Part shown: positions 1 to 14,590 of the stretch, one piece after another
Layout of the letters: each line of letters begins with the position of its first letter
Numbering within the stretch: position 1 is the first letter of the stretch
Source of the DNA: a virus
Lineage: Duplodnaviria > Heunggongvirae > Uroviricota > Caudoviricetes
Length of the DNA: 14,590 nucleotides
Virus record (IMG/VR): IMGVR_UViG_2563366895_000002
Span: 1 to 14,590 of that record
Strand: one strand, 5' to 3'
Position numbers and translations under genes: made by a program
The notes under the pieces: model-generated
Database searches by the model: none
What the model saw: only the letters and a program-made list of their open reading frames with translations
Told to the model about the DNA's origin: nothing

Positions 1-1164
1 TTACGCCTTCTTTATATCCTCCATAATTCCAGAGTGGGACATATTTGGGACATTATCACCAAAAATGTCGTCTATTTTCCTCGCATGCTCTGTCAAATGA
101 TTAGGCGCAAGGTGAGCATACCTACGAACCATTTCTATGGACTCCCATCCGCCCATTTCCTGAAGCACTGATAATGGGACGCCTGACTGAATCAGCCAGC
201 TTGCCCAGGTGTGTCTGAGGTCATGGAAACGGAAATCTTCAATTCCTGCACGACGACAAGCTGATAGCCATGATGTCTTGCTGTCGATGCGCATCTTCCT
301 GACCGCAGGCGTTGATGTTCCATCTGCTCGCTTAGCCGCCTTGGTATGTACAAACACCCATTTGTGATGCTTGCCTATTTGATCACGCAACACTTTACAG
401 GCGGTATCGTTCAGCGCCACACCAATGGCGCGGTTTGATTTGCTCTCTTCTGGATTCACCCAGGCAACTCGTCGCTGCATGTCGATTTGTTGCCATTCCA
501 GATTTATGATGTTCGACTTTCTCAGACCAGTTGCCAGCGCAAACTTGACGACAGATTTCAGTGGTTCGGGGCACTCATCAATAAGGCGTTTTGCTTCCTC
601 CTTTTCCAGCCATCTGACTCGCTTGTTTCTGACCGCTGGTATCTTGATGACAGGCGCTTTTTCCAGCCACTTCCAGTCGCGTTCTGCAGCACGGAGAATG
701 GCCTTTATCATGGCAAGATGCTTTGCCTTTGTCTGAGTTGATACTGGCTTTGGTTCATAAACAGGCGGTTCTTTACCTTTCCTGATGGCGGCCTGAACTT
801 TCTGTTTCCATATTTCTTTCGTCTTTCTGTTATGCATTCTGCTTACAGCAGAGTAAATCTTTGCCTCCGAGATATCTTTAAGCCTTATACCCTCAAAATG
901 TTCAAGCCAGAACTCAATCCGGCTTTTATCTGAATCGAGAGATTTTTTATCAGCTTTTTCCTCAAGCCATCTTAGGCAGGCCTCTTCAAAAGTGACATCA
1001 GGTAAATCCCCTAGCTTTTCTACTCGCCAGAGTTCTGCTTTTCGCTTGTCGTGCAACTCCTGAGCTTGCCGCTTGTCCTTTGTGCCAAGAGATTCCTTAA
1101 TTCGTTTCCCGCCCGGGAGCGAATACGAGGCATACCATATTTCATTTCTGCGGAAGAGTGACAT
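1..1164 (-). CDS. intD: Phage tyrosine integrase (DLP12/P22-type), complete 387 aa
   Basis: Full-length ORF on the minus strand; stop codon at bases 1-3. C-terminal catalytic region shows the tyrosine-recombinase motifs ([10 protein letters not shown] ... VRRYAHL). Recognised from memory as the DLP12 integrase; the 3' end faces the window edge as expected for an int gene next to attL/tRNA. Confidence 0.9.
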
Positions 1165-1296
1165 TTTCTTTCCTCTGTTATGCCATCACCCGCGCTCACC
1201 TGGACAGTATGCAGCGGAGACTGAAGCGCCGCAATGCAGGCTTGCCGTGTTGTGAGGTAAGGAGATTTTGGCTTGGTTGGATCTTTACGTGTTGCC

Positions 1297-1470
1297 TGTA
1301 AAAGCCGCGAGGACAACGCTGTCGCAGTGTTGGCGGAACTGCTGACGCGTGCTTATCCTTGTCCGCCGCTGACACCACGTATACCAGCCGCTGCGGGCCA
1401 CCCGGAGCACGCGGCACATTGCTTTGATGCTGAACTCAGCCTGATGTTTTTCAATAAAGACATACTTCAT
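1297..1470 (-). pseudogene. insF: IS3 OrfB (InsF) N-terminal fragment, truncated after ~58 codons
   Basis: [58 protein letters not shown] matches the InsF N-terminus, then diverges and hits a stop; the DDE catalytic core is absent. Confidence 0.75.
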
Positions 1471-1766
1471 TTCAGGCGCTTCGCGAAGTATGTCGCGGCC
1501 TTTTGGAGGATAGCCAGCTCTTCATCCCGTTCTGCCAGCTGGCGTTTGAGACGTGCAATCTCGGTAGACATCTCCAGTTCACGTTCAGAAGACGTCTGCT
1601 GATTTTGCTGTTTACTGCGCCAGTTGTAGAGCTGTGATTCATACAGGCTGAGTTCACGGGCTGCGGCAGTAACACCGATGCGTTCAGCAAGCTTCAGGGC
1701 TTCACTGCGAAATTCAGGCGAATGCTGTTTACGGGGTTTTTTACTGGTTGATACTGTTTTTGTCAT
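1467..1766 (-). CDS. insE: IS3 OrfA transposase subunit (InsE), 99 aa
   Basis: Translation [40 protein letters not shown]... matches IS3 OrfA; ATG at 1766 (the track's 1775 start is an upstream GTG). Confidence 0.85.
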
Positions 1767-1831
1767 GTGAGTCACCTCTGACTGAGAGTTTACTCACTTA
1801 GCCGCGTGTCCACTATTGCTGGGTAAGATCA

Positions 1832-1994
1832 GCGAACGGTGTATTACCGGTTCGCTACCAGAGAAGAACGGGAAGGAAAGGTGAGCACGAATCTGATTTT
1901 TAAGGAGTGTCGCCAGAGTGCCGCGATGAAACGCGTATTGAGGGTATATAAAAGGAACATCAATGGGTACACAATGATGAAACAGGTGAGTTGA
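1832..1994 (+). pseudogene. renD: C-terminal remnant of Ren-like protein (renD'), separated from its 5' part by the IS3 insertion
   Basis: Frame starting at 1839 translates VYYRFATREEREGKVSTNLIFKECRQSAAMKRVL..., resembling the lambda Ren C-terminus from memory; it begins immediately at the IS3 end (1831) and stops at 1992-1994. Confidence 0.55.
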
Positions 1995-2044
1995 TTTCAA
2001 ACTGTAGTACAATTCTCTCCAGTTTGAACAGGAAAGAATATGCT

Positions 2045-2377
2045 ATGAACCCTTATATTTATCTTGGTGGTGCAATACTTGCAGAGGTCATTGGTACAAC
2101 CTTAATGAAGTTTTCAGAAGGTTTTACACGGTTATGGCCATCTGTTGGTACAATTATTTGTTATTGTGCATCATTCTGGTTATTAGCTCAGACGCTGGCT
2201 TATATTCCTACAGGGATTGCTTATGCTATCTGGTCAGGAGTCGGTATTGTCCTGATTAGCTTACTGTCATGGGGATTTTTCGGCCAACGGCTGGACCTGC
2301 CAGCCATTATAGGCATGATGTTGATTTGTGCCGGTGTGTTGGTTATTAATTTATTGTCACGAAGCACACCACATTAA
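2045..2377 (+). CDS. emrE: Small multidrug resistance (SMR) efflux transporter EmrE, 110 aa
   Basis: Translation MNPYIYLGGAILAEVIGTTLMKFSEGFTRLWPSVGTIICYCASFWLLAQTLAYIPTGIAYAIWSGVGIVLISLLSWGFFGQRLDLPAIIGMMLICAGVL.INLLSRSTPH matches EmrE from memory, including the conserved membrane-embedded Glu in the first helix (AILAEVIGT). ATG at 2045; the track's 1991 start is an upstream TTG. Confidence 0.95.
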   Translation: MNPYIYLGGAILAEVIGTTLMKFSEGFTRLWPSVGTIICYCASFWLLAQTLAYIPTGIAYAIWSGVGIVLISLLSWGFFGQRLDLPAIIGMMLICAGVLVINLLSRSTPH

Positions 2378-2408
2378 AAATAATTTGTTTCTAAACGACT
2401 AAAATATG

Positions 2409-2446
2409 GAGGCTCTTATATTTATATGAGCCTCGTTTTATGCTTT
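2409..2446 (+). terminator. Putative intrinsic terminator downstream of emrE
   Basis: GAGGCTC (2409-2415) pairs with GAGCCTC (2428-2434) around an AT-rich loop, followed by GTTTTATGCTTTTTG. Confidence 0.5.
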
Positions 2447-2633
2447 TTGTTAATGTCTTTATTTTTTTATGTATTCTTTTGTGCTTTCAAGATTATGGCG
2501 TAAGAAAATTGCAATACGATTATTGTTGTATATTCAAGATAATGTGACCTTAATTGTCTTTTTAAATAAAAATTAAACAAAAATTATATCTCACCACTAA
2601 GGTTTATAAAAGCATACGTTAGCAGGTGTCACC

Positions 2634-4160
2634 ATGAAAAAAGCCATAGCATATATGCGATTTTCATCACCAGGTCAGATGTCTGGCGACTCATTAAACC
2701 GACAGAGAAGACTTATTGCTGAATGGTTAAAGGTAAATAGTGATTATTATCTTGATACCATAACATATGAAGATTTAGGATTAAGTGCATTCAAAGGAAA
2801 GCATGCACAATCAGGAGCTTTTTCGGAATTTTTAGATGCTATAGAGCATGGTTATATATTGCCAGGAACTACATTGTTAGTTGAAAGTCTGGACAGACTT
2901 TCAAGAGAAAAAGTCGGTGAAGCGATTGAGCGTCTGAAATTGATTTTGAATCACGGTATTGATGTTATAACTCTTTGCGATAATACAGTCTATAATATTG
3001 ACTCTTTGAATGATCCATATTCATTAATAAAAGCCATACTTATAGCACAAAGGGCAAATGAAGAAAGCGAGATAAAGTCAAGTCGGGTTAAATTATCATG
3101 GAAGAAAAAACGGCAGGATGCACTGGAGTCAGGCACGATTATGACGGCGTCTTGTCCGAGATGGCTCTCCTTAGATGACAAAAGAACGGCTTTTGTTCCA
3201 GACCCCGACAGGGTGAAAACTATTGAGCTAATTTTTAAACTCAGGATGGAAAGGCGCTCATTGAATGCAATAGCCAAGTATTTAAATGATCATGCTGTAA
3301 AGAATTTCTCAGGAAAAGAAAGTGCATGGGGACCTTCTGTAATTGAAAAATTATTAGCGAATAAAGCTCTGATAGGTATATGCGTACCTTCATATCGTGC
3401 AAGAGGTAAAGGAATAAGTGAAATCGCTGGCTATTATCCCAGAGTCATATCAGATGATTTGTTTTACGCTGTGCAGGAAATTCGGTTGGCACCTTTTGGT
3501 ATTAGCAATAGTAGCAAAAACCCTATGTTGATAAATCTACTTCGAACAGTTATGAAGTGCGAGGCTTGTGGTAATACCATGATTGTTCATGCGGTATCTG
3601 GAAGTTTGCATGGCTATTATGTTTGTCCGATGAGAAGACTGCATCGATGTGACAGGCCATCAATAAAGAGAGATTTGGTTGATTATAATATCATTAATGA
3701 GTTGCTTTTTAATTGTAGTAAAATCCAACCAGTTGAAAACAAGAAAGATGCTAATGAAACTTTAGAGTTGAAAATTATTGAGCTCCAGATGAAAATTAAT
3801 AATTTAATTGCTGCATTATCTGTTGCGCCTGAAGTTACCGCTATAGCAGAAAAAATCAGAGTATTAGATAAGGAATTACGAAGGGCTTCTGTATCATTAA
3901 AAACTTTGAAGAGTAAAGCGGTGAGCTCACTTGGTGATTTTCATGCTATTGACTTAACCAGTAAAAATGGGCGAGAGCTATGTCGTACACTTGCCTATAA
4001 AACATTCGAAAAAATCATAATCAATACAGATAATAAAACCTGTGATATCTATTTTATGAATGGCATTGTTTTTAAACACTATCCTTTAATGAAAACAATA
4101 TCCGCCCAGCAGGCGATAAGTACTCTCAAATATATGGTTGATGGTGAGGTTTATTTTTGA
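2634..4160 (+). CDS. ybcK: Large serine recombinase (resolvase/invertase-type N-terminal domain), YbcK-like, 508 aa
   Basis: N-terminal YMRFSSPGQ motif with the presumptive catalytic Ser; a Cys-rich segment (CEACGN...CPMRRLHRC) typical of large serine recombinases. Matches DLP12 YbcK by length and sequence from memory. ATG at 2634 with AGGTG 6 nt upstream. Gene is visibly AT-rich. Confidence 0.85.
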   Translation: MKKAIAYMRFSSPGQMSGDSLNRQRRLIAEWLKVNSDYYLDTITYEDLGLSAFKGKHAQSGAFSEFLDAIEHGYILPGTTLLVESLDRLSREKVGEAIERLKLILNHGIDVITLCDNTVYNIDSLNDPYSLIKAILIAQRANEESEIKSSRVKLSWKKKRQDALESGTIMTASCPRWLSLDDKRTAFVPDPDRVKTIELIFKLRMERRSLNAIAKYLNDHAVKNFSGKESAWGPSVIEKLLANKALIGICVPSYRARGKGISEIAGYYPRVISDDLFYAVQEIRLAPFGISNSSKNPMLINLLRTVMKCEACGNTMIVHAVSGSLHGYYVCPMRRLHRCDRPSIKRDLVDYNIINELLFNCSKIQPVENKKDANETLELKIIELQMKINNLIAALSVAPEVTAIAEKIRVLDKELRRASVSLKTLKSKAVSSLGDFHAIDLTSKNGRELCRTLAYKTFEKIIINTDNKTCDIYFMNGIVFKHYPLMKTISAQQAISTLKYMVDGEVYF

Positions 4161-4271
4161 GTAATAATCACTTTTTCAACCGTGCTATAGTAAGAAAGTT
4201 AGGTAAGTACAATAAAATTATCTATCCTGAACGAAGCGTCCTGAGCTATGGTTTTACTATAGGGACTGCCA

Positions 4272-4589
4272 ATGGATGCTGGCGTTCTCGTTCTAGCAGT
4301 TCAACAATCCCCAATCACAAAACAATTCACTGATAACGAACTTTGCACACTCGCCTGGTTATGGCGAGCAGGGAATGTGATGTTAATTGCCTACCAGAAC
4401 GTTACTCATCTTCTTCAGGATGCGGAGCATGGTGAAGCTGGTCACTTCACTTCCATCGAGCAAGAATATCCCCAGATACTCAACAGAGCGCGAGCAATCC
4501 TCGTCCGAGAAACGGCACATGTAAAACTTCAGCCGTGGCAGGATGATAAGTGGAGTCGAGTATTGCCGTATTTGCGTCAAATCTGTTAG
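4272..4589 (+). CDS. Hypothetical protein, 105 aa, no family recognised
   Basis: ATG-initiated ORF with GC content near the host average, flanked by AT-rich DNA. No motif I can assign and no convincing Shine-Dalgarno seen; may be a gene remnant. Confidence 0.35.
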   Translation: MDAGVLVLAVQQSPITKQFTDNELCTLAWLWRAGNVMLIAYQNVTHLLQDAEHGEAGHFTSIEQEYPQILNRARAILVRETAHVKLQPWQDDKWSRVLPYLRQIC

Positions 4590-4686
4590 GAGTATAGCCG
4601 CCAGCCATGAGTGTTGTATTAAAACAAGGATGTCTATATATGGGATAGCGAGAGTATGAATATCAGTTATTTTGAGAGTTAACTGA

Positions 4687-4710
4687 TTGTGAAATTAGTT
4701 TTTTTCACAA
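4687..4710. promoter_or_regulatory. Inverted repeat TTGTGAAA-N8-TTTCACAA upstream of the 309-aa ORF; candidate operator
   Basis: Perfect 8-bp arms at 4687-4694 and 4703-4710 in an AT-rich intergenic region about 85 bp upstream of the ATG at 4794. Confidence 0.25.
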
Positions 4711-4793
4711 ACGAGTGGGGTTACTATGATGAGTGTTCTAATGCATAGGGAACACCTAATTTTTTCAATGAATTCAAATTGATAGGATCAAAA

Positions 4794-5723
4794 ATGGCAC
4801 AACAGAGAACTACCTCCCTCAGATCCATACCTTTAGACTTAGATGTTAAGCAAGAGGCTGTCATTAACGGTATAGAAATGGGGGTACTCGATAACGGAAT
4901 TCCGTACCTTACTCAGAATGGGTTGGCAAATGTTTGTGGTGTTCAGCGTTTGCGAATCAAGGAAATTACCGATGAGTGGGCTCAATCCGTTGAGAACGGT
5001 ATTTTCAAAAAAGGAAGAATGACTTTTATTGGTACATATCTTCTTAATGAAGGTTTTACAGATGAAAAACTTTATATACCAATAATTCGAAATGGTGTTG
5101 AGTACCATGCTTATCCAGATGTTGTATGCATGGCTATACTTGAATACTATGCCTTTGAAGCAAAACAAGCAGAAAGTGAGACTGCAATTAGATCTTACAG
5201 AGAGCTTGCTAAAAAAGGCCTCAAGACATTTATATACGAGGCGCTAAAATATCAACCGGAGGACCCGTGGAGGCATTACCATGACAGAGTATCTTTATTA
5301 AAAGATAAGGGAACCATACCTGATGGGTATTTCATTATATTTAATGAAATTGCAGGTATGATGGTAGATCTCATCAATGCTGGATTAGCGATTAATCAGC
5401 ATACCGTACCTGATGGCAGTGTTGGTTCTTGCTGGGCGCGTCACTGGAAAGCAAAGGGGTTAGCAACAGAATTTGGAGAAAGAGTAGACTGTGAGCATTA
5501 TTACCCTGAAGATTTTCTTCAGGCAAGTTCCAATCCTCAGATCATTAATGCCTATCCTGATTCTGCATTGTCAGAGTTTCGTAGATGGTTTAAGCATGAA
5601 TATTTAACCACAAAGTTCCCACCGTATATTCTTAAAAAATCAAACGTGCTTCCTGGTGGTACAGAAGATGCTAATCGTCTGATAGAAGCTTTCAAAAAAT
5701 CAGAGCTAGAAAATAAACCATAA
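4794..5723 (+). CDS. Hypothetical protein, 309 aa, unknown function; candidate prophage cargo or defence protein
   Basis: ATG at 4794 preceded by AGGA at 4784-4787 (the track's 4779 start is an upstream TTG). Long clean ORF, visibly AT-rich, no transmembrane or signal sequence evident. N-terminal segment (GIEMGVLDNGIPYLTQNGLANVCGVQRLRIKEITDEW) is loosely reminiscent of KilA-N/Bro-N DNA-binding domains; this is unverified. Confidence 0.6.
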   Translation: MAQQRTTSLRSIPLDLDVKQEAVINGIEMGVLDNGIPYLTQNGLANVCGVQRLRIKEITDEWAQSVENGIFKKGRMTFIGTYLLNEGFTDEKLYIPIIRNGVEYHAYPDVVCMAILEYYAFEAKQAESETAIRSYRELAKKGLKTFIYEALKYQPEDPWRHYHDRVSLLKDKGTIPDGYFIIFNEIAGMMVDLINAGLAINQHTVPDGSVGSCWARHWKAKGLATEFGERVDCEHYYPEDFLQASSNPQIINAYPDSALSEFRRWFKHEYLTTKFPPYILKKSNVLPGGTEDANRLIEAFKKSELENKP

Positions 5724-5821
5724 TTGTTTTTTGGCTTTTGATTTTACATAATCATTTTGCCATAATCATGTCATCGGAGCCTGAACAACTCCGGTGACTT
5801 CTGCGCTAAACGGGGACGTTT

Positions 5822-5923
5822 ATGCGCACATACAATCCAAACTCTCTTCTCCCTTCACAGATGCAGAGATGCACCTGCGATTTTTTGCATCCAGCGTTTG
5901 ACCTCTGCGGAGGTGAAGCGTGA
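5822..5923 (+). CDS. ylcH: Small protein YlcH-like, 33 aa
   Basis: [36 protein letters not shown] whose stop overlaps the ybcN GTG start (GTGA); position and size match DLP12 ylcH from memory. Confidence 0.45.
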
Positions 5924-6375
5924 ATCTCCCACAAGATGGCATCAAATTACATCGCGGTAACTTCACCGCTATCGGTCGGCAGATCCAGCCTTATCTGGAG
6001 GAGGGCAAATGCTTTCGCATGGTGCTTAAACCGTGGCGTGAGAAACGCAGTCTTTCCCAGAATGCACTCAGCCACATGTGGTACAGCGAAATCAGTGAAT
6101 ACCTCATCAACAGGGGTAAAACGTTCGCCACTCCAGCTTGGGTAAAAGATGCTCTCAAACACACATATCTCGGTTATGAAACCAAAGACCTGGTTGATGT
6201 CGTAACCGGTGATATCACCACTATCCAGTCGTTACGCCATACCTCCGATCTTGATACCGGAGAGATGTATGTCTTCCTGTGTAAGGTTGAAGCCTGGGCG
6301 GTGAATATTGGCTGCCACCTGACTATTCCGCAGAGCTGCGAGTTCCAGCTGCTCCGTGACAAGCAGGAGGCGTAA
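5920..6375 (+). CDS. ybcN: YbcN, NinB/Orf-like DNA-binding protein, 151 aa
   Basis: GTG start at 5920 with GGAGG upstream; translation matches DLP12 YbcN from memory. Confidence 0.85.
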
Positions 6376-6545
6376 TGGCTACACCGCTTATTCGTGTCAT
6401 GAACGGACACATCTACAGAGTATCAAATCGTCGTAAGCGTAAGCCTGAGCCGAAGCCATCCGAAATACCAACACTGCTCGGATATACCGCTAGCCTGGTT
6501 GATAAAAAATGGTTGCGACTGGCAGCAAGGAGGAATCATGGCTGA
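6375..6545 (+). CDS. ninE: NinE-like protein, 56 aa
   Basis: ATG overlaps the ybcN stop (TAATG); translation [56 protein letters not shown]. Below the track's length cutoff, found by reading the sequence. Confidence 0.75.
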   Translation: MATPLIRVMNGHIYRVSNRRKRKPEPKPSEIPTLLGYTASLVDKKWLRLAARRNHG

Positions 6546-6828
6546 TTTGAGAAAAGCAGCGCGTGGTCGGGAATGCCAGGTAAGAATCCCTGGCGTATGT
6601 AATGGCAATTCTGAAACGTCTGTACTGGCACATATCCGGCTGGCTGGATTGTGCGGTACCGGTATCAAACCGCCAGACCTGATTGCCACCATTGCATGTT
6701 CTGCCTGCCACGACGAAATCGACCGCCGCACACATTTTGTCGATGCTGCATATGCAAAAGAATGCGCGCTGGAAGGTATGGCGAGAACACAGGTTATTTG
6801 GCTGAAAGAGGGGGTTATTAAGGCGTGA
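6538..6828 (+). CDS. ybcO: YbcO, Cys/His-rich putative metal-binding nuclease-like protein, 96 aa
   Basis: ATG at 6538 overlapping the ninE 3' end; translation [24 protein letters not shown]...CSACHDEID matches YbcO from memory (the track's 6499 start is an upstream alternative). Confidence 0.8.
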
Positions 6829-7187
6829 ATACCTACAGCATCACATTACCCTGGCCTCCGAGCAATAATCGCTATTACCGCCATAATCGCGGGCGCACGC
6901 ACATCAGCGCAGAAGGGCAGGCATACCGCGATAACGTCACCCGAATCATTAAAAACGCAATGCTGGATATCGGCCTGGCTATGCCAGTGAAAATCCGTAT
7001 TGAGTGCCACATGCCGGATCGCCGTCGCCGTGACCTGGATAATCTGCAAAAAGCCGCTTTTGACGCACTCACCAAAGCAGGTTTCTGGCTGGATGATGCT
7101 CAGGTCGTTGATTACCGCGTTGTGAAGATGCCTGTTACCAAAGGTGGGAGGCTGGAACTGACCATCACCGAAATGGGGAATGAATGA
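6825..7187 (+). CDS. rusA: RusA Holliday junction resolvase, 120 aa
   Basis: GTG at 6825 overlapping the ybcO stop (GTGA); translation [36 protein letters not shown]... matches RusA from memory. Confidence 0.9.
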
Positions 7188-7324
7188 TGTTTGAGTTTTA
7201 TATGGCAGAACTTCTTCGCCACCGCTGGGGGCATCTGCGCTTATATCGTTTCCCCGGTTCTGTTTTGACCGATTACCGAATACTGAAGAATTACGCCAAA
7301 ACCCTGACAGGAGCAGGAGTATGA
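7184..7324 (+). CDS. ylcG: YlcG-like small protein, 46 aa
   Basis: ATG overlapping the rusA stop; translation [46 protein letters not shown]. Confidence 0.6.
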
Positions 7325-7409
7325 AGTCAGAGATAACAATCAACTAATACTGTTTTGTTGATTTTTGCTTGTAATTGGCGTTCTGGTCTGATTTTTGTGG
7401 AGTAAGTTG

Positions 7410-7793
7410 ATGCGTGATATTCAGATGGTTCTTGAGCGTTGGGGAGCGTGGGCGGCTAATAATCATGAAGATGTGACCTGGTCGTCCATTGCCGCCGGTT
7501 TTAAGGGATTAATTACTTCAAAAGTAAAATCTCGCCCGCAATGTTGTGACGATGACGCGATGATTATTTGCGGGTGCATGGCCCGTCTGAAAAAGAACAA
7601 CAGCGATTTGCACGATTTATTAGTAGATTATTATGTAGTCGGTATGACATTCATGTCACTGGCAGGTAAGCATTGCTGCTCTGATGGTTATATCGGGAAA
7701 AGGTTACAGAAGGCTGAGGGCATAATTGAAGGGATGTTAATGGCATTAGATATCCGGTTAGAGATGGATATCGTTGTTAATAACTCTAATTAA
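7410..7793 (+). CDS. quuD: Late-gene antiterminator Q homolog (QuuD), 127 aa
   Basis: ATG at 7410 (the track's 7395 start is an upstream TTG); translation [24 protein letters not shown]... with the Cys cluster [12 protein letters not shown]; sits immediately upstream of the hairpin cluster and lysis genes. Confidence 0.85.
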
Positions 7794-7810
7794 TATGCCA
7801 ATTGTTTACT

Positions 7811-7844
7811 AAAAATTATTAAAAATGGGGCGTTGAGACGCCCC
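7811..7844 (-). terminator. GC-rich hairpin GGGGCG-TTGAGA-CGCCCC with U-tract on the minus strand
   Basis: Stem 7827-7832 / 7839-7844; the + strand upstream is AAAAATTATTAAAAAT, which reads as a T-tract after the hairpin on the minus strand. Could terminate nmpC transcription or be part of the late promoter region; strand assignment is uncertain. Confidence 0.4.
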
Positions 7845-7883
7845 CAAAAATAAAGGGTAATATATAACAGAAGGTTTATATAG

Positions 7884-7972
7884 TTAGAAGCAAGGTTGTG
7901 CTTCTAAAGGAAGTGGCTTGAGGGAGCCACTTATATGTTGGGGAGGCAACGCCTCCCGCAACATATCTTTTT
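7884..7972 (+). terminator. Three consecutive hairpins downstream of quuD, the last followed by CTTTTT (tR'-like intrinsic terminator)
   Basis: Hairpins at 7884-7907 (TTAGAAGCA/TGCTTCTAA), 7911-7932 (AAGTGGCT/AGCCACTT) and 7933-7966 (ATATGTTGGGGAGGC/GCCTCCCGCAACATAT), then T-run 7967-7972. Position between Q and the lysis genes fits a lambdoid late leader/terminator. Confidence 0.5.
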
Positions 7973-7982
7973 CGTAATCAGA

Positions 7983-9080
7983 TTAGAACTGGTAAACCAG
8001 ACCTACAGCAACGATGTCATCAGTGCTTACACCGAGTGCTTTAGTGAAGTCATTTTTGTCAAGCAGGTTGATTTTGTAATCAACGAAAGTAGACATATTT
8101 TTGTTGAAGTAATAGGTTGCACCTACATCAACATATTTGACTAAGTCCTGATCGCCCCATACTCCAAGATCTTTACCTTTAGATTGCAGGTAAGCAACGG
8201 ACGGACGCAGACCGAAATCGAACTGATATTGTGCAACAGCTTCGAAGTTTTGGGCTTTATTAGCAACGAAGTGATCAGCAAATACAGTCATATTCTGGGT
8301 TTCAGAATAGGTAGTGGCCAGGTAAATGTTGTTAGCGTCATATTTCAGACCTGCGGCCCAAACTTCTGCATTTTTACCGGAAGCAAATACTTCAGGAAGA
8401 ACTTTCCCTGCATTAACTTGAGTGTCGGTACGATCAGATTTCGCATAAGTTGCACCGATACCGAATCCTTCGTATTCATAGGTAGCAGAGAAACCGAAGC
8501 CATCACCGTTACCTTCAGTGTAGTTATCGAAATCGCTACGATCGTTTTTGCCTTGGTACTGAGCAGCAAAGTTCAGACCATCAACCAGACCAAAGAAGTC
8601 GTTGTTACGATAGGTTGCAACACCAGTGGTGCGACCAGTCATGAACACATCTGTTTGGGTCCAGGTATCGCCACCGAATTCTGGCAGAACGTCAGTCCAC
8701 GCACCGATGTCGTATGCTACACCGTAGTTACGGCCGTAATCGATTGAGCCGTAGTCACCGAATTTCAGGCCTGCAAATGCAAGACGGGTTTTGTCTTTGG
8801 AGGAACCTTGAGATTCAGCGCGGTTGCCTTTGAATTCATATTCCCACTGACCGAAACCAGTCAGTTGATCGTTGATTTGGGTTTCACCTTTGAAGCCAAG
8901 ACGGGCATAAGTAGTATCACCATCATCTGCATCATTAGAGGAGAAGTAGTGCTTGGCATTAACTTTCCCGTACAGATCCAGCTTGTTACTGTCTTTATTA
9001 TAAATTTCAGCTGCCTGAGCAGACATCGCCATCAGTACTGATGCAGCTACAGCAGAAATTGCCACTGTTAATTTTTTCAT
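7983..9080 (-). CDS. nmpC: Outer membrane porin NmpC (OmpC/OmpD family), intact 365 aa with signal peptide
   Basis: Translation begins [29 protein letters not shown] and ends with the porin C-terminal ...VAVGLVYQF; full length with no interruption. Confidence 0.9.
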
Positions 9081-9668
9081 CGTGAGCCCTTTTTTTTGAA
9101 CTATTATTAAAAAATGATGTCACTGCGCGATAAATATTCATCTAATCAATGTGATTATTTCAAGATGTAAGTTTTAGTTTCTCATTTAATTTGTGAAGTA
9201 GATCTCTATTTTTATCTGAACTTTTTCTATCGAAACCTATTTATGGCTCTTATTTGAACAAAAATAAACCTATTAGCTAATTTATATTAATGGTTGTTAT
9301 TTATGGAGGTTCTATAATTCGGCAGTTTAATTTAAATCAACTAAAAATAACGTCTGAAATTATTTATTGGTTATTTGTTGAGGTTTTCTTATGTATTTGT
9401 GGTGGTGTTTTGAACACTCGGTAGCATTCTCATAAATATCATTCAGTGGTTTACGTACGTAAAAAATTGGTTATGCTGTTAAGAGTGGTTACTTCGTCAC
9501 ACAGCTTAAACCCGCCGTCGAGCTGGTTTTTCCATTTTTTGAGTCTCGATATTAGCTGATAACTCAATACCTGAGTTATTCACTGACTCCGAGTCTGTTA
9601 CGTTTCTGCTTTTTTGCGATACGTTGTATTCCCTCAATTTACACCCGCTTTGTCTGCGAGGTGGGGTT

Positions 9669-9884
9669 ATGAAATCCATGGATAAGTTAACAACGGGTGT
9701 CGCCTATGGCACCTCAGCAGGTAGTGCCGGTTACTGGTTTTTACAGCTGCTCGATAAAGTCACGCCCTCACAGTGGGCAGCAATAGGTGTGCTGGGTAGC
9801 CTGGTATTTGGCCTGCTGACGTACCTGACAAACCTTTATTTCAAGATTAAAGAAGATAAGCGCAAGGCTGCGAGAGGTGAATAA
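9669..9884 (+). CDS. essD: Pinholin (phage 21 S-type), 71 aa, with MKSM dual-start motif
   Basis: Translation [71 protein letters not shown]; ATG at 9669 (the track's 9624 start is an upstream alternative); stop overlaps the rrrD start (TAATG). Confidence 0.8.
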
Positions 9885-10381
9885 TGCCTCCATCATTACG
9901 AAAAGCCGTTGCTGCTGCTATTGGTGGCGGAGCAATTGCTATAGCATCAGTGTTAATTACTGGCCCAAGTGGTAACGATGGTCTGGAAGGTGTCAGCTAC
10001 ATACCATACAAAGATATTGTTGGTGTATGGACTGTATGTCACGGGCATACAGGAAAAGACATCATGCTCGGTAAAACGTATACCAAAGCAGAATGCAAAG
10101 CCCTCCTGAATAAAGACCTTGCCACGGTCGCCAGACAAATTAACCCGTACATCAAAGTCGATATACCGGAAACAATGCGCGGCGCTCTTTACTCATTCGT
10201 TTACAACGTGGGTGCTGGCAATTTCAGAACATCGACGCTTCTTCGCAAAATAAACCAGGGCGATATCAAAGGCGCATGTGATCAGCTACGTCGCTGGACA
10301 TATGCTGGCGGTAAGCAATGGAAAGGTCTCATGACTCGTCGTGAGATTGAGCGTGAAATCTGTTTGTGGGGTCAGCAATGA
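9884..10381 (+). CDS. rrrD: SAR endolysin (lysozyme), 165 aa
   Basis: N-terminal Gly/Ala-rich signal-anchor-release segment ([20 protein letters not shown]) followed by a lysozyme domain; matches RrrD from memory. Confidence 0.9.
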
Positions 10382-10839
10382 ACAGAGTAACCGCGATTAT
10401 CTCCGCTCTGGTTATCTGCATCATCGTCGGCCTGTCATGGGCTGTTAATCATTACCGTGATAACGCCATTACCTACAAAGCCCAGCGCGACAAAAATGCC
10501 AGAGAACTGAAGCTGGCGAACGCGGCAATTACTGACATGCAGATGCGTCAGCGTGATGTTGCTGCGCTCGATGCAAAATACACGAAGGAGTTAGCTGATG
10601 CGAAAGCTGAAAATGATGCTCTGCGTGATGATGTTGCCGCTGGTCGTCGTCGGTTGCACATCAAAGCAGTCTGTCAGTCAGTGCGTGAAGCCACCACCGC
10701 CTCCGGCGTGGATAATGCAGCCTCCCCCCGACTGGCAGACACCGCTGAACGGGATTATTTCACCCTCAGAGAGAGGCTGATCACTATGCAAAAACAACTG
10801 GAAGGAGCCCAGAAGTATATTAATGAGCAGTGCAGATAG
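10378..10839 (+). CDS. rzpD: Rz-like spanin (inner-membrane subunit), 153 aa
   Basis: ATG at 10378 overlapping the rrrD stop; N-terminal transmembrane helix and coiled-coil-like Ala/Asp/Arg-rich region. Confidence 0.85.
10598..10780 (+). CDS. rzoD: Rz1-like outer-membrane lipoprotein spanin subunit, 60 aa, embedded in rzpD in another frame
   Basis: ATG at 10598 with GGAG upstream; lipobox LVVVGC; proline-rich (PPPPPAW...PPPDW); lies entirely within rzpD. Confidence 0.8.
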
Positions 10840-10870
10840 AGCTGCCCATATCGATGGGCAACTCATGCAA

Positions 10871-11164
10871 TTATTGTGAGCAATACACACGCGCTTCCAG
10901 CGGAGTATAAATGCCTAAAGTAATAAAACCGAGCAATCCATTTACGAATGTTTGCTGGGTTTCTGTTTTAACAACATTTTCTGCGCCGCCACAAATTTTG
11001 GCTGCATCAACAGTTTTCTCCTGTCCAATTCCCGAAACGAAGAAGTGATGGGTGATGGTTTCCTTTGGTGTTACTGCTGTCGGTTTGTTTCCAACAGTAA
11101 ACGTCTGTTGAGCACATCCTGTAATAAGCATTGCCAGAGCGGCAGAAAACAACATTTTTTTCAT
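10871..11164 (-). CDS. borD: Bor lipoprotein homolog (serum-resistance-associated), 97 aa
   Basis: Translation MKKMLFSAALAMLITGC... with lipobox LITGC; ATG at 11164 (the track's 11212 start is an upstream alternative). Confidence 0.85.
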   Translation of the reverse strand: MKKMLFSAALAMLITGCAQQTFTVGNKPTAVTPKETITHHFFVSGIGQEKTVDAAKICGGAENVVKTETQQTFVNGLLGFITLGIYTPLEARVYCSQ

Positions 11165-11523
11165 CTTATTATCCTGCATTGTTAAAAACGGCAGAATCCT
11201 ATGTGACAACAATTAAACGATAGTTAAATGGATTGATGAAAATTAAAACTATATAGGTGGATGCTCAGCCTATTGGAGGAGGGGGGCACTCAGAATCCTG
11301 TGGAATGAAATAAACCGCTCTTTCTGTCCATTACCCTTTTAGCTGCGCTGTATCGTCGCCGTATTCCCGCATTAACCATGACCGTAGCCCGACGGGGAAT
11401 TCCTTCTGCGTGAGTGTGCGGGAATAATCAAAAACGATGCACACCGGGTTTTACTGTGCTGACAGACGCAGGGTTACCCTCATAGTCGCTTTTCCGGTGC
11501 GATGGTGGAAGAAACCGGGATGT

Positions 11524-11718
11524 TTATTCATCATCACTTTGGATTGATGTATATGCTCTCTTTTCTGACGTTAGTCTCCGACGGCAGGCTTCAATGACCC
11601 AGGCTGAGAAATTCCCAGACCCTTTTTGCTCAAGAGCGATGTTAATTTGTTCAATCATTTGGTTAGGAAAGCGGATGTTGCGGGTTGTTGTTCTGCGGGT
11701 TCTGTTCTTAGTTGACAT
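11524..11718 (-). CDS. ylcI: Small ribbon-helix-helix-like protein (YlcI-like), 64 aa
   Basis: ATG at 11718; Arg-rich N-terminus followed by a predicted strand-helix-helix pattern (RNIRFPNQMIEQINIALEQKGSGNFSAWVIEACRRRL). Confidence 0.55.
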   Translation of the reverse strand: MSTKNRTRRTTTRNIRFPNQMIEQINIALEQKGSGNFSAWVIEACRRRLTSEKRAYTSIQSDDE

Positions 11719-11879
11719 GAGGTTGCCCCGTATTCAGTGTTGCTGATTTGTATTGTCTGAAGTTGTTTTTACGTTAAGTTGATGCAGATCAATTAATACG
11801 ATACCTGCGTCATAATTGATTATTTGACGTGGTTTGATGGCGTAGATGCACGTTGTGATATGTAGATGATAATTATTAT

Positions 11880-12106
11880 CATTTTTCGGGTCCTTTCCGG
11901 CGATCCGACAGGTTACGGGGCGGCGACCTCGCGGGTTTTCGCTATTTATGAAAATTTTCCGGTTTAAGGCGTTTCCGTTCTTCTTCGTCATAACTTAATG
12001 TTTTTATTTAAAATACCCTCTGAAAAGAAAGGAAACGACAGGTGCTGAAAGCGAGCTTTTTGGCCTCTGTCGTTTCCTTTCTCTGTTTTTGTCCGTGGAA
12101 TGAACA
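11880..12106 (+). other. Lambda-type cos site (cosQ, cosN 12-nt cohesive end at 11918-11929, cosB with Nu1 R-sites)
   Basis: Sequence ...CGGGTCCTTTCCGGCGATCCGACAGGTTACG/GGGCGGCGACCTCGCGGGTTTTCGCTATTTATGAAAATTTTCCGGTTTAAGGCGTTTCCGTTCTTCTTCG... is nearly identical to the lambda cos region as I remember it, continuing into the Nu1 start codon at 12107. Confidence 0.8.
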
Positions 12107-13327
12107 ATGGAAGTCAACAAAAAGCAGCTGGCTGATATTTTCGGTGCGAGTATCCGTACCATTCAGAACTGGCAGGAGCAGGGAATGCCCGTTCTGCGAG
12201 GCGGTGGCAAGGGTAATGAGGTGCTTTATGATTCTGCCGCCGTCATAAAATGGTATGCCGAAACCATGCCACAGGCGAGTTCTGTTGTTTCAATTACGTT
12301 GATTGGTGGCGCTGGATTTAACGTGGGGTCACCTCAACAGGCAGGTATATCTGAACTTGTTTTACGTGCAGGTAATGGTAATCCGAAGGGGATTACTGGT
12401 GCTTTATGGCAGCGCACATCGACAGGGTTTACAAATTTTGCCTGGGTCAATACATCTGGTGATACTTACGATATTTACGTTGCAATCGGAAATTATGCGA
12501 CTGGTGTAAATATTCAATGGGATTATACCAGTAATGCCAGCGTGACGATTCATACGTCACCAGCATATTCTGCTAATAAGCCGGAAGGGTTAACGGACGG
12601 TACAGTTTATTCACTCTATACGCCATCAGAGCAGTTTTATCCGCCTGGCGCACCAATCCCGTGGCCATCAGATACCGTTCCGTCTGGCTATGCCCTGATG
12701 CAGGGGCAGACTTTTGACAAATCTGCATACCCGAAACTTGCAGCCGCTTATCCGTCAGGCGTGATCCCTGATATGCGTGGCTGGACGATTAAGGGCAAAC
12801 CTGCCAGTGGTCGGGCCGTATTGTCTCAGGAACAGGACGGCATTAAATCGCATACCCACAGCGCCAGCGCATCCAGTACGGATTTGGGGACGAAAACCAC
12901 ATCGTCGTTTGATTACGGCACTAAATCCACGAATAACACTGGTGCGCATACCCATAGTTTAAGTGGCAGCACGAATGCAGCTGGTAATCACAGCCATAGA
13001 GATGGCCGTCGATTTAACCCCAGTGTTTTTAAAGATACTTATCAATATGGTTATACAAGCTCAGGTCAAAATACCTGGGGTGTACAAGGCTCAGTAGGTA
13101 TGTCTACGGGGTGGTTAGCGAATACCAGTACAGATGGTAATCATAGCCATTCACTGTCCGGCACAGCAGCATCTGCAGGTGCACACGCGCATACTGTCGG
13201 TATTGGTGCTCATACGCACTCCGTTGCGATTGGTTCACATGGACACACCATCACCGTTAACGCTGCTGGTAACGCGGAAAACACCGTCAAAAACATCGCA
13301 TTTAACTATATTGTGAGGCTTGCATAA
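12107..13327 (+). CDS. Chimeric ORF: terminase small subunit Nu1 N-terminus (aa 1-~52, winged-helix DNA-binding part) fused in frame to a side tail fibre C-terminal region (~354 aa) with HxH repeats
   Basis: First 52 residues [52 protein letters not shown] match lambda Nu1; after about 12264 the sequence switches to tail-fibre-like sequence ([48 protein letters not shown]...) with six HxH motifs (GAHTHS, GNHSHR, GNHSHS, GAHAHT, GAHTHS, GSHGHT). Confidence 0.8.
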
Positions 13328-13902
13328 TGGCATTCAGAATGAGTGAACAACCACGGACCATAAAAATTTATAATCTGCTGGCCGGAACTAATGAATTTAT
13401 TGGTGAAGGTGACGCATATATTCCGCCTCATACAGGTCTGCCAGCAAACAGTACCGATATTGCACCACCAGATATTCCTGCTGGCTTTGTGGCTGTTTTC
13501 AACAGTGATAAGGCATCGTGGCATCTCGTTGAAGACCATCGGGGTAAAACGGTTTATGACGTAGCGTCAGGGGACGCGTTATTTATTTCTGAACTCGGTC
13601 CGTTACCGGAAAATGTTACCTGGTTATCGCCGGAAGGGGAGTTTCAGAAGTGGAACGGCACAGCCTGGGTGAAAGATGCAGAAGCAGAAAAACTGTTCCG
13701 GATCCGAGAGGCGGAAGAAACAAAAAACAGCCTGATGCAGGTAGCCAGTGAGCATATTGCGCCACTTCAGGATGCTGTAGATCTGGAAATCGCAACGGAG
13801 GAAGAAACCTCATTGCTGGAAGCCTGGAAAAAGTATCGGGTGTTGCTGAACCGTGTTGATACGTCAACTGCACAGGATATTGAATGGCCAGCACTGCCGT
13901 AG
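13327..13902 (+). CDS. tfaR: Tail fibre assembly protein (Tfa; TfaR/TfaQ-like), 191 aa
   Basis: ATG overlaps the stop of the upstream fibre ORF (TAATG); translation [54 protein letters not shown]... matches Rac/Qin-type Tfa from memory. Confidence 0.9.
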
Positions 13903-13999
13903 GGTAAAACATATAAATTCTATAATTAGATGTATCTTTCCATTTACGGCAAGGAAGGGGGCTTGGAAGACGTAAAGCATCTCACACCGAGATTATTTT

Positions 14000-14590
14000 T
14001 TATATGTCAGGTGTCTGAAGTTTTGCTTTGGCTCTTAAAATGGTTTGCCGCGAGGTTTTGAATTCCCGGGCAATGGCACTTATACTTACACCTGACTTAA
14101 TTCGTTCGAATACCACCTGTTTCTGTTCTTCATTTAACACAGGTGGTCGACCAAAACGTTTCCCTGCGCCGCGGGCTCTTACTATCCCGGAATGAGTGCG
14201 TTCAAGTAAAAGGTCTCGTTCAAATTCAGCGACTGCTGAAATTACGTGCATCATCATTTTTCCTGTTGGACTGGTCAGGTCAATGCCCCCCAATGCTAAG
14301 CAATGCACTCTGATACCTGTTTCGGTCAGTTGTTCCACTGTTTTCCTGATATCCATTGCATTACAACCAAGGCGATCCAGTTTTGTCACAATCAATTGAT
14401 CACCACATTTCAGGCGAGCAAGCAACCGGTTAAAACCAGGACGCTCACTGGTTGCTGCTGAGCCGCTAATGTGTTCTTCGATTATTTGCTGAGGTTTGAT
14501 TTTAAAACCTGCACTTTCGATTTCCCTGCGTTGATTTTCGATGGTCTGATCCAGCGTTGATATCCGACAGTAAGCAAAAATTCGAGACAT
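14000..14590 (-). CDS. pinR: Serine DNA invertase of the Pin/Gin/Hin/Cin family, complete 196 aa
   Basis: Start codon at the window edge (14588-14590); N-terminal catalytic motif [10 protein letters not shown] with the active-site Ser, and a C-terminal HTH ([22 protein letters not shown]). Closest to PinR/PinQ from memory. Confidence 0.9.

Follow-up and report, generated by a model that had tools for sequence, protein, structure and literature searches.

An IS3 remnant in ren joined to a truncated xis in a DLP12-type prophage of E. coli WL164: a probable short-homology deletion at a recurrent xis breakpoint

INTRODUCTION

The locus described here lies in a stretch of viral DNA of 14,590 nucleotides (IMG/VR record IMGVR_UViG_2563366895_000002), which is called the window throughout, and its closest described relatives are DLP12 and the phages of the same type. 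The cryptic ('grounded') DLP12 prophage resembles the window in its argU attachment, 47-bp repeat, intD, emrE-ybcK, nin region, rusA, quuD, porin and lysis genes (PMC6379469), and has likewise lost early and structural genes. However, the deletion endpoints of the window differ from those of K-12, and the window has kept its porin gene intact and has another module where K-12 has ybcL-ybcM. The active DLP12-type phages PhiR68_2, 2G7b, ev243 and Turner are collinear with the window in gene order and 99.9-100% identical to it over int and the first 136 bp upstream, but, unlike the window, they are complete in xis, early region and structural genes.

The other point of reference is IS3C in the renD gene of K-12. 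It is the same IS, with 99.8% identity over 534 nt, and it too interrupts the short ren gene of an argU prophage of this family. Whereas the K-12 copy is complete (1258 bp), the window copy is inverted and has lost nt 535-1258. An earlier note on this DNA, made from the sequence alone, had described an IS3 remnant inside ren, had attributed its truncation to a deletion that also took the region between int and the IS, and had pointed to K-12 DLP12 for comparison. Here, we describe the anatomy of the locus, compare it with K-12 and with related prophages and phages, and weigh the ways in which it could have arisen.

RESULTS

The region under study was 100% identical to E. coli WL164 (NZ_CP128642.1) over positions 1000-2100, and also over 1-2400 in BLAST. 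The PGAP labels in that record are 'IS3-like element IS3 family transposase; frameshifted; incomplete' and a partial 'protein ren'. With a 1.1-kb query spanning the whole remnant, full-length matches were obtained in 1 of 5426 complete genomes, which was WL164 alone, and a 200-bp query over the joint between the left inverted repeat (IRL) and ren likewise matched at full length in a single genome of the 5426, again WL164. The IS3-in-ren/xis structure, known from this one assembly, is private to strain WL164. The locus as a whole is a case of ordinary IS and prophage decay, the partial IS3 being already flagged in RefSeq.

At its left edge, the window has the stop codon of intD, which occupies 1..1164 on the minus strand and is an intact ORF for a tyrosine integrase of 387 aa (Pfam Phage_integrase, E=5.5e-47) that is annotated intD in WL164. 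Partly overlapping it is a 3' remnant of xis (1020..1300, minus strand), which, judged by the intact xis of sister prophages, extends from the second base of codon 31 through codons 32-123 and the stop. It is followed by the IS3 remnant (1298..1831, minus strand) and then by a 3' fragment of ren (1832..1994, plus strand), which starts with the last base of codon 53, includes the stop and adjoins IRL, as delimited by the WL164 annotation and by alignments to intact ren (SCU-171, LR-31, 23CRST035 and PhiR68_2). Rightward of the remnant, the nearest intact gene is emrE (2045..2377, plus strand; ORF and WL164 annotation), with ybcK next. YbcK (2634..4160) has Resolvase, Recombinase and Zn-ribbon domains in Pfam, and a Pin invertase is located at 14000..14590. 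The collinear DLP12-type gene set, ren-emrE-ybcK ... rusA-quuD-porin-lysis, was present.

When IS3C of K-12 MG1655 was aligned to the window by BLAST, its nt 534..1 matched the minus strand of 1298..1832 at all but 1 of 535 positions, the mismatch being at IS3 nt 200. The IRL is about 39 bp long (1793..1831, minus strand, outer end at 1831) and the same as the first bases of K-12 IS3C (TGATCTTACCCAGCAATAGTGG...). The orfA gene (insE; 1467..1766, minus strand) is intact with 99 aa plus stop, is identical to K-12 InsE over those 99 aa and has a Pfam HTH_Tnp_1 match (E=5e-10), so that the left end and orfA are as intact as the earlier note had stated. Its reading that orfB stops matching after codon 58 was borne out as well: the truncated frame (1285..1470, minus strand) is identical to InsF up to residue 58 (..AAFT) and then runs through three codons and a stop from xis DNA (GNT-stop). 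The A-AAA-G motif for -1 frameshifting, read from the sequence, is kept at 1504..1500 on the minus strand.

What is absent is IS3 nt 535-1258 (724 bp), that is, orfB codons 59-288, DDE domain included, and the right inverted repeat (IRR). Pfam gave no match for the truncated orfB (58 of 288 codons), in which the DDE catalytic domain is absent, and BLAST against K-12 placed no IRR in the remnant, whose inner edge joins xis DNA. The surviving flank of IS3 is that on the IRL side (GCG AAC..), the IRR-side flank having been deleted. Realignment of the interval returned no full-length IS3 but nt 1-534 only, in keeping with a one-ended remnant in ren, with IRL adjoining the 3' third of the gene and IRR gone. 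With one end and no catalytic domain, the remnant is probably immobile, and OrfA and a truncated OrfAB would still be encodable by it. OrfA/OrfAB-type products of IS3 and IS911 are end-binding regulators. A break at IS3 nt 534 was found nowhere else in IMG/VR, and a single chance match came from an unrelated MAG; Rfam had no match over 900-2500.

The position of the element was compared with that in K-12. There, the IRL of IS3C follows ren nt 93, orfA and orfB lie on the ren strand and IRR points toward emrE. In the window, it is IRL that points toward emrE. It directly adjoins ren nt 159, orfA runs antiparallel to the gene, and the two copies lie 65 nt apart within ren in opposite orientation. 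K-12 also has breakpoints of its own, one in xis at window-equivalent 1259 and one where exo is joined to P, and the window is without both. The descent from the K-12 arrangement that the earlier note implied was thus contradicted by site, orientation and breakpoints alike. Because the IS3 copies differ in ren position and orientation, the K-12 arrangement is not ancestral, and the two are independent insertions. This is a useful correction, as IS3 in ren has arisen at least two times independently. The ren target left of the insertion (TGGTAAGGTCT) and the IS3 end (GGGTAAGATCA) are alike in about 8 of 11 bases, which is only marginally significant given the number of offsets possible. IS3-family elements such as IS911 can target sites beside end-like sequences.

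In sister prophages, intact xis is a gene of 372 bp encoding 123 aa (MESYSLTLDEACQFLKISRPTATNWIRTGRLQATRK...), located at window-equivalent 1391..1020 with its ATG at 1391, and its product matches Pfam HTH_17 over residues 6-36 with 35.5 bits against a cutoff of 27. The int-xis module has about 78% nucleotide identity to P22-like Salmonella phages, and a PDB sequence search with Xis gave no meaningful match. In the window, 281 bp of the gene are left, 145 bp of them overlapping int, and the start codon and codons 1-30 are lost. Residues 1-30 are gone, the first half of the HTH included. The window ORF over the remnant (1020..1316) had no Pfam match, and its sole start is a TTG inside IS3 DNA. 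A search of the interval for an xis gene therefore ended with the truncated 3' remnant and no intact copy. Reduced to codons 32-123, without HTH and start codon, the remnant is not expected to provide a functional xis, which agrees with the earlier proposal that the integrase has lost its excisionase partner.

In RefSeq, the xis of intact prophages appears as a tiny 'incomplete HTH' pseudogene, and the annotation of phage Turner has a 57-aa ORF in the wrong frame at this place. The DLP12-family xis, a 123-codon gene overlapping int, is thus misannotated or missed in RefSeq and phage records.

Alignment to IS3 and to K-12 DLP12 placed the breakpoint between IS3 nt 534 and xis, at a 3-bp microhomology GTA (1298..1300) where the BLAST alignments overlap and which is common to xis codon 30/31 and IS3 nt 532-534. 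The joint reads ..GTTGCCTGTA / AAAGCCGCG.., the stroke marking the breakpoint. In short form, the window has ..GCCTGTA/AAAGCC, and the parents are ..GCCTGTA/GGCGGCC in xis and ..CCGGGTA/AAAGCC in the reverse complement of IS3, with GTA as the only overlap. The distance from the break to int, given in the earlier note as about 130 bp, spans 1165..1297 or 1165..1300, that is, 133-136 bp to the intD ATG (1164). As the joint lies at internal IS3 nt 532-534 and not at an IS terminus, it supports the secondary deletion, rather than transposition, that had been suggested.

On the int side, window 1..1300 was 100% identical to the active phages 2G7b, ev243 and PhiR68_2, and the segment 1165..1300 recurs at 100% identity in front of int in many prophages and active phages. 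On the ren side, 10.4 kb (window 1832-12263) were 100.0% identical to genomes including SCU-171, GE3 and RM9387. The two prophages inspected, those of SCU-171 and RM9387, have the full early region in place, with int, xis, DUF4222, TraR/DksA, orf61-like, DUF1382, DUF1317, exo, bet, gam and kil, followed by the repressor, cro-like, YdaT/cII-like, O, P and ren genes. Window 1..1300 corresponds to 2892..4191 of the prophage L130 and the window from 1832 onward to L130 from 13349 onward, with 9157 bp of prophage missing. Compared with PhiR68_2, an active and intact DLP12-type phage of 49.7 kb, the window is without reference positions 1368-10233, and a separate deletion accounts for the missing structural genes (20939-42710 of PhiR68_2). 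The earlier claim that xis and exo had been removed was therefore right for exo, which is gone with the whole early region, but not for xis, which is truncated, and the loss exceeds the supposed one several-fold, at about 9.2 kb.

As estimated from these alignments, the deletion would have taken about 9.2 kb of prophage, from the xis 5' end through P and the ren 5' part, plus 724 bp of IS3. This size is not certain, because the chromosomal left flank of WL164 (fimH, sfmF and fimZ alleles) matches that of strain 41, FCI51 and TUM12355, and the strain 41 prophage is itself already deleted, by a different deletion that starts at the same xis nucleotide. The ren-emrE DNA of WL164 was 99.7% identical to the intact type (window 1822-3000), compared to 98.4% for strain 41 (1822-2400).

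The 47-bp argU core repeat was found at both ends of the WL164 prophage (attL and attR intact), with attR, a repeat of at least 47 bp, between ompT and envY and a tRNA-Arg 15 bp from the int stop, an arrangement consistent with the 47-bp argU repeat of DLP12 (PMC6379469). The genes orfA, truncated orfB, truncated xis and int are all co-oriented, with int downstream of IS3 orfA. A consensus scan for promoters and terminators over 900-2100 found nothing, and there was no terminator-like site between orfA and int. Since the genes are co-oriented without such a site between them, read-through from the IS3 promoter may contribute to int expression.

Excision in lambda/P22-type systems needs Xis, and by this analogy excision of the WL164 prophage should be strongly reduced or crippled. 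Excision that depends on Xis would be abolished, so that what remains would be rare at best and either Int-only or trans-complemented; a related Xis of another prophage could act in trans. Because the repressor, O and P are lost, the prophage would be unable to be induced or to replicate. It may be 'locked in', as the earlier note had it, though K-12 DLP12 with its truncated xis, which is cut further than that of the window, excises rarely, still doing so at <1 per 100,000 cells (PMC3105296).

Three different junctions end at the xis site ..CCTGTA, whose partners in them are IS3, orf61 and P. In strain 41, FCI51 and TUM12355, the same xis nucleotide is joined to orf61 with a TA overlap, and in two IMG/VR contigs and seven complete genomes it is joined to the P gene with a GTA overlap. 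In the first IMG/VR sample, all 119 matches listed were intact at the xis site. No junction variants were found in IMG/VR at two neighbouring TA positions, and no xis joint was found in metagenomes and species-representative genomes. None of the K-12 breakpoints was found with several partners, the searches returning only the K-12 joints and diverged xis alleles. That one endpoint recurs speaks against random placement of the break and for the view that 'generic illegitimate recombination' may not describe it fully. The 236 bp upstream of int contain 10 TA sites; should TA be favoured for whatever reason, a triple hit would be only mildly unlikely.

A catalogue of 25 distinct deletion joints in DLP12-type prophages, called against PhiR68_2 and taken from prophages keeping int, had TA within the exact microhomology at 13 joints compared to 1.4 expected, and 13 or more were reached in 0 of 20000 simulations. 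Where the overlap was 2 bp, it was TA in six of eight cases. The other 12 of the 25 joints were non-TA, and another recurrent site, at reference positions 1724-1726, was joined through TG, TGG or TGGA to three partners. The TA sites used (23 sites) have GC-rich, roughly dyad-symmetric arms of the form C-S-G-N-TA-N-C-S-G, with C at -4 in 23 of 46 arms against a background of 23% (p=7e-5) and an arm GC of 3.87 vs 2.67 for all 2389 TA sites in the reference (P<5e-5). In strain 23CRST035, a 343-bp bet fragment is inverted with TA at both joints, and strain LR-31 has a retained 52-bp fragment flanked by two joints, at one of which the partner site of strain 41 is used again.

Several explanations for these joints were considered. 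Gyrase-mediated recombination would be a poor fit to TA, the core of classical gyrase sites being R-Y centred. Three others were rejected. A crude regular expression for a gix/hix-like invertase site returned nothing relevant, and the shared hexamer GGCGGC that could make the xis site a pseudo-cosN is found at 59 places in the 49.7-kb reference. RpnA-type nucleases are reported to lack sequence specificity (PMC5350276). A literature search for ybcK as a serine recombinase found no papers.

DISCUSSION

We consider it probable, with good confidence, that the locus goes back to an independent IS3 insertion and one illegitimate deletion at short homology, and we infer that the insertion came first. 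IS3 would have inserted in ren beside codon 53 of an argU-integrated DLP12-type lambdoid prophage, with IRL toward emrE and orfA antiparallel to ren, independently of K-12 IS3C. A single illegitimate deletion of the microhomology type would then have fused the GTA of IS3 orfB (nt 532-534) to the GTA of xis (codon 30/31). Such a deletion would have cost IS3 its nt 535-1258, and with them the DDE catalytic domain and IRR. From the prophage, it would have taken codons 1-30 of xis, the small delayed-early orfs, exo, bet, gam, kil, the immunity region and the O and P genes, together with ren up to nt 158. An inversion is excluded because the two retained parts are adjacent.

Other routes to the same structure fit the evidence less well. 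That the deletion started from the K-12 order, intD-xisD-exoD-IS3-renD, and ran from the same IS3 copy toward int is suggested by the shared IS species, 303-bp gene and prophage family. However, the K-12 element has IRR toward emrE, orfA co-directional with ren and its insertion point after nt 93, the window element has the opposite geometry at nt 159 and neither K-12 breakpoint (window-equivalent 1259 in xis; exo-P), and inverting and shifting an element is impossible by deletion, which makes this origin extremely improbable. Flanking deletions are common from IS elements, and the likeness of the ren target to the IS3 end (about 8/11) suggests that the original insertion was transposase-guided, but deletions made by IS3 transposase keep a complete IS with its terminus at the joint. 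In the window, IRR is gone and the joint falls inside the element, at nt 534; a transposase-made adjacent deletion is excluded because there is no IS terminus at the joint, and together with a one-ended event we regard this class as hardly credible. The occurrence of the structure in one assembly and the multi-copy nature of IS3 could point to an artefact in the single WL164 record. Repeat collapse, though, links one IS copy to another IS copy and not an internal IS position to unique xis through 3 bp, and the flanks are collinear with many genomes, so an assembly error is very unlikely.

A decay in two stages is a further reading, which we think decidedly unlikely. According to this reading, an older deletion at xis 1300/1301, of the type of strain 41 or L133, was followed by IS3 insertion into ren and by a second deletion reaching the old junction. 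In support of it, strain 41, FCI51 and TUM12355 share the flank alleles of WL164 and have a junction at the same nucleotide, where seven other genomes have a third junction. On the other hand, the ren-emrE DNA of WL164 is nearer to the intact type (99.7%, and 100.0% over 1832-12263) than to strain 41 (98.4%), and the second event must have ended exactly on the old scar; if the site is a hot spot, one step is equally easy. The recurrence of the site also raises the question of whether the junction was made by random microhomology slippage at all, or by a site-preferring, TA-centred break-and-join, which we hold to be unlikely. Candidate activities would be a serine-recombinase-like exchange with a 2-nt stagger (YbcK or Pin), or cutting by a nuclease that leaves TA ends, followed by religation. 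A serine recombinase of relaxed specificity would fit, because a 2-nt palindromic crossover permits both deletion and inversion. Three junctions at ..CCTGTA, to IS3, orf61 and P, speak for such an activity, as do TA at 13 of 25 joints where 1.4 were expected, the GC-rich and roughly dyad-symmetric arms, the fragment inverted between two TA joints in one prophage, and two neighbouring TA sites without junction variants in IMG/VR. Weighing against it, YbcK and Pin are candidates solely by the 2-nt palindromic crossover logic; 12 of the 25 joints are non-TA, and the site at reference 1724-1726 recurs with TG, TGG and TGGA; the K-12 sites have one partner each; the motif is a weak one from 23 sites, in a joint set from prophages keeping int; and the triple hit is only mildly unlikely once TA is favoured for whatever reason, as 10 TA sites lie within 236 bp upstream of int. 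The broader proposal that a TA-centred cut-and-rejoin recurrently remodels DLP12-type prophages, with the IS3-xis joint as one of its products, has in our estimate a small chance of being correct.

The single short-homology deletion remains the preferred reading, and on it the locus is a strain-private example of how an IS insertion and a deletion can inactivate a prophage and yet leave int in place, along with the cargo genes emrE, ybcK, porin, the lysis cassette and iss/bor. Wider interest is limited to the recurrent xis breakpoint and the TA bias, which, if enzymatic, would bear on the origin of cryptic prophages. The 'grounding' of prophages in the DLP12-type family would in that case be partly enzyme-driven and not random decay.

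Compared with the described systems, the intact relatives conform to lambda/P22-type Xis in that a gene for a small HTH_17 protein lies immediately upstream of int and overlaps it, and the version in the window departs from them in being without residues 1-30 and a native start codon. The joint itself resembles short-homology illegitimate recombination in E. coli, with a 3-bp overlap, no IS end and no long repeat. Unlike that textbook mechanism, which predicts neither feature, the locus has an xis endpoint that occurs in three joints and belongs to a prophage family with an excess of TA at its deletion joints.

Recurrent deletion breakpoints in DLP12-type prophages

A single xis nucleotide was found to be the endpoint of the IS3 remnant joint (window 1298-1300, corresponding to ref 1367|1368 of L129, the active phage PhiR68_2) and of two other, different deletions. 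One of these joins xis to orf61 in strains 41 (L004 3301|3302), FCI51 and TUM12355, and the other joins xis to P in seven complete genomes and two IMG/VR contigs (joint type L133, 1300|1301). TA sites neighbouring this breakpoint were without comparable junction variants in IMG/VR. A second recurrent breakpoint, ..CAGTTGGA (ref 1724-1726), is intergenic and lies upstream of the DUF4222 gene. Across L031, L103, L143 and L144 it has been joined to ref 8587, to ref 15458 and to ref 2215, three distinct partners, with overlaps of TGG, TGGA and TG.

When 25 deletion joints of DLP12-type prophages were placed in PhiR68_2 coordinates, TA lay within the exact microhomology at 13 of them, compared with 1.4 expected. 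The arms of the TA sites used at joints were GC-rich and roughly dyad-symmetric (C-S-G-N-TA-N-C-S-G). The xis-P region of E. coli 23CRST035 (NZ_AP045805.1) is a rearrangement rather than a simple deletion: an inverted 343-bp bet/recT fragment (L005:3391-3738; ref 3832->3490) was placed between xis and P, and both of its joints have TA overlap.

Annotation of xis

In the DLP12 family, xis is a 123-codon ORF that overlaps int by 145 bp; the loci compared were L130 3911-4282 (a sister prophage with a complete early region), L008 3696-3866 and L002 2859-3080 (K-12). The 'xisD' of K-12 is without about the first 44 codons. RefSeq annotates the family gene merely as a 21-30-codon 'incomplete HTH' pseudogene, and the annotation of phage Turner at this position is a 57-aa ORF in another frame.

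The IS3 target in ren and nearby scars

Comparison of window 1821-1831 with L130 13337-13348 revealed that TGGTAAGGTCT, the ren sequence directly left of the IS3 insertion point, and GGGTAAGATCA, the tip of the IS3 IRL, agree in roughly 8 of 11 positions. The resemblance is of marginal significance but hints that the target may have been chosen for its likeness to the element's end.

The exo'-'ren joint of strain 41 (L004 4139-4145) lies 3-4 bp from the boundary between ren and the right end of IS3C, the complete IS3 of K-12 (L002 5035), and the exo breakpoint of strain 41 is about 5 bp from the exo'-P joint of K-12. These near-coincident scars are independent.

Other regions of the window

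A deletion separate from the IS3-xis one produced a 406-aa fusion ORF (window 12107-13327), in which Nu1 codons 1-52 are in frame with a tail-fibre C-terminus carrying Collar and fibre repeats. The joint falls directly after ..GCCGAAA and is non-TA, and window 12264-12632 is a tail-fibre segment absent from PhiR68_2. RefSeq records ylcJ of WL164 as frameshifted (window 2426-2576; L001 15427-15577) and ybcN as having an internal stop (window 5920-6375; L001 18921-19376); the frameshifts in ylcJ and ren are also present in relatives at 100% identity.

In place of ybcL-ybcM of K-12 and PhiR68_2, the window has a module (4170-5760) with a 105-aa P22AR C-terminal (BstA-like) fragment (4272-4589) and a 314-aa ORF (4779-5723) that gave zero Pfam matches. 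The nmpC-type porin gene (window 7983-9080, 365 aa) is intact, whereas that of K-12 is split by IS5.

Follow-up and report, generated by a model that had tools for sequence, protein, structure and literature searches.

BstA is a single-protein abortive-infection system, built from a KilA-N-like N-terminal domain (residues 32-147 in the protein of Salmonella phage BTP1) and a C-terminal domain (PMC8585504). The protein localises to replicating phage DNA and stops phage DNA replication; nothing but a cognate DNA element, aba, suppresses it, and aba allows the carrier prophage to replicate after induction (PMC8585504). BstA-BTP1, BstA-Ec and BstA-Kp each give defence from constructs with bstA alone, and there are aba elements cognate to each BstA variant; that of BTP1 runs from position -29 to position +34 of bstA and needs the CCCGCC repeats at its ends (PMC8585504). 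Within the E. coli set of Hochhauser et al. 2023, bstA was confined to lambda-like prophages integrated at tRNA-Arg, which is hotspot 32 of that study. As for defence hotspots carried by phages themselves, those described by Rousset et al. 2022 (PMC9122126) lie inside P2-like phages and P4-like satellites.

Here we analyze a prophage locus that carries a member of the BstA family. The window, by which we mean the whole stretch of 14,590 nucleotides under analysis, is a DLP12-type lambdoid prophage remnant according to its map of open reading frames (ORFs) and to a blastn comparison with the DLP12 prophage of E. coli K-12 MG1655. Our main reading, to which we give a probability of about 85%, is that the slot upstream of ylcH carries the defence gene bstA where K-12 has ybcL-ybcM, and that the bstA cassette would have been placed there once illegitimately and would then have spread homologously. 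The swap is real, and it is a case of ordinary, already catalogued prophage mosaicism; the literature already has the BstA family, this very protein and the lambdoid prophages at tRNA-Arg that carry it.

The remnant sits at the argU tRNA-Arg site of E. coli, and hotspot 32 of Hochhauser et al. is the locus of this window. The closest complete genome is that of strain WL164 (99.9% identity across the entire window), in which tRNA-Arg (argU) directly adjoins intD. Replication and morphogenesis genes are absent from the remnant. In most of the other genomes with this interval, that of strain GE3 among them, the prophage is full-length, and bet, gam, cI, cro, O, P, ren and terminase genes are present. 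The features of the window are the following.

1-1164, minus: intD
between intD and ybcK: an IS3 fragment, inverted, then emrE
2634-4160, plus: ybcK, large serine recombinase, 508 aa; conserved left flank
4161-4199: K-12-homologous tail after the ybcK stop codon, 39 bp (blastn)
4200-4577, plus: scaffold segment, absent from K-12, holding most of the 105-aa ORF
4272-4589, plus: 105-aa ORF, putative truncated Bro-N/P22AR_C antirepressor-like gene, P22AR_C half only
4578-5735, plus: bstA-specific cassette, a 216-bp upstream region (4578-4793) plus the bstA coding sequence
4590-4830, plus: sequence 5′ of bstA together with the start of the coding sequence (~35 bp)
4794-5723, plus: predicted bstA, 309 aa from the ATG (PADLOC, PHROGs, pairwise alignment)
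5736-5821, plus: nin-operon leader, conserved in every allele; fixed right junction
5822-5923, plus: ylcH; conserved right flank
5920-6375, plus: ybcN; conserved right flank
3′ of ybcN, in this order: ninE, ybcO, rusA, quuD
7983-9080, minus: nmpC-type porin, 365 aa, intact (split by IS5 in K-12)
beyond the porin: lysis genes and bor/iss
12107-13327: nohD-tail-fibre fusion ORF, 406 aa
13327-13902: tail-fibre assembly gene tfa
14000-14590, minus: Pin-like invertase

The blastn alignment to K-12 DLP12 gives homology at window positions 1822-4199 (96.7%) and 5736-8049 (97.7%), and none between them. On the left, ybcK is 96% identical to its K-12 counterpart at the nucleotide level, and Pfam recognizes in the protein the domains Resolvase, Recombinase and Zn_ribbon_recom. 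On the right, the ylcH-ybcN flank is 97.7% identical to K-12, and we took its annotation from the identical sequence in GE3. On the left, homology to K-12 breaks off at 4199/4200, and 1536 bp (4200-5735) occupy the place of 1812 bp that carry ybcL-ybcM in K-12; both ybcL and ybcM (positions 6894-8252 of the K-12 DLP12 locus) are absent from the window. The break is clean and not a product of chance, because about 105 complete E. coli genomes have this block, 99.7-100% identical and with the same junctions.

The initial annotation had described DLP12 flanks (ybcK on the left, ylcH and ybcN on the right) around two ORFs, of 105 and 309 aa, that do not match ybcL-ybcM. The alignment agrees with it on the flanks, on the two ORFs and on the content, and there is no collinearity with K-12 ybcL-ybcM across 4200-5735. 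It had extended the replacement over 4161-5821; a replacement is there, but the non-homologous block is slightly narrower (4200-5735). Its description of the content as swapped is right for the bstA cassette, but not for the left 378 bp (4200-4577), which are a scaffold common to several alleles. Because that scaffold is common to several alleles, the ybcL-ybcM pair of K-12 is as much a replacing allele as bstA is, one among many. The annotation had recognized neither the 309-aa ORF as bstA nor the 105-aa ORF as a remnant common to alleles. The K-12 allele is like the one in the window in its slot, its flanks and its chromosomal argU site, and differs from it in having a cargo unrelated to bstA (a PEBP-family periplasmic protein and an AraC-type regulator), in having no P22AR_C remnant, and in a left breakpoint that lies 378 bp further left.

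By sequence comparison, the 309-aa ORF is a full-length protein of the BstA abortive-infection family. It matches the PADLOC BstA model PDLC02356 (E-value 3.6e-121, over 5-291 of 292 profile positions) and phrog_6287, annotated as 'BstA abortive infection system, replication inhibitor' (E-value 1.8e-136). Aligned to the founding BstA of BTP1 it has 40% identity and is collinear (residues 3-308 versus 4-305), and this alignment also speaks for the ATG at 4794 as the start; an upstream TTG would give an alternative protein of 314 aa. Identity to the BstA-Ec type, taken from strain 2012C-4431, is 38%, again collinear. The identification draws on PADLOC, PHROGs and pairwise alignments; searches of the 309-aa protein against Pfam and NCBIfam return no family match. 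In particular, a KilA-N domain has no Pfam match even at E ≤ 1, but residues 25-150 match a PADLOC HTH model (E-value 2e-8) and the BTP1 alignment is collinear across both domains. A PDB sequence search with the same protein gave no meaningful solved homolog (best E-value 0.02, over 38 residues).

The protein is identical to RefSeq WP_000068668.1, and GE3, WL164 and NCTC8623 all have this same accession. In NCTC8623, the identical protein is in the context ybcK-P22AR_C-bstA-ylcH-ybcN, and that copy is among the 72 BstA homologs in Table S1 of Owen et al. 2021 (PMC8585504), with matching coordinates.

The window BstA resembles that of BTP1 in being full-length and collinear (309 versus 307 aa), in being prophage-borne, in being a single gene, and in having the conserved block YPDxVCMAILEYYAF. 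The gene lies in a DLP12-type lambdoid prophage at argU, as a remnant here and at full length in GE3 and others. Unlike BTP1, where bstA is downstream of the cI repressor, bstA in the window lies between ybcK and the nin operon, and we found at it neither a CCCGCC-type terminal repeat nor a recognizable aba. The experimentally tested BstA-Ec type (E. coli NCTC10963 / 2012C-4431) is of the same family and from the same host species, but its gene comes immediately after that of a LexA-family repressor in a P22-like prophage, and it shares with the window protein the 38% identity given above. Even in the full-length prophage of GE3, bstA is about 5 kb from cI, between ybcK and ylcH, and not directly downstream of the repressor, a position that is frequent but not obligatory in the family. 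In GE3, the gene beside cI (1489-3090, minus strand, of locus L002) codes for a 533-aa SIR2-family protein, a PADLOC candidate PDC-S25 (E-value 6e-235). The full-length bstA prophage carries two defence cargo sites, since this SIR2 gene fills the repressor-adjacent position, which is the place of bstA in BTP1.

What would BstA do here? We transfer the mechanism from the homologs of BTP1, E. coli NCTC10963 and Klebsiella, and the function assigned to the window protein is a prediction by homology, for a lineage that is 38-40% identical to the three tested proteins. BstA would be produced in the lysogen, and on infection by a sensitive phage it would reach the replication foci through its N-terminal DNA-binding domain. 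Phage DNA replication would be blocked, the infected cell would die, and the population would be protected. In an intact carrier, an aba at the 5′ end of bstA would exempt the prophage's own replicating DNA. In the remnant, bstA would act purely as a domesticated host defence gene, and aba and self-immunity would be moot because the remnant is without replication genes. Cross-immunity with the BstA-Ec type is not expected, because aba is cognate to each variant.

A search for aba-like direct repeats of at least 6 nt straddling the ATG at 4794 found one, versus 1.4 expected by shuffling. Nothing like the CCCGCC terminal repeats of BTP1 is present around this ATG, although aba elements are variant-specific and without a known consensus. 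Conservation footprinting of aba is impossible among carriers that are 99.7-100% identical. Likewise, a promoter and terminator scan of 4100-5950 gave counts not above those of shuffled controls, so that neither a promoter nor a terminator of bstA can be claimed; the sole promoter-like site upstream of the gene (4702-4730) is no better than chance.

Could bstA in this remnant be just a silent, decaying passenger without present function? The prophage is heavily deleted, the scan gave no convincing bstA promoter, and in several other genomes the cassette is truncated or interrupted by insertion sequences, all of which one would expect of a passenger. On the other hand, nothing interrupts the ORF, and about 100 other genomes, with intact prophages among them, have the identical protein; and abortive-infection genes are commonly retained in cryptic prophages. 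We regard decay as unlikely.

To see what else can occupy the slot, we searched 5426 complete E. coli genomes using a joined flank query and allele-specific queries, together with annotated examples. Among the lambdoid prophages of E. coli, the stretch from ybcK (or ren/P) to ylcH has at least eight different contents.

ybcL-ybcM, ≥99% identical to K-12: about 675 genomes, including many laboratory derivatives of K-12
P22AR_C remnant plus bstA: 104-110 genomes
P22AR_C remnant plus a 118-aa unknown: 155 genomes, F637 as an example
BD-FAE alpha/beta hydrolase, on the opposite strand: 670 genomes
scraps only: O157:H7
Bro-N/P22AR_C plus HEPN (PADLOC PDC-M28A, E-value 2e-7) plus an unknown: H19
Septu-like ATPase/nuclease pair, PDC-M62A/B (E-values 4e-44 and 4e-33): ETEC-2264
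two unknowns, of 186 and 150 aa: BA22372

At least three of these alleles are, by their profile matches, known or candidate defence systems. In ETEC-2264, the pair (1672-4661, minus strand, of locus L012) consists of a 595-aa AAA ATPase, PDC-M62A, and the 322-aa PDC-M62B, and lies directly 5′ of ylcH; this prophage has neither emrE nor ybcK. In H19, there is a 115-aa protein between P and the cargo (5455-5802, minus strand, of locus L006) that matches the Pfam family VCH_CASS14, 'integron cassette protein' (E-value 6e-20), and it is a further small accessory gene at the same junction.

The bstA cassette has no homology to any other allele compared, and its GC content is 38%, versus 48% for the nin genes. 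At ≥99% identity, it is present in 110 of the 5426 genomes, abutting the P22AR_C remnant every time! The cassette is 99.7-100% identical among carriers, while the flanks diverge by 2-7% between alleles, and this difference indicates one recent acquisition.

The 105-aa ORF, on the other hand, appears from these comparisons to be a decaying remnant of the scaffold that lies outside the bstA cassette. It has a P22_AR_C domain (Pfam PF10548, E-value 7.7e-14, residues 15-85), and it is 78% identical to residues 101-198 of a 202-aa Bro-N+P22AR_C protein that strain H19 has at the same position; in the alignment to this H19 protein, the N-terminal Bro-N or other DNA-binding domain is missing from the 105-aa ORF. 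The scaffold is common to F637 up to 4577, to YP3 up to 4445, and to O157 up to 4226 plus a 37-bp scrap. Compared to the copy in F637, the ORF has 12 nonsynonymous and 7 synonymous codon differences; ybcK, which is five times longer, has only 2 nonsynonymous and 7 synonymous. In NCTC8623, the ORF has an internal stop while bstA is intact. Because the 105-aa segment is common to other alleles and is decaying, the bstA-specific DNA is 4578-5735.

Alternatively, the P22AR_C protein and BstA could form a two-gene functional unit, a regulator or sensor with its effector for instance, in which case the pair would be the real cassette. The two ORFs are adjacent and on the same strand in all carriers, there is a stand-alone 107-aa family in PHROGs (phrog_7640, E-value 2e-69), and the N-terminal domain of BstA and Bro-N/P22AR_C belong to the same pool of shuffled phage DNA-binding modules. 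But in F637 the same ORF stands before a 118-aa cargo unrelated to bstA, YP3 has a truncated version of it, in O157 hardly any of it is left, and it is only the C-terminal half of a 202-aa gene; it also has 12 nonsynonymous to 7 synonymous changes and, in NCTC8623, an internal stop alongside an intact bstA. The BstA proteins of BTP1 and of 2012C-4431 are without such a neighbor, and the three tested variants defend from bstA-only constructs (PMC8585504). We find a functional pair quite improbable.

Turning to the junctions, all alleles have in common the right one, at window positions 5736-5738, whereas the left junctions are nested at 4199, 4226, 4445 and 4577. The initial annotation had suggested a recombination hotspot for accessory genes, whose gene sets and breakpoints should be tabulated; a slot with at least eight contents and one common right junction supports that suggestion. 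Direct or inverted repeats bounding the cassette amount to short matches at chance level. Right of the common junction is the nin-operon leader, which starts with a TTGATT-N6-AATCAA inverted repeat (5738-5755; AATCAT in the window) that overlaps a -35-like hexamer. Together with a CATAAT -10-like hexamer, this -35-like hexamer makes up a promoter-like site with a TG extension at 5738-5766, and a hairpin with a 10-bp stem follows at 5770-5798, just 5′ of ylcH (-22.7 kcal/mol, z = -3.8). Conceivable roles for the leader are those of promoter, operator or terminator-like signal. In H19, it is duplicated to the left of the cargo (window 5762-5899 corresponding to 6001-6138 of locus L006), so that it stands on both sides of the cargo, as expected if the leader is a recombination anchor.

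The fixed right junction, the nested left junctions, the lack of bounding repeats, and the equal variation of the slot in prophages without ybcK (H19, ETEC-2264, BA22372 and ST131) fit homologous plus illegitimate recombination, that is, classical lambdoid mosaicism, rather than site-specific exchange. That the cargo would be exchanged site-specifically by the adjacent serine recombinase YbcK, with the prophage housing an integron-like or mobile cassette system, is very improbable: ybcK does lie immediately left of the variable segment, and the right junction, exact to within 1-2 bp, falls on the conserved inverted repeat, but the left junctions are at four positions, the right-junction motif is not repeated at the left, where there are short chance-level repeats only, the slot varies just as much in the four ybcK-less prophages, and a requirement to retain the nin-operon leader would account equally well for so exact a right junction; we found neither the same site at both ends nor a dependence on the recombinase.

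Under lambdoid mosaicism, with the recombination history read from breakpoints only, the 1.16-kb low-GC cassette (4578-5735) would have entered a single time, by an illegitimate recombination event that set it between an antirepressor-like gene and the nin leader. The antirepressor-like gene would survive only as the 105-aa remnant. The cassette would then have spread among argU prophages as their conserved flanks recombined homologously. The other alleles of the slot may have the same origin and spread, as rare illegitimate insertions beside a leader that needs to be preserved.

The slot resembles the hotspots of Rousset et al. in being a fixed backbone position with interchangeable and often defensive cargo (BstA, the Septu-like PDC-M62, the HEPN candidate). 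Unlike those hotspots, it is in a lambdoid prophage, at the ren/nin junction, and for several of its alleles, namely ybcL-ybcM, the alpha/beta hydrolase and small unknowns, a role in defence is not known. We offer only tentatively the wider idea that the site directly 5′ of ylcH and the nin leader may be an unrecognized intra-prophage defence hotspot, with the leader as recombination anchor and with uncharacterized alleles that are new anti-phage genes. If that idea were true, the 118-aa protein, the 186- and 150-aa pair, and the BD-FAE alpha/beta hydrolase would be such genes. The residual value of the analysis is this short catalogue of uncharacterized slot alleles as candidates for new defence functions, among them WP_000379700.1, WP_000720581.1 with WP_000825400.1, and WP_001251751.1. 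For the window itself, the finding explains a difference between strains in a much-studied cryptic prophage, bstA versus the ybcL-ybcM of K-12, and having bstA in that place can alter phage sensitivity, which is relevant to phage typing or therapy.

The genome search also showed ybcL-ybcM, at ~92% identity, outside any prophage in about 2583 of the 5426 complete E. coli genomes. There, a non-prophage island between fliE and yedK has emrE, ybcL, ybcM and an nmpC/ompC-like porin, without ybcK, nin genes or Q (as an example, L010, NZ_CP098214.1 2109507-2120986, locus positions 4600-8043). Either a prophage has been reduced to the extreme there, or the island is the chromosomal source of these genes, which are the four 'moron' genes of DLP12.

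Finally, a few observations concern the rest of the remnant. An Rfam scan of the whole window gave no match in or near the interval; its sole match is IS009 (226.7 bits, full length), within the tail-fibre assembly gene at 13670-13868 on the plus strand. In the 406-aa fusion ORF, the first ~50 codons come from nohD, the DNA-packaging small subunit, and are joined to the C-terminal part of a tail-fibre gene; the head and tail genes once between these two portions have all been deleted. The early region from xis to ren is wholly missing in comparison with full-length relatives such as GE3, and the truncated IS3 around 1260-1840 has the opposite orientation to that in K-12 (window 1298-1840 corresponds to 3311-2769 of the K-12 DLP12 locus). 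The result is a deletion or inversion associated with IS3, and K-12 is arranged differently.

Follow-up and report, generated by a model that had tools for sequence, protein, structure and literature searches.

In phage P22, the immI module is laid out as mnt / arc–ant. The locus described here is an open reading frame (ORF) of 105 amino acids at 4272–4589 on the plus strand of the window, by which we mean the whole 14,590-nt stretch of DNA that was analysed. It resembles the P22 module in that the ORF holds a complete P22_AR_C domain and that full-length relatives in the same slot of other prophages sit behind an Arc-like gene and a divergent Mnt-like gene. It differs in that the ORF has no N-terminal domain and the window has neither arc nor mnt; in that the closest full-length relatives of the ORF carry Bro-N, not P22_AR_N; and in that the module lies in the nin region, whereas that of P22 lies beside the late genes. 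The setting is like that of the K-12 prophage DLP12: the two share their backbone and the ybcK block, both are defective, and the gene names used for the window were transferred by RefSeq. The corresponding slot of E. coli K-12 presumably carries ybcL–ybcM, not an Ant remnant with BstA.

The gene downstream of the ORF encodes BstA. Homologues of BstA from Salmonella, Klebsiella and E. coli defend when expressed alone, and self-immunity of BTP1 maps to a 63-bp DNA element that spans the start of bstA (PMC8585504). The slot that holds this gene is like the defence hotspots of P2 and P4 (PMC9122126) in that conserved flanks surround alternative, often AT-rich cargos, among which BstA and a HEPN protein with a match to a PADLOC candidate represent known defence genes. 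It differs from those hotspots in phage family and position, in that its left flank is an apparently decaying fragment and not an essential gene, and in that most cargos of this ren–ninB slot are uncharacterised. A literature search returned nothing specific on the 105-amino-acid ORF or on a ren–ninB hotspot. We consider it quite likely that the ORF is the truncated 3′ remnant of an antirepressor gene, without a selected function, and that it serves as a homology arm.

The reading frame and its prophage

Positions 1822–12263 of the window match the chromosome of E. coli GE3 (NZ_CP012376) at 99.96% identity, and RefSeq annotates the stretch there as a DLP12-like lambdoid prophage. Strain 2016C-3878 likewise has the identical locus. 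Gene order on the left is a ren remnant (128 nt, 1822–1949), emrE, ylcJ, ybcK, the ORF (WP_001567061.1) and a 309-amino-acid hypothetical protein, followed on the right by ylcH, ybcN/ninB, ninE, ybcO, rusA, ylcG, quuD, a porin and lysis genes. The window begins with intD (387 amino acids, 1–1164, minus strand) and a fragment of an IS transposase HTH (102 amino acids, 1467–1775, minus strand), and its DLP12-like features comprise intD, the IS remnant, the ren remnant, an nmpC-like porin, the lysis genes and a Nu1–tail fibre fusion. This fusion is a 406-amino-acid ORF (12107–13327, plus strand) that joins the first 53 residues of Nu1, the terminase small subunit, to tail-collar/tail-fibre repeat domains; it implies that the whole head and tail region has been deleted and is a further sign of a defective prophage. 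The immunity, recombination and replication regions of GE3 are missing from the window.

To the right of 12263 the window diverges from GE3. There, an Rfam match to IS009 (RF02111; 13670–13868, plus strand; 226.7 bits against a gathering score of 117) lies inside a tail-fibre assembly gene (13327–13902), which is followed by an invertase-type resolvase gene on the minus strand (14000–14590). Further left, ybcK (2634–4160, plus strand) encodes a large serine recombinase of 508 amino acids, as identified by the Pfam domains Resolvase, Recombinase and Zn_ribbon_recom and by RefSeq, and is the last gene of an emrE–ylcJ–ybcK block (about 1950–4272, GC content 36–41%) that behaves as one unit. This recombinase sits in the middle of the prophage, which already has a tyrosine integrase.

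The original prediction described an ATG-initiated ORF of 105 codons that differs from both neighbours in base composition, and both points stood. GC content is 47.5% in the ORF, 36.2% in ybcK and 39.0% in the 309-amino-acid gene; it is 36.0% in the upstream spacer (111 nt, 4161–4271, plus strand), which travels with ybcK and has no similarity to the long-gene loci described below, and 33.8% in the downstream spacer (204 nt). The nin genes to the right of the ORF have a GC content of about 48%. By a binomial estimate, 318 bases at 47.5% depart from a background of 37% by about 3.9 standard deviations, and the contrast is therefore not due to chance.

We next looked at expression signals. An SD-like AGGGA at 4261–4265 lies 6 nt upstream of the ATG, and its predicted pairing with the 16S tail (−5.6 kcal/mol) compares with −4.6 for ybcK, −4.3 for emrE and −4.0 for bstA. 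The nin genes pair far more strongly (about −10 to −12 kcal/mol), so the reported lack of a convincing ribosome-binding site is borne out relative to the nin genes but not relative to ybcK, emrE and bstA. An in-frame TAG (4260–4262) stands three codons ahead of the ATG. The sole terminator-like site near the ORF is a weak plus-strand hairpin at 4267–4284, with five pairs, an 8-nt loop and a T-rich run behind it; it overlaps the start codon and could limit translation initiation. A promoter scan of the ORF region returned no more sites than shuffled sequence did, and an Rfam search of the ORF and its surroundings detected no RNA family. Neither an overlapping 58-amino-acid ORF that starts with TTG (4157–4333) nor an antisense ORF of 65 amino acids (4383–4580) had a family match or other support.

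The statement that the ORF has no recognisable domain did not survive profile searches. Residues 15–85 matched positions 3–73 of the 73-position Pfam profile P22_AR_C (PF10548) at 52 bits (cut-off 22.4; E = 7.7e-14), and residues 1–104 matched positions 1–104 of the 107 in PHROG 7640, a family of short phage proteins of unknown function, which is an end-to-end match (E = 1.7e-69). RefSeq labels the identical protein, WP_001567061.1, ‘P22AR C-terminal domain-containing protein’. Searches of NCBIfam and PADLOC gave no match to the ORF. The architecture is not that of an Ant-type protein, as P22_AR_C stands alone. An AlphaFold2 model built on a 16-sequence alignment was of low confidence (mean pLDDT 48, pTM 0.29), and when PDB sequences were queried with a full-length relative, no meaningful match resulted (the top one, at E = 0.097, was to an elongation factor).

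Protein-level relatives placed the ORF at the end of longer proteins. A word-indexed search gave 28 close matches with little information on architecture, and we therefore rely on an exhaustive search of 1.84 billion representatives. Relatives with a single match were nearly all 186–307 amino acids long and matched in their C-terminal part; one of them, a 300-amino-acid protein with P22_AR_N and P22_AR_C, was 60% identical to the ORF in its C-terminal region, and two-domain representatives spanned 39–64% identity. Only one close cluster of 107 amino acids was present among the 1.84 billion representatives. Short proteins with P22_AR_C only were few elsewhere, at 33–48% identity (for example, 91 and 99 amino acids). 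Dozens of proteins of 600–3,400 amino acids (P0035, P0036, P0046 and similar) that matched residues 12–50 of the ORF (4272–4421) repeatedly, 3–11 times each, were set aside as most likely a spurious resemblance of motifs, magnified by the repeats; the three that we inspected were PKD-repeat proteins.

Full-length genes in the same slot and the junction

To place the ORF among its nucleotide relatives, we surveyed 5,426 complete E. coli genomes together with phage records and inspected 80 IMG/VR loci. Matches fell into classes: the complete segment followed by BstA; the upstream spacer and ORF followed by other genes; the ORF body alone, at 82–88% identity, inside longer genes; the spacer with a truncated ORF; and the proximal spacer alone. 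The third class answers the proposed check for alignment to the interior of a longer gene: the ORF body corresponds to the 3′ end of longer genes. In related prophages, the slot between ren and ylcH/ninB is occupied by a gene of 201–249 amino acids with Bro-N and P22_AR_C, such as WP_001415151.1 (202 amino acids) or XSB41294.1 (‘Rha protein’ of PhiR5_1, 249 amino acids), and the ORF aligns to the C-terminal approximately 96 residues of these proteins, in keeping with the earlier idea of a fragment of a larger gene. The same-slot genes are 82–88% identical to the window over 4273/4285–4577/4587 and have the same downstream cargo classes as the ORF. A conserved core, codons 10–99 (VQQSPITKQF...SRVLP; 4299–4568, plus strand), holds P22_AR_C and is 82–93% identical to full-length genes at the nucleotide level. 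Compared with those genes, the window copy lacks the Bro-N half, starts at an ATG made by the junction, opens with nine unrelated residues and ends in a shortened tail.

The GC content of the full-length genes is 47–48% throughout and matches that of the ORF. The ‘GC island’ is therefore native backbone between two AT-rich acquisitions, and its description as host-like was misleading, as 47–48% is the GC content of the parent phage gene. For the same reason, the proposal that the fragment had been captured into the slot has the direction reversed: the ORF is what is left of the backbone between the emrE–ylcJ–ybcK block and the BstA cargo.

The neighbours of the full-length genes differ from those of the ORF. 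In PhiR5_1 and strain 99RCEF, the long gene is preceded by an Arc-like gene of 52 amino acids on the same strand and by a divergent Arc/Mnt-like gene of 100–105 amino acids; Arc- and Mnt-type genes also lie upstream of the full-length gene in the loci L006 and L013. Arc/Mnt regulators were absent from the window and the other short-type loci, and a tblastn search found no Bro-N-like coding sequence in the window or in other ybcK-linked loci (best E = 0.13). Two long-type loci, L003 and L004, have a second copy of about 140–170 bp of the pre-ylcH sequence upstream of the ant module (3134–3302 and 5067–5330 in L003; 3159–3296 and 5437–5718 in L004; both match window positions of about 5736–5905), and in L004 this second copy contains a shortened ylcH that is annotated as a partial gene. 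Direct repeats thus bracket the ant gene and its cargo in these loci, and they could loop out this module or may record its insertion.

Length followed linkage to ybcK without exception. Among 94 loci and window copies with a full core, all 50 ybcK-linked copies were short (48 of 105–109 amino acids and two nonsense alleles of 79 and 99 amino acids), and all 44 copies without this link were long (43 of 201–249 amino acids and one disrupted gene).

The junction itself preserves a trace of the lost part. Homology to the long genes starts at 4273, the first base of the TGG (Trp) codon in ...RRWVLDILDRE, with which the Bro-N region ends. The short-type sequence across the junction is TGGATGCTGG-CGTTCTCGTTCTAGCAGTTCAACAA, and the long-type consensus is TGGGTGCTGGATATTCTCGATCGAGAAGTTCAACAA. 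The start codon at 4272–4274 consists of A4272 from the spacer and the TG of the old Trp codon, and 4273–4298 is an out-of-frame relic of the codons W-V-L-D-I-L-D-R-E. One base is missing in the short type between 4282 and 4283, and the ancestral frame terminates at a TAG (4294–4296). The new frame reads MDAGVLVLA, a junction leader of nine new codons (4272–4298, plus strand), and then continues with VQQSPITKQF. We found the junction to be identical in all four short-type alleles that were aligned, and because the ORFs of the same loci differ by up to 11%, this identity indicates a single origin.

In long-gene loci, homology to the window halts at 1949 and restarts at 4273 or 4285, and the emrE–ylcJ–ybcK block is absent. 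No relic of Bro-N, Arc or Mnt was found elsewhere in short-type loci; the block at about 1950–4272 therefore replaced the mnt–arc–ant 5′ region and did not split it. We also considered ybcK as a mobile element that had split ant, and rejected this, as no relic of the ant 5′ part, arc or mnt lies upstream of emrE.

On these comparisons, an origin of the ORF by truncation is almost certain. The opposite polarity, in which the short form is ancestral and a small independent gene was later fused to Bro-N by domain shuffling, would fit the coincidence of the homology boundary with the start of the ORF, as expected of a module boundary, and the domain swapping of Bro-network proteins (PMC10111431). 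It is contradicted, as far as the sequences tell, by the junction relic, whose 26 nt of homology to the end of Bro-N are read in a different frame, lack one base and run into a stop in the ancestral frame; moreover, proteins with both domains are widespread and ancient, whereas the short form makes up a single tight cluster linked to ybcK. We regard an ancestral short form as highly improbable. Homologues of the same size with a conserved start, which had been named as the finding that would mark an intact small gene, do exist in about 345 E. coli genomes, but their identical junction traces them to a single origin, and purifying selection is not seen in them, so they are not evidence for an intact gene.

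We propose the following sequence of events. An ancestral Ant-type gene, with a Bro-N DNA-binding half and P22_AR_C, would have followed Arc- and Mnt-like regulators in the interval from ren to ylcH/ninB, as such genes do in many lambdoid phages. In a DLP12-type lineage, one recombination would then have swapped mnt, arc and the Bro-N half for the AT-rich emrE–ylcJ–ybcK block, with the break falling in the last codons ahead of the P22_AR_C domain. An ATG would have arisen across the junction and a 1-nt deletion would have brought the domain into frame, resulting in an ORF of 105–109 amino acids whose ribosome-binding site is weak.

Relaxed selection and repeated loss

To assess selection on the ORF, we compared the 270-nt core among 24 unique alleles, 12 of short and 12 of long type, and counted variants private to one class over 59.3 synonymous and 210.7 non-synonymous sites. 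Short-type private variants comprised 6 synonymous and 19 non-synonymous changes, one of them nonsense (omega of about 0.89), and long-type private variants comprised 31 synonymous and 13 non-synonymous changes (omega of about 0.12; Fisher P = 3.4e-4 for short versus long counts). The sample is small, the 24 alleles recombine, which makes their variants non-independent, and counting class-private variants polarises changes only roughly; an earlier count of allele-private variants in 11 sequences pointed in the same direction. Short-type variants thus do not have the omega well below 1 that marks purifying selection, and the window copy lacks the detectable constraint of the full-length genes. 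A mixture of purifying and diversifying selection can likewise bring omega close to 1.

Damaged copies of the ORF were found in several settings. In O104:H4 HUSEC2011 the ORF has an internal stop and is flagged by RefSeq as a pseudogene, and in NCTC9100 it has a premature stop. EDL933 retains only a 37-nt relic of the ORF; window positions 3900–4226 were matched, and the spacer is kept with ybcK. Several lambda-like phages belong to the alpha/beta-hydrolase variant, in which the ORF breaks off at about 4445, and the protein database contains frameshifted products of the ORF. The 3′ end of ybcK with the proximal spacer is present in 1,422 of the 5,426 complete E. coli genomes, and 345 of these 1,422 (24%) have the arrangement of spacer and ORF; about 76% have lost it. 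Long-type alleles number about 320 in complete genomes. All 43 ybcK-linked loci of IMG/VR have an intact ORF, as do most of the approximately 345 E. coli genomes with this arrangement.

From these patterns, the ORF appears to be drifting without selection, and we judge it probable that it has no function. Sequence comparison establishes its origin, the single junction, the relaxed selection and the repeated loss, and we infer that any product of the ORF lacks a selected function. Recency would explain in part why the frame has stayed open, and recombination with the intact ant genes that other lambdoid phages carry would re-import selected sequence along with adjacent cargo and so keep it open.

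Several observations would also suit a functional stand-alone P22_AR_C protein, made by read-through of the early-right/ybcK transcript and acting through the protein-interaction half of an antirepressor, for example, as a decoy or dominant-negative factor against Ant-type antirepressors or repressors of other lambdoid phages. The frame is open and has an ATG with an SD-like AGGGA at least as strong as the motifs of its expressed neighbours, the Pfam domain is preserved in full, and the ORF forms its own PHROG and is retained in about 345 genomes. The in-frame start, which combines a junction ATG with a compensating 1-nt deletion, could reflect selection for expression, and distant short P22_AR_C-only proteins suggest that the domain may be able to work alone in a Bro network known for domain swapping (PMC10111431). 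We nevertheless think such a function unlikely, given the omega of about 0.9 against about 0.12 in full-length genes, the nonsense alleles, deletions and loss of the arrangement from about three-quarters of ybcK-bearing genomes, a C-terminal tail that differs with each cargo, and the descent of all copies from a single junction. In addition, many hosts of the ORF, the window included, are defective prophages without immunity and replication regions.

The specific version, in which expressed P22_AR_C without a DNA-binding half is a decoy or dominant-negative factor against the Ant-type antirepressors of other lambdoid phages or their repressor targets, is in our view more doubtful still. If it were true, a cryptic prophage could interfere with induction of, or superinfection by, its relatives, and the near-neutral substitutions would represent diversifying selection and not decay. 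We favour the truncated remnant over these alternatives; the ORF is an ordinary gene remnant, already annotated in RefSeq, Pfam and PHROG, in a well-known cryptic prophage region.

BstA and the variable cargo slot

The cargo behind the ORF is a swappable unit of about 1,148 bp (4590–5736, plus strand) that consists of an AT-rich leader (4590–4793) and bstA (4794–5723, plus strand), a single-gene abortive-infection defence of 309 amino acids identified by PHROG 6287 (1.8e-136) and PADLOC BstA (3.6e-121). The longest ORF for bstA starts at a TTG at 4779 (314 amino acids) and lacks SD-like pairing (+0.4 kcal/mol), and the RefSeq start is the ATG at 4794 (309 amino acids, −4.0 kcal/mol). By analogy to BTP1, the predicted anti-BstA DNA element would lie at about 4765–4827. 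BstA cargo was present in 104 E. coli genomes, and the stretch 4161–4780 was whole in 108.

The original prediction had offered a second possibility, in which the ORF is a regulator or partner of the downstream gene; in its full form, the ORF would be a dedicated partner, regulator or immunity factor in a two-gene system with BstA. It lies immediately upstream of bstA on the same strand, and in complete E. coli genomes the bstA allele of the window is seen only behind the short ORF. This linkage is that of one nearly clonal module (99.6–100% identity). None of 29 IMG/VR loci with BstA at 39–92% identity had a P22_AR_C ORF within 2.5 kb; only the identical BstA allele adjoins one. The ORF also stands in front of at least four further classes of cargo (967, 823, 757 and 297 bp). 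BstA is sufficient alone, and in BTP1 self-immunity resides in a DNA element and not in a neighbouring protein (PMC8585504); the ORF itself has no PADLOC match. The partner hypothesis is largely refuted, and we give it very little credence.

The left edge of the slot is the variable tail of the ORF (4569–4589, plus strand; stop TAG at 4587–4589), which varies with the cargo. In the window, a 1-nt loss (CAGAAT to CAAAT, 4578–4582) gives ...RQIC* in place of the usual ...RQNLLQ*. Homology to other alleles stops at about 4577–4587 and restarts at 5736–5738 in every comparison locus. The right flank (5737–5919, plus strand) is the pre-ylcH sequence with most of ylcH (about 5822–5923), which runs into ybcN/ninB at 5920. 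Thus delimited, the slot spans 4588–5736 in the window, 4436–5402 in L002, 4312–5066 in L003, 4322–5436 in L004, 4262–5657 in L005, 4436–5257 in L007, 2825–3820 in L013 and 3307–4592 in L091.

This slot has at least eight alternative contents in lambdoid prophages, with cargos of about 297, 757, 823, 967, 996, 1135, 1148 (BstA), 1286 and 1397 bp. Besides BstA, we found a near-empty version of 297 bp, a HEPN protein (a weak match, PADLOC candidate PDC-M28A) with a 133-amino-acid partner, and an alpha/beta hydrolase (BD-FAE) on the minus strand. Slot proteins of 260, 169, 118, 210 and 240 amino acids had no match in Pfam or PADLOC and are candidate new anti-phage or moron genes.

Cargos move between the two forms of the left flank. 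Those of 297, 757 and 823 bp were found behind short and long genes alike, and over their 3′ halves (135 nt) three short alleles showed 0 differences from long alleles that carry the same cargo, whereas over their 5′ halves they differed from these long alleles by 8–10 nt. Crossovers have thus occurred inside the ORF, and on this evidence of allele mosaics its DNA is a left homology arm for cargo exchange. In practice, the role of the remnant would be that of DNA, as the left arm of a variable cargo slot that holds BstA here.

The locus provides a worked example in which an odd GC island is residual native backbone squeezed by two AT-rich acquisitions, and in which hundreds of homologues of the same length can reflect one truncation event and not selection. 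The cargo slot beside the ORF is the more promising lead, and its contents could be screened as candidate anti-phage genes.

What the first reader, a model, noticed from the sequence alone, without database searches (positions are those of the whole stretch)
4590..4793. AT-rich leader with a perfect inverted repeat upstream of the 309-aa ORF
TTGTGAAA-N8-TTTCACAA (4687-4710) is a perfect 8-bp-arm palindrome in an otherwise low-complexity AT-rich intergenic region. It resembles an operator for a dimeric regulator and implies the downstream gene is independently regulated. The half-sites look like CRP half-sites (TGTGA/TCACA) but the spacing is 11 bp rather than 6.
Basis: seen in the sequence. 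Interest (0 to 1): 0.35.

Follow-up and report, generated by a model that had tools for sequence, protein, structure and literature searches.

The report
Leader of a BstA phage-defence gene
The palindrome is real, but it occurs in only one recently spread E. coli allele and is not conserved; the region is the control leader of a known prophage defence gene (bstA), and its conserved parts are a -10-like box and a pair of direct repeats that look like the gene's "anti-BstA" self-immunity element.

Summary
TTGTGAAA-N8-TTTCACAA is at 4687-4710, and a second perfect 8-bp inverted repeat abuts it at 4662-4687. Chance gives at least one such repeat in 5% of shuffles of the leader, and two in 1.3%.

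- The 309-aa ORF is BstA, a known prophage abortive-infection protein (PADLOC E=3.6e-121). It sits in a 1.15-kb low-GC cassette in the nin region of a DLP12-like prophage.
- The palindrome exists only in identical copies of this leader: 109 of 5,426 complete E. coli genomes plus a few metagenome contigs.
- The nearest other alleles (92% amino-acid identity or less) have unrelated sequence at that position.
- It is not a CRP site, not a terminator, and unlike the prophage's cI/Cro operators.
- Its right arm supplies the -35 of the only sigma-70-like promoter match (TTTTCA-17-TATGAT).

What is conserved lies downstream: the -10-like box, the motif AGRGAACACCY (DR1, 4745-4757) and a second copy inside the gene (DR2, 4802-4815) 57 bp away. 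Across 32 non-redundant bstA loci, including BTP1 where the aba element was defined experimentally, upstream-versus-CDS direct repeats pile up at 56/57 bp. Decoys do not show this, and a hold-out set replicates it. The leader therefore probably carries this allele's aba element.

Interest is low for the palindrome and moderate for the aba signature.

The parts
4272..4589 (+). 105-aa ORF, a 3' remnant of a rha/antirepressor-type gene (P22AR C-terminal domain). It marks the left flank of the cassette.
   Evidence: Pfam PF10548 E=7.7e-14. It is 86.5% identical to the 3' end of the Rha gene of phage PhiR5_1, and homology stops at 4587.
4588..5736 (+). bstA cassette (a 'moron'): leader plus bstA. 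It has low GC (38%) and is absent from related lambdoid phages, which carry other cargo at this position.
   Evidence: Homology breakpoints at 4587/4577 and 5737 against PhiR5_1 and Turner. GC content. Present in 109/5,426 complete E. coli genomes.
4662..4687 (.). Lineage-specific; function unknown.
   Evidence: -6.8 kcal/mol as RNA, z -3.2. Absent from relatives.
4687..4710 (.). It is lineage-specific, and its right arm overlaps the -35 candidate.
   Evidence: Not conserved. Only 2 G-C pairs and no T tail, so not a terminator.
4702..4730 (+). Best sigma-70-like promoter candidate: -35 TTTTCA (4702-4707), 17-bp spacer, -10 TATGAT (4725-4730). An alternative -35 is TTCACA (4704-4709) with a 15-bp spacer.
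   Evidence: 9/12 matches and the only match in 4200-5000, though 2.0 are expected by chance. The -10-like hexamer aligns with a conserved (C)TATCAT/TATTAT in about 90%-identical relatives. The start site is not mapped, so this is inference.
4733..4756 (+). Weak dyad GTGTTC-N11-GAACAC. It is a strong 11-14-bp hairpin in relatives, and its right arm is DR1.
   Evidence: window -7.1 kcal/mol (z -1.35); L034 and L029 -17.7 and -17.6 kcal/mol (z -4.9 and -6.0). The left arm decays without compensating changes in L028 and L042-L044 while DR1 stays constant.
4745..4757 (+). DR1, ATAGGGAACACCT: the upstream copy of the candidate aba direct repeat and the most conserved non-coding motif of the leader.
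   Evidence: Exact match to the clade consensus AGRGAACACCY.
4784..4787 (+). Shine-Dalgarno AGGA, 6 nt before the ATG.
   Evidence: Sequence. Two of the three polymorphisms found among the 109 genomes fall here (G4785T, A4787G).
4794..5723 (+). bstA: a 309-aa BstA-family abortive-infection phage-defence protein.
   Evidence: PADLOC PDLC02356 E=3.6e-121 over 5-291/292 of the profile. 40% identical to BstA of BTP1 over 99% of its length. PGAP names split copies 'BstA C-terminal domain-containing protein'.
4802..4815 (+). DR2, ACAGAGAACTACCT: the in-gene copy of the direct repeat, 57 bp from DR1. It encodes Q-R-T-T-S.
   Evidence: 8/12 ungapped matches at 57 bp, or 10/11 with one 1-nt gap. The spacing matches the family-wide 56/57-bp peak.

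Best explanation
Region 4590-4793 is the 5' control leader of a self-contained bstA defence cassette carried in the nin region of a DLP12-like lambdoid prophage.

Proposed mechanism, with the status of each step:
1. Inferred: bstA is transcribed from its own promoter. The -10 is TATGAT at 4725-4730. The -35 (TTTTCA/TTCACA at 4702-4709) happens to lie in the right arm of the palindrome.
2. Shown by homology: the product is BstA, an abortive-infection protein. In the BTP1 system it blocks replication of invading phage DNA (Owen et al. 2021, PMC8585504).
3. Inferred from comparative sequence: the functionally constrained non-coding element is not the palindrome. It is a bipartite direct repeat, DR1 at 4745-4757 in the leader and DR2 at 4802-4815 inside the gene, 57 bp apart and straddling the start codon. 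This is the architecture of the experimentally defined 63-bp aba (anti-BstA) DNA element of BTP1, which has terminal CCCGCC repeats 56 bp apart. In BTP1 that element protects the prophage's own replicating DNA from its BstA.
4. Inferred: the palindrome, and the inverted repeat next to it, belong to a roughly 130-bp segment (4590-4720) unique to this allele. It is most likely an incidental or at most promoter-shaping feature, not the binding site of a dedicated regulator.
For: - BstA identity.
- Cassette boundaries and low GC.
- The palindrome is confined to identical copies of the leader (109 E. coli genomes, 5 IMG/VR contigs, 5 metagenome contigs) and absent from every allele at 92% identity or less.
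- The only promoter-like match uses the right arm as its -35.
- The -10-like hexamer, DR1 and DR2 are conserved across 12 distinct leaders.
- Relatives with a divergent upstream gene keep the same core, so a promoter must be internal.
- Family-wide spacing test on 32 non-redundant loci: the best upstream-versus-CDS 12-mer repeat falls at 56/57 bp in 19/32 loci, against 2-5/32 in five decoy positions. Mean matches are 7.38 at 56 bp against 5.53 +/- 0.38 at other spacings.
- Hold-out set of 21 metagenome loci: 8/21 at 56/57 bp, mean 6.81 against 5.66 +/- 0.40, including a perfect 12/12 repeat.
- The repeat sequence changes between clades while both copies stay alike (AGAGAACACCCT; TTGAGCATCACC; AACCGGCA; CCCGCC in BTP1).
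- BTP1's known aba repeats are recovered by the same scan at 56 bp; paper read.
Against: - The promoter is a consensus match only, and such matches are expected by chance (2.0 per 800 bp).
- Relatives lack a convincing -35.
- No transcription start data are available.
- In the window itself the DR1/DR2 match is modest: 8/12 ungapped, and 9% of other adjacent-spacing pairs (d, d+1) do as well.
- DR2 is under coding constraint.
- The self-versus-cross repeat comparison is biased by how DR1 was chosen.
- In several relatives DR1 sits in a strong hairpin followed by a T-rich tract that looks like a terminator or attenuator. An RNA-level role for that element is therefore not excluded.
- aba function was never tested for this allele.
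- Two abutting perfect 8-bp inverted repeats occur in only 1.3% of shuffles, so 'incidental' is not comfortable.
Confidence: 0.55

Rival explanations
1. The palindrome is a true operator. A dimeric DNA-binding protein, from the host or another prophage, binds TTGTGAAA-N8-TTTCACAA over the -35 and represses or activates the bstA promoter.
For: It has perfect dyad symmetry with a 16-bp centre-to-centre distance between the arms, and it overlaps the -35 of the only promoter-like match. A palindrome this good occurs in only about 5% of shuffles of the leader.
Against: - It is not conserved in any diverged homologous leader.
- It occurs once only in the window and in the intact relative prophage.
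- The cassette carries no regulator gene.
- It is unlike the prophage's cI/Cro operators.
- It is not a CRP site.
- The 33 IMG/VR matches are the same cassette, one unrelated phage lineage, or singletons, roughly what chance gives for 16 specified bases.
- One carrier genome has a 9-nt spacer because of an extra T in the T-run. This may be a sequencing error.
Confidence: 0.15
2. The two abutting inverted repeats act at the RNA level. They would form tandem hairpins in read-through transcripts from ybcK or the rha remnant, acting as a processing or stability signal, or as a weak insulator, ahead of the bstA promoter.
For: Both hairpins appear in the MFE and centroid folds of the leader. Each folds better than shuffles (z -3.2 and -2.8).
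Against: The stems are weak, A-U-rich and 8 bp long (about -7 kcal/mol), with no U tract, so they are not intrinsic terminators. The leader as a whole is not unusually structured (z +0.42). There is no Rfam match and no conservation.
Confidence: 0.07
3. The conserved DR1 hairpin, not an aba element, is the key leader feature. It would be a transcription attenuator or terminator, or a 5'-terminal stabilising stem-loop of bstA mRNA, and the DR1/DR2 resemblance would be secondary.
For: Relatives have a hairpin of -17.6 to -17.7 kcal/mol with a T-rich tail, flagged as terminator-like. It lies immediately after the -10-like box.
Against: - The left arm decays without compensatory change in L028 and L042-L044 while DR1 is kept.
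- The window's own stem is weak (z -1.35).
- The alphaproteobacterial clade places DR1 differently, in the left arm plus loop of its hairpin, and has no T tract.
- The 56/57-bp relation to DR2 holds across clades whatever the hairpin geometry.
Confidence: 0.15

Closest known systems
BstA-aba abortive-infection and self-immunity system of Salmonella prophage BTP1 (Owen et al. 2021, Cell Host Microbe; PMC8585504)
   Same: - The full-length BstA-family protein is 40% identical to BTP1 BstA and gives PADLOC E=3.6e-121.
- It is prophage-borne.
- A pair of short direct repeats straddles the start codon, 57 bp apart against 56 bp in BTP1.
- The copies lie at about -49 and +9, against -29 and +28 in BTP1.
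   Different: - The repeat sequence differs (AGRGAAC(N)ACCT against CCCGCC), as expected for cognate, allele-specific aba elements.
- The gene lies in the nin region between a rha remnant and ninB, not downstream of the cI repressor. The paper called the cI-downstream position 'strikingly conserved'.
- It must therefore use its own promoter rather than the repressor's.
- No intrinsic terminator follows the gene.
- aba function is untested here.
- It is also distinct from the tested E. coli homologue BstA-Ec (298 aa, NCTC10963; about the same as phage CL707, L062).
CRP (cAMP receptor protein) binding site
   Same: TGTGA and TCACA pentamers in inverted orientation.
   Different: The pentamers are 11 nt apart instead of 6. 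That places the half-sites on different faces of the helix and out of reach of one CRP dimer (established knowledge). No TGTGA-N6-TCACA match with 2 or fewer mismatches exists in the leader.
Prophage 'morons' (independently transcribed accessory cassettes in lambdoid phages)
   Same: A discrete insert with lower GC than its surroundings, replaced by other cargo in related phages. It encodes a lysogen-benefit (defence) gene and has its own putative promoter.
   Different: No recognisable terminator at the 3' end. The cassette ends 13 bp after the stop codon.

Membership tests
CRP-binding site | TGTGA-N6-TCACA core within a 22-bp dyad | tested here: not met
   The spacing is 11 nt. The pattern search with 2 or fewer mismatches finds nothing in 4590-4793.
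Operator of a dimeric regulator | Dyad symmetry placed over or next to promoter elements | tested here: met
   Perfect 8-bp arms. The right arm overlaps the predicted -35. The promoter itself is only predicted.
Operator of a dimeric regulator | Conservation of the site upstream of orthologous genes | tested here: not met
   Absent from all 11 other distinct leaders of the roughly 90% clade, and from Lonsdalea, Xenorhabdus and the 59-69% alleles.
Operator of a dimeric regulator | A cognate regulator gene nearby, or further copies of the site (a regulon) | tested here: not met
   The cassette has no regulator gene. There is a single copy in the window and in the intact relative prophage. The immunity operators are unrelated. 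IMG/VR shows no recurrence.
Operator of a dimeric regulator | Specific protein binding and an effect on transcription | not testable with these tools
   Needs EMSA or pull-down and reporter assays.
Rho-independent terminator | G+C-rich stem followed by a T tract | tested here: not met
   The stem has 2 G-C pairs out of 8 and is followed by ACGAGTGG. The terminator scan does not report it.
BstA defence protein family | [quoted passage not shown] | tested here: met
   PADLOC PDLC02356 E=3.6e-121, residues 10-304 against 5-291/292 of the profile. tblastn to BTP1 BstA gives 40% identity over 99% of the length.
BstA defence protein family | Prophage-borne | tested here: met
   The window and the GE3 locus carry lambdoid genes (O/P replication, ren, ninB/ybcN, ninE, rusA, quuD, lysis genes). 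This agrees with PMC10121019, where bstA occurs only in lambda-like prophages at the tRNA-Arg hotspot.
aba (anti-BstA) element | A short DNA element spanning the bstA start codon, bounded by direct repeats about 56 bp apart | tested here: met
   DR1 at 4745-4757 and DR2 at 4802-4815 at 57 bp, 8/12 ungapped or 10/11 with one gap. The signal is modest in this locus alone. The family-wide spacing peak is strong and replicated.
aba (anti-BstA) element | Confers cognate self-immunity when present on replicating (high-copy) DNA; point mutations in either repeat abolish it | not testable with these tools
   This is the experimental definition in PMC8585504. It has not been done for this allele.
Sigma-70 promoter | -35 and -10 hexamers with a 16-18-bp spacer, and a mapped start site | tested here: inconclusive
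   TTTTCA-17-TATGAT matches 9/12, at a frequency chance would give. The -10-like box is conserved in relatives, but their -35 is poor. No start-site data.

The most novel reading that the evidence does not exclude
The leader plus the first 22 nt of the gene (about 4745-4815) is the cognate aba self-immunity element of this BstA allele. More generally, aba elements across the whole BstA family share one architecture: two clade-specific direct repeats of about 12 bp, 56-57 bp apart (about 5.4 helical turns), straddling the start codon, with the upstream copy often embedded in a hairpin-forming dyad. That would mean BstA, or a partner, reads a bipartite DNA signature. It would also make aba elements predictable from sequence for any bstA allele, which the original study did not report.
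Probability: 0.55. Interest if true: 0.5.

Novelty: new member of a known kind. Interest (0 to 1): 0.27.

Why it matters
The palindrome itself matters little. It is a single-allele feature with no comparative support, and the gene it precedes belongs to a known defence family.

The useful outcome is the re-annotation.
- A 'hypothetical protein' present in about 2% of complete E. coli genomes is a BstA abortive-infection gene.
- It sits in an atypical prophage position: the nin region rather than next to the repressor.
- Its leader carries what looks like the cognate anti-BstA element.

How aba neutralises BstA is unknown. If the 56/57-bp direct-repeat signature is the general form of aba, the recognition determinants can be predicted and swapped between alleles. 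That turns an open mechanistic question into a simple plasmid-rescue and mutagenesis experiment.

Tried and rejected
- CRP site: rejected on spacing and by pattern search.
- Intrinsic terminator for the upstream gene: rejected, because the stem is weak and A-T-rich with no T tract.
- Known RNA family: an Rfam E-value scan of 4200-6000 gave only a spurious snoRNA hit inside the CDS.
- Structured leader RNA: the whole leader folds no better than shuffles.
- Repeated element of E. coli (REP, MITE-like): the leader occurs once per genome, and only in the 109 carrier genomes.
- Shared operator in other phages: the 33 IMG/VR matches to the degenerate palindrome show no common context.
- cI/Cro operator of the parent prophage: the immunity-region dyads of the intact relative are unrelated.
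- Within-species polymorphism as a test: there are only 3 variants among 109 genomes and none in the arms, so the test has no power.
- Intermediate-divergence alleles (93-99%) that might share the leader: none found in the viral, genome or metagenome collections.
- Identity with the experimentally tested BstA-Ec: rejected, because that one is 298 aa with a different leader, about the same as phage CL707.
- Small leader ORFs (13 aa from 4607, 18 aa from 4727): seen by eye but not conserved in relatives, so dropped.
- Self-versus-cross repeat comparison: positive (8.9 against 7.2 matches) but biased by construction, so not relied on.

Full report
**1. The observation**

The sequence reads ...AACTGA TTGTGAAA TTAGTTTT TTTCACAA ACGAG..., with arms at 4687-4694 and 4703-4710. 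A second perfect 8-bp inverted repeat, ATCAGTTA-N10-TAACTGAT (4662-4687), abuts it and shares T4687.

- In 5,000 dinucleotide-preserving shuffles of 4590-4793, at least one perfect 8-bp inverted repeat with a spacer of 12 nt or less appears in 5.3%, and at least two in 1.3%.
- Each repeat would form a hairpin of about -7 kcal/mol (z about -3).
- The 241-nt leader as a whole is no more structured than shuffles (z +0.42).
- The region is AT-rich (33.8% GC) but not low-complexity.

Its statistical weight is modest.

**2. What the surroundings are**

The window is a DLP12-like defective lambdoid prophage of E. coli. It carries an integrase, an IS3 remnant, emrE, ybcK, ybcN/ninB, ninE, ybcO, rusA, quuD, a porin, lysis genes, bor/iss, tail-fibre genes and an invertase.

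The 309-aa ORF (4794-5723) gives no Pfam or NCBIfam hit. It matches the PADLOC BstA model end to end (E=3.6e-121) and is 40% identical to BstA of Salmonella prophage BTP1. Newer RefSeq annotations name IS-split copies 'BstA C-terminal domain-containing protein'.

BstA is a characterised abortive-infection protein. Its prophage escapes self-targeting through aba, a 63-bp DNA element covering -29 to +34 of the start codon. Both of its terminal CCCGCC direct repeats are required, and each BstA variant has its own cognate aba (Owen et al. 2021, PMC8585504).

The present allele is not the E. coli homologue tested there. That one is 298 aa with a different leader, essentially that of phage CL707.

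**3. The cassette**

Related phages match the window up to 4577/4587 and again from 5737: PhiR5_1 to 4587 and Turner to 4577. Between those points they carry other small genes.

The 105-aa ORF upstream (4272-4589) is the 3' remnant of a rha/antirepressor gene (Pfam P22AR_C). So 4588-5736 is a discrete, low-GC (38%) cassette made of the leader and bstA, inserted between rha and ninB.

This is not the 'downstream of cI' position described as conserved for bstA, so the gene cannot borrow the repressor promoter. The cassette occurs in 109 of 5,426 complete E. coli genomes. This fits a pan-genome survey that found bstA only in lambda-like prophages at the tRNA-Arg hotspot (PMC10121019).

**4. Is the palindrome conserved?**

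It is not, and it cannot be tested within the species.

- All 109 genomic copies of the leader are at least 99.5% identical.
- The only three variants are an extra T in the spacer T-run and two changes in the Shine-Dalgarno sequence.
- Viral and metagenome collections hold either identical leaders or alleles at 92% protein identity or less. Nothing lies in between.
- In 11 other distinct leaders of the roughly 90% clade, the sequence aligned to 4640-4720 is unrelated and contains no palindrome.
- The Lonsdalea, Xenorhabdus and 59-69% alleles also lack it.
- There is no second copy in the window or in the intact relative prophage of strain GE3.
- That prophage's immunity operators are of a different type.
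- The 33 IMG/VR matches to TTGTGAAA-N8-TTTCACAA are five copies of this cassette, one unrelated phage lineage, and singletons.
- CRP is excluded by spacing and by a pattern search.
- A terminator is excluded by the weak A-T-rich stem and the missing T tract.
- Rfam finds nothing.

**5. What the palindrome may still do**

The only sigma-70-like match in 4200-5000 is TTTTCA (4702-4707), a 17-bp spacer, and TATGAT (4725-4730). An alternative -35, TTCACA (4704-4709), gives a 15-bp spacer. Either -35 lies in the right arm. The match alone is at chance level.

However, the -10-like hexamer aligns with a conserved (C)TATCAT/TATTAT in the relatives. Three relatives have a divergently oriented upstream gene, so their promoter must lie in the leader. 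Relatives have no good -35.

My reading is that the allele-specific segment 4590-4720 happens to supply a better -35, and that the dyad is incidental. A real operator cannot be excluded, and I give it about 0.15.

**6. What is conserved**

Downstream of the -10-like box, all members of the clade keep AGRGAACACCY. This is DR1, at 4745-4757 in the window with an exact consensus match at 4747-4757.

In most relatives DR1 is the right arm of a strong hairpin: -17.7 and -17.6 kcal/mol, z -4.9 and -6.0, and terminator-like in L034. The left arm decays without compensation in L028 and L042-L044 while DR1 stays constant. The window's own stem is weak. DR1 therefore behaves as a sequence motif rather than an RNA stem.

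A second copy, AGAGA(A/T)C(N)ACCT, lies inside the gene (DR2, 4802-4815) exactly 57 bp from DR1.

**7. Family-wide test**

[quoted passage not shown] The loci were gamma-, beta- and alphaproteobacterial and included BTP1, CL707 and a Klebsiella phage.

| Set | Loci with best spacing at 56/57 bp | Mean matches at 56 bp | Mean matches at other spacings |
|---|---|---|---|
| 32 non-redundant loci | 19/32 | 7.38 | 5.53 +/- 0.38 |
| Five decoy positions inside the CDS | 2-5/32 | n/a | n/a |
| Hold-out, 21 metagenome loci | 8/21 | 6.81 | 5.66 +/- 0.40 |

The hold-out set includes a perfect 12/12 repeat (ATTTACCCGCCG) at 56 bp.

The repeat sequence differs between clades while the two copies track each other:
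- AGAGAACACCCT in the window's clade
- TTGAGCATCACC or TTGGTCAYCACC in the alphaproteobacterial clade
- AACCGGCA in locus L112
- CCCGCC in BTP1, the experimentally defined aba repeats, recovered at 56 bp

I found no paper in the held library that reports this generalisation.

In the window alone the signal is modest: 8/12 ungapped, or 10/11 with one gap. DR2 is also coding. The assignment of 4745-4815 as this allele's aba is therefore an inference (about 0.55), not a demonstration.

**8. Verdict**

The region is the leader of a known defence gene. Its constrained elements are a -10-like box and the upstream half of a probable aba self-immunity element.

- Novelty: a new member of a known system, in an atypical prophage position.
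- Interest: low for the palindrome; moderate for the family-wide aba signature, which is directly testable by plasmid rescue and repeat mutagenesis.

Noticed in passing
window 4745-4757 and 4802-4815; loci L002-L021, L028-L062, L104-L132: Across the BstA family, a clade-specific direct repeat of about 12 nt links the leader to the first codons of the gene at a fixed 56/57-bp spacing. This is the architecture of the experimentally defined aba element of BTP1. The held literature does not appear to describe it as a family-wide rule.
   Followed up: yes
L034 1436-1466, L029 about 1403-1435; window 4733-4756: In the roughly 90%-identical alleles, DR1 is the right arm of a strong hairpin (-17.6 to -17.7 kcal/mol), often followed by a T-rich tract that looks like a terminator or attenuator. 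It sits only about 35 nt before the start codon. In the window the stem is degraded.
   Followed up: partly
window 5723-5740: No intrinsic terminator follows bstA. The cassette ends 13 bp after the stop codon, so transcripts may read into the small ORF and ybcN (ninB) downstream. The BTP1, Kp and Ec genes, by contrast, were cloned with their native terminators.
   Followed up: partly
window 4588-5736 compared with L022 (PhiR5_1) and L023 (Turner): The slot between rha and ninB is a cargo-exchange site. Related phages carry a 168-aa ORF or several small ORFs there instead of bstA.
   Followed up: partly
window 2881-2904: A perfect palindrome with 11-bp arms, TTGAAAGTCTG-N2-CAGACTTTCAA, lies inside the ybcK (large serine recombinase family) coding sequence.
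   Followed up: no
window 7884-7907 and 7911-7932: Two adjacent perfect inverted repeats lie just downstream of quuD (the Q antiterminator). They are probably the terminator or qut region of the late operon.
   Followed up: no
window 12107-13327: This ORF begins like a Nu1/NohD terminase small subunit ([29 protein letters not shown]...) and continues as a Gly/His-rich tail-fibre-like protein. It looks like a deletion fusion that removed the head and tail genes of the defective prophage. Judged by eye from the translation only.
   Followed up: no
window 1467-1775 (-) and 1-1164 (-): An IS3 orfA-like ORF sits between the integrase and emrE. In the intact relative (E. coli GE3, L001) this interval holds the immunity and replication genes, so the window's prophage has lost them.
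   Followed up: partly
L138 (E. coli SA53-3), equivalent to window 4699-4705: One carrier genome has an extra T in the T7 run of the palindrome spacer, giving N9 instead of N8. In the same record the upstream rha remnant is annotated with an internal stop. It could be a real slippage variant or an assembly error.
   Followed up: no

Follow-up and report, generated by a model that had tools for sequence, protein, structure and literature searches.

BstA proteins, which share about 40% identity with one another, act by abortive infection, co-localise with phage DNA and stop a broad range of phages from replicating (Owen et al., 2021; PMC8585504). The parent prophage is freed by aba, an element at the start of the gene that works against the cognate BstA only and at high copy only, and each tested BstA locus has a cognate aba (Owen et al., 2021). 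In BTP1, aba is 63 bp long, reaches from about −29 to +34, and is bounded by two CCCGCC repeats lying 56-57 nt apart across the start codon. Changing one base in either repeat abolishes self-immunity in cis as well as in trans (Owen et al., 2021; PMC8585504). The tested proteins are those of BTP1 (STMMW_03531), of E. coli NCTC10963 (BstA-Ec, E4V89_RS07420) and of Klebsiella Kp52.145, and for BstA-Ec both defence and a cognate aba within the locus were shown by experiment. BTP1 BstA restricts lambda vir, phi80, P1 and T7, but neither T4 nor T5. The only E. coli prophages in which bstA was found are lambda-like ones at a tRNA-Arg hotspot (Hochhauser et al., 2023). A literature search for more recent studies of the mechanism or structure of BstA or aba returned brief mentions only beyond Owen et al. 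(2021).

Like BstA, RexAB of phage lambda is accessory cargo of a lambdoid phage and confers abortive infection from the prophage. Its proteins, however, are unrelated to BstA; it is a two-gene system that depolarises the membrane, and it is located in the immunity region. We know of no DNA-based self-immunity element for RexAB.

We analysed a stretch of viral DNA of 14,590 nt (IMGVR_UViG_2563366895_000002), referred to here as the window, in which a preliminary description had picked out one ORF as candidate novel cargo or an anti-phage gene. The features of the locus are listed below in window coordinates.

4200..5735, no strand: variable cassette of the DLP12 accessory slot, 1.5 kb, comprising the P22AR_C ORF and bstA
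4272..4589, + strand: stand-alone P22AR C-terminal domain (P22AR_C) ORF, 105 aa, in the same cassette as bstA
4662..4710, + strand: two adjacent AT-rich inverted repeats, 5′ of the candidate promoter
4702..4730, + strand: candidate own promoter of bstA, TTTTCA-17-TATGAT, from a consensus scan (9/12 matches)
4747..4815, + strand: candidate cognate aba element, with repeat copies 57-58 nt apart across the start codon
4784..4787, + strand: Shine-Dalgarno AGGA, 6 nt upstream of the start codon, as seen in the sequence itself
4794..5723, + strand: bstA-family gene, RefSeq WP_000068668.1, ATG start, 309 aa plus stop
4845..5243, + strand: N-terminal putative DNA-binding domain, residues ~18-150, KilA-N-like according to Owen et al.
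5253..5693, + strand: C-terminal BstA_C domain, residues ~154-300, putative effector
5317-5326 and 5407-5416, + strand: two copies of TACCTGATGG, encoding IPDG and VPDG

The 309-aa ORF was found where it had been reported, on the + strand with an ATG start, and its product belongs to the BstA family over its full length. The PADLOC model BstA PDLC02356 aligned with residues 10-304 on model positions 5-291 of 292 (E 3.6e-121), and PHROG 6287, 'BstA abortive infection system, replication inhibitor', was covered at positions 2-303 of 304 (E 1.8e-136). By tblastn the protein showed 40.0% identity to BTP1 BstA over residues 3-308 (99% of the query, E 1e-64); alignment A2, with 53 invariant columns across 8 diverse sequences, gave 41% identity to BTP1 BstA and 39% to the BstA-Ec type. 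Precomputed domain annotation places BstA_C, PF26567 (PF26567.1), on the identical cluster P0001 and on every homologue among those listed except the truncated P0039, and the recent PGAP name for WP_000068668.1 is 'BstA C-terminal domain-containing protein'. The same protein is annotated in E. coli NCTC8623 at LR134234 4556999-4557928. This interval contains the NCTC8623 coordinates given in Table S1 of Owen et al. (2021; PMC8585504), which lists 72 representative BstA homologues, the NCTC8623 locus included. Because of the HMM matches, the identity to BTP1 BstA, the Table S1 locus, the PGAP name and PF26567, we regard the family assignment as secure and as already public. In a local Pfam-A scan the protein gave one sub-threshold crAss_CARG1 match and nothing usable; BstA_C (PF26567) did not match there, probably because the model is newer than our copy. 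An NCBIfam scan of the protein gave zero matches.

The earlier guess of a BstA-like, single-gene prophage defence or abortive-infection protein is thus supported by PADLOC, PHROG, the homology to BTP1 BstA and the listing in Owen et al. (2021), and the profile-HMM searches it had proposed returned end-to-end BstA matches in both PADLOC and PHROGs. The description of the ORF as novel was wrong, because the protein is catalogued both in RefSeq and in the list of Owen et al. (2021). Nor is it the only ORF of the window that resists assignment, as had been stated, for the PADLOC and PHROGs HMM libraries assign it at once. A truncated form of 187 aa also occurs in E. coli (P0039, a cluster of 54 member sequences) and is 100% identical over 57% of the protein; therefore, some E. 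coli carry a broken copy.

Like BTP1 BstA, with which it shares homology over the full length (40-41% identity, 99% coverage), the window protein is prophage-borne and has two domains with a boundary near residue 155, and its gene has a candidate repeat 56-57 nt apart across the start codon. The two loci differ in gene position: in BTP1, bstA follows the cI repressor directly and presumably uses the same promoter, whereas the window gene lies between ybcK and ybcN. They also differ in the sequence of the repeat, which is CCCGCC in BTP1 and GAGAAC..ACCT in the window. Moreover, BTP1 BstA has been tested by experiment, whereas the window protein is known from its sequence. BstA-Ec is likewise a BstA of an E. 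coli lambdoid prophage, and its type, also found in strain 2012C-4431 (WP_000026554.1) and in phage CL707, has a 57-nt repeat, ATCCCTACA/ATCCCTGCA. It differs from the window protein in sequence (39% identity), in length (301 aa as annotated in 2012C-4431 versus 309 aa) and in location, which for BstA-Ec is the immunity region, between repressor and N. The possibility that the window protein is the tested BstA-Ec itself was considered and rejected. The cloning primer is absent from the window, the identity to the BstA-Ec type is only 39%, the match of NCTC10963 is 897 bp against 918 bp for the NCTC8623 entry in the same table, and the BstA-Ec gene is located after the repressor.

A closer relative is the BstA homologue of a Lonsdalea britannica prophage (P0007), which has 74% identity to the window protein, belongs to the same subfamily and carries a repeat of the same type, GGGAAC..CCCT / GAGATC..CCCT. 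It differs in having the canonical order of S24 repressor, bstA and N. Therefore, the E. coli copy and its relatives at 89-92% identity have moved to the nin region.

The architecture of the protein was modelled with AF2, giving two well-folded domains with a linker of low confidence between them, where pLDDT dips at residues 150-170 (whole protein: pLDDT 84, pTM 0.57). This split agrees with the domain boundary of BTP1 BstA, inferred at about residue 155 (Owen et al., 2021; PMC8585504). The modelled N-terminal domain is alpha/beta and resembles a small DNA-binding fold; the C-terminal domain modelled alone reached a pTM of 0.81. APSES and KilA-N domains are reportedly related, a relationship that Owen et al. 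(2021) credit to Iyer et al. (2002). Pfam KilA-N matched 0/41 family members at E≤1, with weak matches to HTH families in some, and Pfam Ant, Bro-N and P22_AR_N gave no match at E≤1 in the window protein and 40 relatives. The loose resemblance of the first 60-80 residues to KilA-N/Bro-N noted earlier, and the KilA-N call of Owen et al., were thus not recovered from the sequence. Searching the family profile against PDB sequences returned nothing below E 1, and Foldseek with the full model against the PDB returned nothing below E 0.1. For the C-terminal domain, the structure search found no convincing structural relative pointing to a biochemical activity.

We asked whether the protein could instead be an antirepressor or a Bro/KilA-type regulator of prophage transcription, with no part in defence. 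The predicted resemblance of the N-terminal domain to a small DNA-binding fold and the weak HTH-family matches are in keeping with such a role, and so is the neighbouring P22AR_C ORF, which lies 205 nt upstream in the same cassette and matches Pfam P22_AR_C (E 7.7e-14) and, at full length, PHROG 7640 (E 1.7e-69). However, the PHROG Ant families match this upstream 105-aa ORF and not the bstA-family protein, the Ant, Bro-N, KilA-N and P22_AR_N domains are absent from the 41 family members at the threshold given above, and the match to BstA runs from end to end, C-terminal domain included. The neighbour is itself inconstant, being absent upstream of bstA in the relatives at 89-92% identity and unlinked to it in other clades. 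A regulator of this kind is therefore extremely unlikely. The same lack of conserved linkage led us to reject the P22AR_C ORF and bstA as a two-gene system. In NCTC8623, the P22AR_C ORF is annotated as a pseudogene with an internal stop.

The two copies of TACCTGATGG had been noted before as an exact direct repeat encoding a repeated (I/V)PDG motif. Their coordinates and their coding of IPDG and VPDG hold, but the repeat carries no signal beyond chance. The copies lie 90 nt apart and extend to 14 nt with one mismatch; when the codons of the ORF were shuffled, 42% of the shuffled sequences held some repeated 10-mer and 10% held a 14-mer repeat with one mismatch. The PDG motifs are separate positions conserved in the family, with P176 and G178 nearly invariant and T204, P206 and D207 invariant, and no similarity was found in the sequences flanking them. 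The repeat was accordingly rejected as a DNA feature or internal duplication: its level is that of chance in the codon shuffles, and the PDG flanks are dissimilar. The two copies are two independent conserved protein motifs, with no repeat at the DNA level. A second motif, CCRTACCT, has four copies on the + strand within the ORF (at 4825, 4902, 5314 and 5404), one of them in a different reading frame. Although 0/5,000 codon shuffles reached four copies, this motif had been picked post hoc, and it was rejected because the largest family of 8-mers (≤1 mismatch) numbered 5 in the ORF and, at the median, 5 in the shuffles.

The window is 99.99% identical to E. coli WL164, where it is a defective DLP12-type prophage beside tRNA-Arg (argU). 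The tRNA-Arg hotspot of Hochhauser et al. (2023) is the present locus. In blastn against K-12, homology around the slot was confined to 1822-4199 and 5736-8049. Since the match to K-12 DLP12 breaks off at 4199 and restarts at 5736, the cassette at 4200-5735 replaces K-12 ybcL-ybcM. The position proposed in the preliminary description was thus borne out by blastn and the K-12 annotation. In order, the genes are intD, the IS3 remnant, a ren fragment, emrE, ylcJ, ybcK, the P22AR_C ORF and bstA, followed by a ylcH-like ORF, ybcN, ninE, ybcO, rusA, ylcG and quuD, and then by an intact porin gene, lysis genes, iss, and truncated packaging and tail genes. No repressor, early promoters, O/P genes, terminase or head genes were found in the window prophage. 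The IS3 remnant (1298-1840), inverted relative to K-12 IS3C, occupies the early region between intD and the ren fragment; because it replaces that region, the prophage is without repressor and replication genes.

The same cassette also occurs in prophages that look whole. In E. coli GE3 and 1410D004, an identical cassette sits in an apparently complete lambdoid prophage with an S24 or XRE-type repressor gene, a cro-like gene, O/P-type replication genes and terminase genes. In GE3, a SIR2-family gene adjoins an XRE-family regulator gene at the phage-repressor position (L001, 1050-2651) and probably gives this prophage a second defence gene. Variable presence across E. coli, which had been put forward as something to check, was confirmed: 104/5,426 complete E. 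coli genomes hold 80% or more of 4600-5900, and 2,832 of the 5,426 match some part of it.

Several further observations concern the surroundings of the cassette. Just past it, the segment 5715-5830, common to K-12 upstream of ylcH, folds at −39 kcal/mol (z −5.0), far more stably than shuffled sequences, with two strong hairpins, at ~5770-5798 and 5802-5828; Rfam gave no match for these hairpins, nor at or near the bstA locus. The porin gene (nmpC-type, 365 aa, 7983-9080, − strand) is intact, whereas the K-12 copy is split by IS5. A full-length Rfam IS009 match (226.7 bits) lies at 13670-13868 (+), inside the tail-fibre-assembly region.

The ORF had been called visibly more AT-rich than the flanking nin genes. 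This is correct, with a GC content of 39.0% in the ORF against 48.2% in the nin genes at 5920-7800, but it is not peculiar to the ORF, because the preceding gene, ybcK (36.2%), belongs to the same low-GC block. The Shine-Dalgarno and the upstream inverted repeat that had been reported were also located, the first as AGGA at 4784-4787 and the second as two perfect 8-nt pairs within 4662-4710: ATCAGTTA/TAACTGAT at 4662-4669/4680-4687 and TTGTGAAA/TTTCACAA at 4687-4694/4703-4710. Together they fold into adjacent hairpins at −13.6 kcal/mol, with a modest z of −2.8, and in the closest relatives these inverted repeats are not conserved.

Because the window bstA lies in the nin region, between ybcK and ylcH/ybcN, and not directly downstream of a repressor, constitutive expression in the lysogen cannot be assumed. 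The position downstream of the repressor is frequent in the BstA family, not obligatory. The only candidate promoter of the gene would be TTTTCA-17-TATGAT at 4702-4730. By score alone this site is at the level of chance, the count of promoter-like sites in the consensus scan being no higher than in shuffles, but relatives retain a −10-like block, TA..AT(A), at the corresponding position although their upstream DNA is otherwise divergent. The gene could instead be a passenger, intact but silent: in the nin region of a defunct prophage that has no active PR, it would go untranscribed in ordinary growth and give the cell no defence. The departure from the canonical repressor-coupled location, promoter-like scores that do not exceed shuffles and the loss of the repressor and early promoters would all be expected of such a passenger. 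Several observations speak against this. In comparison with the relatives at 89-92% identity, dN is ~0.06 and dS is saturated; strong purifying selection therefore acts on the protein. The ORF is also intact, and its sequence is 100% identical in every genome among the matches listed, of the 104 complete E. coli genomes that carry it. The relatives at 89-92% identity also have bstA in the nin region, and this entire nin-located subclade retains the gene. Together with the preserved −10-like block, this makes a silent passenger quite unlikely.

The BTP1 repeats led us to compare the start regions of other bstA genes. We took 80 BstA loci from IMG/VR together with BTP1 and other reference loci, reduced them to 70 distinct start regions, and scored direct repeats at all spacings from 30 to 90 nt. 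The best spacing was 56-58 nt in 32 of the 70 regions, against 3.4 expected under a uniform distribution, and in 30 of them it was exactly 57 nt. With stricter scoring, a repeat score of at least 8 was reached in 41% of the start regions versus 3-18% of control regions, and 21 of the 29 repeats at this level span the ATG. Pairs of the core C[AG]CC lie exactly 57 nt apart in 20/70 regions and 56 nt apart in 5, with no more than 3 at any other spacing. The repeat sequences are specific to clades, for example CCGGCCACC, AAGCCCGCCGCCCC, AACAAAAATATCGCGGG, AAAAGAGATCACCCT and ATCCCT(A/G)CA, the last being the repeat of the BstA-Ec type locus, which confers cognate immunity. Four independent GenBank phages outside the set of 70 regions showed the same architecture. 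In some clades, such as L036-L044, the repeat is undetectable.

In the window, the two copies are AGGGAACACCT at 4747-4757 and AGAGAACTACCT, within the coding sequence, at 4804-4815, with a conserved AATTCA at 4771-4776. One mismatch and a 1-nt offset make this repeat degenerate; its score of 4.5 is equalled by 3/56 other spacings and alone is not significant. Its copies nevertheless stand at the homologous position, where close relatives have clear repeats. No non-coding block is better conserved in the clade of the window than the upstream GAGAAC box, and codons R5 (AGA) and T7 (ACC) in the coding copy show no synonymous variation in 13 genes, a property of 10.8% of comparable codons gene-wide. 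These observations suggest that 4747-4815 is probably the cognate aba of the window bstA.

For the family as a whole, we propose that clade-specific repeats, often ending in C(A/G)CC and lying exactly 57 nt apart, constitute the cognate aba and at the same time the binding sites of BstA itself, GAGAAC..ACCT being the window version; in our judgement the case for this proposal is evenly balanced. Under such a rule, the leader 5′ of bstA would hold one repeat and its first codons the other. The text and supplements of Owen et al. (2021; PMC8585504) describe the repeat for BTP1 alone; therefore, a 57-nt repeat rule across the BstA family, as computed here, may be new. The repeats might instead be a translation or transcription signal, such as an autoregulatory operator, or the echo of a coding motif at the N-terminus, and have nothing to do with aba. 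In favour of such a role, the central conserved box abuts the Shine-Dalgarno, aba has been mapped in BTP1 only, and in some clades the repeat is undetectable. Against it, the single-base changes in either BTP1 repeat abolish self-immunity, the BstA-Ec type locus combines a 57-nt repeat with cognate immunity shown by experiment, and across clades the sequence varies while position and spacing are kept, as expected of a cognate recognition site. We hold a role unrelated to aba to be possible but, on balance, unlikely.

Taken as a whole, the locus is very likely explained by a prophage cargo gene for an abortive-infection protein of the BstA family, seated in the accessory slot of the nin region in a DLP12-like lambdoid prophage at argU. 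The mechanism proposed for it is modelled on its tested homologues, the BstA proteins of BTP1, E. coli NCTC10963 and Klebsiella Kp52.145. The analysis establishes that the protein belongs to the family, has two domains and is under purifying selection, and it defines the cassette boundaries and the repeat architecture; for the window gene itself we infer expression, a defence phenotype and aba function. The protein would be made in the uninfected cell, probably from its own promoter ~65 nt upstream. When a sensitive phage infects, it would gather at the replicating phage DNA by means of its N-terminal DNA-binding domain, and the conserved C-terminal domain would then block replication of that DNA, so that the cell dies with no progeny released. 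On replicating copies of the parent prophage, aba would neutralise the window variant of BstA and no other variant. As our own suggestion, aba might act by titrating the protein onto its own operator-like sites. BstA foci are not lost with high-copy aba (Owen et al., 2021; PMC8585504), and simple titration is therefore an uneasy fit. In the window, self-immunity is moot because the prophage is defective, lacking repressor, O/P, terminase and head genes, and bstA would act there as a fixed host defence.

In the form in which the question was put, little is gained, since the defence family and the hotspot are published and this member is catalogued; the parts worth following are only the 57-nt repeat rule and the relocation to the nin region. 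About 2% of complete E. coli genomes carry the window BstA variant in the DLP12 slot, and the variants of this slot, bstA versus K-12 ybcL-ybcM, form a clean natural pair for testing what the slot contributes. The exit of this subclade from the repressor operon to the nin region raises the question of how the gene is expressed in a lysogen. If the 57-nt rule is true, the specificity of aba would be predictable from sequence alone for any BstA, and a concrete DNA ligand would be available for studying DNA recognition by BstA. Once confirmed, the rule would turn aba from an unexplained element into a predictable motif, and would suggest that BstA binds the start of its own gene.

Follow-up and report, generated by a model that had tools for sequence, protein, structure and literature searches.

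The hairpin cluster between quuD and nmpC of prophage DLP12 is probably the porin 3' untranslated region and small RNA IpeX, with predicted pairing to ompC mRNA

The region separating the convergent genes quuD and nmpC of the DLP12 prophage carries a dense group of hairpins, which raises the question of the transcript to which they belong: a late leader RNA of the phage, the tail of the quuD mRNA, or the tail of the porin mRNA and its small RNA, IpeX. The stretch of DNA analysed here (the window) is 14,590 nt long and, when compared with E. coli genomes, is 100% identical to the DLP12 (qsr') cryptic prophage in many of them. In the RefSeq annotations of strains K-12 and SE11, ylcG and quuD are followed by a porin gene in reverse orientation (nmpC) and then by essD, rrrD and rzpD. 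QuuD shares 78-81% identity with the Q proteins of Stx phages, 933W and H-19B among them; nmpC is intact in the window and free of IS5, whereas the K-12 copy carries an IS5 insertion; and essD starts at 9669. Positions 7794-7982 are exactly the 189-bp spacer that separates the stop codons of quuD and nmpC.

Folding and sequence inspection of this spacer revealed five stem-loops, A to E, within 7827-7966 (Table 1). A preliminary description had reported four stem-loops within 190 bp; these hairpins are real, but hairpin D (7861-7882) had been overlooked. Two of its other observations hold. Indeed, (i) the hairpin at 7827-7844, which it had oriented for the minus strand, is the sole call of a terminator scan of 7794-7982, on that strand and followed by A and UUUUU, and (ii) the strong plus-strand hairpin with CTTTTT that it had noticed at 7933-7972 corresponds to hairpin A, whose 15-bp bulged stem is followed by CUUUUU; folded alone, this hairpin reaches -21.3 kcal/mol on the plus strand and -23.3 kcal/mol on the minus strand, and it was missed by the terminator scanner because of the bulge in its stem. 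The significance of the folding was assessed with 200 dinucleotide-preserving shuffles per sequence, none of which folded as well (0/200 in each case): the MFE is -65.5 (z -5.9) for the 189 nt of the plus strand, -65.1 (z -7.4) for the 189 nt of the minus strand and -62.9 (z -10.1) for the 167 nt of the minus strand from 7982 to 7816.

Table 1. Coordinates of the genes, hairpins and putative regulatory features in the window
Feature	Position	Strand	Description
quuD	7410..7793	+	Q-type late antiterminator of the phage 82 / 933W family; Pfam PF06530, E 3.5e-53; RefSeq annotation of identical loci
nmpC	7983..9080	-	Phage-borne porin; Pfam Porin_1, E 1e-156; annotation of matching loci
nmpC 3' UTR / IpeX (highly probable)	7816..7982	-	167 nt, from the first base past the nmpC stop codon to just beyond the terminator U-run
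Hairpin A	7933-7966	both	15-bp stem with one bulge; on the plus strand then C + TTTTT (7967-7972)
Hairpin B	7911..7932	-	8 bp, loop CCCUCA; inner two pairs disrupted in some variants
Hairpin C	7884..7907	-	9 bp, loop CAACCU
Hairpin D	7861..7882	-	7 A-U pairs, loop ACCUUCUG; loop and 3' arm within the proposed ompC seed
Hairpin E, nmpC/IpeX intrinsic terminator	7844..7827	-	7-bp GC-rich stem GGGGCGU/ACGCCCC, then A (7826) and UUUUU (7825..7821)
Proposed antisense seed, IpeX nt ~107-135	7848..7876	-	Complementary to ompC mRNA at about -31..-6, including the Shine-Dalgarno GAGGG
PR' homologue	~9450..9540	+	-35 TTTACG 9450-9455; -10 TATGCT 9472-9477; predicted start A9484
PR' downstream features	9486-9540	+	Pause-like TGGTTACTT 9486-9494; hairpin 9502-9525; U-rich 9526-9540

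The preliminary description had read the spacer as a candidate leader of the late promoter that ends in a tR'-like terminator. PR' would then lie in the region, a plus-strand leader of the 6S/StxS type would end at a tR' formed by hairpin A and its CUUUUU, and QuuD would load there and read into the lysis genes. Two points favour this interpretation: the region directly follows the Q gene, an arrangement also found in lambda, and hairpin A, with its CUUUUU, is strong on the plus strand. However, a promoter scan found no sigma-70 promoter-like site in 7794-7982 on either strand, and the late promoter of related phages has its counterpart elsewhere in the window. In Stx phages, Sy et al. (PMC7547250) mapped the PR' start to a point that precedes the tR' 3' end by 258 nt and described it as 'closely associated with Q'. 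This distance places the PR' start of phage Stx2 II 7 nt past a TATCAT motif, itself preceded 16 nt upstream by TTTACG, at the end of Q, and for the same stretch the annotation of Ss-VASD gives 'putative late promoter PR''. When the 83-bp PR' element of Stx2 II and PhiR40_1 was compared with the window by blastn, it matched ~9449-9531 and displayed no homology within 7794-7982. In an alignment with H-19B, Ss-VASD and Stx2 II, the mean column identity of PR' is 88%; both promoter hexamers (-35 and -10) are retained, as are the start region TAAGAGTGGTTAC and the hairpin behind it. This PR' homologue of DLP12 sits between nmpC and essD, ~1.65 kb from quuD, and the predicted late-promoter leader lies ~1.5 kb beyond the cluster. 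A Q- and RpoE-controlled promoter of the DLP12 lysis operon has also been placed just upstream of essD (PMC7918800).

The distribution of these elements in phage records points in the same direction. A QuuD homologue was found in 401 records and the PR' element in 362, a number close to that of Q, whereas the hairpin cluster was found in 37, and the phage records with the full cluster carry a porin gene. Furthermore, close Q homologues (85-87% identity, in 1H12 and PhiR40_1) occur without the cluster, and in Escherichia albertii the cluster stays with the porin, beside a different Q. The late-leader interpretation, which can be given next to no credence, is thus already largely refuted: the spacer lacks a promoter, the PR' homologue is elsewhere, and the cluster travels with the porin and not with Q. 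The lambda 6S RNA and StxS (PMC7547250) share with the RNA of the DLP12 cluster that they are short, structured, encoded beside the Q gene and ended by an intrinsic terminator. They are, however, Q-strand transcripts initiated at PR' and dependent on Q-binding and pause elements, whereas the DLP12 cluster is read from the other strand as part of another gene, the PR' counterpart being at 9450-9540.

A few observations were also made on terminators near PR'. In Stx2 II (locus L006, 2982-3005, corresponding to 9507-9531 of the window), a canonical-looking Stx terminator (ACCCGC...GCGGGT, T7) is located ~30-50 nt past the PR' start; the Stx PR' RNA (the StxS precursor) nonetheless extends over 258 nt, to a second terminator. 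The DLP12 copy of this first post-PR' terminator is degenerate. The Stx-type tR' motif GCCAGCCTCCCC was found in the window at chance level only, and the DLP12 hairpin with its U-rich tail at 9502-9540 could be the DLP12 tR'.

The sequences flanking the cluster indicate with which gene it moves. The homology of quuD with its relatives in 1H12, PhiR40_1 and Stx2 II stops between 7769 and 7804. In PhiR40_1, the gap from Q to the PR' element is filled by a different reverse-oriented gene, and the Stx phages have no gap. In E. albertii NBRC 107761 (locus L105), the homologous segment extends from 9387 down to 7818, where it ends, three bases past the IpeX U-run. Based on these homology boundaries and on the alternative occupant, nmpC, its promoter region and the hairpin cluster are best described as one reverse-oriented mobile unit, a moron of ~1.6 kb (from 7818 to 9387/9448) located between the late antiterminator gene quuD and its PR'. 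Morons seem to have been inserted repeatedly at the spot that follows Q. Because the porin moron lies between quuD and PR' in DLP12 and related phages, late transcription would begin past nmpC, would never cross the cluster and would involve no collision. The module works, as shown by the recombinant phage 434B, which acquired by recombination the whole DLP12 segment that begins with Q, includes nmpC::IS5 and reaches the lysis genes. As in the morons of lambdoid phages, the nmpC unit has its own promoter region and terminator, an opposite orientation, sharp homology boundaries and alternative occupants. Unlike other lambdoid morons, it separates Q from Q's promoter (which overlaps the end of Q in Stx phages), and its terminator region doubles as a regulatory RNA.

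In brief, the other occupants and flanks observed at this spot include: a 148-aa ORF between Q and the PR' element of PhiR40_1 (locus L005, 2893-3461); a lipocalin Blc gene as reverse-oriented cargo after Q in 1H12 (locus L004, 2879-3750), where the short post-Q region before blc ends in a terminator of the GCCAGCC... type; and, in E. albertii NBRC 107761 (900-2462 of its locus), a porin and IpeX unit that is 84% identical and lies next to a different, fragmentary Q-like gene. The other flank of this E. albertii unit is joined to sequence matching 10843-11188 of the window, and its holin/endolysin region appears to have been replaced or lost.

A cluster that belongs to the porin gene has to be read on the minus strand. 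The preliminary description had also regarded these structures as the 3' end of the convergent nmpC transcript, and this part stands: the minus-strand terminator lies 162-167 nt past the nmpC stop codon (162 nt when counted to the last U of the run, 167 nt when counted to 7816). IpeX has been described as a 167-nt RNA of DLP12 that is driven by the phage porin promoter, is processed from the porin transcript and lowers OmpC (PMC12197685). It also occurs in phage PA-2 (PMC10690425) and represses ompC and ompF (PMC5069750, PMC3617542); overexpression of ipeX, or of the lc transcript, lowers both OmpC and OmpF (PMC12197685, PMC3617542, PMC5069750). In a published positional list of K-12 small RNAs, ipeX stands between chiX and sokE, an interval that is the DLP12 location. 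The PA-2 lc record J02580, which spans the DNA downstream of lc, is 100% identical to 7756-8050 of the window, and the element was found, beside a porin gene, in 2510 of 5426 complete E. coli genomes (~46%). In the 2006 work of Castillo-Keller, Vuong and Misra, ipeX is said to span the region from the nmpC stop codon to a predicted Rho-independent terminator, and the DNA downstream of PA-2 lc is said to be identical. Reportedly, these authors also observed that IpeX affected OmpC and OmpF and left OmpA unaffected, and that Hfq was not needed for the ompC effect but was needed for the ompF effect.

It is thus highly probable that the cluster is the nmpC 3' UTR and, as a minus-strand RNA, the published IpeX, an assignment based on the reviews, on the geometry and on what the 2006 paper is reported to state. 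As IpeX, the element is already known and would show no structural difference from the published one; hairpin A is its 5'-proximal stem. The small stable RNA suggested by the preliminary description is indeed encoded in the spacer, but as minus-strand IpeX and not as a plus-strand RNA. No separate IpeX promoter was detected in the last 60 bp of nmpC by a promoter scan and by eye. An ipeX feature is absent from RefSeq MG1655 (NC_000913.3, 574340-574528), in which micF, micC and sokC are listed, and annotation-based screens therefore see this interval as empty. Rfam 15 has no IpeX family and gave no match in the region at gathering thresholds. Recognizing IpeX avoids mislabelling the cluster as a late-gene leader, the element itself being an ordinary published prophage small RNA.

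Two other identities were tried and rejected. RsaOG was matched in Rfam at permissive E-values only (E = 2, chance level), and a dispersed REP/BIME repeat was ruled out by the copy number, with a median of one place per genome, a maximum of three, and always the porin locus. In E. coli JB2 (locus L088, 2501-2564), an ISKpn26 element (IS5-like) is inserted in the cluster after window position 7857; the terminator end survives alone beside quuD, the remaining part of IpeX and the bulk of nmpC having been lost.

Sequence variation was examined in 80 IMG/VR loci and in E. coli genomes, at most 10% divergent, which comprised 19 distinct natural variants. Across these variants, 98% of the pair cells are still paired. 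The variable columns are concentrated in unpaired positions (21/71, versus 9/92 paired positions), an approximately threefold enrichment (Fisher p = 0.002), and no compensatory change occurs among the 19 E. coli variants. The E. albertii copy, which is 87.5% identical, displays one compensatory change, from C-G to U-A, in hairpin A. The seven pairs of hairpin E are invariant in the 19 variants, the changes being taken by the loop, and the minus-strand U-run is kept. In hairpin C, a common allele (8/19 distinct variants, about 35/83 loci) converts an A-U pair into G-U and keeps the pair in the minus-strand RNA only, the plus strand having a C-A mismatch. The seed proposed below is the most conserved segment of IpeX in the 19 variants, and three different U-to-C changes in the 5' arm of hairpin D (loci L091, L102 and L105) disrupt the hairpin and spare the seed. 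These independent changes all hit the non-seed arm, from which it would seem that the seed, more than hairpin D, is under selection. When genome contigs were scanned with NmpC, E. coli and E. albertii were the only species in which an IpeX-like tail was found; this tail is missing from the chromosomal OmpD-type porins of Salmonella, Citrobacter and Enterobacter.

These variants also bear on the possibility that the functional RNA is, or includes, the plus-strand 3' UTR of quuD ending at hairpin A. This RNA, fully complementary to IpeX, would mimic the ompC leader and could neutralize IpeX or sponge MicC upon early transcription. The plus strand folds equally well, it has a plausible terminator at 7933-7972, three singleton variants pair better on it, and its segment 7848-7880 resembles the ompC leader. 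Against these points, the T-run that follows hairpin A on the plus strand is shorter in 3/19 variants and is thus not conserved, the common allele of hairpin C is a C-A mismatch on this strand, and there is no promoter nearby, so the RNA would be a mere mRNA tail. We regard this possibility as improbable; it is compatible with the IpeX explanation and does not exclude it. In a more limited role, hairpin A of the plus strand is a plausible candidate for an intrinsic terminator (7933-7972) of quuD or early transcripts: together with CUUUUU, it may halt read-through from quuD and the early genes before this enters nmpC in antisense. The convergent 3' ends (UTRs) of quuD and nmpC would overlap by ~150 nt, and a quuD 3' UTR serving as an antisense antidote upon prophage induction is a weaker possibility.

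The manner in which IpeX, the minus-strand RNA, would act on porin mRNAs was addressed by base-pairing predictions. Reviews describe IpeX as having no base-pairing complementarity to ompC or ompF (PMC3617542, PMC10690425). However, the plus strand at 7848-7880 is the best match of the window, on either strand, to the ompC 5' UTR of MG1655 (26/33, E 0.008), and this resemblance to the ompC leader makes the minus-strand RNA antisense to ompC. The complementarity consists of two seed blocks, nt 107-121 (7876..7862) and nt 127-135 (7856..7848), and the IpeX-ompC duplex comprises 24 bp, that is 15 contiguous pairs over the Shine-Dalgarno sequence, a bulge and 9 more pairs. The overlapping segment nt 109-131 is complementary to the ompF start region. 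RNAduplex applied to full-length RNAs produced meaningless long hybrids; pairing was therefore scored with a windowed RNAduplex combined with opening energies (accessibility), a home-made approximation of IntaRNA. With this score, the IpeX-ompC interaction involves IpeX nt 106-136 and is predicted at -16.5 kcal/mol, compared with -15.7 for the MicC-ompC control at the same site and -15.5 for the MicF-ompF control. The predicted value is -9.0 for IpeX-ompF, over the ompF Shine-Dalgarno sequence and AUG, and -4.2 for IpeX against nmpC's own leader, and no interaction with ompA was predicted by the windowed score. The ompC value was reached by 0/62 dinucleotide-shuffled IpeX sequences (mean -5.4, sd 2.0, z -5.6); the ompF value, reached by 5/62 shuffles, is not significant alone. 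Among 75 K-12 start regions scored in the same way, ompC ranked first and ompF second, the background having a mean of -1.2, an sd of 1.85 and a minimum of -8.2. In E. albertii, the seed is unchanged except for one C-to-U change that gives a G-U pair with ompC.

The alternative that the hairpins are punctuation only, that is convergent terminators and mRNA-stabilizing stem-loops that insulate the moron, with the ompC complementarity as a relic or a coincidence, has to be weighed against these predictions. It would account for a terminator standing at each end of the cluster for the incoming strand, for the lack of covariation among the E. coli variants, for the disruptive changes tolerated in hairpins B and D, and for the label of REP-type palindrome given to ipeX by RepRanger. 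It does not agree with the lowering of OmpC and OmpF by overexpressed ipeX or lc transcript in the literature, with an ompC complementarity that is of MicC grade and lies far outside the shuffled and real-gene backgrounds, or with an element that is single-copy per prophage and not dispersed (median of one place per genome). This alternative is accordingly judged unlikely.

On these predictions, there is a slightly better than even chance that IpeX is a phage-borne functional mimic of MicC/MicF, with an internal seed, a 24-bp duplex with ompC and a shorter one with ompF. Such a base-pairing mechanism, which we infer, would contradict the standing description of IpeX as lacking complementarity. 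Since 2006, the mode of action of IpeX has been given as 'unknown, not base pairing', and the predicted ompC duplex is as good as that of MicC. The strong ompC duplex fits the Hfq independence and the weaker ompF duplex the Hfq dependence that were reportedly observed, and the absence of predicted ompA pairing fits the reported absence of an effect on OmpA.

As regards its likeness to the two host RNAs, the predicted ompC site of IpeX (about -31..-6) overlaps the MicC site with an equal energy, the predicted ompF site overlaps the MicF site, and, like MicC and MicF, IpeX is encoded beside a porin gene. It differs from them in that its seed is internal (in hairpin D and in the linker that precedes the terminator), whereas that of MicC/MicF is at the 5' end, in that it is a 3' UTR product and not a free-standing gene, in its short 3' U-run and in the reported Hfq independence of its effect on ompC. 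No significant homology of IpeX with micC or micF was detected by blastn, the best match at the micC locus being an 11-mer (E 1.1). An exact 11-nt identity, CCAACAUAUAA, is shared by IpeX nt 41-51 (7933-7943, minus strand) and MicC nt 63-73; it joins the 3' arm of IpeX hairpin A to the first stem-loop of MicC and is out of register with the seed similarity.

The proposed sequence of events is as follows. Transcription from the nmpC promoter would run across the porin gene and stem-loops A to D and would stop at terminator E. The 167-nt tail would be freed from the porin transcript by processing, as described in the literature, and hairpins A to C probably shield the 5' side of the processed tail. 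The loop and 3' arm of hairpin D and the single-stranded linker (nt 107-135) could then pair with the ompC ribosome-binding region, and the ompF ribosome-binding region would be paired more weakly, in a mode resembling that of MicC/MicF. IpeX, which lowers OmpC and OmpF according to the literature, would in this way allow the phage porin to take their place. The biology concerned is that of lysogenic conversion, a prophage porin being swapped in for the host OmpC. OmpC is the receptor of phage PA-2.

Two further ORFs of the window were noted. A 69-aa ORF with an ATG start (7935-8144, plus strand) begins within hairpin A and runs antisense across the nmpC 3' end; it is labelled 'ORF1' in the 1986 PA-2 record and hypothetical in phage 434B, and it is probably not a gene. 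Close to the 3' end of the window, a 191-aa ORF (13327-13902) contains a full-length Rfam match to IS009 (RF02111; 13670-13868, plus strand, 226.7 bits, E 4e-56).

Follow-up and report, generated by a model that had tools for sequence, protein, structure and literature searches.

The DNA analysed here (the window, 14,590 nucleotides in its whole length) is, by its sequence, a DLP12-type defective lambdoid prophage at argU. Compared with strain WL164 it gives a 99.9% match over the whole length, with tRNA-Arg (argU) directly outside intD, and the DLP12-type gene order intD ... ybcK ... rusA-ylcG-quuD-nmpC-essD-rrrD-rzpD beside argU is the same as that of MG1655. The porin gene nmpC (also named lc) is opposite in strand to the antiterminator gene quuD on one side and to essD and rrrD on the other (Table 1). 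The antisense orientation described in a first-pass annotation of this DNA thus stands, but what was there called the late operon is merely the lysis cassette of a defective prophage.

Table 1. Features at and around nmpC, numbered from the first nucleotide of the window.
Feature	Position	Strand	Details and basis
quuD	7410-7793	+	Q-type antiterminator, 127 aa; Pfam Phage_antitermQ (PF06530), E 3.5e-53; RefSeq annotation
Porin cassette	7743-9448		Last ~17 quuD codons, 3' UTR/terminators, nmpC, nmpC promoter region; absent between Q and pR' in 933W
nmpC 3' UTR, probable IpeX sRNA	7816-7982	-	162-167 nt, four hairpins; fold, position, length
Intrinsic-terminator-like hairpin	7932-7971	+	ATATGTTGGGGAGGC-AAC-GCCTCCCGCAACATAT then CTTTTT; RNA fold
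nmpC (= lc)	7983-9080	-	General porin CDS; ATG-to-stop ORF, 365 aa
nmpC signal peptide	9080-9012	-	
nmpC mature protein	9011-7986	-	
nmpC stop codon	7985-7983	-	
SigmaE-like motif	9098-9124	+	GAACTA, 16 nt, TCACT; back to back with PnmpC; start would be near 9129-9131
Probable PnmpC	9126-9163	-	-35 TTGAAA 9163-9158, 18-nt spacer, -10 GAATAT 9139-9134, start G 9128 or 9126
CRP-binding site	9189-9209		About 70 bp upstream of inferred nmpC start; J02580 misc_binding, locus positions 1434-1454
Stx-phage pR' homologue	9450-9477	+	-35 TTTACG 9450-9455, 16-nt spacer, -10 TATGCT 9472-9477
Conserved initially transcribed block	9480-9531	+	TAAGAGTGGTTAC, hairpin GTGGTTACTTCGTCAC (qut in 933W), terminator-like hairpin and TTTTT
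essD	9669-9884	+	S21-type holin, first lysis-cassette gene; Pfam Phage_holin_2_1, E 2e-35; annotation
rrrD	9884-10381	+	Endolysin; Pfam Phage_lysozyme, E 1.3e-45; annotation

The 365-codon nmpC reading frame encodes a complete porin. Pfam Porin_1 spans the product end to end (profile positions 1-337 of 337, E 1e-156, 522 bits against a cut-off of 23.7), and residue 24 to the last residue align with solved OmpC, OmpK36, PhoE and OmpF chains at E about 1e-135, although no NmpC chain was present among the listed PDB matches. The signal peptide was assigned from two sources: the sig_peptide annotation of the PA-2 lc record J02580 (98% identical), which covers the first 23 residues, and the start of the porin structure alignment, since the mature sequence AEIYNKD begins at query residue 24 in the alignment to the solved OmpC chains. 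The loop-3 constriction motif PEFGG is found at residue 133 and the C-terminus (...GLVYQF) ends with an aromatic Phe, as for outer-membrane assembly. With its full-length profile match, signal peptide, PEFGG motif and C-terminal Phe, NmpC is classed by sequence as a general bacterial porin of the OmpC/OmpF/PhoE type, and the earlier description of a full-length gene with a signal peptide and a terminal aromatic residue is borne out. The product would be a 16-strand trimeric porin of the OmpC/OmpF class, and by analogy with the literature on other strains probably acts as a trimeric diffusion channel in the outer membrane.

The intact gene in the window is an ordinary and already known prophage porin gene, the Lc porin of phage PA-2; in the literature nmpC has also been named as the E. 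coli counterpart of Salmonella ompD. The K-12 copy was described in the first-pass annotation as disrupted by IS5, and it is indeed split by IS5B, leaving a 58-nt 3' fragment. Because full-gene coverage cannot tell K-12-type copies apart, intact copies were counted with a 138-nt query spanning the IS5 site. The uninterrupted allele proved common: of 5,426 complete E. coli genomes, at least 770 carry it. Among phage records, 36 (PA-2 lc included) have an intact porin, with Q, the antisense porin, S and R in the order seen here.

Comparison with the Stx phage 933W delimits the DNA that accompanies the porin gene. Two collinear blastn matches, 7408-7742 to Q and 9449-9531 to pR'/qut, are separated by 1706 nt here as against 88 nt in 933W, and the boundaries are sharp, with homology stopping at 7742 and restarting at 9449. 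The intervening cassette is 39.6% GC overall, and its quuD-nmpC spacer (7794-7982, 189 bp) occurs only with the porin gene, in 35-36 phage records. Candidate signals of the kind expected for a moron are a promoter published for the K-12 copy, whose motif was located here, and a terminator predicted at 7844-7827 on the minus strand, followed by a T-run. On these grounds nmpC/lc may be viewed as a self-contained lysogenic-conversion cassette with its own predicted promoter and terminator.

Proposed transcription of nmpC and its 3' untranslated region

The gap between nmpC and essD is 588 bp long, in agreement with the AT-rich leader of about 590 bp proposed at first, but it is strongly AT-rich only in its left part (27% GC in 9081-9448 compared with 42% in 9449-9668), and that part is mostly the nmpC promoter and CRP region. 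In published work the 199 bp preceding the nmpC ATG contain a sigma70 promoter whose 5'-RACE start is a G; CRP is reported to activate it, and OmpR, IHF and MprA to repress it. The exact PnmpC hexamers given in Table 1 were located by a motif script and are inferred positions. When 7300-9900 was scanned in a simple way for sigma70 sites, neither intergenic region gave one; the scan missed both PnmpC and the pR' homologue described below because their hexamers fall under its 9-of-12 rule. In the scheme we propose, nmpC would be read leftward from its own sigma70 promoter, inside the 370 bp of AT-rich DNA on its right, and its transcript would end at the terminator just past the quuD stop codon.

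The 3' untranslated region of this predicted transcript is highly structured (-63.4 kcal/mol, z = -9.3 for the minus strand). IpeX is a published 167-nt sRNA of DLP12; it arises by processing of a porin transcript that starts at the porin promoter, and it represses OmpC and OmpF. The segment at 7816-7982 is probably IpeX: it measures 162-167 nt from stop codon to T-run, it is structured, and it is identical to the K-12 sequence. Rfam searches, run at gathering thresholds over the entire window and at E <= 1 over 7700-9700, found neither IpeX nor a pR' short RNA, so that the assignment rests on position and length, no Rfam family having matched the region. Their only hits were to IS009, in another part of the DNA, and to a snoRNA, by chance.

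On the plus strand the same spacer also folds stably (-47.2 kcal/mol, z = -5.8 for 7860-7985), with CUUUUU right after the last hairpin. This hairpin (7932-7971), a putative terminator, probably ends transcripts leaving quuD before they reach nmpC, and would thereby protect the porin gene from unmodified transcription. N-modified early transcription from pR in intact phages would still pass through quuD and across nmpC. The quuD and nmpC/IpeX transcripts are convergent, and if both predicted terminators work they overlap by about 150 nt (7816-7971), which would make the 3' end of the quuD mRNA fully complementary to IpeX.

An extra porin with consequences for permeability, as first suggested for this strain, is plausible and has been documented in other strains. 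Published work shows that wild strains express NmpC and that beta-lactams enter through it. Excision of an IS element from nmpC turns on its mRNA and alters cefotaxime susceptibility, NmpC protein has been identified in outer-membrane profiles of AIEC, nmpC mRNA and protein both go up at 37 C in CFT073, and in AW1.7 NmpC is highly expressed and contributes to heat resistance. In K-12 itself, PnmpC activity suffices for the sole detectable IS5 transposase fusion transcript. These reports weigh against the possibility that nmpC is intact yet silent in the strain from which the window comes, as reported for E. coli B, with no additional porin arriving in the outer membrane under ordinary conditions and the sRNA perhaps the only active product of the locus, a possibility that we regard as doubtful but not negligible. 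Some features of the locus do favour it. H-NS typically silences AT-rich DNA, and by analogy the nmpC promoter region, at 27% GC, may be a target of that type. The promoter is also subject to the three repressors named above, and the title of Prilipov et al. (1998) refers to 'two quiescent porin genes' in E. coli B, of which nmpC is one. The preferred reading is a porin gene that would be transcribed from its own promoter in the window's own strain.

A pR' homologue between nmpC and the lysis genes

The first-pass annotation held that Q-dependent late transcription must enter from the quuD side and cross about 1.1 kb of antisense nmpC and the 590-bp leader before reaching the lysis genes. The position of the only promoter homologue of the Q933W/QuuD type in the window, at 9450-9477 and so to the right of nmpC, speaks against this. 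By blastn, window 9449-9531, 185 nt upstream of essD, matches 933W 20665-20746, annotated as pR'/qut/terminator, with 76% identity over 83 nt and E values of 7e-7 to 2e-13 against 2.3 Gb of phage DNA (2.5e-11 pairwise). Alignments, among them one of the window, K-12, 933W, PhiR49_2 and SfIV, show that the -35, the spacer, the -10 and roughly 50 nt of the transcribed region are kept, and the promoter core GTTTAC-N3-CGTAAAAA-N6-TAT is common to the window, 933W and Lambda_2E9. This conserved core and transcribed block occurs once in the window, at 9450-9531. The Stx late start (pR') has been mapped by dRNA-seq, 258 nt upstream of tR'; in our own coordinate mapping it lands just past the -10, and the corresponding start in the window is predicted near 9484. 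In the literature the DNA upstream of essD is regarded as the lysis-operon promoter region, under the control of Q and RpoE, and a Q-type antiterminator is among the regulators cited for this DLP12 operon.

Over residues 1-120 QuuD shares 78% identity with Q of 933W and then diverges; it also matches Q21 structures distantly. Recognition of the pR' homologue by QuuD is putative, because the qut hairpin differs from that of 933W at several bases and the C-terminal tail of QuuD is unlike that of Q933W. Furthermore, the homologue does not adjoin the 3' end of Q but lies 1,656 bp past the quuD stop, with the porin cassette between. Adjacency of the promoter to the Q gene is usual, yet is not needed for a diffusible factor, and QuuD, being diffusible, could act on pR' from 1.7 kb away. 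SfIV likewise has antisense genes between Q and the same conserved block; no Pfam family was found for these two genes. Lambda_2E9, which has a closer Q relative and no porin, has the promoter core far downstream of Q, although the transcribed block is not shared; directly after its Q come a terminator and a sequence resembling a promoter, with blc next in antisense orientation. This phage supports the pR' assignment yet shows that layouts vary, so arrangements in which transcription could cross an antisense cassette may exist.

Given the pR'/qut homologue to the right of nmpC, late transcription most likely starts there and need not cross nmpC. The porin cassette would then lie between quuD and the Q target, 185 nt upstream of essD; Q-modified transcription would begin beyond the porin gene and head away from it, leaving porin and lysis-gene expression largely insulated, with no forced head-on interference. 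The transcriptional interference between porin and lysis functions proposed earlier is accordingly not what this arrangement suggests. The reading as a whole (an intact moron with its own PnmpC, an IpeX 3' UTR, pR' to the right of nmpC and insulation of the two functions) we consider probable; what was observed directly is the reading frame with its family assignment, the IS5 difference from K-12, where the pR' block lies and what it is homologous to, and the hairpins predicted by folding.

Two other positions for the lysis promoter were weighed. The first, which we judge improbable, is that the lysis cassette is expressed mainly from a sigmaE-dependent promoter abutting the nmpC start codon, with its start near 9129 on the plus strand, that QuuD acts on transcripts from it, and that 9450-9531 is a mere leader and terminator. 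The sigmaE-like motif GAACTA-16-TCACT at 9098-9124 would suit it, and both RpoE and a Q-type antiterminator have been cited as regulators of the operon. Pasqua 2021 describes cloning of the regulatory region of the lysis operon from '-121 to +650', after Rueggeberg 2015; the primers map to 9008 and 9789, which indirectly puts the +1 of that numbering near 9129 rather than 9484. However, the -35, spacer and -10 at 9450-9477 align base for base with those of Stx pR', where the start has been mapped. Known Q proteins (lambda, 82 and 21) engage polymerase at a specific promoter-proximal site, and QuuD is a distant relative of Q21. A sigmaE promoter may also coexist with pR', and because both can coexist it would be an addition more than a replacement.

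The second, that pR'/qut lies in the 189-bp spacer just after quuD and that Q-modified polymerase crosses nmpC and the 588-bp gap with head-on collisions, is very unlikely: pR' does directly follow Q in lambda and Stx phages, Lambda_2E9 has its promoter-like sequence and terminator next to Q with antisense blc after, and within the spacer TTGAGA (7833-7838) and TAATAT (7858-7863) weakly resemble a promoter, with hairpins after them and a plus-strand terminator that could be read as tR', but the hexamers are 19 nt apart, a consensus scan found no sigma70-like plus-strand site in 7794-7982, the spacer has no homology to the Q-adjacent regions of porin-less phages, the conserved core and transcribed block lies instead at 9450-9531, and the minus strand of the spacer is explained as the nmpC 3' UTR/IpeX. 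A reading of the spacer as pR'/tR', based on this same pair and the hairpins, was dropped in view of the 933W homology on the other side of nmpC. That it is found only with the porin gene, and that its plus strand ends in a predicted terminator hairpin before nmpC, likewise counts against a late start on the quuD side.

In the hairpin at 9511-9526 the window and PA-2 have GCTGG at 9522-9526 in place of GCGGG, and the calculated hairpin energy is -5.4 kcal/mol for the window allele against -11.6 kcal/mol for that of K-12. It is a long shot, in our estimation, that duplex formation and RNase III cleavage couple Q output to that of the porin and sRNA and, separately, that the GCTGG allele makes the lysis genes leakier than in K-12; were this so, cleavage of the quuD mRNA/IpeX duplex by RNase III might account for the reported processing of IpeX.

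Implications and comparison with known systems

An intact nmpC provides the strain with a third general porin gene. NmpC has been linked in published work to beta-lactam entry, heat resistance and temperature-dependent remodelling of the envelope, and a 3' UTR sRNA that lowers OmpC and OmpF bears on permeability and on phages with OmpC as receptor. As these effects were established in other strains, the window is a further instance and not a discovery. There is also a lesson for annotation, in that the porin cassette of this phage lineage separates Q from its probable target promoter; neither that pR' abuts Q nor that all DNA from Q to S belongs to the late operon should be assumed.

The closest known system is DLP12 of K-12, whose nmpC (b0553) occupies the same locus, argU-intD ... 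rusA-ylcG-quuD-nmpC-essD-rrrD-rzpD. QuuD is identical in the two, as is the quuD-nmpC spacer (189/189), and with IS5 removed the K-12 gene has the same backbone (98.1% DNA identity, 2 aa differences). In K-12, IS5B is inserted 58 nt ahead of the stop codon with a 4-bp duplication of its target, so that the gene there is a pseudogene, whereas the window copy has no insertion. The K-12 hairpin at 9511-9526 has the stronger GCGGG allele, and the neighbouring cargo differs in that the window has no ybcL/ybcM. For IpeX, the published 167 nt from the porin transcript agree with the 162-167 nt structured 3' UTR described here, but in K-12 IS5 parts the promoter and most of nmpC from the IpeX region, while in the window the transcript would be continuous.

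PA-2 lc (J02580) shares 98% DNA identity with the window over 2.1 kb, with 2 aa differences, and has the same antisense placement upstream of the lysis genes, annotated signal peptide, CRP sites and GCTGG hairpin allele; PA-2, however, is a viable phage, whereas the window lacks head and tail genes and represents a defective remnant. With OmpC, OmpF, PhoE and OmpK36 the product shares a full-length alignment (to solved OmpC and OmpK36), the PEFGG motif and the C-terminal Phe. Unlike these host porins it is prophage-borne and not a core gene, its regulation involves CRP, and its 3' UTR sRNA targets host porins.

The Stx phages (933W, Sp5 of Sakai; the source of the StxS sRNA) have a Q of the same Pfam family, 78% identical, and a conserved -35/spacer/-10 with some 50 nt of transcribed sequence that includes the qut-annotated hairpin and a hairpin with T-run. 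In those phages the end of Q and the promoter overlap, and transcription covers 258 nt as far as tR', with the tRNA and stx genes beyond it, while in the window 1.7 kb separate the promoter from Q and 185 nt separate it from the holin gene. The 933W similarity stops after the first hairpin, and the cargo in the window has been inserted upstream of pR', not downstream.

An intact porin gene in a DLP12-type prophage

The window is a defective lambdoid prophage of the DLP12 type. All 14.6 kb of it align with E. coli strain WL164 at 99.9%, and in the WL164 genome intD adjoins the tRNA-Arg gene argU. The genes are, in order, intD, an IS3 remnant, emrE, ybcK, ybcN, ninE, ybcO, rusA, ylcG and quuD, and these are followed by the porin gene, essD, rrrD, rzpD, iss/bor, ylcI, a truncated nohD, tail-fibre remnants and an invertase. 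The lysis cassette is the only survivor of the late genes; no head or tail genes are present in the window, and neither N nor pR. MG1655 has the same backbone, but its DLP12 locus (L003) encodes ybcL and ybcM at 6894-8252 where window positions 4272-5723 encode a P22AR C-terminal-domain protein and a 309-residue hypothetical protein, and the full IS3 copy, ybcV and ybcW of K-12 are missing from the window. The cargo of DLP12-type remnants varies from strain to strain. Besides nmpC, one more conversion gene is antisense: iss/bor (10871-11164, minus strand; increased serum survival lipoprotein), downstream of the lysis cassette and directly after rzpD. A full-length Rfam match to IS009 (RF02111; 13670-13868, plus strand; 226.7 bits, the gathering score being 117) sits within the tail-fibre assembly gene at 13327-13902.

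The first-pass annotation described nmpC as full length, with a signal peptide and a terminal aromatic residue, and gave the K-12 copy as disrupted by IS5. Both statements are borne out. The 365-codon product matches the whole Pfam Porin_1 profile (positions 1-337 of 337, E 1e-156) and, from residue 24 through to the C-terminal one, aligns with the solved chains of OmpC, OmpK36, PhoE and OmpF (E about 1e-135). Residues 1-23 are the signal peptide as annotated in the PA-2 lc record, the loop-3 motif PEFGG is found at residue 133, and the C-terminus is VYQF. IS5B interrupts the MG1655 gene and leaves a 3' fragment of 58 nt; minus IS5 and the 4-bp duplication, the K-12 gene is 98.1% identical to the window copy, with two residue differences (Q149G and A151T). 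PA-2 Lc likewise differs from the window NmpC at two residues. As prophage porins go, the window gene is ordinary and well described. A 69-codon ORF antisense to the nmpC 3' end (7935-8144, plus strand) is probably no real gene; the 1986 PA-2 record names it "ORF1", and the record of phage 434 isolate 434B lists it as a hypothetical protein and gives it an RBS.

Published work treats nmpC as equivalent in E. coli to Salmonella ompD, with the K-12 copy silenced by an insertion element. In K-12 the nmpC sigma70 promoter is active, with a start at a G by 5'-RACE; CRP activates it, and OmpR, IHF and MprA repress it. NmpC protein has been detected in outer-membrane profiles of AIEC strains, nmpC mRNA and protein go up at 37 °C in CFT073, and the heat resistance of strain AW1.7 is partly due to NmpC; in an evolution experiment, IS excision from nmpC switched on its mRNA and increased cefotaxime entry. 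An intact nmpC is nevertheless no proof of expression, because the gene of E. coli B is termed quiescent in the title of Prilipov et al. (1998).

Position of the late promoter

We consider it quite probable that Q and the late promoter pR' are separated by the porin cassette (about 7743-9448), and that late transcription starts 185 nt upstream of essD, near position 9484, directed away from nmpC. When the nmpC-essD gap served as query in a sensitive search, positions 9449-9531 matched hundreds of Stx phages directly 3' of their Q gene, with identities of up to 94% to PhiR49_2 and 90% to phiP27, and the matched bases of 933W carry the annotations pR' (20666-20693), qut and terminator. Conserved in the alignment are a -35 element TTTACG, a 16-nt spacer, a TATNNT -10 element and ~50 nt of transcribed sequence containing the hairpin GTGGTTAC...CAC and a hairpin with a T-run. 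The motif TAAGAGTGGTTAC occurs once in the window. Sy et al. (2020) mapped the pR' start of Stx phages by dRNA-seq and the transcript 3' end at the terminator tR' by Term-seq, and the start lies 258 nt upstream of that end; on the Sakai sequence this distance places the start 5-7 nt past the -10 TATCAT of the promoter homologous to 9449-9531.

Over residues 1-120, QuuD shares 78% identity with Q of 933W, and the window and 933W are collinear, 7408-7742 matching the Q gene and 9449-9531 the pR' region, with 1,706 nt between these matches in the window as against 88 nt in 933W. Homology to Q of porin-less phages ends within quuD, at nt 333-360 of 384 (7743-7793); the cassette boundary therefore falls within the ORF, and the last 7-17 QuuD codons are part of the inserted segment. 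The 189-bp quuD-nmpC spacer has a fold of four hairpins, with CUUUUU after the last one. This fold made it a candidate site for the late promoter, which was rejected on the phage comparison; the spacer is confined to phages carrying the porin.

The earlier proposal that late transcription enters from the quuD side and crosses nmpC antisense is not upheld, as the pR' homologue lies to the right of nmpC. The proposed transcriptional interference between porin and lysis genes depends on that misplaced promoter, and a head-on conflict with Q-modified late transcription is not expected. Terminator read-through out of quuD could still produce antisense transcription over nmpC, and in intact phages of the same type N-modified early transcription could be another source.

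Regions flanking nmpC

Features of the porin region (window positions)
Feature	Position	Strand	Basis or remark
Terminator of nmpC transcript, predicted	stem 7844-7827, then T-run	-	
Terminator hairpin + CTTTTT, predicted	7932-7965 (hairpin)	+	fold; would stop transcripts out of quuD
nmpC porin ORF	7983-9080	-	ATG to stop, 365 codons
SigmaE-like motif	9098-9124	+	sequence motif
Probable nmpC promoter	-35 TTGAAA 9163-9158; -10 GAATAT 9139-9134; start G 9128 or 9126	-	motif, guided by published promoter
CRP site	9189-9209		annotated in J02580 (PA-2 lc)

On the minus strand, the 162-167 nt from the nmpC stop codon to the terminator have a very stable predicted fold (z = -9.3). This fits IpeX, a 167-nt DLP12 sRNA described as part of the porin transcript and targeting ompC and ompF; Rfam gave no family match in the nmpC 3' region. 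quuD and nmpC/IpeX are transcribed towards each other, and with their 3' ends as predicted the two transcripts would share ~150 nt (7816-7971), so that the quuD 3' UTR would be fully antisense to IpeX, a possible point of cross-talk.

On the other side of nmpC, GC content is 27% in 9081-9448 and 42% in 9449-9668; the probable nmpC promoter, the CRP site and the sigmaE-like motif all fall in the AT-rich part. The regulatory region of the lysis operon that Pasqua et al. (2021) cloned, after Rueggeberg (2015), is given as "-121 to +650", and their primers map at 9008 and 9789, which puts their +1 near 9129. This position and the sigmaE-like motif fit the published control of the lysis cassette by RpoE; a sigmaE-type promoter and pR' can exist side by side. 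Just past the pR' homologue, a hairpin with a T-run (9511-9531) reads GCTGG (T9524) in the window, PA-2, D5 and WL164, and GCGGG in K-12, 434B (IS5-interrupted nmpC allele), PhiR49_2, SfIV and 933W. From GCGGG to GCTGG the predicted energy changes from -11.6 to -5.4 kcal/mol, although an alternative stem CAGCTT...GAGCTG forms; the GCTGG allele might change Q-independent read-through into the lysis genes.

Distribution and comparison with related phages

The quuD-porin-essD-rrrD segment is at least 80% covered in 2,317 of 5,426 complete E. coli genomes, a count that takes in IS-interrupted copies. With a 138-nt query spanning the K-12 IS5 site, at least 770 of the 5,426 give an unbroken match, and K-12 derivatives give split ones. 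The order Q, antisense porin, S, R is found in 36 phage records, including PA-2 and the laboratory isolate 434B (OL657227), in which positions 1503-5094 hold quuD, an nmpC that IS5 interrupts behind codon 346, just as in K-12, and the first part of the holin gene. Its depositors marked this stretch as non-homologous to 434, with the crossover point in ylcG, and it looks as if the segment was gained through recombination with DLP12 in K-12.

The window differs from 933W in its qut hairpin and in the C-terminus of QuuD, 933W Q being ~17 residues longer past the conserved part. Cargo between Q and a conserved late promoter or leader is also seen in other phages with a related Q. SfIV keeps the transcribed block immediately ahead of the holin gene, 2.5 kb past its Q; the interval holds an IS element with a transposase and two antisense ORFs that had no Pfam match (L008, the SfIV sequence, 950-3510). 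In Lambda_2E9, whose Q is 88% identical to quuD at the DNA level, a terminator resembling Stx tR' directly follows Q, and hence other layouts exist; a Blc lipocalin gene in antisense and a YbgA-like gene in forward orientation (L012, the Lambda_2E9 sequence, 405-2280) separate Q from the late promoter, and the promoter core GTTTAC-N3-CGTAAAAA-N6-TAT is kept ~1.9 kb downstream of Q, upstream of the lysis genes.

Follow-up and report, generated by a model that had tools for sequence, protein, structure and literature searches.

The window, by which we mean the whole stretch of viral DNA analysed here (14,590 nucleotides), carries in order intD, an IS3 fragment, emrE, ybcK, the nin region with rusA, quuD, an nmpC-type porin gene, essD-rrrD-rzpD, iss/bor and ylcI, followed after ylcI by a cos site, a stub of the small terminase gene Nu1, a fragment of the side tail fibre gene (stf), tfa and pinR. 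The porin gene is intact. The main features outside cos are listed below, in part by comparison with strain RM9387, which holds a full-length relative of this prophage.

1-1164, minus strand: intD, integrase (annotation)
1301-1821, no strand assigned: IS3 fragment in place of a 7.5-kb early region (annotation and comparison with RM9387; Pfam HTH_Tnp_1)
11524-11718, minus strand: ylcI (DUF3950), nearest gene to the left of cos (annotation and Pfam)
12107-12263, plus strand: stub of Nu1 (small terminase), 52 codons, with the amino acids of lambda gpNu1 1-52, i.e. most of the winged-HTH DNA-binding domain
12262-12263, no strand assigned: deletion junction with the 2-bp microhomology AA, joining Nu1 codon 52 to mid-stf (comparison with RM9387)
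12264-13327, plus strand: C-terminal part of stf (Pfam Collar and Phage_fiber), 100% identical to the stf of RM9387
13327-13902, plus strand: tfa, tail fibre assembly gene (Pfam Caudo_TAP, E=3e-44)
14000-14590, minus strand: pinR-type serine invertase (Pfam Resolvase and HTH_7)

The best genome match was E. coli WL164, in which 14,588 of the 14,590 bases are identical, the two differences (5994 and 6190) both falling in ybcN. There, the tRNA-Arg gene argU lies 16 bp to the left of the window start and the attL core about 60 bp to the left. The att core repeat (30 nt or longer) occurs at 5941 and 25949 of the WL164 locus sequence, so that the remnant ends on the right about 8.0 kb past cos, after ompT, and measures about 20 kb as a whole. 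Integration at argU with an adjacent intD and an att core at the far end, together with the characteristic gene order, identifies the element as a DLP12-type lambdoid prophage at argU, in a defective state. Its DNA is 97-100% identical to that of RM9387 and of PhiR34_1, a live phage counterpart that has the same integrase, emrE, ybcK, porin gene, lysis genes, bor, cos, Nu1 and A.

Residues 1-53, counted from the start of the Nu1 stub, match Pfam Phage_Nu1 (E=1.3e-28), and homology to lambda ends after 12263. From this point the reading frame runs on through the last 354 codons of stf, which makes an ORF of 406 aa (12107-13327) with Pfam matches to Phage_Nu1, Collar and Phage_fiber (fibre repeat). 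The original prediction, made from the sequence without database searches, had described a 52-codon Nu1 stub in a prophage devoid of terminase and capsid genes. The 52 codons do encode residues 1-52 of lambda gpNu1, but they form part of this fusion rather than a free ORF. The rest of the description was correct, since no gene for a large terminase, portal, capsid or tail shaft was found in the window among the ORFs, in the annotation or with Pfam, and the Nu1 stub is all that remains of the terminase.

The cos site and its subsites

Between ylcI and the Nu1 stub lies a lambda-type cos, with the following parts.

11861-12099, plus strand: complete lambda-type cos, 234 of 238 bases as in lambda, identical to the full-length prophage of RM9387 (segment defined in PMC4856287)
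11888-11894, plus strand: cosQ, GGGTCCT, the packaging-termination signal, equal to lambda 48473-48479 and at the same distance to cosN
11907-11934, plus strand: cosN nicking site, identical to lambda, with flanks 11907-11917 and 11930-11934
11918-11929, plus strand: 12-nt cohesive end, GGGCGGCGACCT, the bases at the two nick positions being conserved
11935-11967, plus strand: I2 bent-DNA segment (lambda bp 18-50), identical to lambda
11967-11985 (outer bounds approximate), plus strand: cosB R3, small-terminase binding site, core CGTTTCC from 11970, as in lambda (repeat analysis)
11986-12025, plus strand: I1 between R3 and R2, IHF binding and bend, as in lambda (location per PMC4856287)
12026-12041, minus strand: cosB R2, inverted, AGAAAGGAAACGACAG, as in lambda (inverted repeat; core complement at 12031)
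12067-12083, plus strand: cosB R1, core CGTTTCC at 12071, identical to lambda (direct repeat)

The reference for lambda was the DE3 record, in which cos is annotated and the 12 nt are labelled as the cos site; the lambda coordinates of cosQ are reportedly those of Wieczorek and Feiss (2001). As a yardstick for a complete cos we used the 238-bp segment (lambda 48446-182) of Feiss and colleagues (PMC4856287), which corresponds to window 11861-12099. All of the defined subsites, from cosQ and cosN (the 12-nt cohesive end included) through I2, R3, I1 and R2 to R1, proved to be identical to lambda base for base. Alignment of window 11902-12135 to lambda (bp 48487-218) gave 100% identity, with 11918 corresponding to lambda bp 1 and all of lambda bp 1-182 reproduced at 11918-12099. 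The alignment is free of indels over lambda bp 1-218 and leaves the spacing between cosN and cosB unaltered, while R3 forms a direct repeat with R1 and an inverted repeat with R2, as in the lambda layout. The nicks predicted from the alignment are at 11917/11918 on the top strand and 11929/11930 on the bottom strand.

The four bases that differ from lambda (11874, 11882, 11886 and 11901) are all outside cosQ and cosN, with 11886 located 2 bp upstream of cosQ and 11901 between cosQ and cosN. The original prediction had called cosQ, cosN and the R-sites near-identical to lambda, placed the top-strand nick at 11917/11918 and named mutation of critical cosN or R-site positions as what would refute it; the alignment bears out the first two, and no such position is mutated. 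The cohesive end, cosQ (a highly conserved heptamer, PMC4669245), I2 with its spacing (needed for a packaging step after cleavage, PMC4856287) and a cosB with R3, R2, R1 and I1 are thus all in place. Judged by its sequence, the site has all the parts for initiation (cosN, I2, cosB) and for termination (cosQ, cosN, I2) of packaging. It resembles the cos of phage lambda in all subsites, their spacing and their orientation relative to Nu1, and differs from it in the four substitutions, located in a non-critical part upstream of cosN, and in having no functional terminase operon behind it. Also, the lambda site recurs once per genome length in the concatemer, whereas that of the window is a single chromosomal copy.

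Such sites are common. Counted as present when at least 80% of 11861-12106 was covered, a lambda-type cos was found in 3,979 of 5,426 complete E. coli genomes (73%), at a median of two places per genome. In 3,261 of the 5,426 genomes cos was followed by full Nu1 and A. The other genomes include many copies cut off inside the terminase genes at varied points, the K-12 type among them.

Origin of the remnant

RM9387 and many other strains carry at argU a full-length prophage of about 48.1 kb. That of RM9387 shares intD, emrE, ybcK, the porin gene, the lysis genes, iss and cos with the window, and continues past cos with a complete nohD, large terminase, portal, capsid and tail genes, J, lom, a 986-aa stf, tfa and pinR. 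Compared with this prophage, window 1-1300 is identical, the IS3 fragment at 1301-1821 replaces exo, bet, gam, the repressor gene, O, P and part of ren (7.5 kb), the segment 1822-12263 differs only at 1828-1831 and 2414, and 12262-14590 is again identical. Over the 12.2 kb from 2415 to 14590 there is therefore not one point difference from RM9387, apart from a deletion of exactly 21,198 bp that runs from Nu1 codon 53 to mid-stf (positions 19762-40959 of the RM9387 locus sequence are absent). Only AA is shared at the junction, which is the signature of illegitimate recombination. This exact junction occurred in one of the 5,426 complete E. coli genomes. Set against its 48-kb relative, the allele is a clean case of prophage decay, in which two deletions have occurred and point changes are confined to the IS3 scar with its junction region (1301-2414).

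Given that no point difference has arisen over 12.2 kb, the deletion must be very recent, and no change is to be expected in a site of 246 bp. An intact cos is then the null expectation and provides no evidence of selective retention. To speak of a cos "retained" in the remnant, as the original prediction did, is in this sense misleading, and we rejected selection for keeping cos in the window, no decay being due yet in 12.2 kb identical to the full-length prophage. An independent case was found near ybhB in TOK-001, consisting of cos, a 78-codon Nu1 stub, a stf fragment and tfa. That several independent remnants (K-12 DLP12, the window allele and TOK-001) have kept cos next to no more than a terminase stub could hint at a retention bias, although cos-keeping remnants were found by searching with cos, which makes their ascertainment biased.

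The DLP12 prophage of K-12 (qsr'), in which cos lies upstream of nohD, resembles the window remnant in its argU locus and integrase, in the order emrE, ybcK, nin region, rusA, quuD, nmpC, essD-rrrD-rzpD, bor, ylcI, cos and Nu1, and in having lost morphogenesis genes by a deletion that brought the terminase region up against tail-fibre genes. The two deletions are independent: K-12 has a full-length nohD and a piece of A fused near tfaD, whereas in the window 52 Nu1 codons are in frame with mid-stf. The cos of the window is also nearer to lambda than that of K-12, which has extra changes at lambda bp 53 (the first base of the R3 core), 73, 85, 102, 186 and 187. The porin gene, intact here, is interrupted by IS5 in K-12, and other genes stand in the window remnant in the place of K-12 ybcL and ybcM.

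Predicted packaging from an orphan cos

In lambda, IHF at I1 assists the small terminase in binding the R sites, and the large terminase nicks cosN. Lambda terminase reportedly (Kotani et al. 1992) cuts the E. coli chromosome at the cos of a cryptic prophage. With cos intact, the cosB specificity that of lambda and the element's own terminase lost, it is plausible that a superinfecting phage with a terminase of lambda specificity would cleave at the window cos. On superinfection gpNu1 and IHF would bind R3-I1-R2-R1 and gpA would nick at 11917/11918 and 11929/11930. After cleavage the terminase does not leave the cosB end; the resulting Complex I docks on a prohead and the DNA is translocated in the direction of Nu1, while the end on the cosQ side is left exposed to nucleases (PMC4856287). 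To the right of cos, WL164 carries the stub, the truncated stf, tfa, pinR, ydfK, a methyltransferase gene, a hydrolase gene and ompT, and beyond ompT envY, ybcH, nfrAB, the cus operon, pheP, nfsB and ent/fep genes. The terminase-bound right end would thus feed into the prohead the Nu1 stub, the stf fragment, tfa, pinR, ompT, envY and the cus and ent/fep genes. Since packaging from 11918 would proceed rightward, emrE, ybcK, the porin gene and iss, all left of cos, would not be packaged.

The terminases of cos phages end packaging only at a second, downstream cosQ-cosN (PMC6687093, PMC4669245). They make no headful cut, and uncut DNA protruding from the head blocks the attachment of tails (PMC6687093). 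A blastn search (word size 11) of the WL164 chromosome with cos, the stub and stf gave one place only, and thus neither a second lambda-type cos nor a co-resident lambda-type Nu1 in this genome, the closest complete one (2 SNPs from the source strain). On this basis we rejected a co-resident helper or a second cos for WL164; the other prophages of the source strain may include either. Packaging begun at the single site could not terminate and would yield almost no infectious transducing particles. Packaging from a single cos gives defective, tail-less particles of the docL type. The left end, on which the lysis genes, bor/iss and the porin gene lie, would meanwhile be unprotected and form a recombinogenic double-strand end.

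A setting in which chromosomal cos sites do serve is that of lambda dilysogens, the passive prophages of the Feiss laboratory assay, where a helper terminase uses them in situ when two cos bracket the DNA (PMC4669245). The likeness lies in a chromosomal cos within a non-induced prophage and a terminase supplied in trans (PMC4669245). In the dilysogens, however, two cos stand one genome length apart, and in the window and WL164 there is one.

The cos satellites (the E. coli PICI EcCICFT073, SaPIbov5, P4) provide the other obvious comparison, being likewise small integrated elements with an integrase, a helper-type cosN and no capsid genes of their own. What allows their transfer is excision followed by replication into concatemers that bear one cos in each unit (PMC6092414). 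PICIs replicate from their own pri-rep/ori, whereas the window remnant has no replication module: no primase or replicase gene with an ori was found in the annotation or the ORFs examined, and the O, P region has been replaced by the IS3 fragment. An AlpA/Xis-type regulator or excisionase was neither annotated nor matched by Pfam next to intD, a search that a small divergent Xis could escape, and no Rpp, Sid, Cpm or Ccm-like hijack gene was annotated or seen among the ORFs examined. The cos PICIs of E. coli have a different cosB and use Rpp to redirect the small terminase of the helper (PMC6092414, PMC6739421), while the window has the helper's own cosB. Unlike cos satellites, which are free of phage lysis and virion genes, the remnant still carries lysis genes, Q and tail-fibre genes (essD, rrrD, rzpD, quuD, the stf fragment and tfa). 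Assignment to the PICI or P4-type satellites was therefore rejected, as the element departs from them in four defining features. Neither does it qualify as a platform for lateral transduction, which requires headful pac packaging and in situ replication ahead of excision, as it is a cos system without terminase or replication genes.

Our preferred explanation, which we regard as quite probable from the sequence comparisons, is that this is a vestigial cos, still chemically competent, which was orphaned by one recent illegitimate deletion of 21.2 kb and has no dedicated function. The original prediction went further and proposed that the remnant and the DNA around it could be mobilised by way of the orphan cos, with a helper terminase, superinfecting or co-resident, cutting here and packaging adjacent DNA, cargo genes included, by satellite-like transduction. 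An intact cos of lambda specificity speaks for this, as do the abundance of potential helpers (the 3,261 genomes with cos and full Nu1 and A) and the in situ packaging of passive prophages, given two bracketing cos. Moreover, a PhiR34_1-like phage inserted in tandem at attL would by our calculation create a cos-to-cos distance of about 41 kb (29.2 + 12.0 kb) with both sites in the same orientation, about 85% of the lambda genome length, and emrE, ybcK, the porin gene and iss would all lie on such a segment. A cos-to-cos length of about 41 kb would be packageable by the packaging limits of lambda. This tandem-lysogen route is a speculative one, and the sole route that we see for the cargo of the left arm. 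Against mobilisation, WL164 has one cos and no lambda-type Nu1 elsewhere, and packaging is unidirectional and leads away from the cargo (PMC4856287). Phages of the cos type need a second cos and are regarded as performing neither generalized nor lateral transduction (PMC6687093, PMC12829572). The remnant lacks replication genes, an ori, the early region, any detectable Xis and any packaging-redirection gene, in contrast to cos satellites, which depend on excision and concatemeric replication (PMC6092414), and an allele present in one sequenced genome shows no sign of spread. With a single cos, rightward packaging, no helper Nu1 and neither replication nor excision, satellite-like transduction finds no support in WL164 and we consider it unlikely. 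The original interpretation is thus partly supported overall: the site itself is as described, but it is not a gene-moving device.

A different role would be interference, if cos and the stub had been kept because the Nu1(1-52)::Stf fusion poisons the small-terminase dimers of a helper or occupies cosB, or because cos acts as a terminase decoy. The stub does keep all of the reported interface residues of the DNA-binding-domain dimer of the lambda small terminase, I11, F12, G13, S43, A44, I47 and A51 (PMC6739421) without the region that binds the large terminase subunit, the fusion is in frame and downstream of an intact late operon with quuD, and the Rpp proteins of PICIs act by mimicking the small-terminase DNA-binding domain (PMC6739421). 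Yet chance alone would put one fusion in three in frame, the stub stops at residue 52 within helix alpha-3 and may not fold, and a lone site in the chromosome cannot titrate the terminase when hundreds of phage genomes compete for it. The allele is the product of a one-off recent deletion, and no conservation or spread points to selection, all of which makes interference highly improbable. A further reading, that cos only looks intact and is disabled in termination or cleavage by the four upstream differences (11874, 11882, 11886 and 11901), draws on the closeness of two of them to cosQ. It strikes us as the least credible of all, because the same four bases are found in the full-length prophage of RM9387 and three of them in K-12 DLP12, the cos region of which yields viable recombinants with lambda (PMC3945230), and because the cosQ heptamer and cosN are unchanged. 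PhiR30_1, a complete, plaque-forming phage grown on E. coli C with Nu1 and A beside its cos, is 100% identical over window 11700-12263; a search of the literature found no paper describing the PhiR phages. Disabling mutations were accordingly rejected, the four differences being common to a full-length prophage and a complete phage. Were the vestigial reading wrong and the site not inert, with a tandem DLP12-type phage exporting the left arm (intD, emrE, ybcK, porin gene, iss) from cos to cos or the fusion acting as an Rpp-like terminase poison, which we think very unlikely, the finding would be a modest addition to proto-satellite biology.

Probable recombination at orphan cos sites

For a vestigial but chemically competent cos, the realistic outcome of superinfection would be homologous exchange between the remnant and the incoming lambdoid phage, and not packaging. 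An intact lambda-type cos in a defective DLP12 is known already, both in kind and at the argU locus, from K-12. De Paepe et al. (2014) described in K-12 DLP12 a 3.3-kb lambda-like patch "separated by the cos site" (PMC3945230), and Poteete et al. (2004) found most crossovers to fall in the DLP12 cos patch (PMC545071); in these studies the K-12 site figures as the homologue of lambda cos and as a hotspot of recombination with lambda. Lambda recombines with the DLP12 region about 100-fold more frequently than with Rac or Qin, of 19 DLP12-lambda junctions 10 directly adjoin cos, and every recombinant tested was viable; breaks at the K-12 DLP12 cos have been proposed, not demonstrated, as the cause of this hotspot (PMC3945230). 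The consequence for recombination was demonstrated for the K-12 DLP12 allele only, from which we carry it over by analogy to the window allele, where it may equally apply.

The significance of the present case is small, a lambda-type cos being found in roughly three out of four complete E. coli genomes and the K-12 DLP12 case being documented. More generally, orphan cos sites may be places where superinfecting lambdoid phages can break the chromosome and recombine with it. Such exchange would feed phage mosaicism, with emrE, the porin gene and iss/bor re-entering live phages by recombination rather than by packaging.

Deletions around the cos site and their products

The deletion that ends within nu1 on one side and within the side tail fibre gene (stf) on the other has produced an in-frame ORF of 406 aa (window 12107-13327, + strand), which joins residues 1-52 of Nu1, identical to those of lambda, to the C-terminal end of the side tail fibre (354 residues). 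Within the DNA-binding domain of the small terminase, the Nu1 part covers the HTH and the wing, and helix 3 for the most part. PGAP annotates the same ORF as two pseudogene fragments.

An independent orphan lambda-type cos is present in E. coli TOK-001 (positions 4001-6262 of its locus L005, NZ_AP018395.1), where it is followed by a 78-codon Nu1 stub, an stf fragment and then tfa. It adjoins ybhB, i.e. it lies at a chromosomal site other than that of the window. This case and that of K-12 DLP12 show that deletions running from terminase to tail fibre and sparing cos are recurrent, a recurrence that may be no more than chance.

In the remnant of the window, a 121-bp stretch of tfa (window 13746-13866) has a second copy in direct orientation and with 88% identity, located ~8.8 kb downstream within a truncated tfa beyond pinR (positions 22517-22637 of L001, the locus of the closest genome, E. 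coli WL164). This repeat is probably a relic of an invertible tail-fibre segment under the control of the pinR invertase.

Early region and accessory genes

Four features of the window are relevant here:

1301-1821: IS3 fragment, retaining only the transposase HTH
4272-5723 (+): between ybcK and ybcN, an ORF with a P22AR C-terminal domain (105 aa) and a 314-aa ORF without any Pfam match
5920-6375: ybcN, open (151 codons), as in RM9387
7983-9080 (-): intact nmpC-type porin gene (365 aa)

The IS3 fragment stands in place of 7.5 kb of early genes of the full-length RM9387 prophage, comprising exo, bet, gam, the repressor, O, P and part of ren. Since K-12 DLP12 carries a complete IS3 inside ren, at the equivalent position, this early-region loss looks IS3-associated. 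In K-12 DLP12 and phage PhiR34_1 the slot of the 105-aa and 314-aa ORFs is occupied by ybcL and ybcM, and the ORF pair of this lineage is a swapped accessory module. The porin gene is interrupted by IS5 in K-12 DLP12, unlike that of the window, and a similar gene is found in the live phage PhiR34_1. The only two differences between the window and WL164 (5994 and 6190) both fall within ybcN, for which an internal stop is annotated in WL164.

Live relatives of DLP12

There are full-length DLP12-type prophages of ~48 kb, such as that of E. coli RM9387 (about 486-48647 of its locus L003), and complete phage genomes with the DLP12 integrase, emrE, ybcK and the porin gene, e.g. PhiR34_1 (L008). Live relatives thus exist for the classic 'cryptic' DLP12, and in them emrE and a porin gene are phage cargo. 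The propagation host on record for PhiR34_1 is E. coli K-12 MG1655.

Follow-up and report, generated by a model that had tools for sequence, protein, structure and literature searches.

The open reading frame (ORF) at positions 12107 to 13327 of the virus record IMGVR_UViG_2563366895_000002 begins as a terminase gene and ends as a tail-fibre gene, which raises the question of how this hybrid arose and whether it has a function of its own. The original prediction held that one deletion of about 20 kb in lambda terms, running from early nu1 to late stf, had removed the large terminase subunit together with all head and tail genes and had left a translatable chimera of 406 aa; translatable is used here as a statement at the level of the ORF. 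The window, i.e. the whole stretch of 14,590 nucleotides that was analyzed, was found in the genome of E. coli WL164 with 99.986% identity (2 mismatches in 14,590), where it is located between tRNA-Arg/intD and ompT. Judged by its sequence, the window is a decayed, lambda-like prophage of E. coli at argU/intD, the DLP12 site. Its left arm is DLP12-like with an IS3 remnant, emrE, ybcK, rusA and quuD, and additionally harbors an intact nmpC-type porin gene, essD-rrrD-rzpD, bor/iss and ylcI. The features at and around the ORF are as follows.

11918-12106, plus strand: lambda-type cos region upstream of the scar, cosN followed by cosB up to the nu1 start (window 11918-12263 against lambda 1-347, 98.85%)
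11918-11929, plus strand: 12-nt cohesive end of cosN, GGGCGGCGACCT, read directly from the sequence
12026-12082: 25-nt inverted repeat inside the cos region
12107-13327, plus strand: chimeric ORF, 406 aa, no internal stop, Nu1(1-52)::Stf(633-986) (ORF list; Pfam Phage_Nu1, Collar and Phage_fiber; PDB matches)
12107-12262, plus strand: 5' fragment of nu1, codons 1-52, winged-helix DNA-binding domain of the small terminase
12262-12263, no strand: deletion junction, 2-nt microhomology AA common to both parents (three-way alignment of window, nu1 parent and stf parent)
12263-13327, plus strand: 3' fragment of stf, codons 633-986 of a 986-aa side tail fibre with its stop codon (distal shaft, Collar domain, HxH needle, tip)
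13327-13902, plus strand: tfa, intact tail-fibre assembly gene, 191 aa (Pfam Caudo_TAP, E = 3e-44)
14000-14590, minus strand: Pin-family serine invertase gene to the right of tfa (Pfam Resolvase and HTH_7)

The start codon of tfa overlaps the stop codon of the chimera (TAATG). The encoded Tfa (WP_000885616.1) is common to WL164, E14, KSC9 and BEC1-S17-ESBL-07 (BEC1) and identical to K-12 TfaQ at 185 of 191 positions; the invertase matches K-12 PinQ at 192 of 196 positions and is the same protein as that of the intact BEC1 prophage, encoded at the same position right of tfa. An intact lambda-type cos, the lysis cassette, tfa and the PinQ-like invertase remain in the element, which is no longer able to package DNA or to build virions.

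Both halves of the chimera could be assigned to their parent proteins. Residues 1-52 are identical to lambda gpNu1 at all 52 positions (PDB 7LW0 and 1J9I; E about 8e-29), and Pfam Phage_Nu1 (PF07471) covers residues 1-53 with 100 bits, the match ending at profile position 53 of 164. The predicted N-terminus of about 52 Nu1 codons is thus Nu1-derived. After residue 52 the sequence is that of Stf, and Nu1 residues 53-181, comprising the self-assembly and gpA-binding region, are missing; the missing residues also include the end of the DNA-binding domain. A tblastn search placed the beginning of the Stf part in frame at residue 633 of the 986-aa BEC1 parent. Residues 164-406 (243 residues, HxH motifs included) align to the receptor-binding tip of T4 gp37 (PDB 2XGF, E = 1.1e-85) and Pfam Collar covers residues 181-228, in agreement with the predicted continuation, without a stop, into a distal side tail fibre with a collar-like motif. 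Six HxH repeats had been claimed, whereas the motif count is seven (residues 249, 281, 295, 346, 360, 369 and 378). Going by their scores, the Nu1 and Stf matches are far beyond chance. The chimera is matched by gpNu1 (1J9I, 7LW0) and by the T4 gp37/Ur-lambda Stf tip (2XGF), but neither parent protein is complete in it: stf codons 1-632 are gone, and with them the N-terminal tail-attachment domain ('prophage tail fiber N-terminal domain'). Furthermore, no A homologue follows the chimeric ORF, A falling inside the 21.2 kb missing relative to BEC1. Sequence corresponding to window 12264-12640 is present at ≥80% coverage in 1,300 complete genomes and was annotated within a full-length prophage tail fibre in the hits sampled.

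In public records the exact chimera is named 'tail fiber protein', and a truncated copy at a contig end 'terminase small subunit'; these names call for caution, because the ORF is neither. PGAP did not call the 406-aa ORF in WL164 and annotated two pseudogene fragments instead, namely a 'DNA-packaging protein' pseudogene without its C-terminus, corresponding to window 12107-12262, and a 'phage tail protein' pseudogene.

Alignment with intact parents located the breakpoint, predicted near 12264, to the nucleotide. Nu1 homology stops at window position 12263 and stf homology begins at 12262, leaving an overlap of 2 nt (AA) as the microhomology that had been proposed to be looked for. At the breakpoint the nu1 parent reads ...GCCGAAAGGGATG (longer view ...GGTATGCCGAAAGGGATG), the stf parent ...ACGGTAACCATGCC (longer view ...CAACGGTAACCATGCC) and the window ...GCCGAAACCATGCC (longer view ...GGTATGCCGAAACCATGCC). 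Beyond AA, neither extended nor imperfect homology was found at the window junction in the parental alignment, and repeat finding around the chimeric ORF returned nothing relevant to the junction. On the left, the parent is nohD as found intact in prophages of the E14/KSC9 type, its DNA being 100% identical to the window up to 12263; the right parent is the full-length 986-aa stf of BEC1 with 99.96% identity from the breakpoint on.

In BEC1 the argU/intD...ompT site is likewise occupied by a sister prophage, an intact one with intD, tfa and pin proteins identical to those of the window and with a complete late operon consisting of nohD, A, portal, protease, D, E, FI, FII, Z, U, V, G, T, H, M, L, K, I, J, lom, stf and tfa. 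Window 11556-12263 is 96.2% identical to its cos-nu1 region and window 12262-14590 is 99.96% identical to its stf-tfa-pin region. In comparison, the window is devoid of 21,218 bp, a value to be read as an estimate since BEC1 is a sister and not the direct ancestor (96.2% identity in the left flank). The missing segment comprises nu1 codons 53-181, A, W, B, C, D, E, FI, FII, Z, U, V, G, T, H, M, L, K, I, J, lom and stf codons 1-632, and in lambda coordinates it would span roughly 20.5 kb (about 347 to about 20,860, extrapolated). The proposed loss of about 20 kb from early nu1 to late stf, including the large terminase subunit and the head and tail genes A through J, is therefore borne out with both parents intact. 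One deletion of 21,218 bp converts the BEC1 layout into that of the window.

A hybrid of this kind could also be an assembly or sequencing artefact, or a natural gene with an ancestral architecture. The odd domain combination is what speaks for such a reading; the distribution of the junction speaks against it. A 120-nt junction-spanning probe was fully covered in one of 5,426 complete E. coli genomes (WL164); TOK-001 matched it in two pieces and has a different, unrelated junction. The exact 406-aa protein was located in 47 index blocks, on at least 39 contigs that stem from numerous independent assemblies, although isolates with the unchanged protein may be clonal; one of these contigs comprises 4.67 Mb (GCA_053151335.1), and the gene neighbourhood was identical in all six places displayed. 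As the exact protein occurs on at least 39 contigs in the same context, the junction is not an assembly error and is inherited. A search of the junction region against 5.8 billion proteins found both halves covered only by the chimera's own truncated copy, and intact parents exist at about 100% identity for either half. Going by these searches, there is no ancestral or diverse protein family with the Nu1(1-52)::Stf architecture, and both the artefact and the ancestral gene were rejected as next to impossible. The results indicate that the junction is real, goes back to one inherited event and is confined to one lineage.

The ORF is very probably a pseudogene-type deletion scar of prophage decay, a hybrid without a function of its own. 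Its origin may be pictured as follows. A lambdoid prophage at argU, the DLP12 site, would originally have had a complete late operon. Illegitimate recombination at the 2-nt AA microhomology, by microhomology-mediated end joining or by replication slippage, would then have eliminated about 21.2 kb between nu1 codon 52/53 and stf codon 632/633, the deletion starting where an A-run in nu1 stops. This event would have cost the prophage the large terminase, every head and tail gene (J and lom among them) and the part of Nu1 that serves oligomerisation and gpA binding. The frame would have been kept by chance, such that the nu1 start codon opens an ORF of 406 aa ending at the stf stop that overlaps the tfa start. 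Transcription of the chimera, if any, would occur only by read-through of the late operon, presumably from the quuD side.

A scar of two or more steps, produced by nested or successive deletions, has to be weighed against one 21-kb event. Stepwise trimming is seen in relatives: the E14 and KSC9 types share their left end in gene A while their stf ends are 130 nt apart, and in the DLP12-site prophages L022 and L024 a small remnant of C or B accompanies a pair of junctions. The window, however, holds a single junction, both flanks being colinear with intact parents right up to the breakpoint, and the junction probe revealed no genome among the 5,426 in which the stf-633 end is joined to a longer remnant of nu1 or A. 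The E14 and KSC9 types were also rejected as precursors, because both are devoid of window 12264-12392. A multi-step origin is hence considered unlikely, and single-step deletion is the simplest reading of the alignments. Alternatively, the neighbouring Pin invertase might have deleted the segment site-specifically by cleaving GCCGAAAGG and GGTAACCATG. A PinQ-like gene is located 670 bp downstream, the 2-nt AA overlap has the size of a serine-recombinase crossover, and invertases are known to reshuffle tail-fibre genes (cited in PMC3945230). Yet the e14 pix repeat gave 0 matches in the whole window with up to 3 mismatches allowed, the junction flanks, inspected by eye, are unlike Din-family half-sites, and the parental sites would be direct repeats 21 kb apart; moreover, in other strains this nu1 position has B, C or J as its partner gene. 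With neither a pix repeat nor a resemblance to Din half-sites at the junction, a Pin-mediated origin is effectively refuted.

The scar of the window belongs to a common and varied kind, of which the following examples were compared.

E14-type, DLP12 site: gene A codon 81 joined to stf, 129 nt beyond the stf end of the window; out of frame, stop 21 codons past the junction
KSC9-type, DLP12 site: gene A codon 81 joined to stf, 259 nt beyond the stf end of the window; in frame, 348 aa, 480 contigs
TOK-001: Nu1(78)::Stf(588); in frame, 477 aa
K-12 Qin (StfQ): gpA start (VNI) joined to the Stf C-terminus, A(3)::Stf; in frame
K-12 DLP12 (aaaD/tfaD): A(103)::Tfa; in frame

The KSC9 and E14 types resemble the window in their flanks (100% through nu1 codon 52, 99.9% from window 12393 or 12523 on) and in the deletion of the morphogenetic region, but they represent independent deletions with a left end in gene A (GGTTA/T). 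K-12 Qin (nohA-stfQ-tfaQ-pinQ), too, has lost the whole morphogenetic region, so that the 5' end of its packaging genes meets a 3' portion of stf, with tfa and a Pin invertase gene next in order; its 320-aa StfQ begins with gpA's own start VNI and continues in frame into the Stf C-terminus, and the Pin and Tfa proteins of Qin are 98% and 97% identical to those of the window. Qin differs in its breakpoint, which lies at A codon 3 in the nu1/A overlap instead of nu1 codon 52 so that NohA retains 175 Nu1 residues, in its chromosomal site, and in the stf allele upstream of the conserved tip. K-12 DLP12 (nohD-aaaD/tfaD) shares with the window the argU/intD ... ompT site, the left arm with emrE, ybcK, rusA, quuD, essD-rrrD-rzpD and bor, and the deletion of the late region leaving an in-frame fusion of a packaging gene with the fibre module. 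In contrast to the window, it retains a complete nohD, its deletion begins at A codon 103 and reaches into tfa so that stf is lost entirely, the pin/ydfK block is missing, and nmpC is interrupted by IS5 where the window has an intact porin gene.

For a wider survey, all proteins with a Nu1 N-terminus returned by protein search were collected and their non-Nu1 tails were mapped to lambda and BEC1 by tblastn. At least 30 independent scars joining the Nu1 N-terminus to a late gene were obtained, ending in A, B, C, E, FI, V, H, I, J, lom, stf or tfa and in one case in the lom-stf spacer. Fourteen of 30 were in frame and 16 were not (15 out of frame plus the spacer case), as compared to an expected one third (P = 0.09; 12 of 28 and P = 0.19 upon omission of the window and TOK-001), in a sample biased towards short proteins, long ones apparently being left out of the search list. 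Selection for in-frame products, as suggested by the first six junctions with five in frame, was unsupported in this wider set and is not detectable. Without a frame excess over one third, the kept frame of the window is adequately explained by chance.

With respect to the position of breakpoints within nu1, comparison of the DNA confirmed three large deletions of independent origin whose ends differ by no more than 1 nt. They read as follows, the slash marking the breakpoint.

Window: GCCGAAA/CCATGCC, joined to stf
L017/L018: GCCGAAA/CCCGCCGG, joined to gene C, 4.8-kb deletion
L020/L021: GCCGAAAG/CCCGCCAG, joined to stf, out of frame

Four more deletions end at the next A-run, 24 nt downstream.

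Next A-run: ACGAAAA/CCCGCCGG, gene C
Next A-run: ACGAAAA/CCCGAAC, gene B
Next A-run: ACGAAAA/CCACATA, gene J
Next A-run: ACGAAAA/TCCGCGG, stf

The right-hand partners of the nu1 breakpoints almost always read AA/CC. Ten of the 21 scars in codons 52-82 have their breakpoint at codons 52-53 or 60-61, i.e. at two CGAAA runs (binomial P about 1e-4), a count taken from a small sample, from a list favouring short proteins and with residue 52 as the detection floor. A broad skew of nu1 breakpoints towards early codons was discounted as an artefact of protein-search ranking, and only the pile-ups at codons 52-53 and 60-61 were kept. A mutational hot spot at the CGAAA runs in nu1 is probable. Neither CRISPR/Cas3 nor a topoisomerase, a restriction site or terminase cleavage seems to fit the orientation or sequence as an explanation of the hot spot. 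If real, the hot spot would be a small case of sequence-directed illegitimate recombination shaping prophage decay.

The chimera is probably inert, because its Nu1 part is devoid of the assembly domain and its Stf part of the tail-attachment N-terminus. A different reading would make it a domesticated anti-phage protein, produced together with Tfa, in which either the Nu1 head bound to cosB blocks packaging or the Stf tip masks a receptor. Packaging interference is known to act on the Nu1 DNA-binding domain, and the Nu1 part of the chimera also matched PDB 6HN7, a phage-interference complex directed at this domain. The fusion is in frame, the intact tfa overlaps it in a position suited to translational coupling, the tip very closely resembles that of T4 gp37, and the protein is unchanged on the contigs mentioned above, whose isolates may be clonal. 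Furthermore, the chimeric Stf remnant StfE2 of the cryptic prophage e14 was reported to block T2 adsorption (Kirigo et al. 2025; PMC12529663). Like the window, e14 with StfE2 and StfP2 has tail-fibre remnant chimeras of a cryptic prophage beside a Pin-family invertase (PMC12529663). These chimeras differ in that the e14 chimeric Stf is produced by PinQ/PinE inversion, a reversible site-specific event between pix repeats and not a deletion (PMC12529663), in that they contain no terminase part, and in that a phenotype is reported for them; the window, unlike e14, has no pix-like site. If domestication were true, the chimera would interfere with superinfecting lambda-cos/lambdoid or T-even-like phages, and the recurrent nu1 breakpoint just after the DNA-binding domain would reflect selection instead of a mutational hot spot. 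Several observations argue against it. The junction occurs in only one lineage among the 5,426 complete genomes, in-frame scars are not significantly over-represented, and P0040 is an out-of-frame scar with the identical nu1 breakpoint. Beyond residue 52 nothing of Nu1 remains, and the Stf part has no export route. A consensus scan for promoters and terminators around the chimeric ORF yielded counts within the shuffled expectation, i.e. no promoter signal above chance. Domestication is thus regarded as quite improbable as compared to an inert remnant of prophage decay.

The scar is a fresh case of a well-known kind, real but ordinary, and taken alone it matters little. It provides a nucleotide-level record of how one E. 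coli lineage disarmed the prophage at its DLP12 site and kept cos, the lysis genes, the fibre tip, tfa and pin. The family of lambdoid prophages at issue has lost its late operon many times independently. Remnants of cos/nu1 and stf/tfa are the segments shown to recombine with infecting lambdoid phages in K-12 (PMC3945230), and this wider context of repeated late-operon loss leaving cos/nu1 and stf/tfa remnants is of modest interest.

The nu1 breakpoint of the window (window 12256-12266, nu1 codons 51-53) was found again in other strains, where gene C or a different point in stf became the partner of GCCGAAA(G) in independent deletions (loci L017, L018, L020 and L021). In four further deletions (loci L022, L024, L025 and L027), the left end was ACGAAAA, located 24 nt 3' of GCCGAAA(G) in intact nu1, and the partner was C, B, J or stf. 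When all scars breaking within nu1 codons 52-82 were considered as nearby scars, codons 52-53 and 60-61 accounted for 10 of 21 breakpoints (P about 1e-4). The right-hand partners of these recurrent breakpoints nearly all showed the sequence AACC, broken between AA and CC.

A second in-frame Nu1::Stf fusion, independent of that in the window, was identified in E. coli TOK-001; its host prophage differs from that of the window, being about 92% identical:
L005 2904-4337: TOK-001 fusion Nu1(1-78)::Stf(588-986), 477 aa

The database protein P0008 represents a third fusion, Nu1(1-170)::Stf(590), and the stf ends of P0008 and the TOK-001 fusion are just two codons apart. In three other database proteins (P0060, P0069 and P0071), Nu1 residues 1-76/77 precede a stretch of non-lambda sequence, with the switch at the BglII site (AGATCT) of nu1. 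One of the three bears the name 'cloning vector pMUT13', and all of them probably represent junctions of cosmid or fosmid vectors rather than prophage scars.

Scars identical in kind to that of the window are present in K-12 MG1655:
L008 4886-6368: stfQ/nohA scar
L009 5355-6098: tfaD scar

In K-12 StfQ, the start of gpA itself (VNI) is joined in frame to the Stf C-terminus, NohA comprises Nu1(1-175) and a foreign tail of 14 aa, and TfaD is an in-frame fusion of gpA residues 61-103 with Tfa.

The E14-type and KSC9-type prophages share a left deletion end in gene A (GGTTA/T), and the relevant coordinates are:
window 12376-12400 and 12515-12538: positions of their two stf sites in the window
L002 3960-3975 and L003 3960-3975: sites in the E14-type and KSC9-type loci

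Their stf ends are two GGGATTA(C/T) sites spaced 130 nt apart; one stf join is in frame and the other out of frame. A 12-nt inverted repeat (GGGATTACTGGT / ACCAGTAATGCC) is present at these two sites, the first of which is contained in a 9-bp hairpin. Either the KSC9-type arose from the E14-type by a second deletion of 130 nt, or the two types represent independent events.

Additional features of the window are:
1285-1775 (-): IS3 remnant in place of the early region
5920-6375 (+): ybcN, internal stop flagged by PGAP in strain WL164
7983-9080 (-): nmpC-type porin gene, intact, 365 aa; IS5-disrupted in K-12
9669-10839 (+): essD-rrrD-rzpD lysis cassette, intact
11918-12106: complete lambda-type cos, matching lambda 1-347 at 98.85% identity
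13670-13868 (+): Rfam RF02111 (IS009) match, 226.7 bits (gathering score 117), wholly within the 3' half of tfa
14000-14590 (-): PinQ-like serine invertase, sharing 192/196 residues with K-12 PinQ

A pix-like crossover site for the invertase was found nowhere in the window; the enzyme, if active, could work only in trans, as has been reported for PinQ on e14 (PMC12529663). The dead terminase adjoins the retained complete cos. A helper phage with a lambda-type terminase might presumably still cut there and package chromosomal DNA rightwards.

Two other DLP12-site prophages each contain two deletion junctions (L022, 762-1572; L024, 1501-2020). In L022, nu1 codon 60 adjoins 551 nt of gene C, beyond which lies the region to the right of pin. 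The L024 prophage has nu1 codon 60 joined to 95 nt of gene B, with the same right-of-pin region beyond. The DLP12-site prophages as a family have undergone repeated, independent decay.

Follow-up and report, generated by a model that had tools for sequence, protein, structure and literature searches.

The 14,590-bp stretch of DNA analysed here (the window), which runs 14.6 kb from intD (1-1164, minus strand) to pin (14000-14590, minus strand), is very probably a decayed lambda-like prophage of the argU site, with a right arm that is its own distal late region, joined to the left arm by a 21,200-bp deletion. The result is a case of ordinary decay within one prophage, not a cross between two. 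An earlier note made from the sequence had read the window as a DLP12-type left arm joined to a tail-fibre module of Rac or Qin type. The discontinuity that it placed near 12265 is real, and its start lies within 2 nt of the true junction (12263/12264). Both parental sequences, their spacing in the intact relative, the junction sequence, the synteny past pin and the population frequencies were obtained directly.

Site, integrase, gene order and sequence all place the window in the DLP12 family. The closed chromosome of E. coli WL164 (NZ_CP128642.1) differs from the window by 2 SNPs in 14,590 bp, at 5994 and 6190. In the WL164 RefSeq annotation the left end reads argU, intD, IS3 fragment, ren', emrE, ylcJ and ybcK, followed by a P22AR_C gene, a BstA_C gene, ybcN, ninE, ybcO, rusA, ylcG and quuD, the lysis region with an intact nmpC-type porin gene, essD, rrrD, rzpD, iss/bor and ylcI, and at the right end the truncated genes of a DNA-packaging protein and a tail protein, then tfa and a recombinase gene. 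The window starts at the intD stop codon, intD abuts the tRNA gene (16 nt separate it from argU in WL164), and a 47-bp argU repeat (attR) is found at the far end, between ompT and envY, as in K-12; the 47-bp attR has likewise been described (PMC6379469). The retained left arm carries the same annotated genes as K-12 DLP12 and is 95-99.8% identical to it in the homologous blocks, in agreement with the gene content originally assigned.

The features around the junction are collected in Table 1. The stf-tfa-pin content of the right end, first proposed from the letters alone, is borne out by the Pfam domains. The truncated nohD' is the same as intact nohD up to 12263, with Phage_Nu1 covering residues 1-53, and PGAP labels it in WL164 as "DNA-packaging protein, incomplete". 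The stf fragment carries the collar domain and His-rich fibre repeats and is 99.96% identical to the 3' part of the intact prophage stf. The Tfa protein (WP_000885616.1) is common to WL164, the intact argU prophage and a Qin-site prophage of strain IAI1, and the Pin protein (WP_000086514.1) to WL164 and the intact argU prophage. Just upstream of nohD lies an inverted repeat, presumably the lambda cosB-region sequence; this cos-proximal repeat is kept intact, and positions 11400-12263 are 100% identical to the intact prophage. A promoter and terminator consensus scan of 11700-14590 gave counts no higher than chance.

Table 1. Features of the right arm and the junction (window coordinates)
Feature	Coordinates	Strand	Description	Evidence
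Inverted repeat I1	12026..12082	+	25-nt arms, just upstream of nohD	inverted-repeat search (20026-20082 in the WL164-derived sequence L001)
nohD'	12107..12263	+	Nu1-type small terminase / DNA-packaging gene, first 157 nt (52 codons + 1 nt)	
Nu1'-'Stf fusion ORF	12107..13327	+	406 aa, in frame	continuous ORF; translation compared with intact NohD and Stf
Deletion junction	12262..12263	.	2-bp microhomology AA	three-way alignment of the window with left and right parents
'stf	12264..13327	+	C-terminal 354 codons of side tail fibre gene (intact 986 aa)	Pfam Collar, Phage_fiber
tfa	13327..13902	+	tail fibre assembly, intact, 191 aa	Pfam Caudo_TAP, E=3e-44
pin	14000..14590	-	small serine recombinase (DNA invertase type), intact, 196 aa	Pfam Resolvase + HTH_7

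The breakpoint is sharp, with stf', tfa and pin on its right. About two dozen complete genomes match positions 1-12263 at 99.8-100%, with the match ending exactly there; for most of the complete E. coli genomes with a match to the left arm, that match ends at exactly 12263, and the matches to the right arm begin at 12262. Strain 1410D004 (NZ_CP149567.1) holds a complete lambda-like prophage at argU, in the order intD, recombination/immunity region, O, P, ren, emrE, the nin/Q/lysis region as in the window, nohD and terminase, then the head and tail genes, J, lom, the 986-aa Stf, Tfa and Pin, and finally ydfK, ynaM, a methyltransferase gene, tfa', a hydrolase gene and ompT. The window aligns with this prophage in three colinear blocks, 1-1300 (100%), 1822-12263 (99.97%) and 12262-14590 (99.96%, with a single mismatch, at 13368). 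The second and third blocks sit 21,200 bp apart in the 1410D004 prophage. Compared with the intact argU prophages of 1410D004 and RM9387, every retained segment of the window is 99.96-100% identical, with no difference in the Tfa, Pin and right-flank proteins, whereas the 21.2 kb from terminase A to the N-terminal part of stf are missing.

Because both sides of the junction match one intact argU prophage at places 21,200 bp apart, the junction is read as an internal deletion. Its endpoints are nohD nt 157 and about stf nt 1895, it corresponds to coordinate 34216 of the intact prophage, and the frame was preserved by chance. The flanks are colinear with one relative, the interval between them is missing and the overlap is only 2 bp; no IS and no hix/pix-like recombinase site was found at the junction. 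Such a scar is what one illegitimate, microhomology-level event would leave, and its class is probably replication slippage or end joining at the 2-bp homology. The deletion took out the large terminase gene, every head and tail gene, J and lom, together with the first two thirds of stf (its N-terminal part), and left cos-nohD' in frame with the 3' part of stf, followed by intact tfa and convergent pin.

The earlier note had suggested a recombinant between two resident lambdoid prophages. On this reading, DLP12 would have acquired the right arm of Rac or Qin through a homologous or illegitimate exchange. K-12 indeed has its only intact tfa-pin copies in Rac and Qin, Pin is 99% identical to PinR, and such regions do swap among lambda-like prophages (De Paepe et al. 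2014, PMC3945230). However, both sides of the junction come from one intact argU prophage, at 99.96% identity or more, and the homology at the junction amounts to 2 bp between nohD and stf of one phage. The loci are moreover 0.85-1.07 Mb apart (K-12 coordinates), so that an exchange would invert or delete the intervening chromosome, and the DLP12 right flank follows pin in WL164 and in five draft contigs, with no switch of backbone or flank. We therefore regard this reading as very improbable, and the original suggestion is abandoned.

The window itself stops at pin, and the downstream flank was read from WL164 and draft contigs. In WL164, pin is followed by ydfK, ynaM, a SAM methyltransferase gene (ybcY homologue), tfa' (tfaX), a hydrolase gene and ompT, and past ompT by the 47-bp argU repeat (attR), envY, ybcH and nfrA, which is the normal DLP12 right flank. 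Neither a chromosomal rearrangement nor a Rac or Qin flank was found after pin in WL164, and the five draft assemblies, which encode the identical fusion protein, have the DLP12 flank after pin too. Across complete E. coli genomes, pin-to-ompT is contiguous in 247 of 5,426, which makes pin a normal resident of the argU locus. The stf-tfa-pin genes thus belong to the same element as the left arm: they are contiguous with it in intact argU prophages, pin is linked to ompT, and K-12 DLP12 retains a tfaD' remnant.

The window junction occurs in one of the 5,426 complete genomes, and the exact junction 40-mer had no match in the metagenome contigs scanned. This rarity would suit an assembly chimera, in which two prophage contigs are wrongly joined at a repeat, and lambdoid prophages are classic sources of mis-assembly. 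The closed WL164 chromosome nevertheless has the junction while differing at 2 SNPs, and for this reason it counts as a separate sequence record. The 406-aa fusion protein was also found, in exactly this form, on at least 25 contigs that belong to different NCBI assemblies (47 index blocks of a public assembly collection), always in the same context with identical neighbours, and the 2-bp overlap is far under any assembler k-mer. A mis-join, which had been raised as a caution, is hardly credible, and a deletion allele that exists in the genomes is the reading that we retain.

The nohD'::'stf junction is a derived deletion scar of one lineage, neither an ancestral arrangement nor a mosaic joint. 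The earlier note would have given up the recombinant reading if DLP12-site prophages of non-K-12 strains carried the stf-tfa-pin module naturally and with the same junction; natural carriage was confirmed by the 247 genomes, but the junction is restricted to the one lineage. The alternative wording of a DLP12 variant with a different tail-fibre module was right about the variant, which is of the DLP12 family, and wrong about the module, which is the native right end of argU prophages. The presence of stf-tfa-pin at argU is the ancestral state and does not attest to recombination between prophages. Only this particular deletion allele is new here and previously undescribed; the "grounding" of prophages by deletion is a well-known type of event (PMC6379469).

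The resemblance of the right arm to Rac and Qin was examined within K-12 and beyond. PinR comes nearest to Pin (99.0% identical), ahead of PinQ (98.0%) and PinE (37.7%); Tfa is 96.9% identical to TfaQ, 96.5% to the TfaD remnant of DLP12 and 96.3% to TfaR. The claim of a closest match to Rac holds narrowly and within K-12 only. The nucleotide identity of tfa-pin is 97.5% to K-12 Rac and 97.1% to K-12 Qin, and the Stf C-terminus is only 63-70% identical to StfR and StfQ at the protein level. K-12 Qin has the same layout after decay, with ynfO/ylcI, cos, a Nu1 gene joined to a 3' fragment of stf, tfa and convergent pin (nohA-stfQ'-tfaQ-pinQ-ydfK-ynfT), but it is integrated at ydfJ, its junction lies at about coordinate 34588 of the intact prophage and is not in frame, nohA is almost complete, and the Stf tip is only 70% identical to that of the window.

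The stf3'-tfa-pin segment is also found at about 100% identity in prophages that other strains carry at other sites, for example at the Qin site in IAI1, so percent identity alone cannot assign the locus and synteny was used for the purpose. This complete IAI1 prophage encodes Tfa, Pin, YdfK and YnfT proteins identical to those of the argU prophage, and its late region is colinear with the argU prophage over more than 17 kb at 96-97.5% identity, with the homology ending just after ynfT. The homology of K-12 Rac and Qin to the argU prophage stops at the same point. These shared ends suggest that the late region up to ynaM is a module common to lambda-like phages with different integrases.

Modular mosaicism is a familiar structure of lambdoid phages, and a broader account would be that 12263 is a deletion while the argU late region, from the tail genes to ynaM, circulates among lambda-like phages integrated at argU, ttcA/Rac, ydfJ/Qin and attLambda, being "Rac/Qin type" to that extent. 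The IAI1 colinearity, the identical proteins, the common end of homology after ynfT in K-12 Rac and Qin and a related stf'-tfa at the bio/lambda att locus of TOK-001 all favour it, and exchange of lambda-like phages with defective prophages has been shown experimentally (De Paepe et al. 2014, PMC3945230). We consider this account rather more probable than not. Module sharing explains why the right arm had been placed with Rac and Qin, but it does not account for the flagged discontinuity at 12263, and it describes a well-known lambdoid structure with no feature particular to the window. The internal deletion remains our explanation of the junction itself.

K-12 DLP12 resembles the window in its overall plan: intD abuts argU, the order is ren'-emrE-ybcK...ybcN-ninE-ybcO-rusA-ylcG-quuD-porin-essD-rrrD-rzpD-bor-ylcI-cos-nohD, and the early region and the head/tail block are lost in both. 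Every deletion endpoint differs, however. K-12 DLP12 joins nt 308 of the terminase gene (aaaD') to nt 147 of tfa, whereas the window joins nohD nt 157 to stf; K-12 DLP12 is without pin-ydfK-ynaM, whereas the window keeps tfa and pin. The absence of pin from K-12 DLP12, stated in the earlier note, was confirmed in the K-12 annotation. The window, unlike K-12 DLP12, has an intact nmpC-type porin gene without IS5, and it carries the P22AR_C and BstA_C genes at the position of K-12 ybcL/ybcM and is without ybcV/ybcW.

The K-12 tfaD' matches window positions 13473-13889 at 96.9%, and relative to WL164 this part of K-12 lacks exactly pin-ydfK-ynaM (21890-23646 of the WL164-derived sequence, in which 20026 corresponds to window position 12026); on both grounds K-12 derives from the same stf-tfa-pin arrangement. 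K-12 DLP12 is thus the derived state, with its own independent deletions, by which pin was lost. The K-12 junction is found in 366 of 5,426 genomes, and a third allele, with terminase nt 245 joined to stf nt 2027, was detected in six chicken isolates.

The window is 99.97% identical to the 1410D004-type intact prophage as against 95-98% to K-12, and therefore descends from the 1410D004 type and not from the K-12 lineage; the same two blocks were thus lost independently and in parallel. Besides the late block, an early region of about 7.5 kb (xis to the 5' part of ren) is missing compared with the intact prophage, and a 531-bp IS3 fragment is in its place. A second, IS3-associated deletion took out this early region. 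The two deletions combined would have made the prophage permanently defective, as the repressor, the replication genes, the large terminase subunit, the heads and the tails are gone.

The case thereby shows parallel reductive evolution, in which two lineages independently lost the same two blocks and arrived at nearly identical cryptic gene contents. Genes for which host functions have been reported, namely emrE, the porin gene, the lysis cassette and bor/iss, were retained in both, and pin was retained in the window lineage as well. K-12 DLP12 is a poor reference for the content of DLP12-site prophages.

Of the late operon, cos, the Nu1'-'Stf chimera, tfa and pin are left. The fusion ORF is made up of Nu1 residues 1-52, a threonine and the C-terminal 353 aa of Stf, and the Pfam search over the whole ORF gives Phage_Nu1 (residues 1-53) followed by Collar and Phage_fiber. 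Our best guess is that the fusion is a neutral by-product of the deletion.

Pin has the two parts of a Din-type recombinase, an N-terminal catalytic domain and a C-terminal HTH (Pfam Resolvase and HTH_7), and the sequence YCRISTLDQ near its N-terminus fits the catalytic YxRxSTxxQ motif. Like the Din-family switches (Pin/e14 P, Gin/Mu G, Cin/P1 C), the window has a small serine recombinase gene beside tail-fibre and assembly genes; in contrast to them, it has no inverted crossover sites and no opposed stf/tfa set, and its Pin is 37.7% identical to PinE. Neither the hix/gix/cix-type consensus nor the e14 pix repeat had a match in the window with up to 3 mismatches, and no suitable inverted repeat was found around stf'..tfa' in WL164 (positions 19500-25200 of the WL164-derived sequence). 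The sole second tfa fragment in that interval is in direct orientation, with no opposed second stf/tfa set. As no crossover sites were found, the arrangement is not taken to be a Din-type invertible switch, and an invertible segment in the right arm was rejected: with neither crossover sites nor inverted repeats, Pin has no visible local substrate.

In K-12, PinQ and PinR were reported to invert the e14 P segment in trans, giving a chimeric StfE2 that blocks T2 adsorption, and no inversions were found inside Rac or Qin themselves (Kirigo et al. 2025, PMC12529663). The local absence of sites in the window is consistent with the latter observation. With no crossover site nearby, our best guess is that Pin is an active invertase that would be able to act only in trans.

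Deletion endpoints in other genomes were found to cluster in nohD and the terminase gene. In three independent junctions of complete genomes the left endpoints differ by no more than 3 nt, all near nt ~245 of terminase (GTCGGTTA^T^T), and the junctions lead to stf in the E14 lineage, to the 3' end of stf in LR-45 and to lom in E94. These three had come from a biased ranking, and a second sample was therefore taken, made up of 120 metagenome contigs for which a 29-mer from the start of nohD was the sole anchor, and in which the end of colinearity with the intact prophage was mapped. About 16 distinct junctions lay between the start of nohD and nt 400 of terminase, and by our own tally 7 of them lie in one 7-nt window, GAACTGATA^CCGGGG, 8-14 nt before the terminase start codon, where the nohD 3' sequence reads GAACTGATACC; a uniform distribution would give about 0.12 junctions per 7-nt window. 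At least 6 of the 7 have different right partners (J, lom, the 3' end of stf, the region after terminase and two others). One metagenome contig (L045) is also at the nt-245 site, and a nohA-J fragment junction at the nohD 3' hot spot belongs to a widespread Qin variant. The window junction, at intact coordinate 34216, is at neither hot spot.

The microhomology at the clustered junctions is 0-10 nt. Together with the fixed left end and the variable right ends, this would fit DNA that breaks at a specific site or has a protected end, and common ancestry may explain some of the events. If the clustering is true, a specific mechanism would stand behind the grounding of lambda-like prophages. No IS, no Din-type site and no convincing Chi or gyrase motif was evident at the hot spots; the hot-spot sequences were compared by eye only with gyrase-consensus, Chi-like and Din-site patterns, and none of these fits convincingly.

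A 161-nt terminase query of complete genomes gave a truncated best match in about 89 of 3,751 records, and the ylcI contexts sampled for deletion variants were mostly intact prophages. Independent deletions of the head-tail block of this type were seen at the argU, Qin and lambda-att loci. We think it unlikely that the right arm is the product of a recurrent and partly directed stripping of head and tail genes that keeps cos-nu1' and stf'-tfa-pin, with pin and the Nu1'-'Stf fusion as possible selected cargo. The two hot spots, GAACTGATA^CC in the 3' end of nohD and GTCGGTTA^TT near nt ~245 of terminase, each with many different right partners, would speak for this and against random decay in a sample anchored on the nohD start only, and pin of the PinQ/PinR type has been reported in anti-phage defence (PMC12529663).

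The head-tail deletion in the window element is in frame and leads to a Nu1'-'Stf fusion ORF, for which the native nohD start precedes the open frame. The predicted fusion protein combines the N-terminal 52 residues of Nu1 with the last 354 residues of Stf, its receptor-binding C-terminal part, and at least 25 public contigs encode an identical protein. The window and WL164, a near-identical closed E. coli chromosome, differ only at positions 5994 and 6190, both in ybcN, which is annotated with an internal stop in WL164 but is open in the window.

A second deletion removed the early genes from xis to the 5' part of ren, about 7.5 kb, and the terminal 531 bp of IS3 are found in their place. The end of this IS3 fragment directly borders ren, roughly 60 bp away from the site of the IS3 in K-12 DLP12, which is complete and oppositely oriented. 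The early-region loss appears to reflect an independent insertion of IS3 into ren and a subsequent deletion next to the IS.

The left arm carries P22AR_C and BstA_C genes at the place occupied by ybcL/ybcM in K-12 DLP12; both genes are shared with the intact lambda-like argU prophage of E. coli strain 1410D004 and are possibly anti-phage cargo. The nmpC-type porin gene is free of IS5, whereas the K-12 copy contains it. The K-12 ybcV-ybcW segment is missing from the window element (interval 11219-11506), and likewise from the intact 1410D004-type prophage.

Features of the window element and deletion endpoint clusters in related prophages
Feature	Position	Strand	Remarks
Segment flanking the IS3 fragment	1-1300		
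IS3 fragment	1301-1831	minus	
Segment flanking the IS3 fragment	1832 onward		
P22AR C-terminal-domain gene	4272-4589		Pfam PF10548
BstA C-terminal-domain gene	4794-5723		Pfam PF26567
ybcN	5920-6375		151 aa
nmpC-type porin gene	7983-9080	minus	intact
Nu1'-'Stf fusion ORF	12107-13327		across the deletion
Endpoint clusters	34566-34572 and 34824-34826		coordinates of the intact 1410D004 prophage (locus L002)
Examples of loci with clustered endpoints			L080, L071, L083, L064, L068, L143, L045, L009, L011, L012

In lambda-like prophages outside the window, the left ends of nohD/terminase deletions gather at two nucleotide-precise positions. The first site, GAACTGATA^CC, is at the 3' end of nohD and the second, GTCGGTTA^TT, at about nt 245 of the terminase gene; the window's own junction is at neither of them. 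A single 7-nt interval holds 7 of about 16 junctions in the anchored sample (n = 120 metagenome contigs), and the right partners at the clustered endpoints are diverse (J, lom, stf, post-terminase and unknown sequences).

At the 1410D004 argU locus, a second partial prophage set was detected past ompT (L003, 5100-8550), comprising an int' fragment with 91% identity to intD, tfa', a methyltransferase gene, another copy of ompT and one more att-like argU repeat. This arrangement indicates that prophages have occupied the argU site in tandem or serially. In GCA_904810285.1 (contig CAJGGV010000001.1, locus L023), the Rac left flank, ynaL-dbpA-ttcA-intR-recT, directly adjoins late genes of the DLP12 type (Q, porin, lysis, bor and ylcI), and nohD is absent. 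Either the locus has truly been rearranged or the element sits at a different insertion site; the contig illustrates how a changed flank appears. A prophage remnant adjoins ybhB-bioA in TOK-001 (L010, 4924-6941), presumably near the lambda attachment site. This remnant carries a nohD' (nt 235)::'stf-tfa junction of its own that lacks microhomology, and it represents a further case in which the head-tail block was lost independently.

Follow-up and report, generated by a model that had tools for sequence, protein, structure and literature searches.

The window, i.e., the whole 14.6-kb stretch of DNA analyzed here (14,590 nucleotides), is a DLP12-type cryptic prophage of Escherichia coli, in which the gene order runs from intD and ybcK to quuD, a porin gene, essD-rrrD-rzpD, iss/bor and ylcI, followed by a truncated packaging/tail-fibre remnant (located between ylcI and pin) and by the recombinase gene pin at the right-hand end. 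The DLP12 prophage of strain K-12 is not known to contain pin. The start codon of pin (ATG) takes up the last three bases of the window, and the sequence to the right was represented by the corresponding locus of E. coli WL164 (NZ_CP128642.1), which provides a valid extension because it is 100% identical to the window over positions 11200-14590 (with two base differences over 5200-14590). Positions in this 17.4-kb locus, referred to as L001, convert to window positions by adding 5199. The next 3 kb to the right of the window (in WL164) hold ydfK, ynfT, a methyltransferase gene and, 2.8 kb away, an extra fragment of tfa in direct orientation. Coordinates of all features discussed below are collected in Table 1.

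Table 1. Features of the pin locus and the adjoining fibre module (window positions, unless given as L001 positions of the WL164 locus; half-site scores from the res half-site matrix)
Feature	Position	Strand	Remarks
Nu1'-'stf in-frame fusion ORF	12107..13327	+	Phage_Nu1 at aa 1-53, then Collar and Phage_fiber domains
tfa, tail-fibre assembly	13327..13902	+	Caudo_TAP, E 3e-44; outside the element
AGGAA, left copy of the target-site duplication	13952..13956	.	directly adjoins the terminal inverted repeat on its outer side
Decayed IRR, Tn3-family	13957..13991	+	8 bp from the pin stop codon; letters GGGGGCTTGGAAGACGTAAAGCATCTCACACCGAG
pin, PinQ/PinR-type small serine recombinase	14000..14590	-	196 aa + stop; Resolvase + HTH_7
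Region encoding the C-terminal DNA-binding HTH (aa 147-190)	14021..14152	-	HTH_7; includes the gix-like motif at 14051-14062
Ser11 codon, presumed catalytic serine	14558..14560	-	motif YCRISTLDQ; invariant column in 12 homologues including PinE
res subsite III	L001 9402-9422		the three subsites lie 11-114 bp past the window end; right half-site 13.0 bits in WL164, 13.0 in the 2H10 allele
res subsite II	L001 9433-9464		left/right half-sites 6.3/4.8 bits in WL164, 6.1/9.1 in the 2H10 allele
res subsite I	L001 9479-9504		left/right half-sites -1.0/7.9 bits in WL164, 4.4/7.9 in the 2H10 allele
IRL remnant	L001 9554-9591	inverted orientation	25/38 of the family IR (23/38 ungapped); 49 bp beyond res site I
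AGGAA, second copy	L001 9592-9596 (= window 14791-14795 if continued)		abuts the other IR

As the earlier note on this DNA had described, the pin ORF is complete and convergent with tfa; the two stop codons are separated by 97 bp. The pin product combines a complete catalytic domain of the Resolvase family (aa 4-144; E 2.5e-36) with a C-terminal HTH_7 domain (aa 147-190); the catalytic role of Ser11 is carried over from what is established for serine recombinases. A scan for promoters and terminators around pin was uninformative. The convergent fibre ORF joins the first 52 aa of Nu1 (the terminase small subunit) in frame to the C-terminal part of the side tail fibre Stf, with a junction at ~12263, precisely the point at which matches in other genomes stop. 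Since stf is represented by this Nu1'-'stf fusion, the fibre module is a deletion remnant. A single stf-tfa is present, and neither the window nor the extension contains a second tfa or stf in inverted orientation. The module is thus fixed and dead, without a second cassette, which agrees with the suggestion of the earlier note that it is held in one orientation. One direct repeat (16 of 18 positions) connects Nu1 (12243-12260) with the 3' end of pin (14033-14050) and ends 3 nt short of the Nu1'-'stf junction. A deletion mediated by Pin at this repeat, acting as a quasi-site, was considered and rejected, since it is stf, and not pin, that follows the junction; the ~0.1 such pairs expected by chance (our own estimate) were also counted against it.

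The proximity of a small serine recombinase gene to tail-fibre genes evokes the Hin/Gin/Cin/Pin(e14) systems, whose proteins likewise combine a catalytic domain with a C-terminal HTH domain and are encoded beside phage tail-fibre genes. Crossover in this family takes place between two inverted 26-bp sites, in each of which a 2-bp core separates two 12-bp half-sites that end in AAACC, and the invertible segments carry alternative cassettes in opposite orientation (e.g., Sv/U and Sv'/U'). A further trait of the family is a recombinational enhancer in the 5' part of the recombinase gene, bound by Fis at sites of very degenerate sequence. The pin gene of the window differs from these systems in having neither 26-bp crossover sites nor an inverted cassette, as well as in its recognition helix. 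Pattern searches gave 0 matches to AAACCNNGGTTT (with at most 1 mismatch) and 0 to the e14 pix core (with at most 3 mismatches). A 26-bp position weight matrix (PWM), compiled from Hin-family half-sites (the e14 pix sites as read from K-12, together with hix, gix and cix half-sites), recovered the two e14 pix sites used as a positive control at 30.5 and 27.7 bits; the best 26-mers scored 9.4 bits in the window and 7.4 bits in the extension, compared with 10.6 +/- 2.4 bits for the best in shuffles of the window. By this measure, no hix/gix/pix-type site is present in the window, in the extension, in phages 2H10 and Turner, or in Qin. These scans, at or below the level of shuffled sequence, uphold the conclusion previously drawn by eye that no convincing site of this type exists in stf, tfa or the intergenic sequence. 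The weak resemblance to which the earlier note had pointed, CGAGGTTTTGAA at 14051-14062, is indeed situated in the 3' coding end of pin, where it spells the codons for E-F-K-T-S-R within the conserved recognition helix; when scored as a 26-bp site its two halves reach -13.2 and 6.4 bits, which is under chance.

Inverted repeats were searched independently of any site model in 11200-14590 together with L001 6300-11700, yielding only short pairs of 71-84% complementarity at chance level, besides one perfect pair of 13 nt inside stf/tfa; the same search of phage 2H10 gave chance-level pairs only. An inverted pair of crossover sites flanking stf-tfa was looked for in the window and none was found. 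Nor did the extension of the sequence rightwards by 3 kb in WL164, a step proposed in the earlier note, bring in a 26-bp inverted pair. The absence of such sites is also seen in intact phages. The maps of the live lambdoid phages 2H10 and Turner read J-lom-stf-tfa, convergent pin, ydfK-like genes and int, with no second tfa/stf cassette, inverted repeat or Hin-type site. Their Pin proteins are 99-100% identical to that of the window, as are those of mEp460, Tritos and HannyBb (the latter three as protein matches only). Because intact phages with the same Pin are likewise devoid of a second fibre cassette, a missing invertible segment is the normal condition for PinQ/PinR-type genes.

Comparison of the protein with its relatives points away from the invertases. 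Pin is 98% identical to K-12 PinQ (both 196 aa, four amino-acid differences) and only 38% identical to PinE, a true invertase. Among solved structures, Gin (106 bits) is a better match to Pin than gamma-delta resolvase is (84 bits), whereas PinE reaches 312 bits against Gin over the full length. Judged by these alignments, Pin falls outside the tight Hin/Gin/Cin/Pin invertase family, even though Gin remains its best structural match; a position within the resolvases does not follow from the sequence by itself. The recognition helix is conserved across a clade of resolvases and is unlike the VGVSTLYKRF helix of PinE. The starting assumption that Pin is a Pin/Hin-type invertase finds no support: its nearest relatives are Tn3-family resolvases.

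The genomic neighbourhoods of these relatives are consistent with that assignment. In a scan of one genome per species, homologues at 61-79% identity were found in Photorhabdus, in an Oxalobacteraceae MAG and in Parasedimentitalea (L015, L016 and L018), each divergent from an ORF with a DUF4158 domain, which is the N-terminal domain of Tn3-family transposases. Closer homologues are carried by many E. coli plasmids (82-83% identical by alignment, 83-84.5% by tblastn). On pECOED (NC_011754), the homologue diverges from a 572-aa Tn3-type tnpA that is truncated by IS600, and on pUTME-13 (NZ_CP157094), the whole element measures 3791 bp between 38-bp inverted repeats (IRs). These elements are ordinary minimal Tn3-family transposons of the organization IR-tnpA-res-tnpR-IR; their IR and the N-terminus of TnpA resemble those of the Tn21 group. 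The TnpR and res of this 3.8-kb plasmid transposon (pUTME-13, pECOED) share with the window's pin an identical recognition-helix core, the same order of res subsites III-II-I upstream of the gene, and an IR beyond the stop codon at the same distance of 8 bp. In contrast to the plasmid transposon, which possesses tnpA, near-perfect 38-bp IRs and consensus half-sites, the element in the window has eroded IRs and eroded res sites I and II, and tnpA is absent from both the window and the extension.

The counterpart of res was delineated by aligning 15 loci over the 175 nt that precede the start codon; they share one layout: site I, a 26-bp dyad (e.g., TGTCCGAAACCGAGCGATTTCGGACA); site II, a 32-bp dyad; a TATAAT/TATGAT box; and site III by the ribosome-binding region. 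This three-subsite arrangement resembles the res of Tn3/gamma-delta. About 115 bp upstream of pin align with the tnpA-tnpR intergenic res of its relatives and display the same three subsites. The half-site consensus among the res of pin relatives is TGTMCGAAA. With a half-site PWM from which the plasmid res had been excluded, 5 half-sites at 12.4-15.5 bits were detected within 100 bp of the plasmid res, as opposed to one of the five scored half-sites above 8.5 bits in the res-like region of WL164, where degenerate subsites are nonetheless possible (Table 1). The lambdoid copies align base for base with their relatives and yet are eroded, only the promoter-proximal half-site being intact. Their identity to the plasmid res declines from 82% in site III and the promoter region to 69% in site II and 45% in site I, while the Photorhabdus res keeps 76-91%. 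The yardstick for this erosion is the consensus of the relatives; since functional res may contain degenerate subsites, activity of the lambdoid res is still conceivable. Neither the window nor the extension has another cluster of half-sites, which leaves one res per prophage; a candidate second copy upstream of ynfT (L001 10303-10323) was rejected, as only ~20 nt of it are similar to the site III/leader motif. The idea that recombination sites might lie beyond position 14590 was therefore right in one respect, since a single, eroded relic of res begins 11 bp past the window, and wrong in another, as no 26-bp inverted pair or invertible segment is found there.

The outer limits of the element can be read from both the terminal repeats and the flanking DNA. 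The family IR, GGGGTCCGCTTGGAAAACGGAAAATATCCTACGCTAAG, bounds the intact relatives. The IRR remnant, which is the best match to it in the window, agrees at 26 of 38 positions when a single 3-nt gap is allowed (24 of 38 ungapped), and together with the IRL remnant it flanks res-pin. Of the seven lambdoid loci scanned with the family IR, six have these two remnants as their two highest-scoring matches, and in E. ruysiae, the seventh, they share the top score with other matches. When L001 was shuffled 200 times, the best IR match was 23 positions 14 times, 24 positions 4 times and 25 positions once (at least 24 in 5 of 200). Each remnant taken alone is therefore only at the upper edge of the shuffle maxima, and the case rests on position, orientation and the target duplication. 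DNA homology between the prophages and the plasmid transposons spans pin and runs 39-45 nt past its stop codon. In a gapped alignment it stops at the outer CCCC of the transposon IR, the same CCCC directly after which the two plasmids diverge from each other. Immediately outside the two remnants stand direct copies of AGGAA, and a 5-bp target duplication is a signature of Tn3-family transposition. The duplication (TTCCT in the orientation of pin) is kept in 2H10, Turner, K-12 Qin, Shigella, E. ruysiae and three other E. coli loci, and the full set of IR-like, res-like and AGGAA features is present at all nine lambdoid pin loci examined. The target duplications of the plasmid elements themselves (4/5 and 0/5 matches) were left out of the evidence. 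Searches of 5426 E. coli genomes and of the phage collection for an empty target, with the flanks joined via one AGGAA, gave no contiguous match; as no unoccupied site was found, we infer the insertion rather than see it. Between its ends, the 834-bp element contains only pin and the res-like region, along with 49 bp between site I and IRL, and no transposase gene.

The same configuration recurs at the K-12 loci of PinQ (b1545, in Qin) and PinR (b1374, in Rac), which share with the window's DLP12-type copy the 196-aa protein, an stf-tfa pair convergent with pin, ydfK and ynfT upstream, a res-like region, IR remnants and the target duplication. PinQ/PinR-type genes are present in about half of the sequenced E. 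coli genomes, K-12 included. The res-pin-ydfK junction (comprising the pin 5' end, the spacer and the end of ydfK) was detected in 2801 of 5426 complete E. coli genomes and was covered to at least 80% in 2757 of these (98%), so that no recurrent rearrangement breakpoint is seen at res.

From the observed anatomy of the locus, its homology to transposons, the target duplication, the lack of any Hin-type site, and the preserved ORF and DNA-binding helix, we conclude that pin is very probably the tnpR resolvase of an 834-bp, transposase-less and decayed Tn3-family mini-element of the TIME-RES type, and not a Hin-type invertase without its segment. This element would have transposed into the tfa-ydfK interval of a lambdoid ancestor, a phage, and would by now have become fixed in a lineage that includes the Rac, Qin and DLP12-type prophages as well as live phages such as 2H10 and Turner. 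In the orientation of the window, it would read AGGAA, the IRR remnant, 8 bp, pin (on the minus strand), res III, II and I, 49 bp, the IRL remnant and AGGAA. The decayed IRs argue against its present mobility. In intact relatives, the resolvase is predicted to bind six TGTMCGAAA half-sites, distributed over three subsites upstream of its own gene, and, by analogy with Tn3/gamma-delta, it would both recombine two directly repeated res at site I and repress its own promoter. A Tn3-family resolvase acts on two directly repeated copies of res carried by the same molecule. Because each prophage has a single, eroded res, a substrate in cis is lacking, and nothing beside pin should invert or delete. 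A resolvase origin would thus explain the missing invertible segment beside pin. No inversion or deletion is expected there, and the comparative genomes show none. Present-day Pin may mainly bind the surviving promoter-proximal half-site of the remaining res in an autoregulatory role, and for any recombination that it might perform in trans, the candidate substrates would be the intact cognate res of the related plasmid-borne transposon, where the two share a cell, or the P segment of e14.

Several other readings of the locus have to be weighed against a resolvase of a fossil element. The most conventional one, by which pin would be a classical tail-fibre invertase acting in cis on a segment with 26-bp inverted sites just outside the window or overlooked around stf-tfa, appeals to the position of the gene, next to tail-fibre genes as are gin, cin and the e14 pin, and to phage records that name the homologues DNA invertase (by annotation habit). 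We regard it as extremely improbable, given that neither the window, nor the 3 kb to its right, nor 2H10 or Turner offers any crossover-like site or inverted repeat, that a mere 97 bp lie between tfa and pin, and that no inverted second tfa or stf exists, the extra tfa fragment being in direct orientation 2.8 kb away. In addition, Kirigo et al., using BLAST, detected no inversion in either Qin or Rac (PMC12529663). The same study is the main source of support for a different proposal, namely that pin is an orphan invertase acting in trans on Hin-type segments elsewhere, specifically on the e14 P segment. Overproduction of PinQ was reported to raise the inversion of this segment from ~30% to 88%, an invertase-like behaviour that yields the chimeric protein StfE2, which blocks T2 adsorption, and deletion of pinQ lowered both inversion and survival after T2 infection (PMC12529663). 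Trans action is also compatible with a transposon origin, and the near-identity of Pin to PinQ makes these observations directly relevant to the window. On the other hand, the published support was obtained in vivo only, without an in vitro assay, a catalytic-serine mutant or a binding assay, and deletion of pinE locks the P segment although pinQ and pinR are intact (PMC12529663). In our reading, this lock could instead reflect the loss of an enhancer inside pinE. Furthermore, the recognition helix of Pin, unlike that of PinE, matches resolvases with the TGTMCGAAA half-site, to which the pix half-site TTCTCCCAAACC bears no resemblance, and in WL164 icd adjoins iraM, which indicates that e14 is absent from its usual site (a statement about that site only). 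On balance, direct inversion in trans appears somewhat unlikely to us. As to the orphan with trans activity envisaged in the earlier note, the orphan status of pin has been borne out and trans action has been published for PinQ (PMC12529663), subject to the in vivo nature of those data and to the lock seen without pinE.

A further question is whether the protein has any role at present. Decay of res and of both IRs would be expected of a functionless hitch-hiker, whose ORF is intact only through a recent spread of the phage lineage and whose protein is now idle. So would the parity between the res regions of the 2H10 and WL164 alleles (88.8% identical) and the neutral-looking sequence farther upstream (88.5%), as well as the 4 non-synonymous and 1 synonymous changes that separate WL164 pin from pinQ. 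Against these observations stand the persistence of a full-length ORF in cryptic prophages stripped of most other genes (Rac, Qin and the present DLP12), the occurrence of the junction region with the pin 5' end in 2801 of 5426 genomes, and the 99.2% identity of the pin ORF between alleles with upstream regions that are 11% apart. The dN/dS of 0.13-0.15 relative to plasmid tnpR also speaks for purifying selection on the ORF, as an average over the plasmid and phage lineages, the lambdoid alleles alone offering too few changes. Taken together with the published deletion phenotypes (PMC12529663), this leads us to consider an idle protein unlikely. A converse extension of the resolvase interpretation would have PinQ/PinR-type genes as domesticated resolvases, kept by lambdoid phages or their hosts for a job unrelated to tail-fibre switching, such as repression or resolution of the related plasmid-borne transposon, with a res that the conserved DNA-binding helix would be expected to recognize, or phage defence via non-cognate DNA. 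The inversion of the e14 P segment would then be either indirect or an unusual case of a protein of resolvase lineage acting at Hin-type sites. We offer this as a speculation that is quite unlikely as it stands.

Among described systems, the fossil element most resembles TIME-RES (Szuplewska et al., 2014), a non-autonomous Tn3-derived element of demonstrated mobility that carries nothing but a resolvase gene with its res (PMC4133298). The likeness extends to Tn3-type terminal IRs, the combination of a resolvase gene and res, the lack of a transposase and the 5-bp target duplication, which TIME-RES also has (PMC4133298). The two differ in that TIME-RES (1186 bp) comes from a Pseudomonas plasmid, derives from Tn5563 and encodes a 309-aa TnpR (PMC4133298), whereas the window's element is 834 bp long, encodes a 196-aa protein, and is decayed and fixed in lambdoid phages. 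Both the gene and the kind of element were thus already known; what is apparently new is the recognition of pinQ/pinR-type genes as the resolvases of a fossil TIME-RES-like element. Our survey of the literature, incomplete in its coverage, found no paper describing a Tn3-resolvase origin of pinQ/pinR, which is an absence of evidence.

Overall, recognition of these genes as resolvases would have consequences beyond the present locus. The genes pinQ and pinR are called invertases in the reference K-12 genome, and automatic annotation carries this name over to thousands of genes. The resolvase identity predicts a particular DNA specificity, for TGTMCGAAA half-sites and not for pix/gix, and it makes testable, in concrete terms, the recent claim of a direct inversion of the e14 P segment by PinQ in defence against phages. 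Finally, the element described in this study would represent an example of a transposon module that has become fixed in a phage lineage.

The Nu1'-'stf fusion ORF (see the table below) consists of 52 aa of Nu1' followed by ~354 aa of the C-terminal part of stf. Comparison with 5426 E. coli genomes yielded a match across the fusion junction only in WL164, and exact matches to positions 1–12263 of the window, ending there, in many others. In KSC9, nohD is complete and the fusion is of a different composition, terminase-A'-'stf, with 81 aa of terminase A' and 267 aa of stf left. Since the WL164-type and KSC9 fusions differ, the head and tail genes were lost by two different deletions in otherwise near-identical prophages. 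A direct repeat (16 of 18 positions identical) is shared by Nu1 (12243–12260, TCATAAAATGGTATGCCG) and the 3' end of pin (14033–14050, TCTTAAAATGGTTTGCCG), and the deletion junction lies 3 nt beyond the end of its Nu1 copy. This repeat is probably due to chance, because ~0.1 such pairs are expected by our own estimate and because stf, not pin, follows the junction.

Features of the window and of the WL164 locus extending it rightward (L001)
Feature	Position	Strand or orientation	Remark
Second serine recombinase ORF, 508 aa	window 2634–4160	+	ybcK annotated in matching genomes
Bor/Iss-type lipoprotein gene	window 10871–11212	-	annotated iss (increased serum survival)
Nu1'-'stf in-frame fusion ORF	window 12107–13327		junction ~12262/12263
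tfa C-terminal fragment	L001 11307–11519	direct	~2.8 kb to the right of tfa in the window

The tfa fragment beyond the window is 84% identical to the window's tfa over 146 nt, and the two copies enclose pin, ydfK, ynfT and a gene for a class I SAM-dependent methyltransferase. K-12 DLP12 has the order tfaD'-ybcY-tfaX', without pin, which suggests a deletion between the tfa copies in that prophage. Upstream of ynfT, a ~20-nt motif (GAGACTCTACACGGATTGGGT, L001 10303–10323) shows 81% identity to the site III/leader sequence that immediately precedes pin (L001 9395–9415); the similarity may reflect a leader common to the two genes, or chance. Of the remaining genes, the ybcK-type ORF, described as a "recombinase family protein" in the matching genomes, has no bearing on the pin question, and the Bor/Iss-type gene is placed downstream of the lysis cassette.

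The WL164 pin gene (14000–14590) differs from K-12 PinQ by four residue changes (Q3R, T17I, Q115H and A159V) and a single synonymous difference, a pattern compatible with relaxed constraint in the cryptic WL164 pin, the changes being too few for a test. Among homologues in other species, Erwinia oleae (L017 1268–2652) carries two pin/tnpR paralogues head to head, an unusual layout for resolvase genes; the arms, each of 566 nt, show 74% complementarity, and the intergenic region common to both is a long palindrome with two mirrored res-like sites inside. In Photorhabdus cinerea (L015 4770–5379), the tnpR homologue is interrupted at ~codon 160 by a perfect 38-bp terminal inverted repeat of the same transposon family, and the 5.4-kb contig is bounded by perfect inverted 127-bp copies. 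The interrupted gene and the inverted contig bounds suggest that the resolvase gene of one transposon copy was the insertion target of a second copy.
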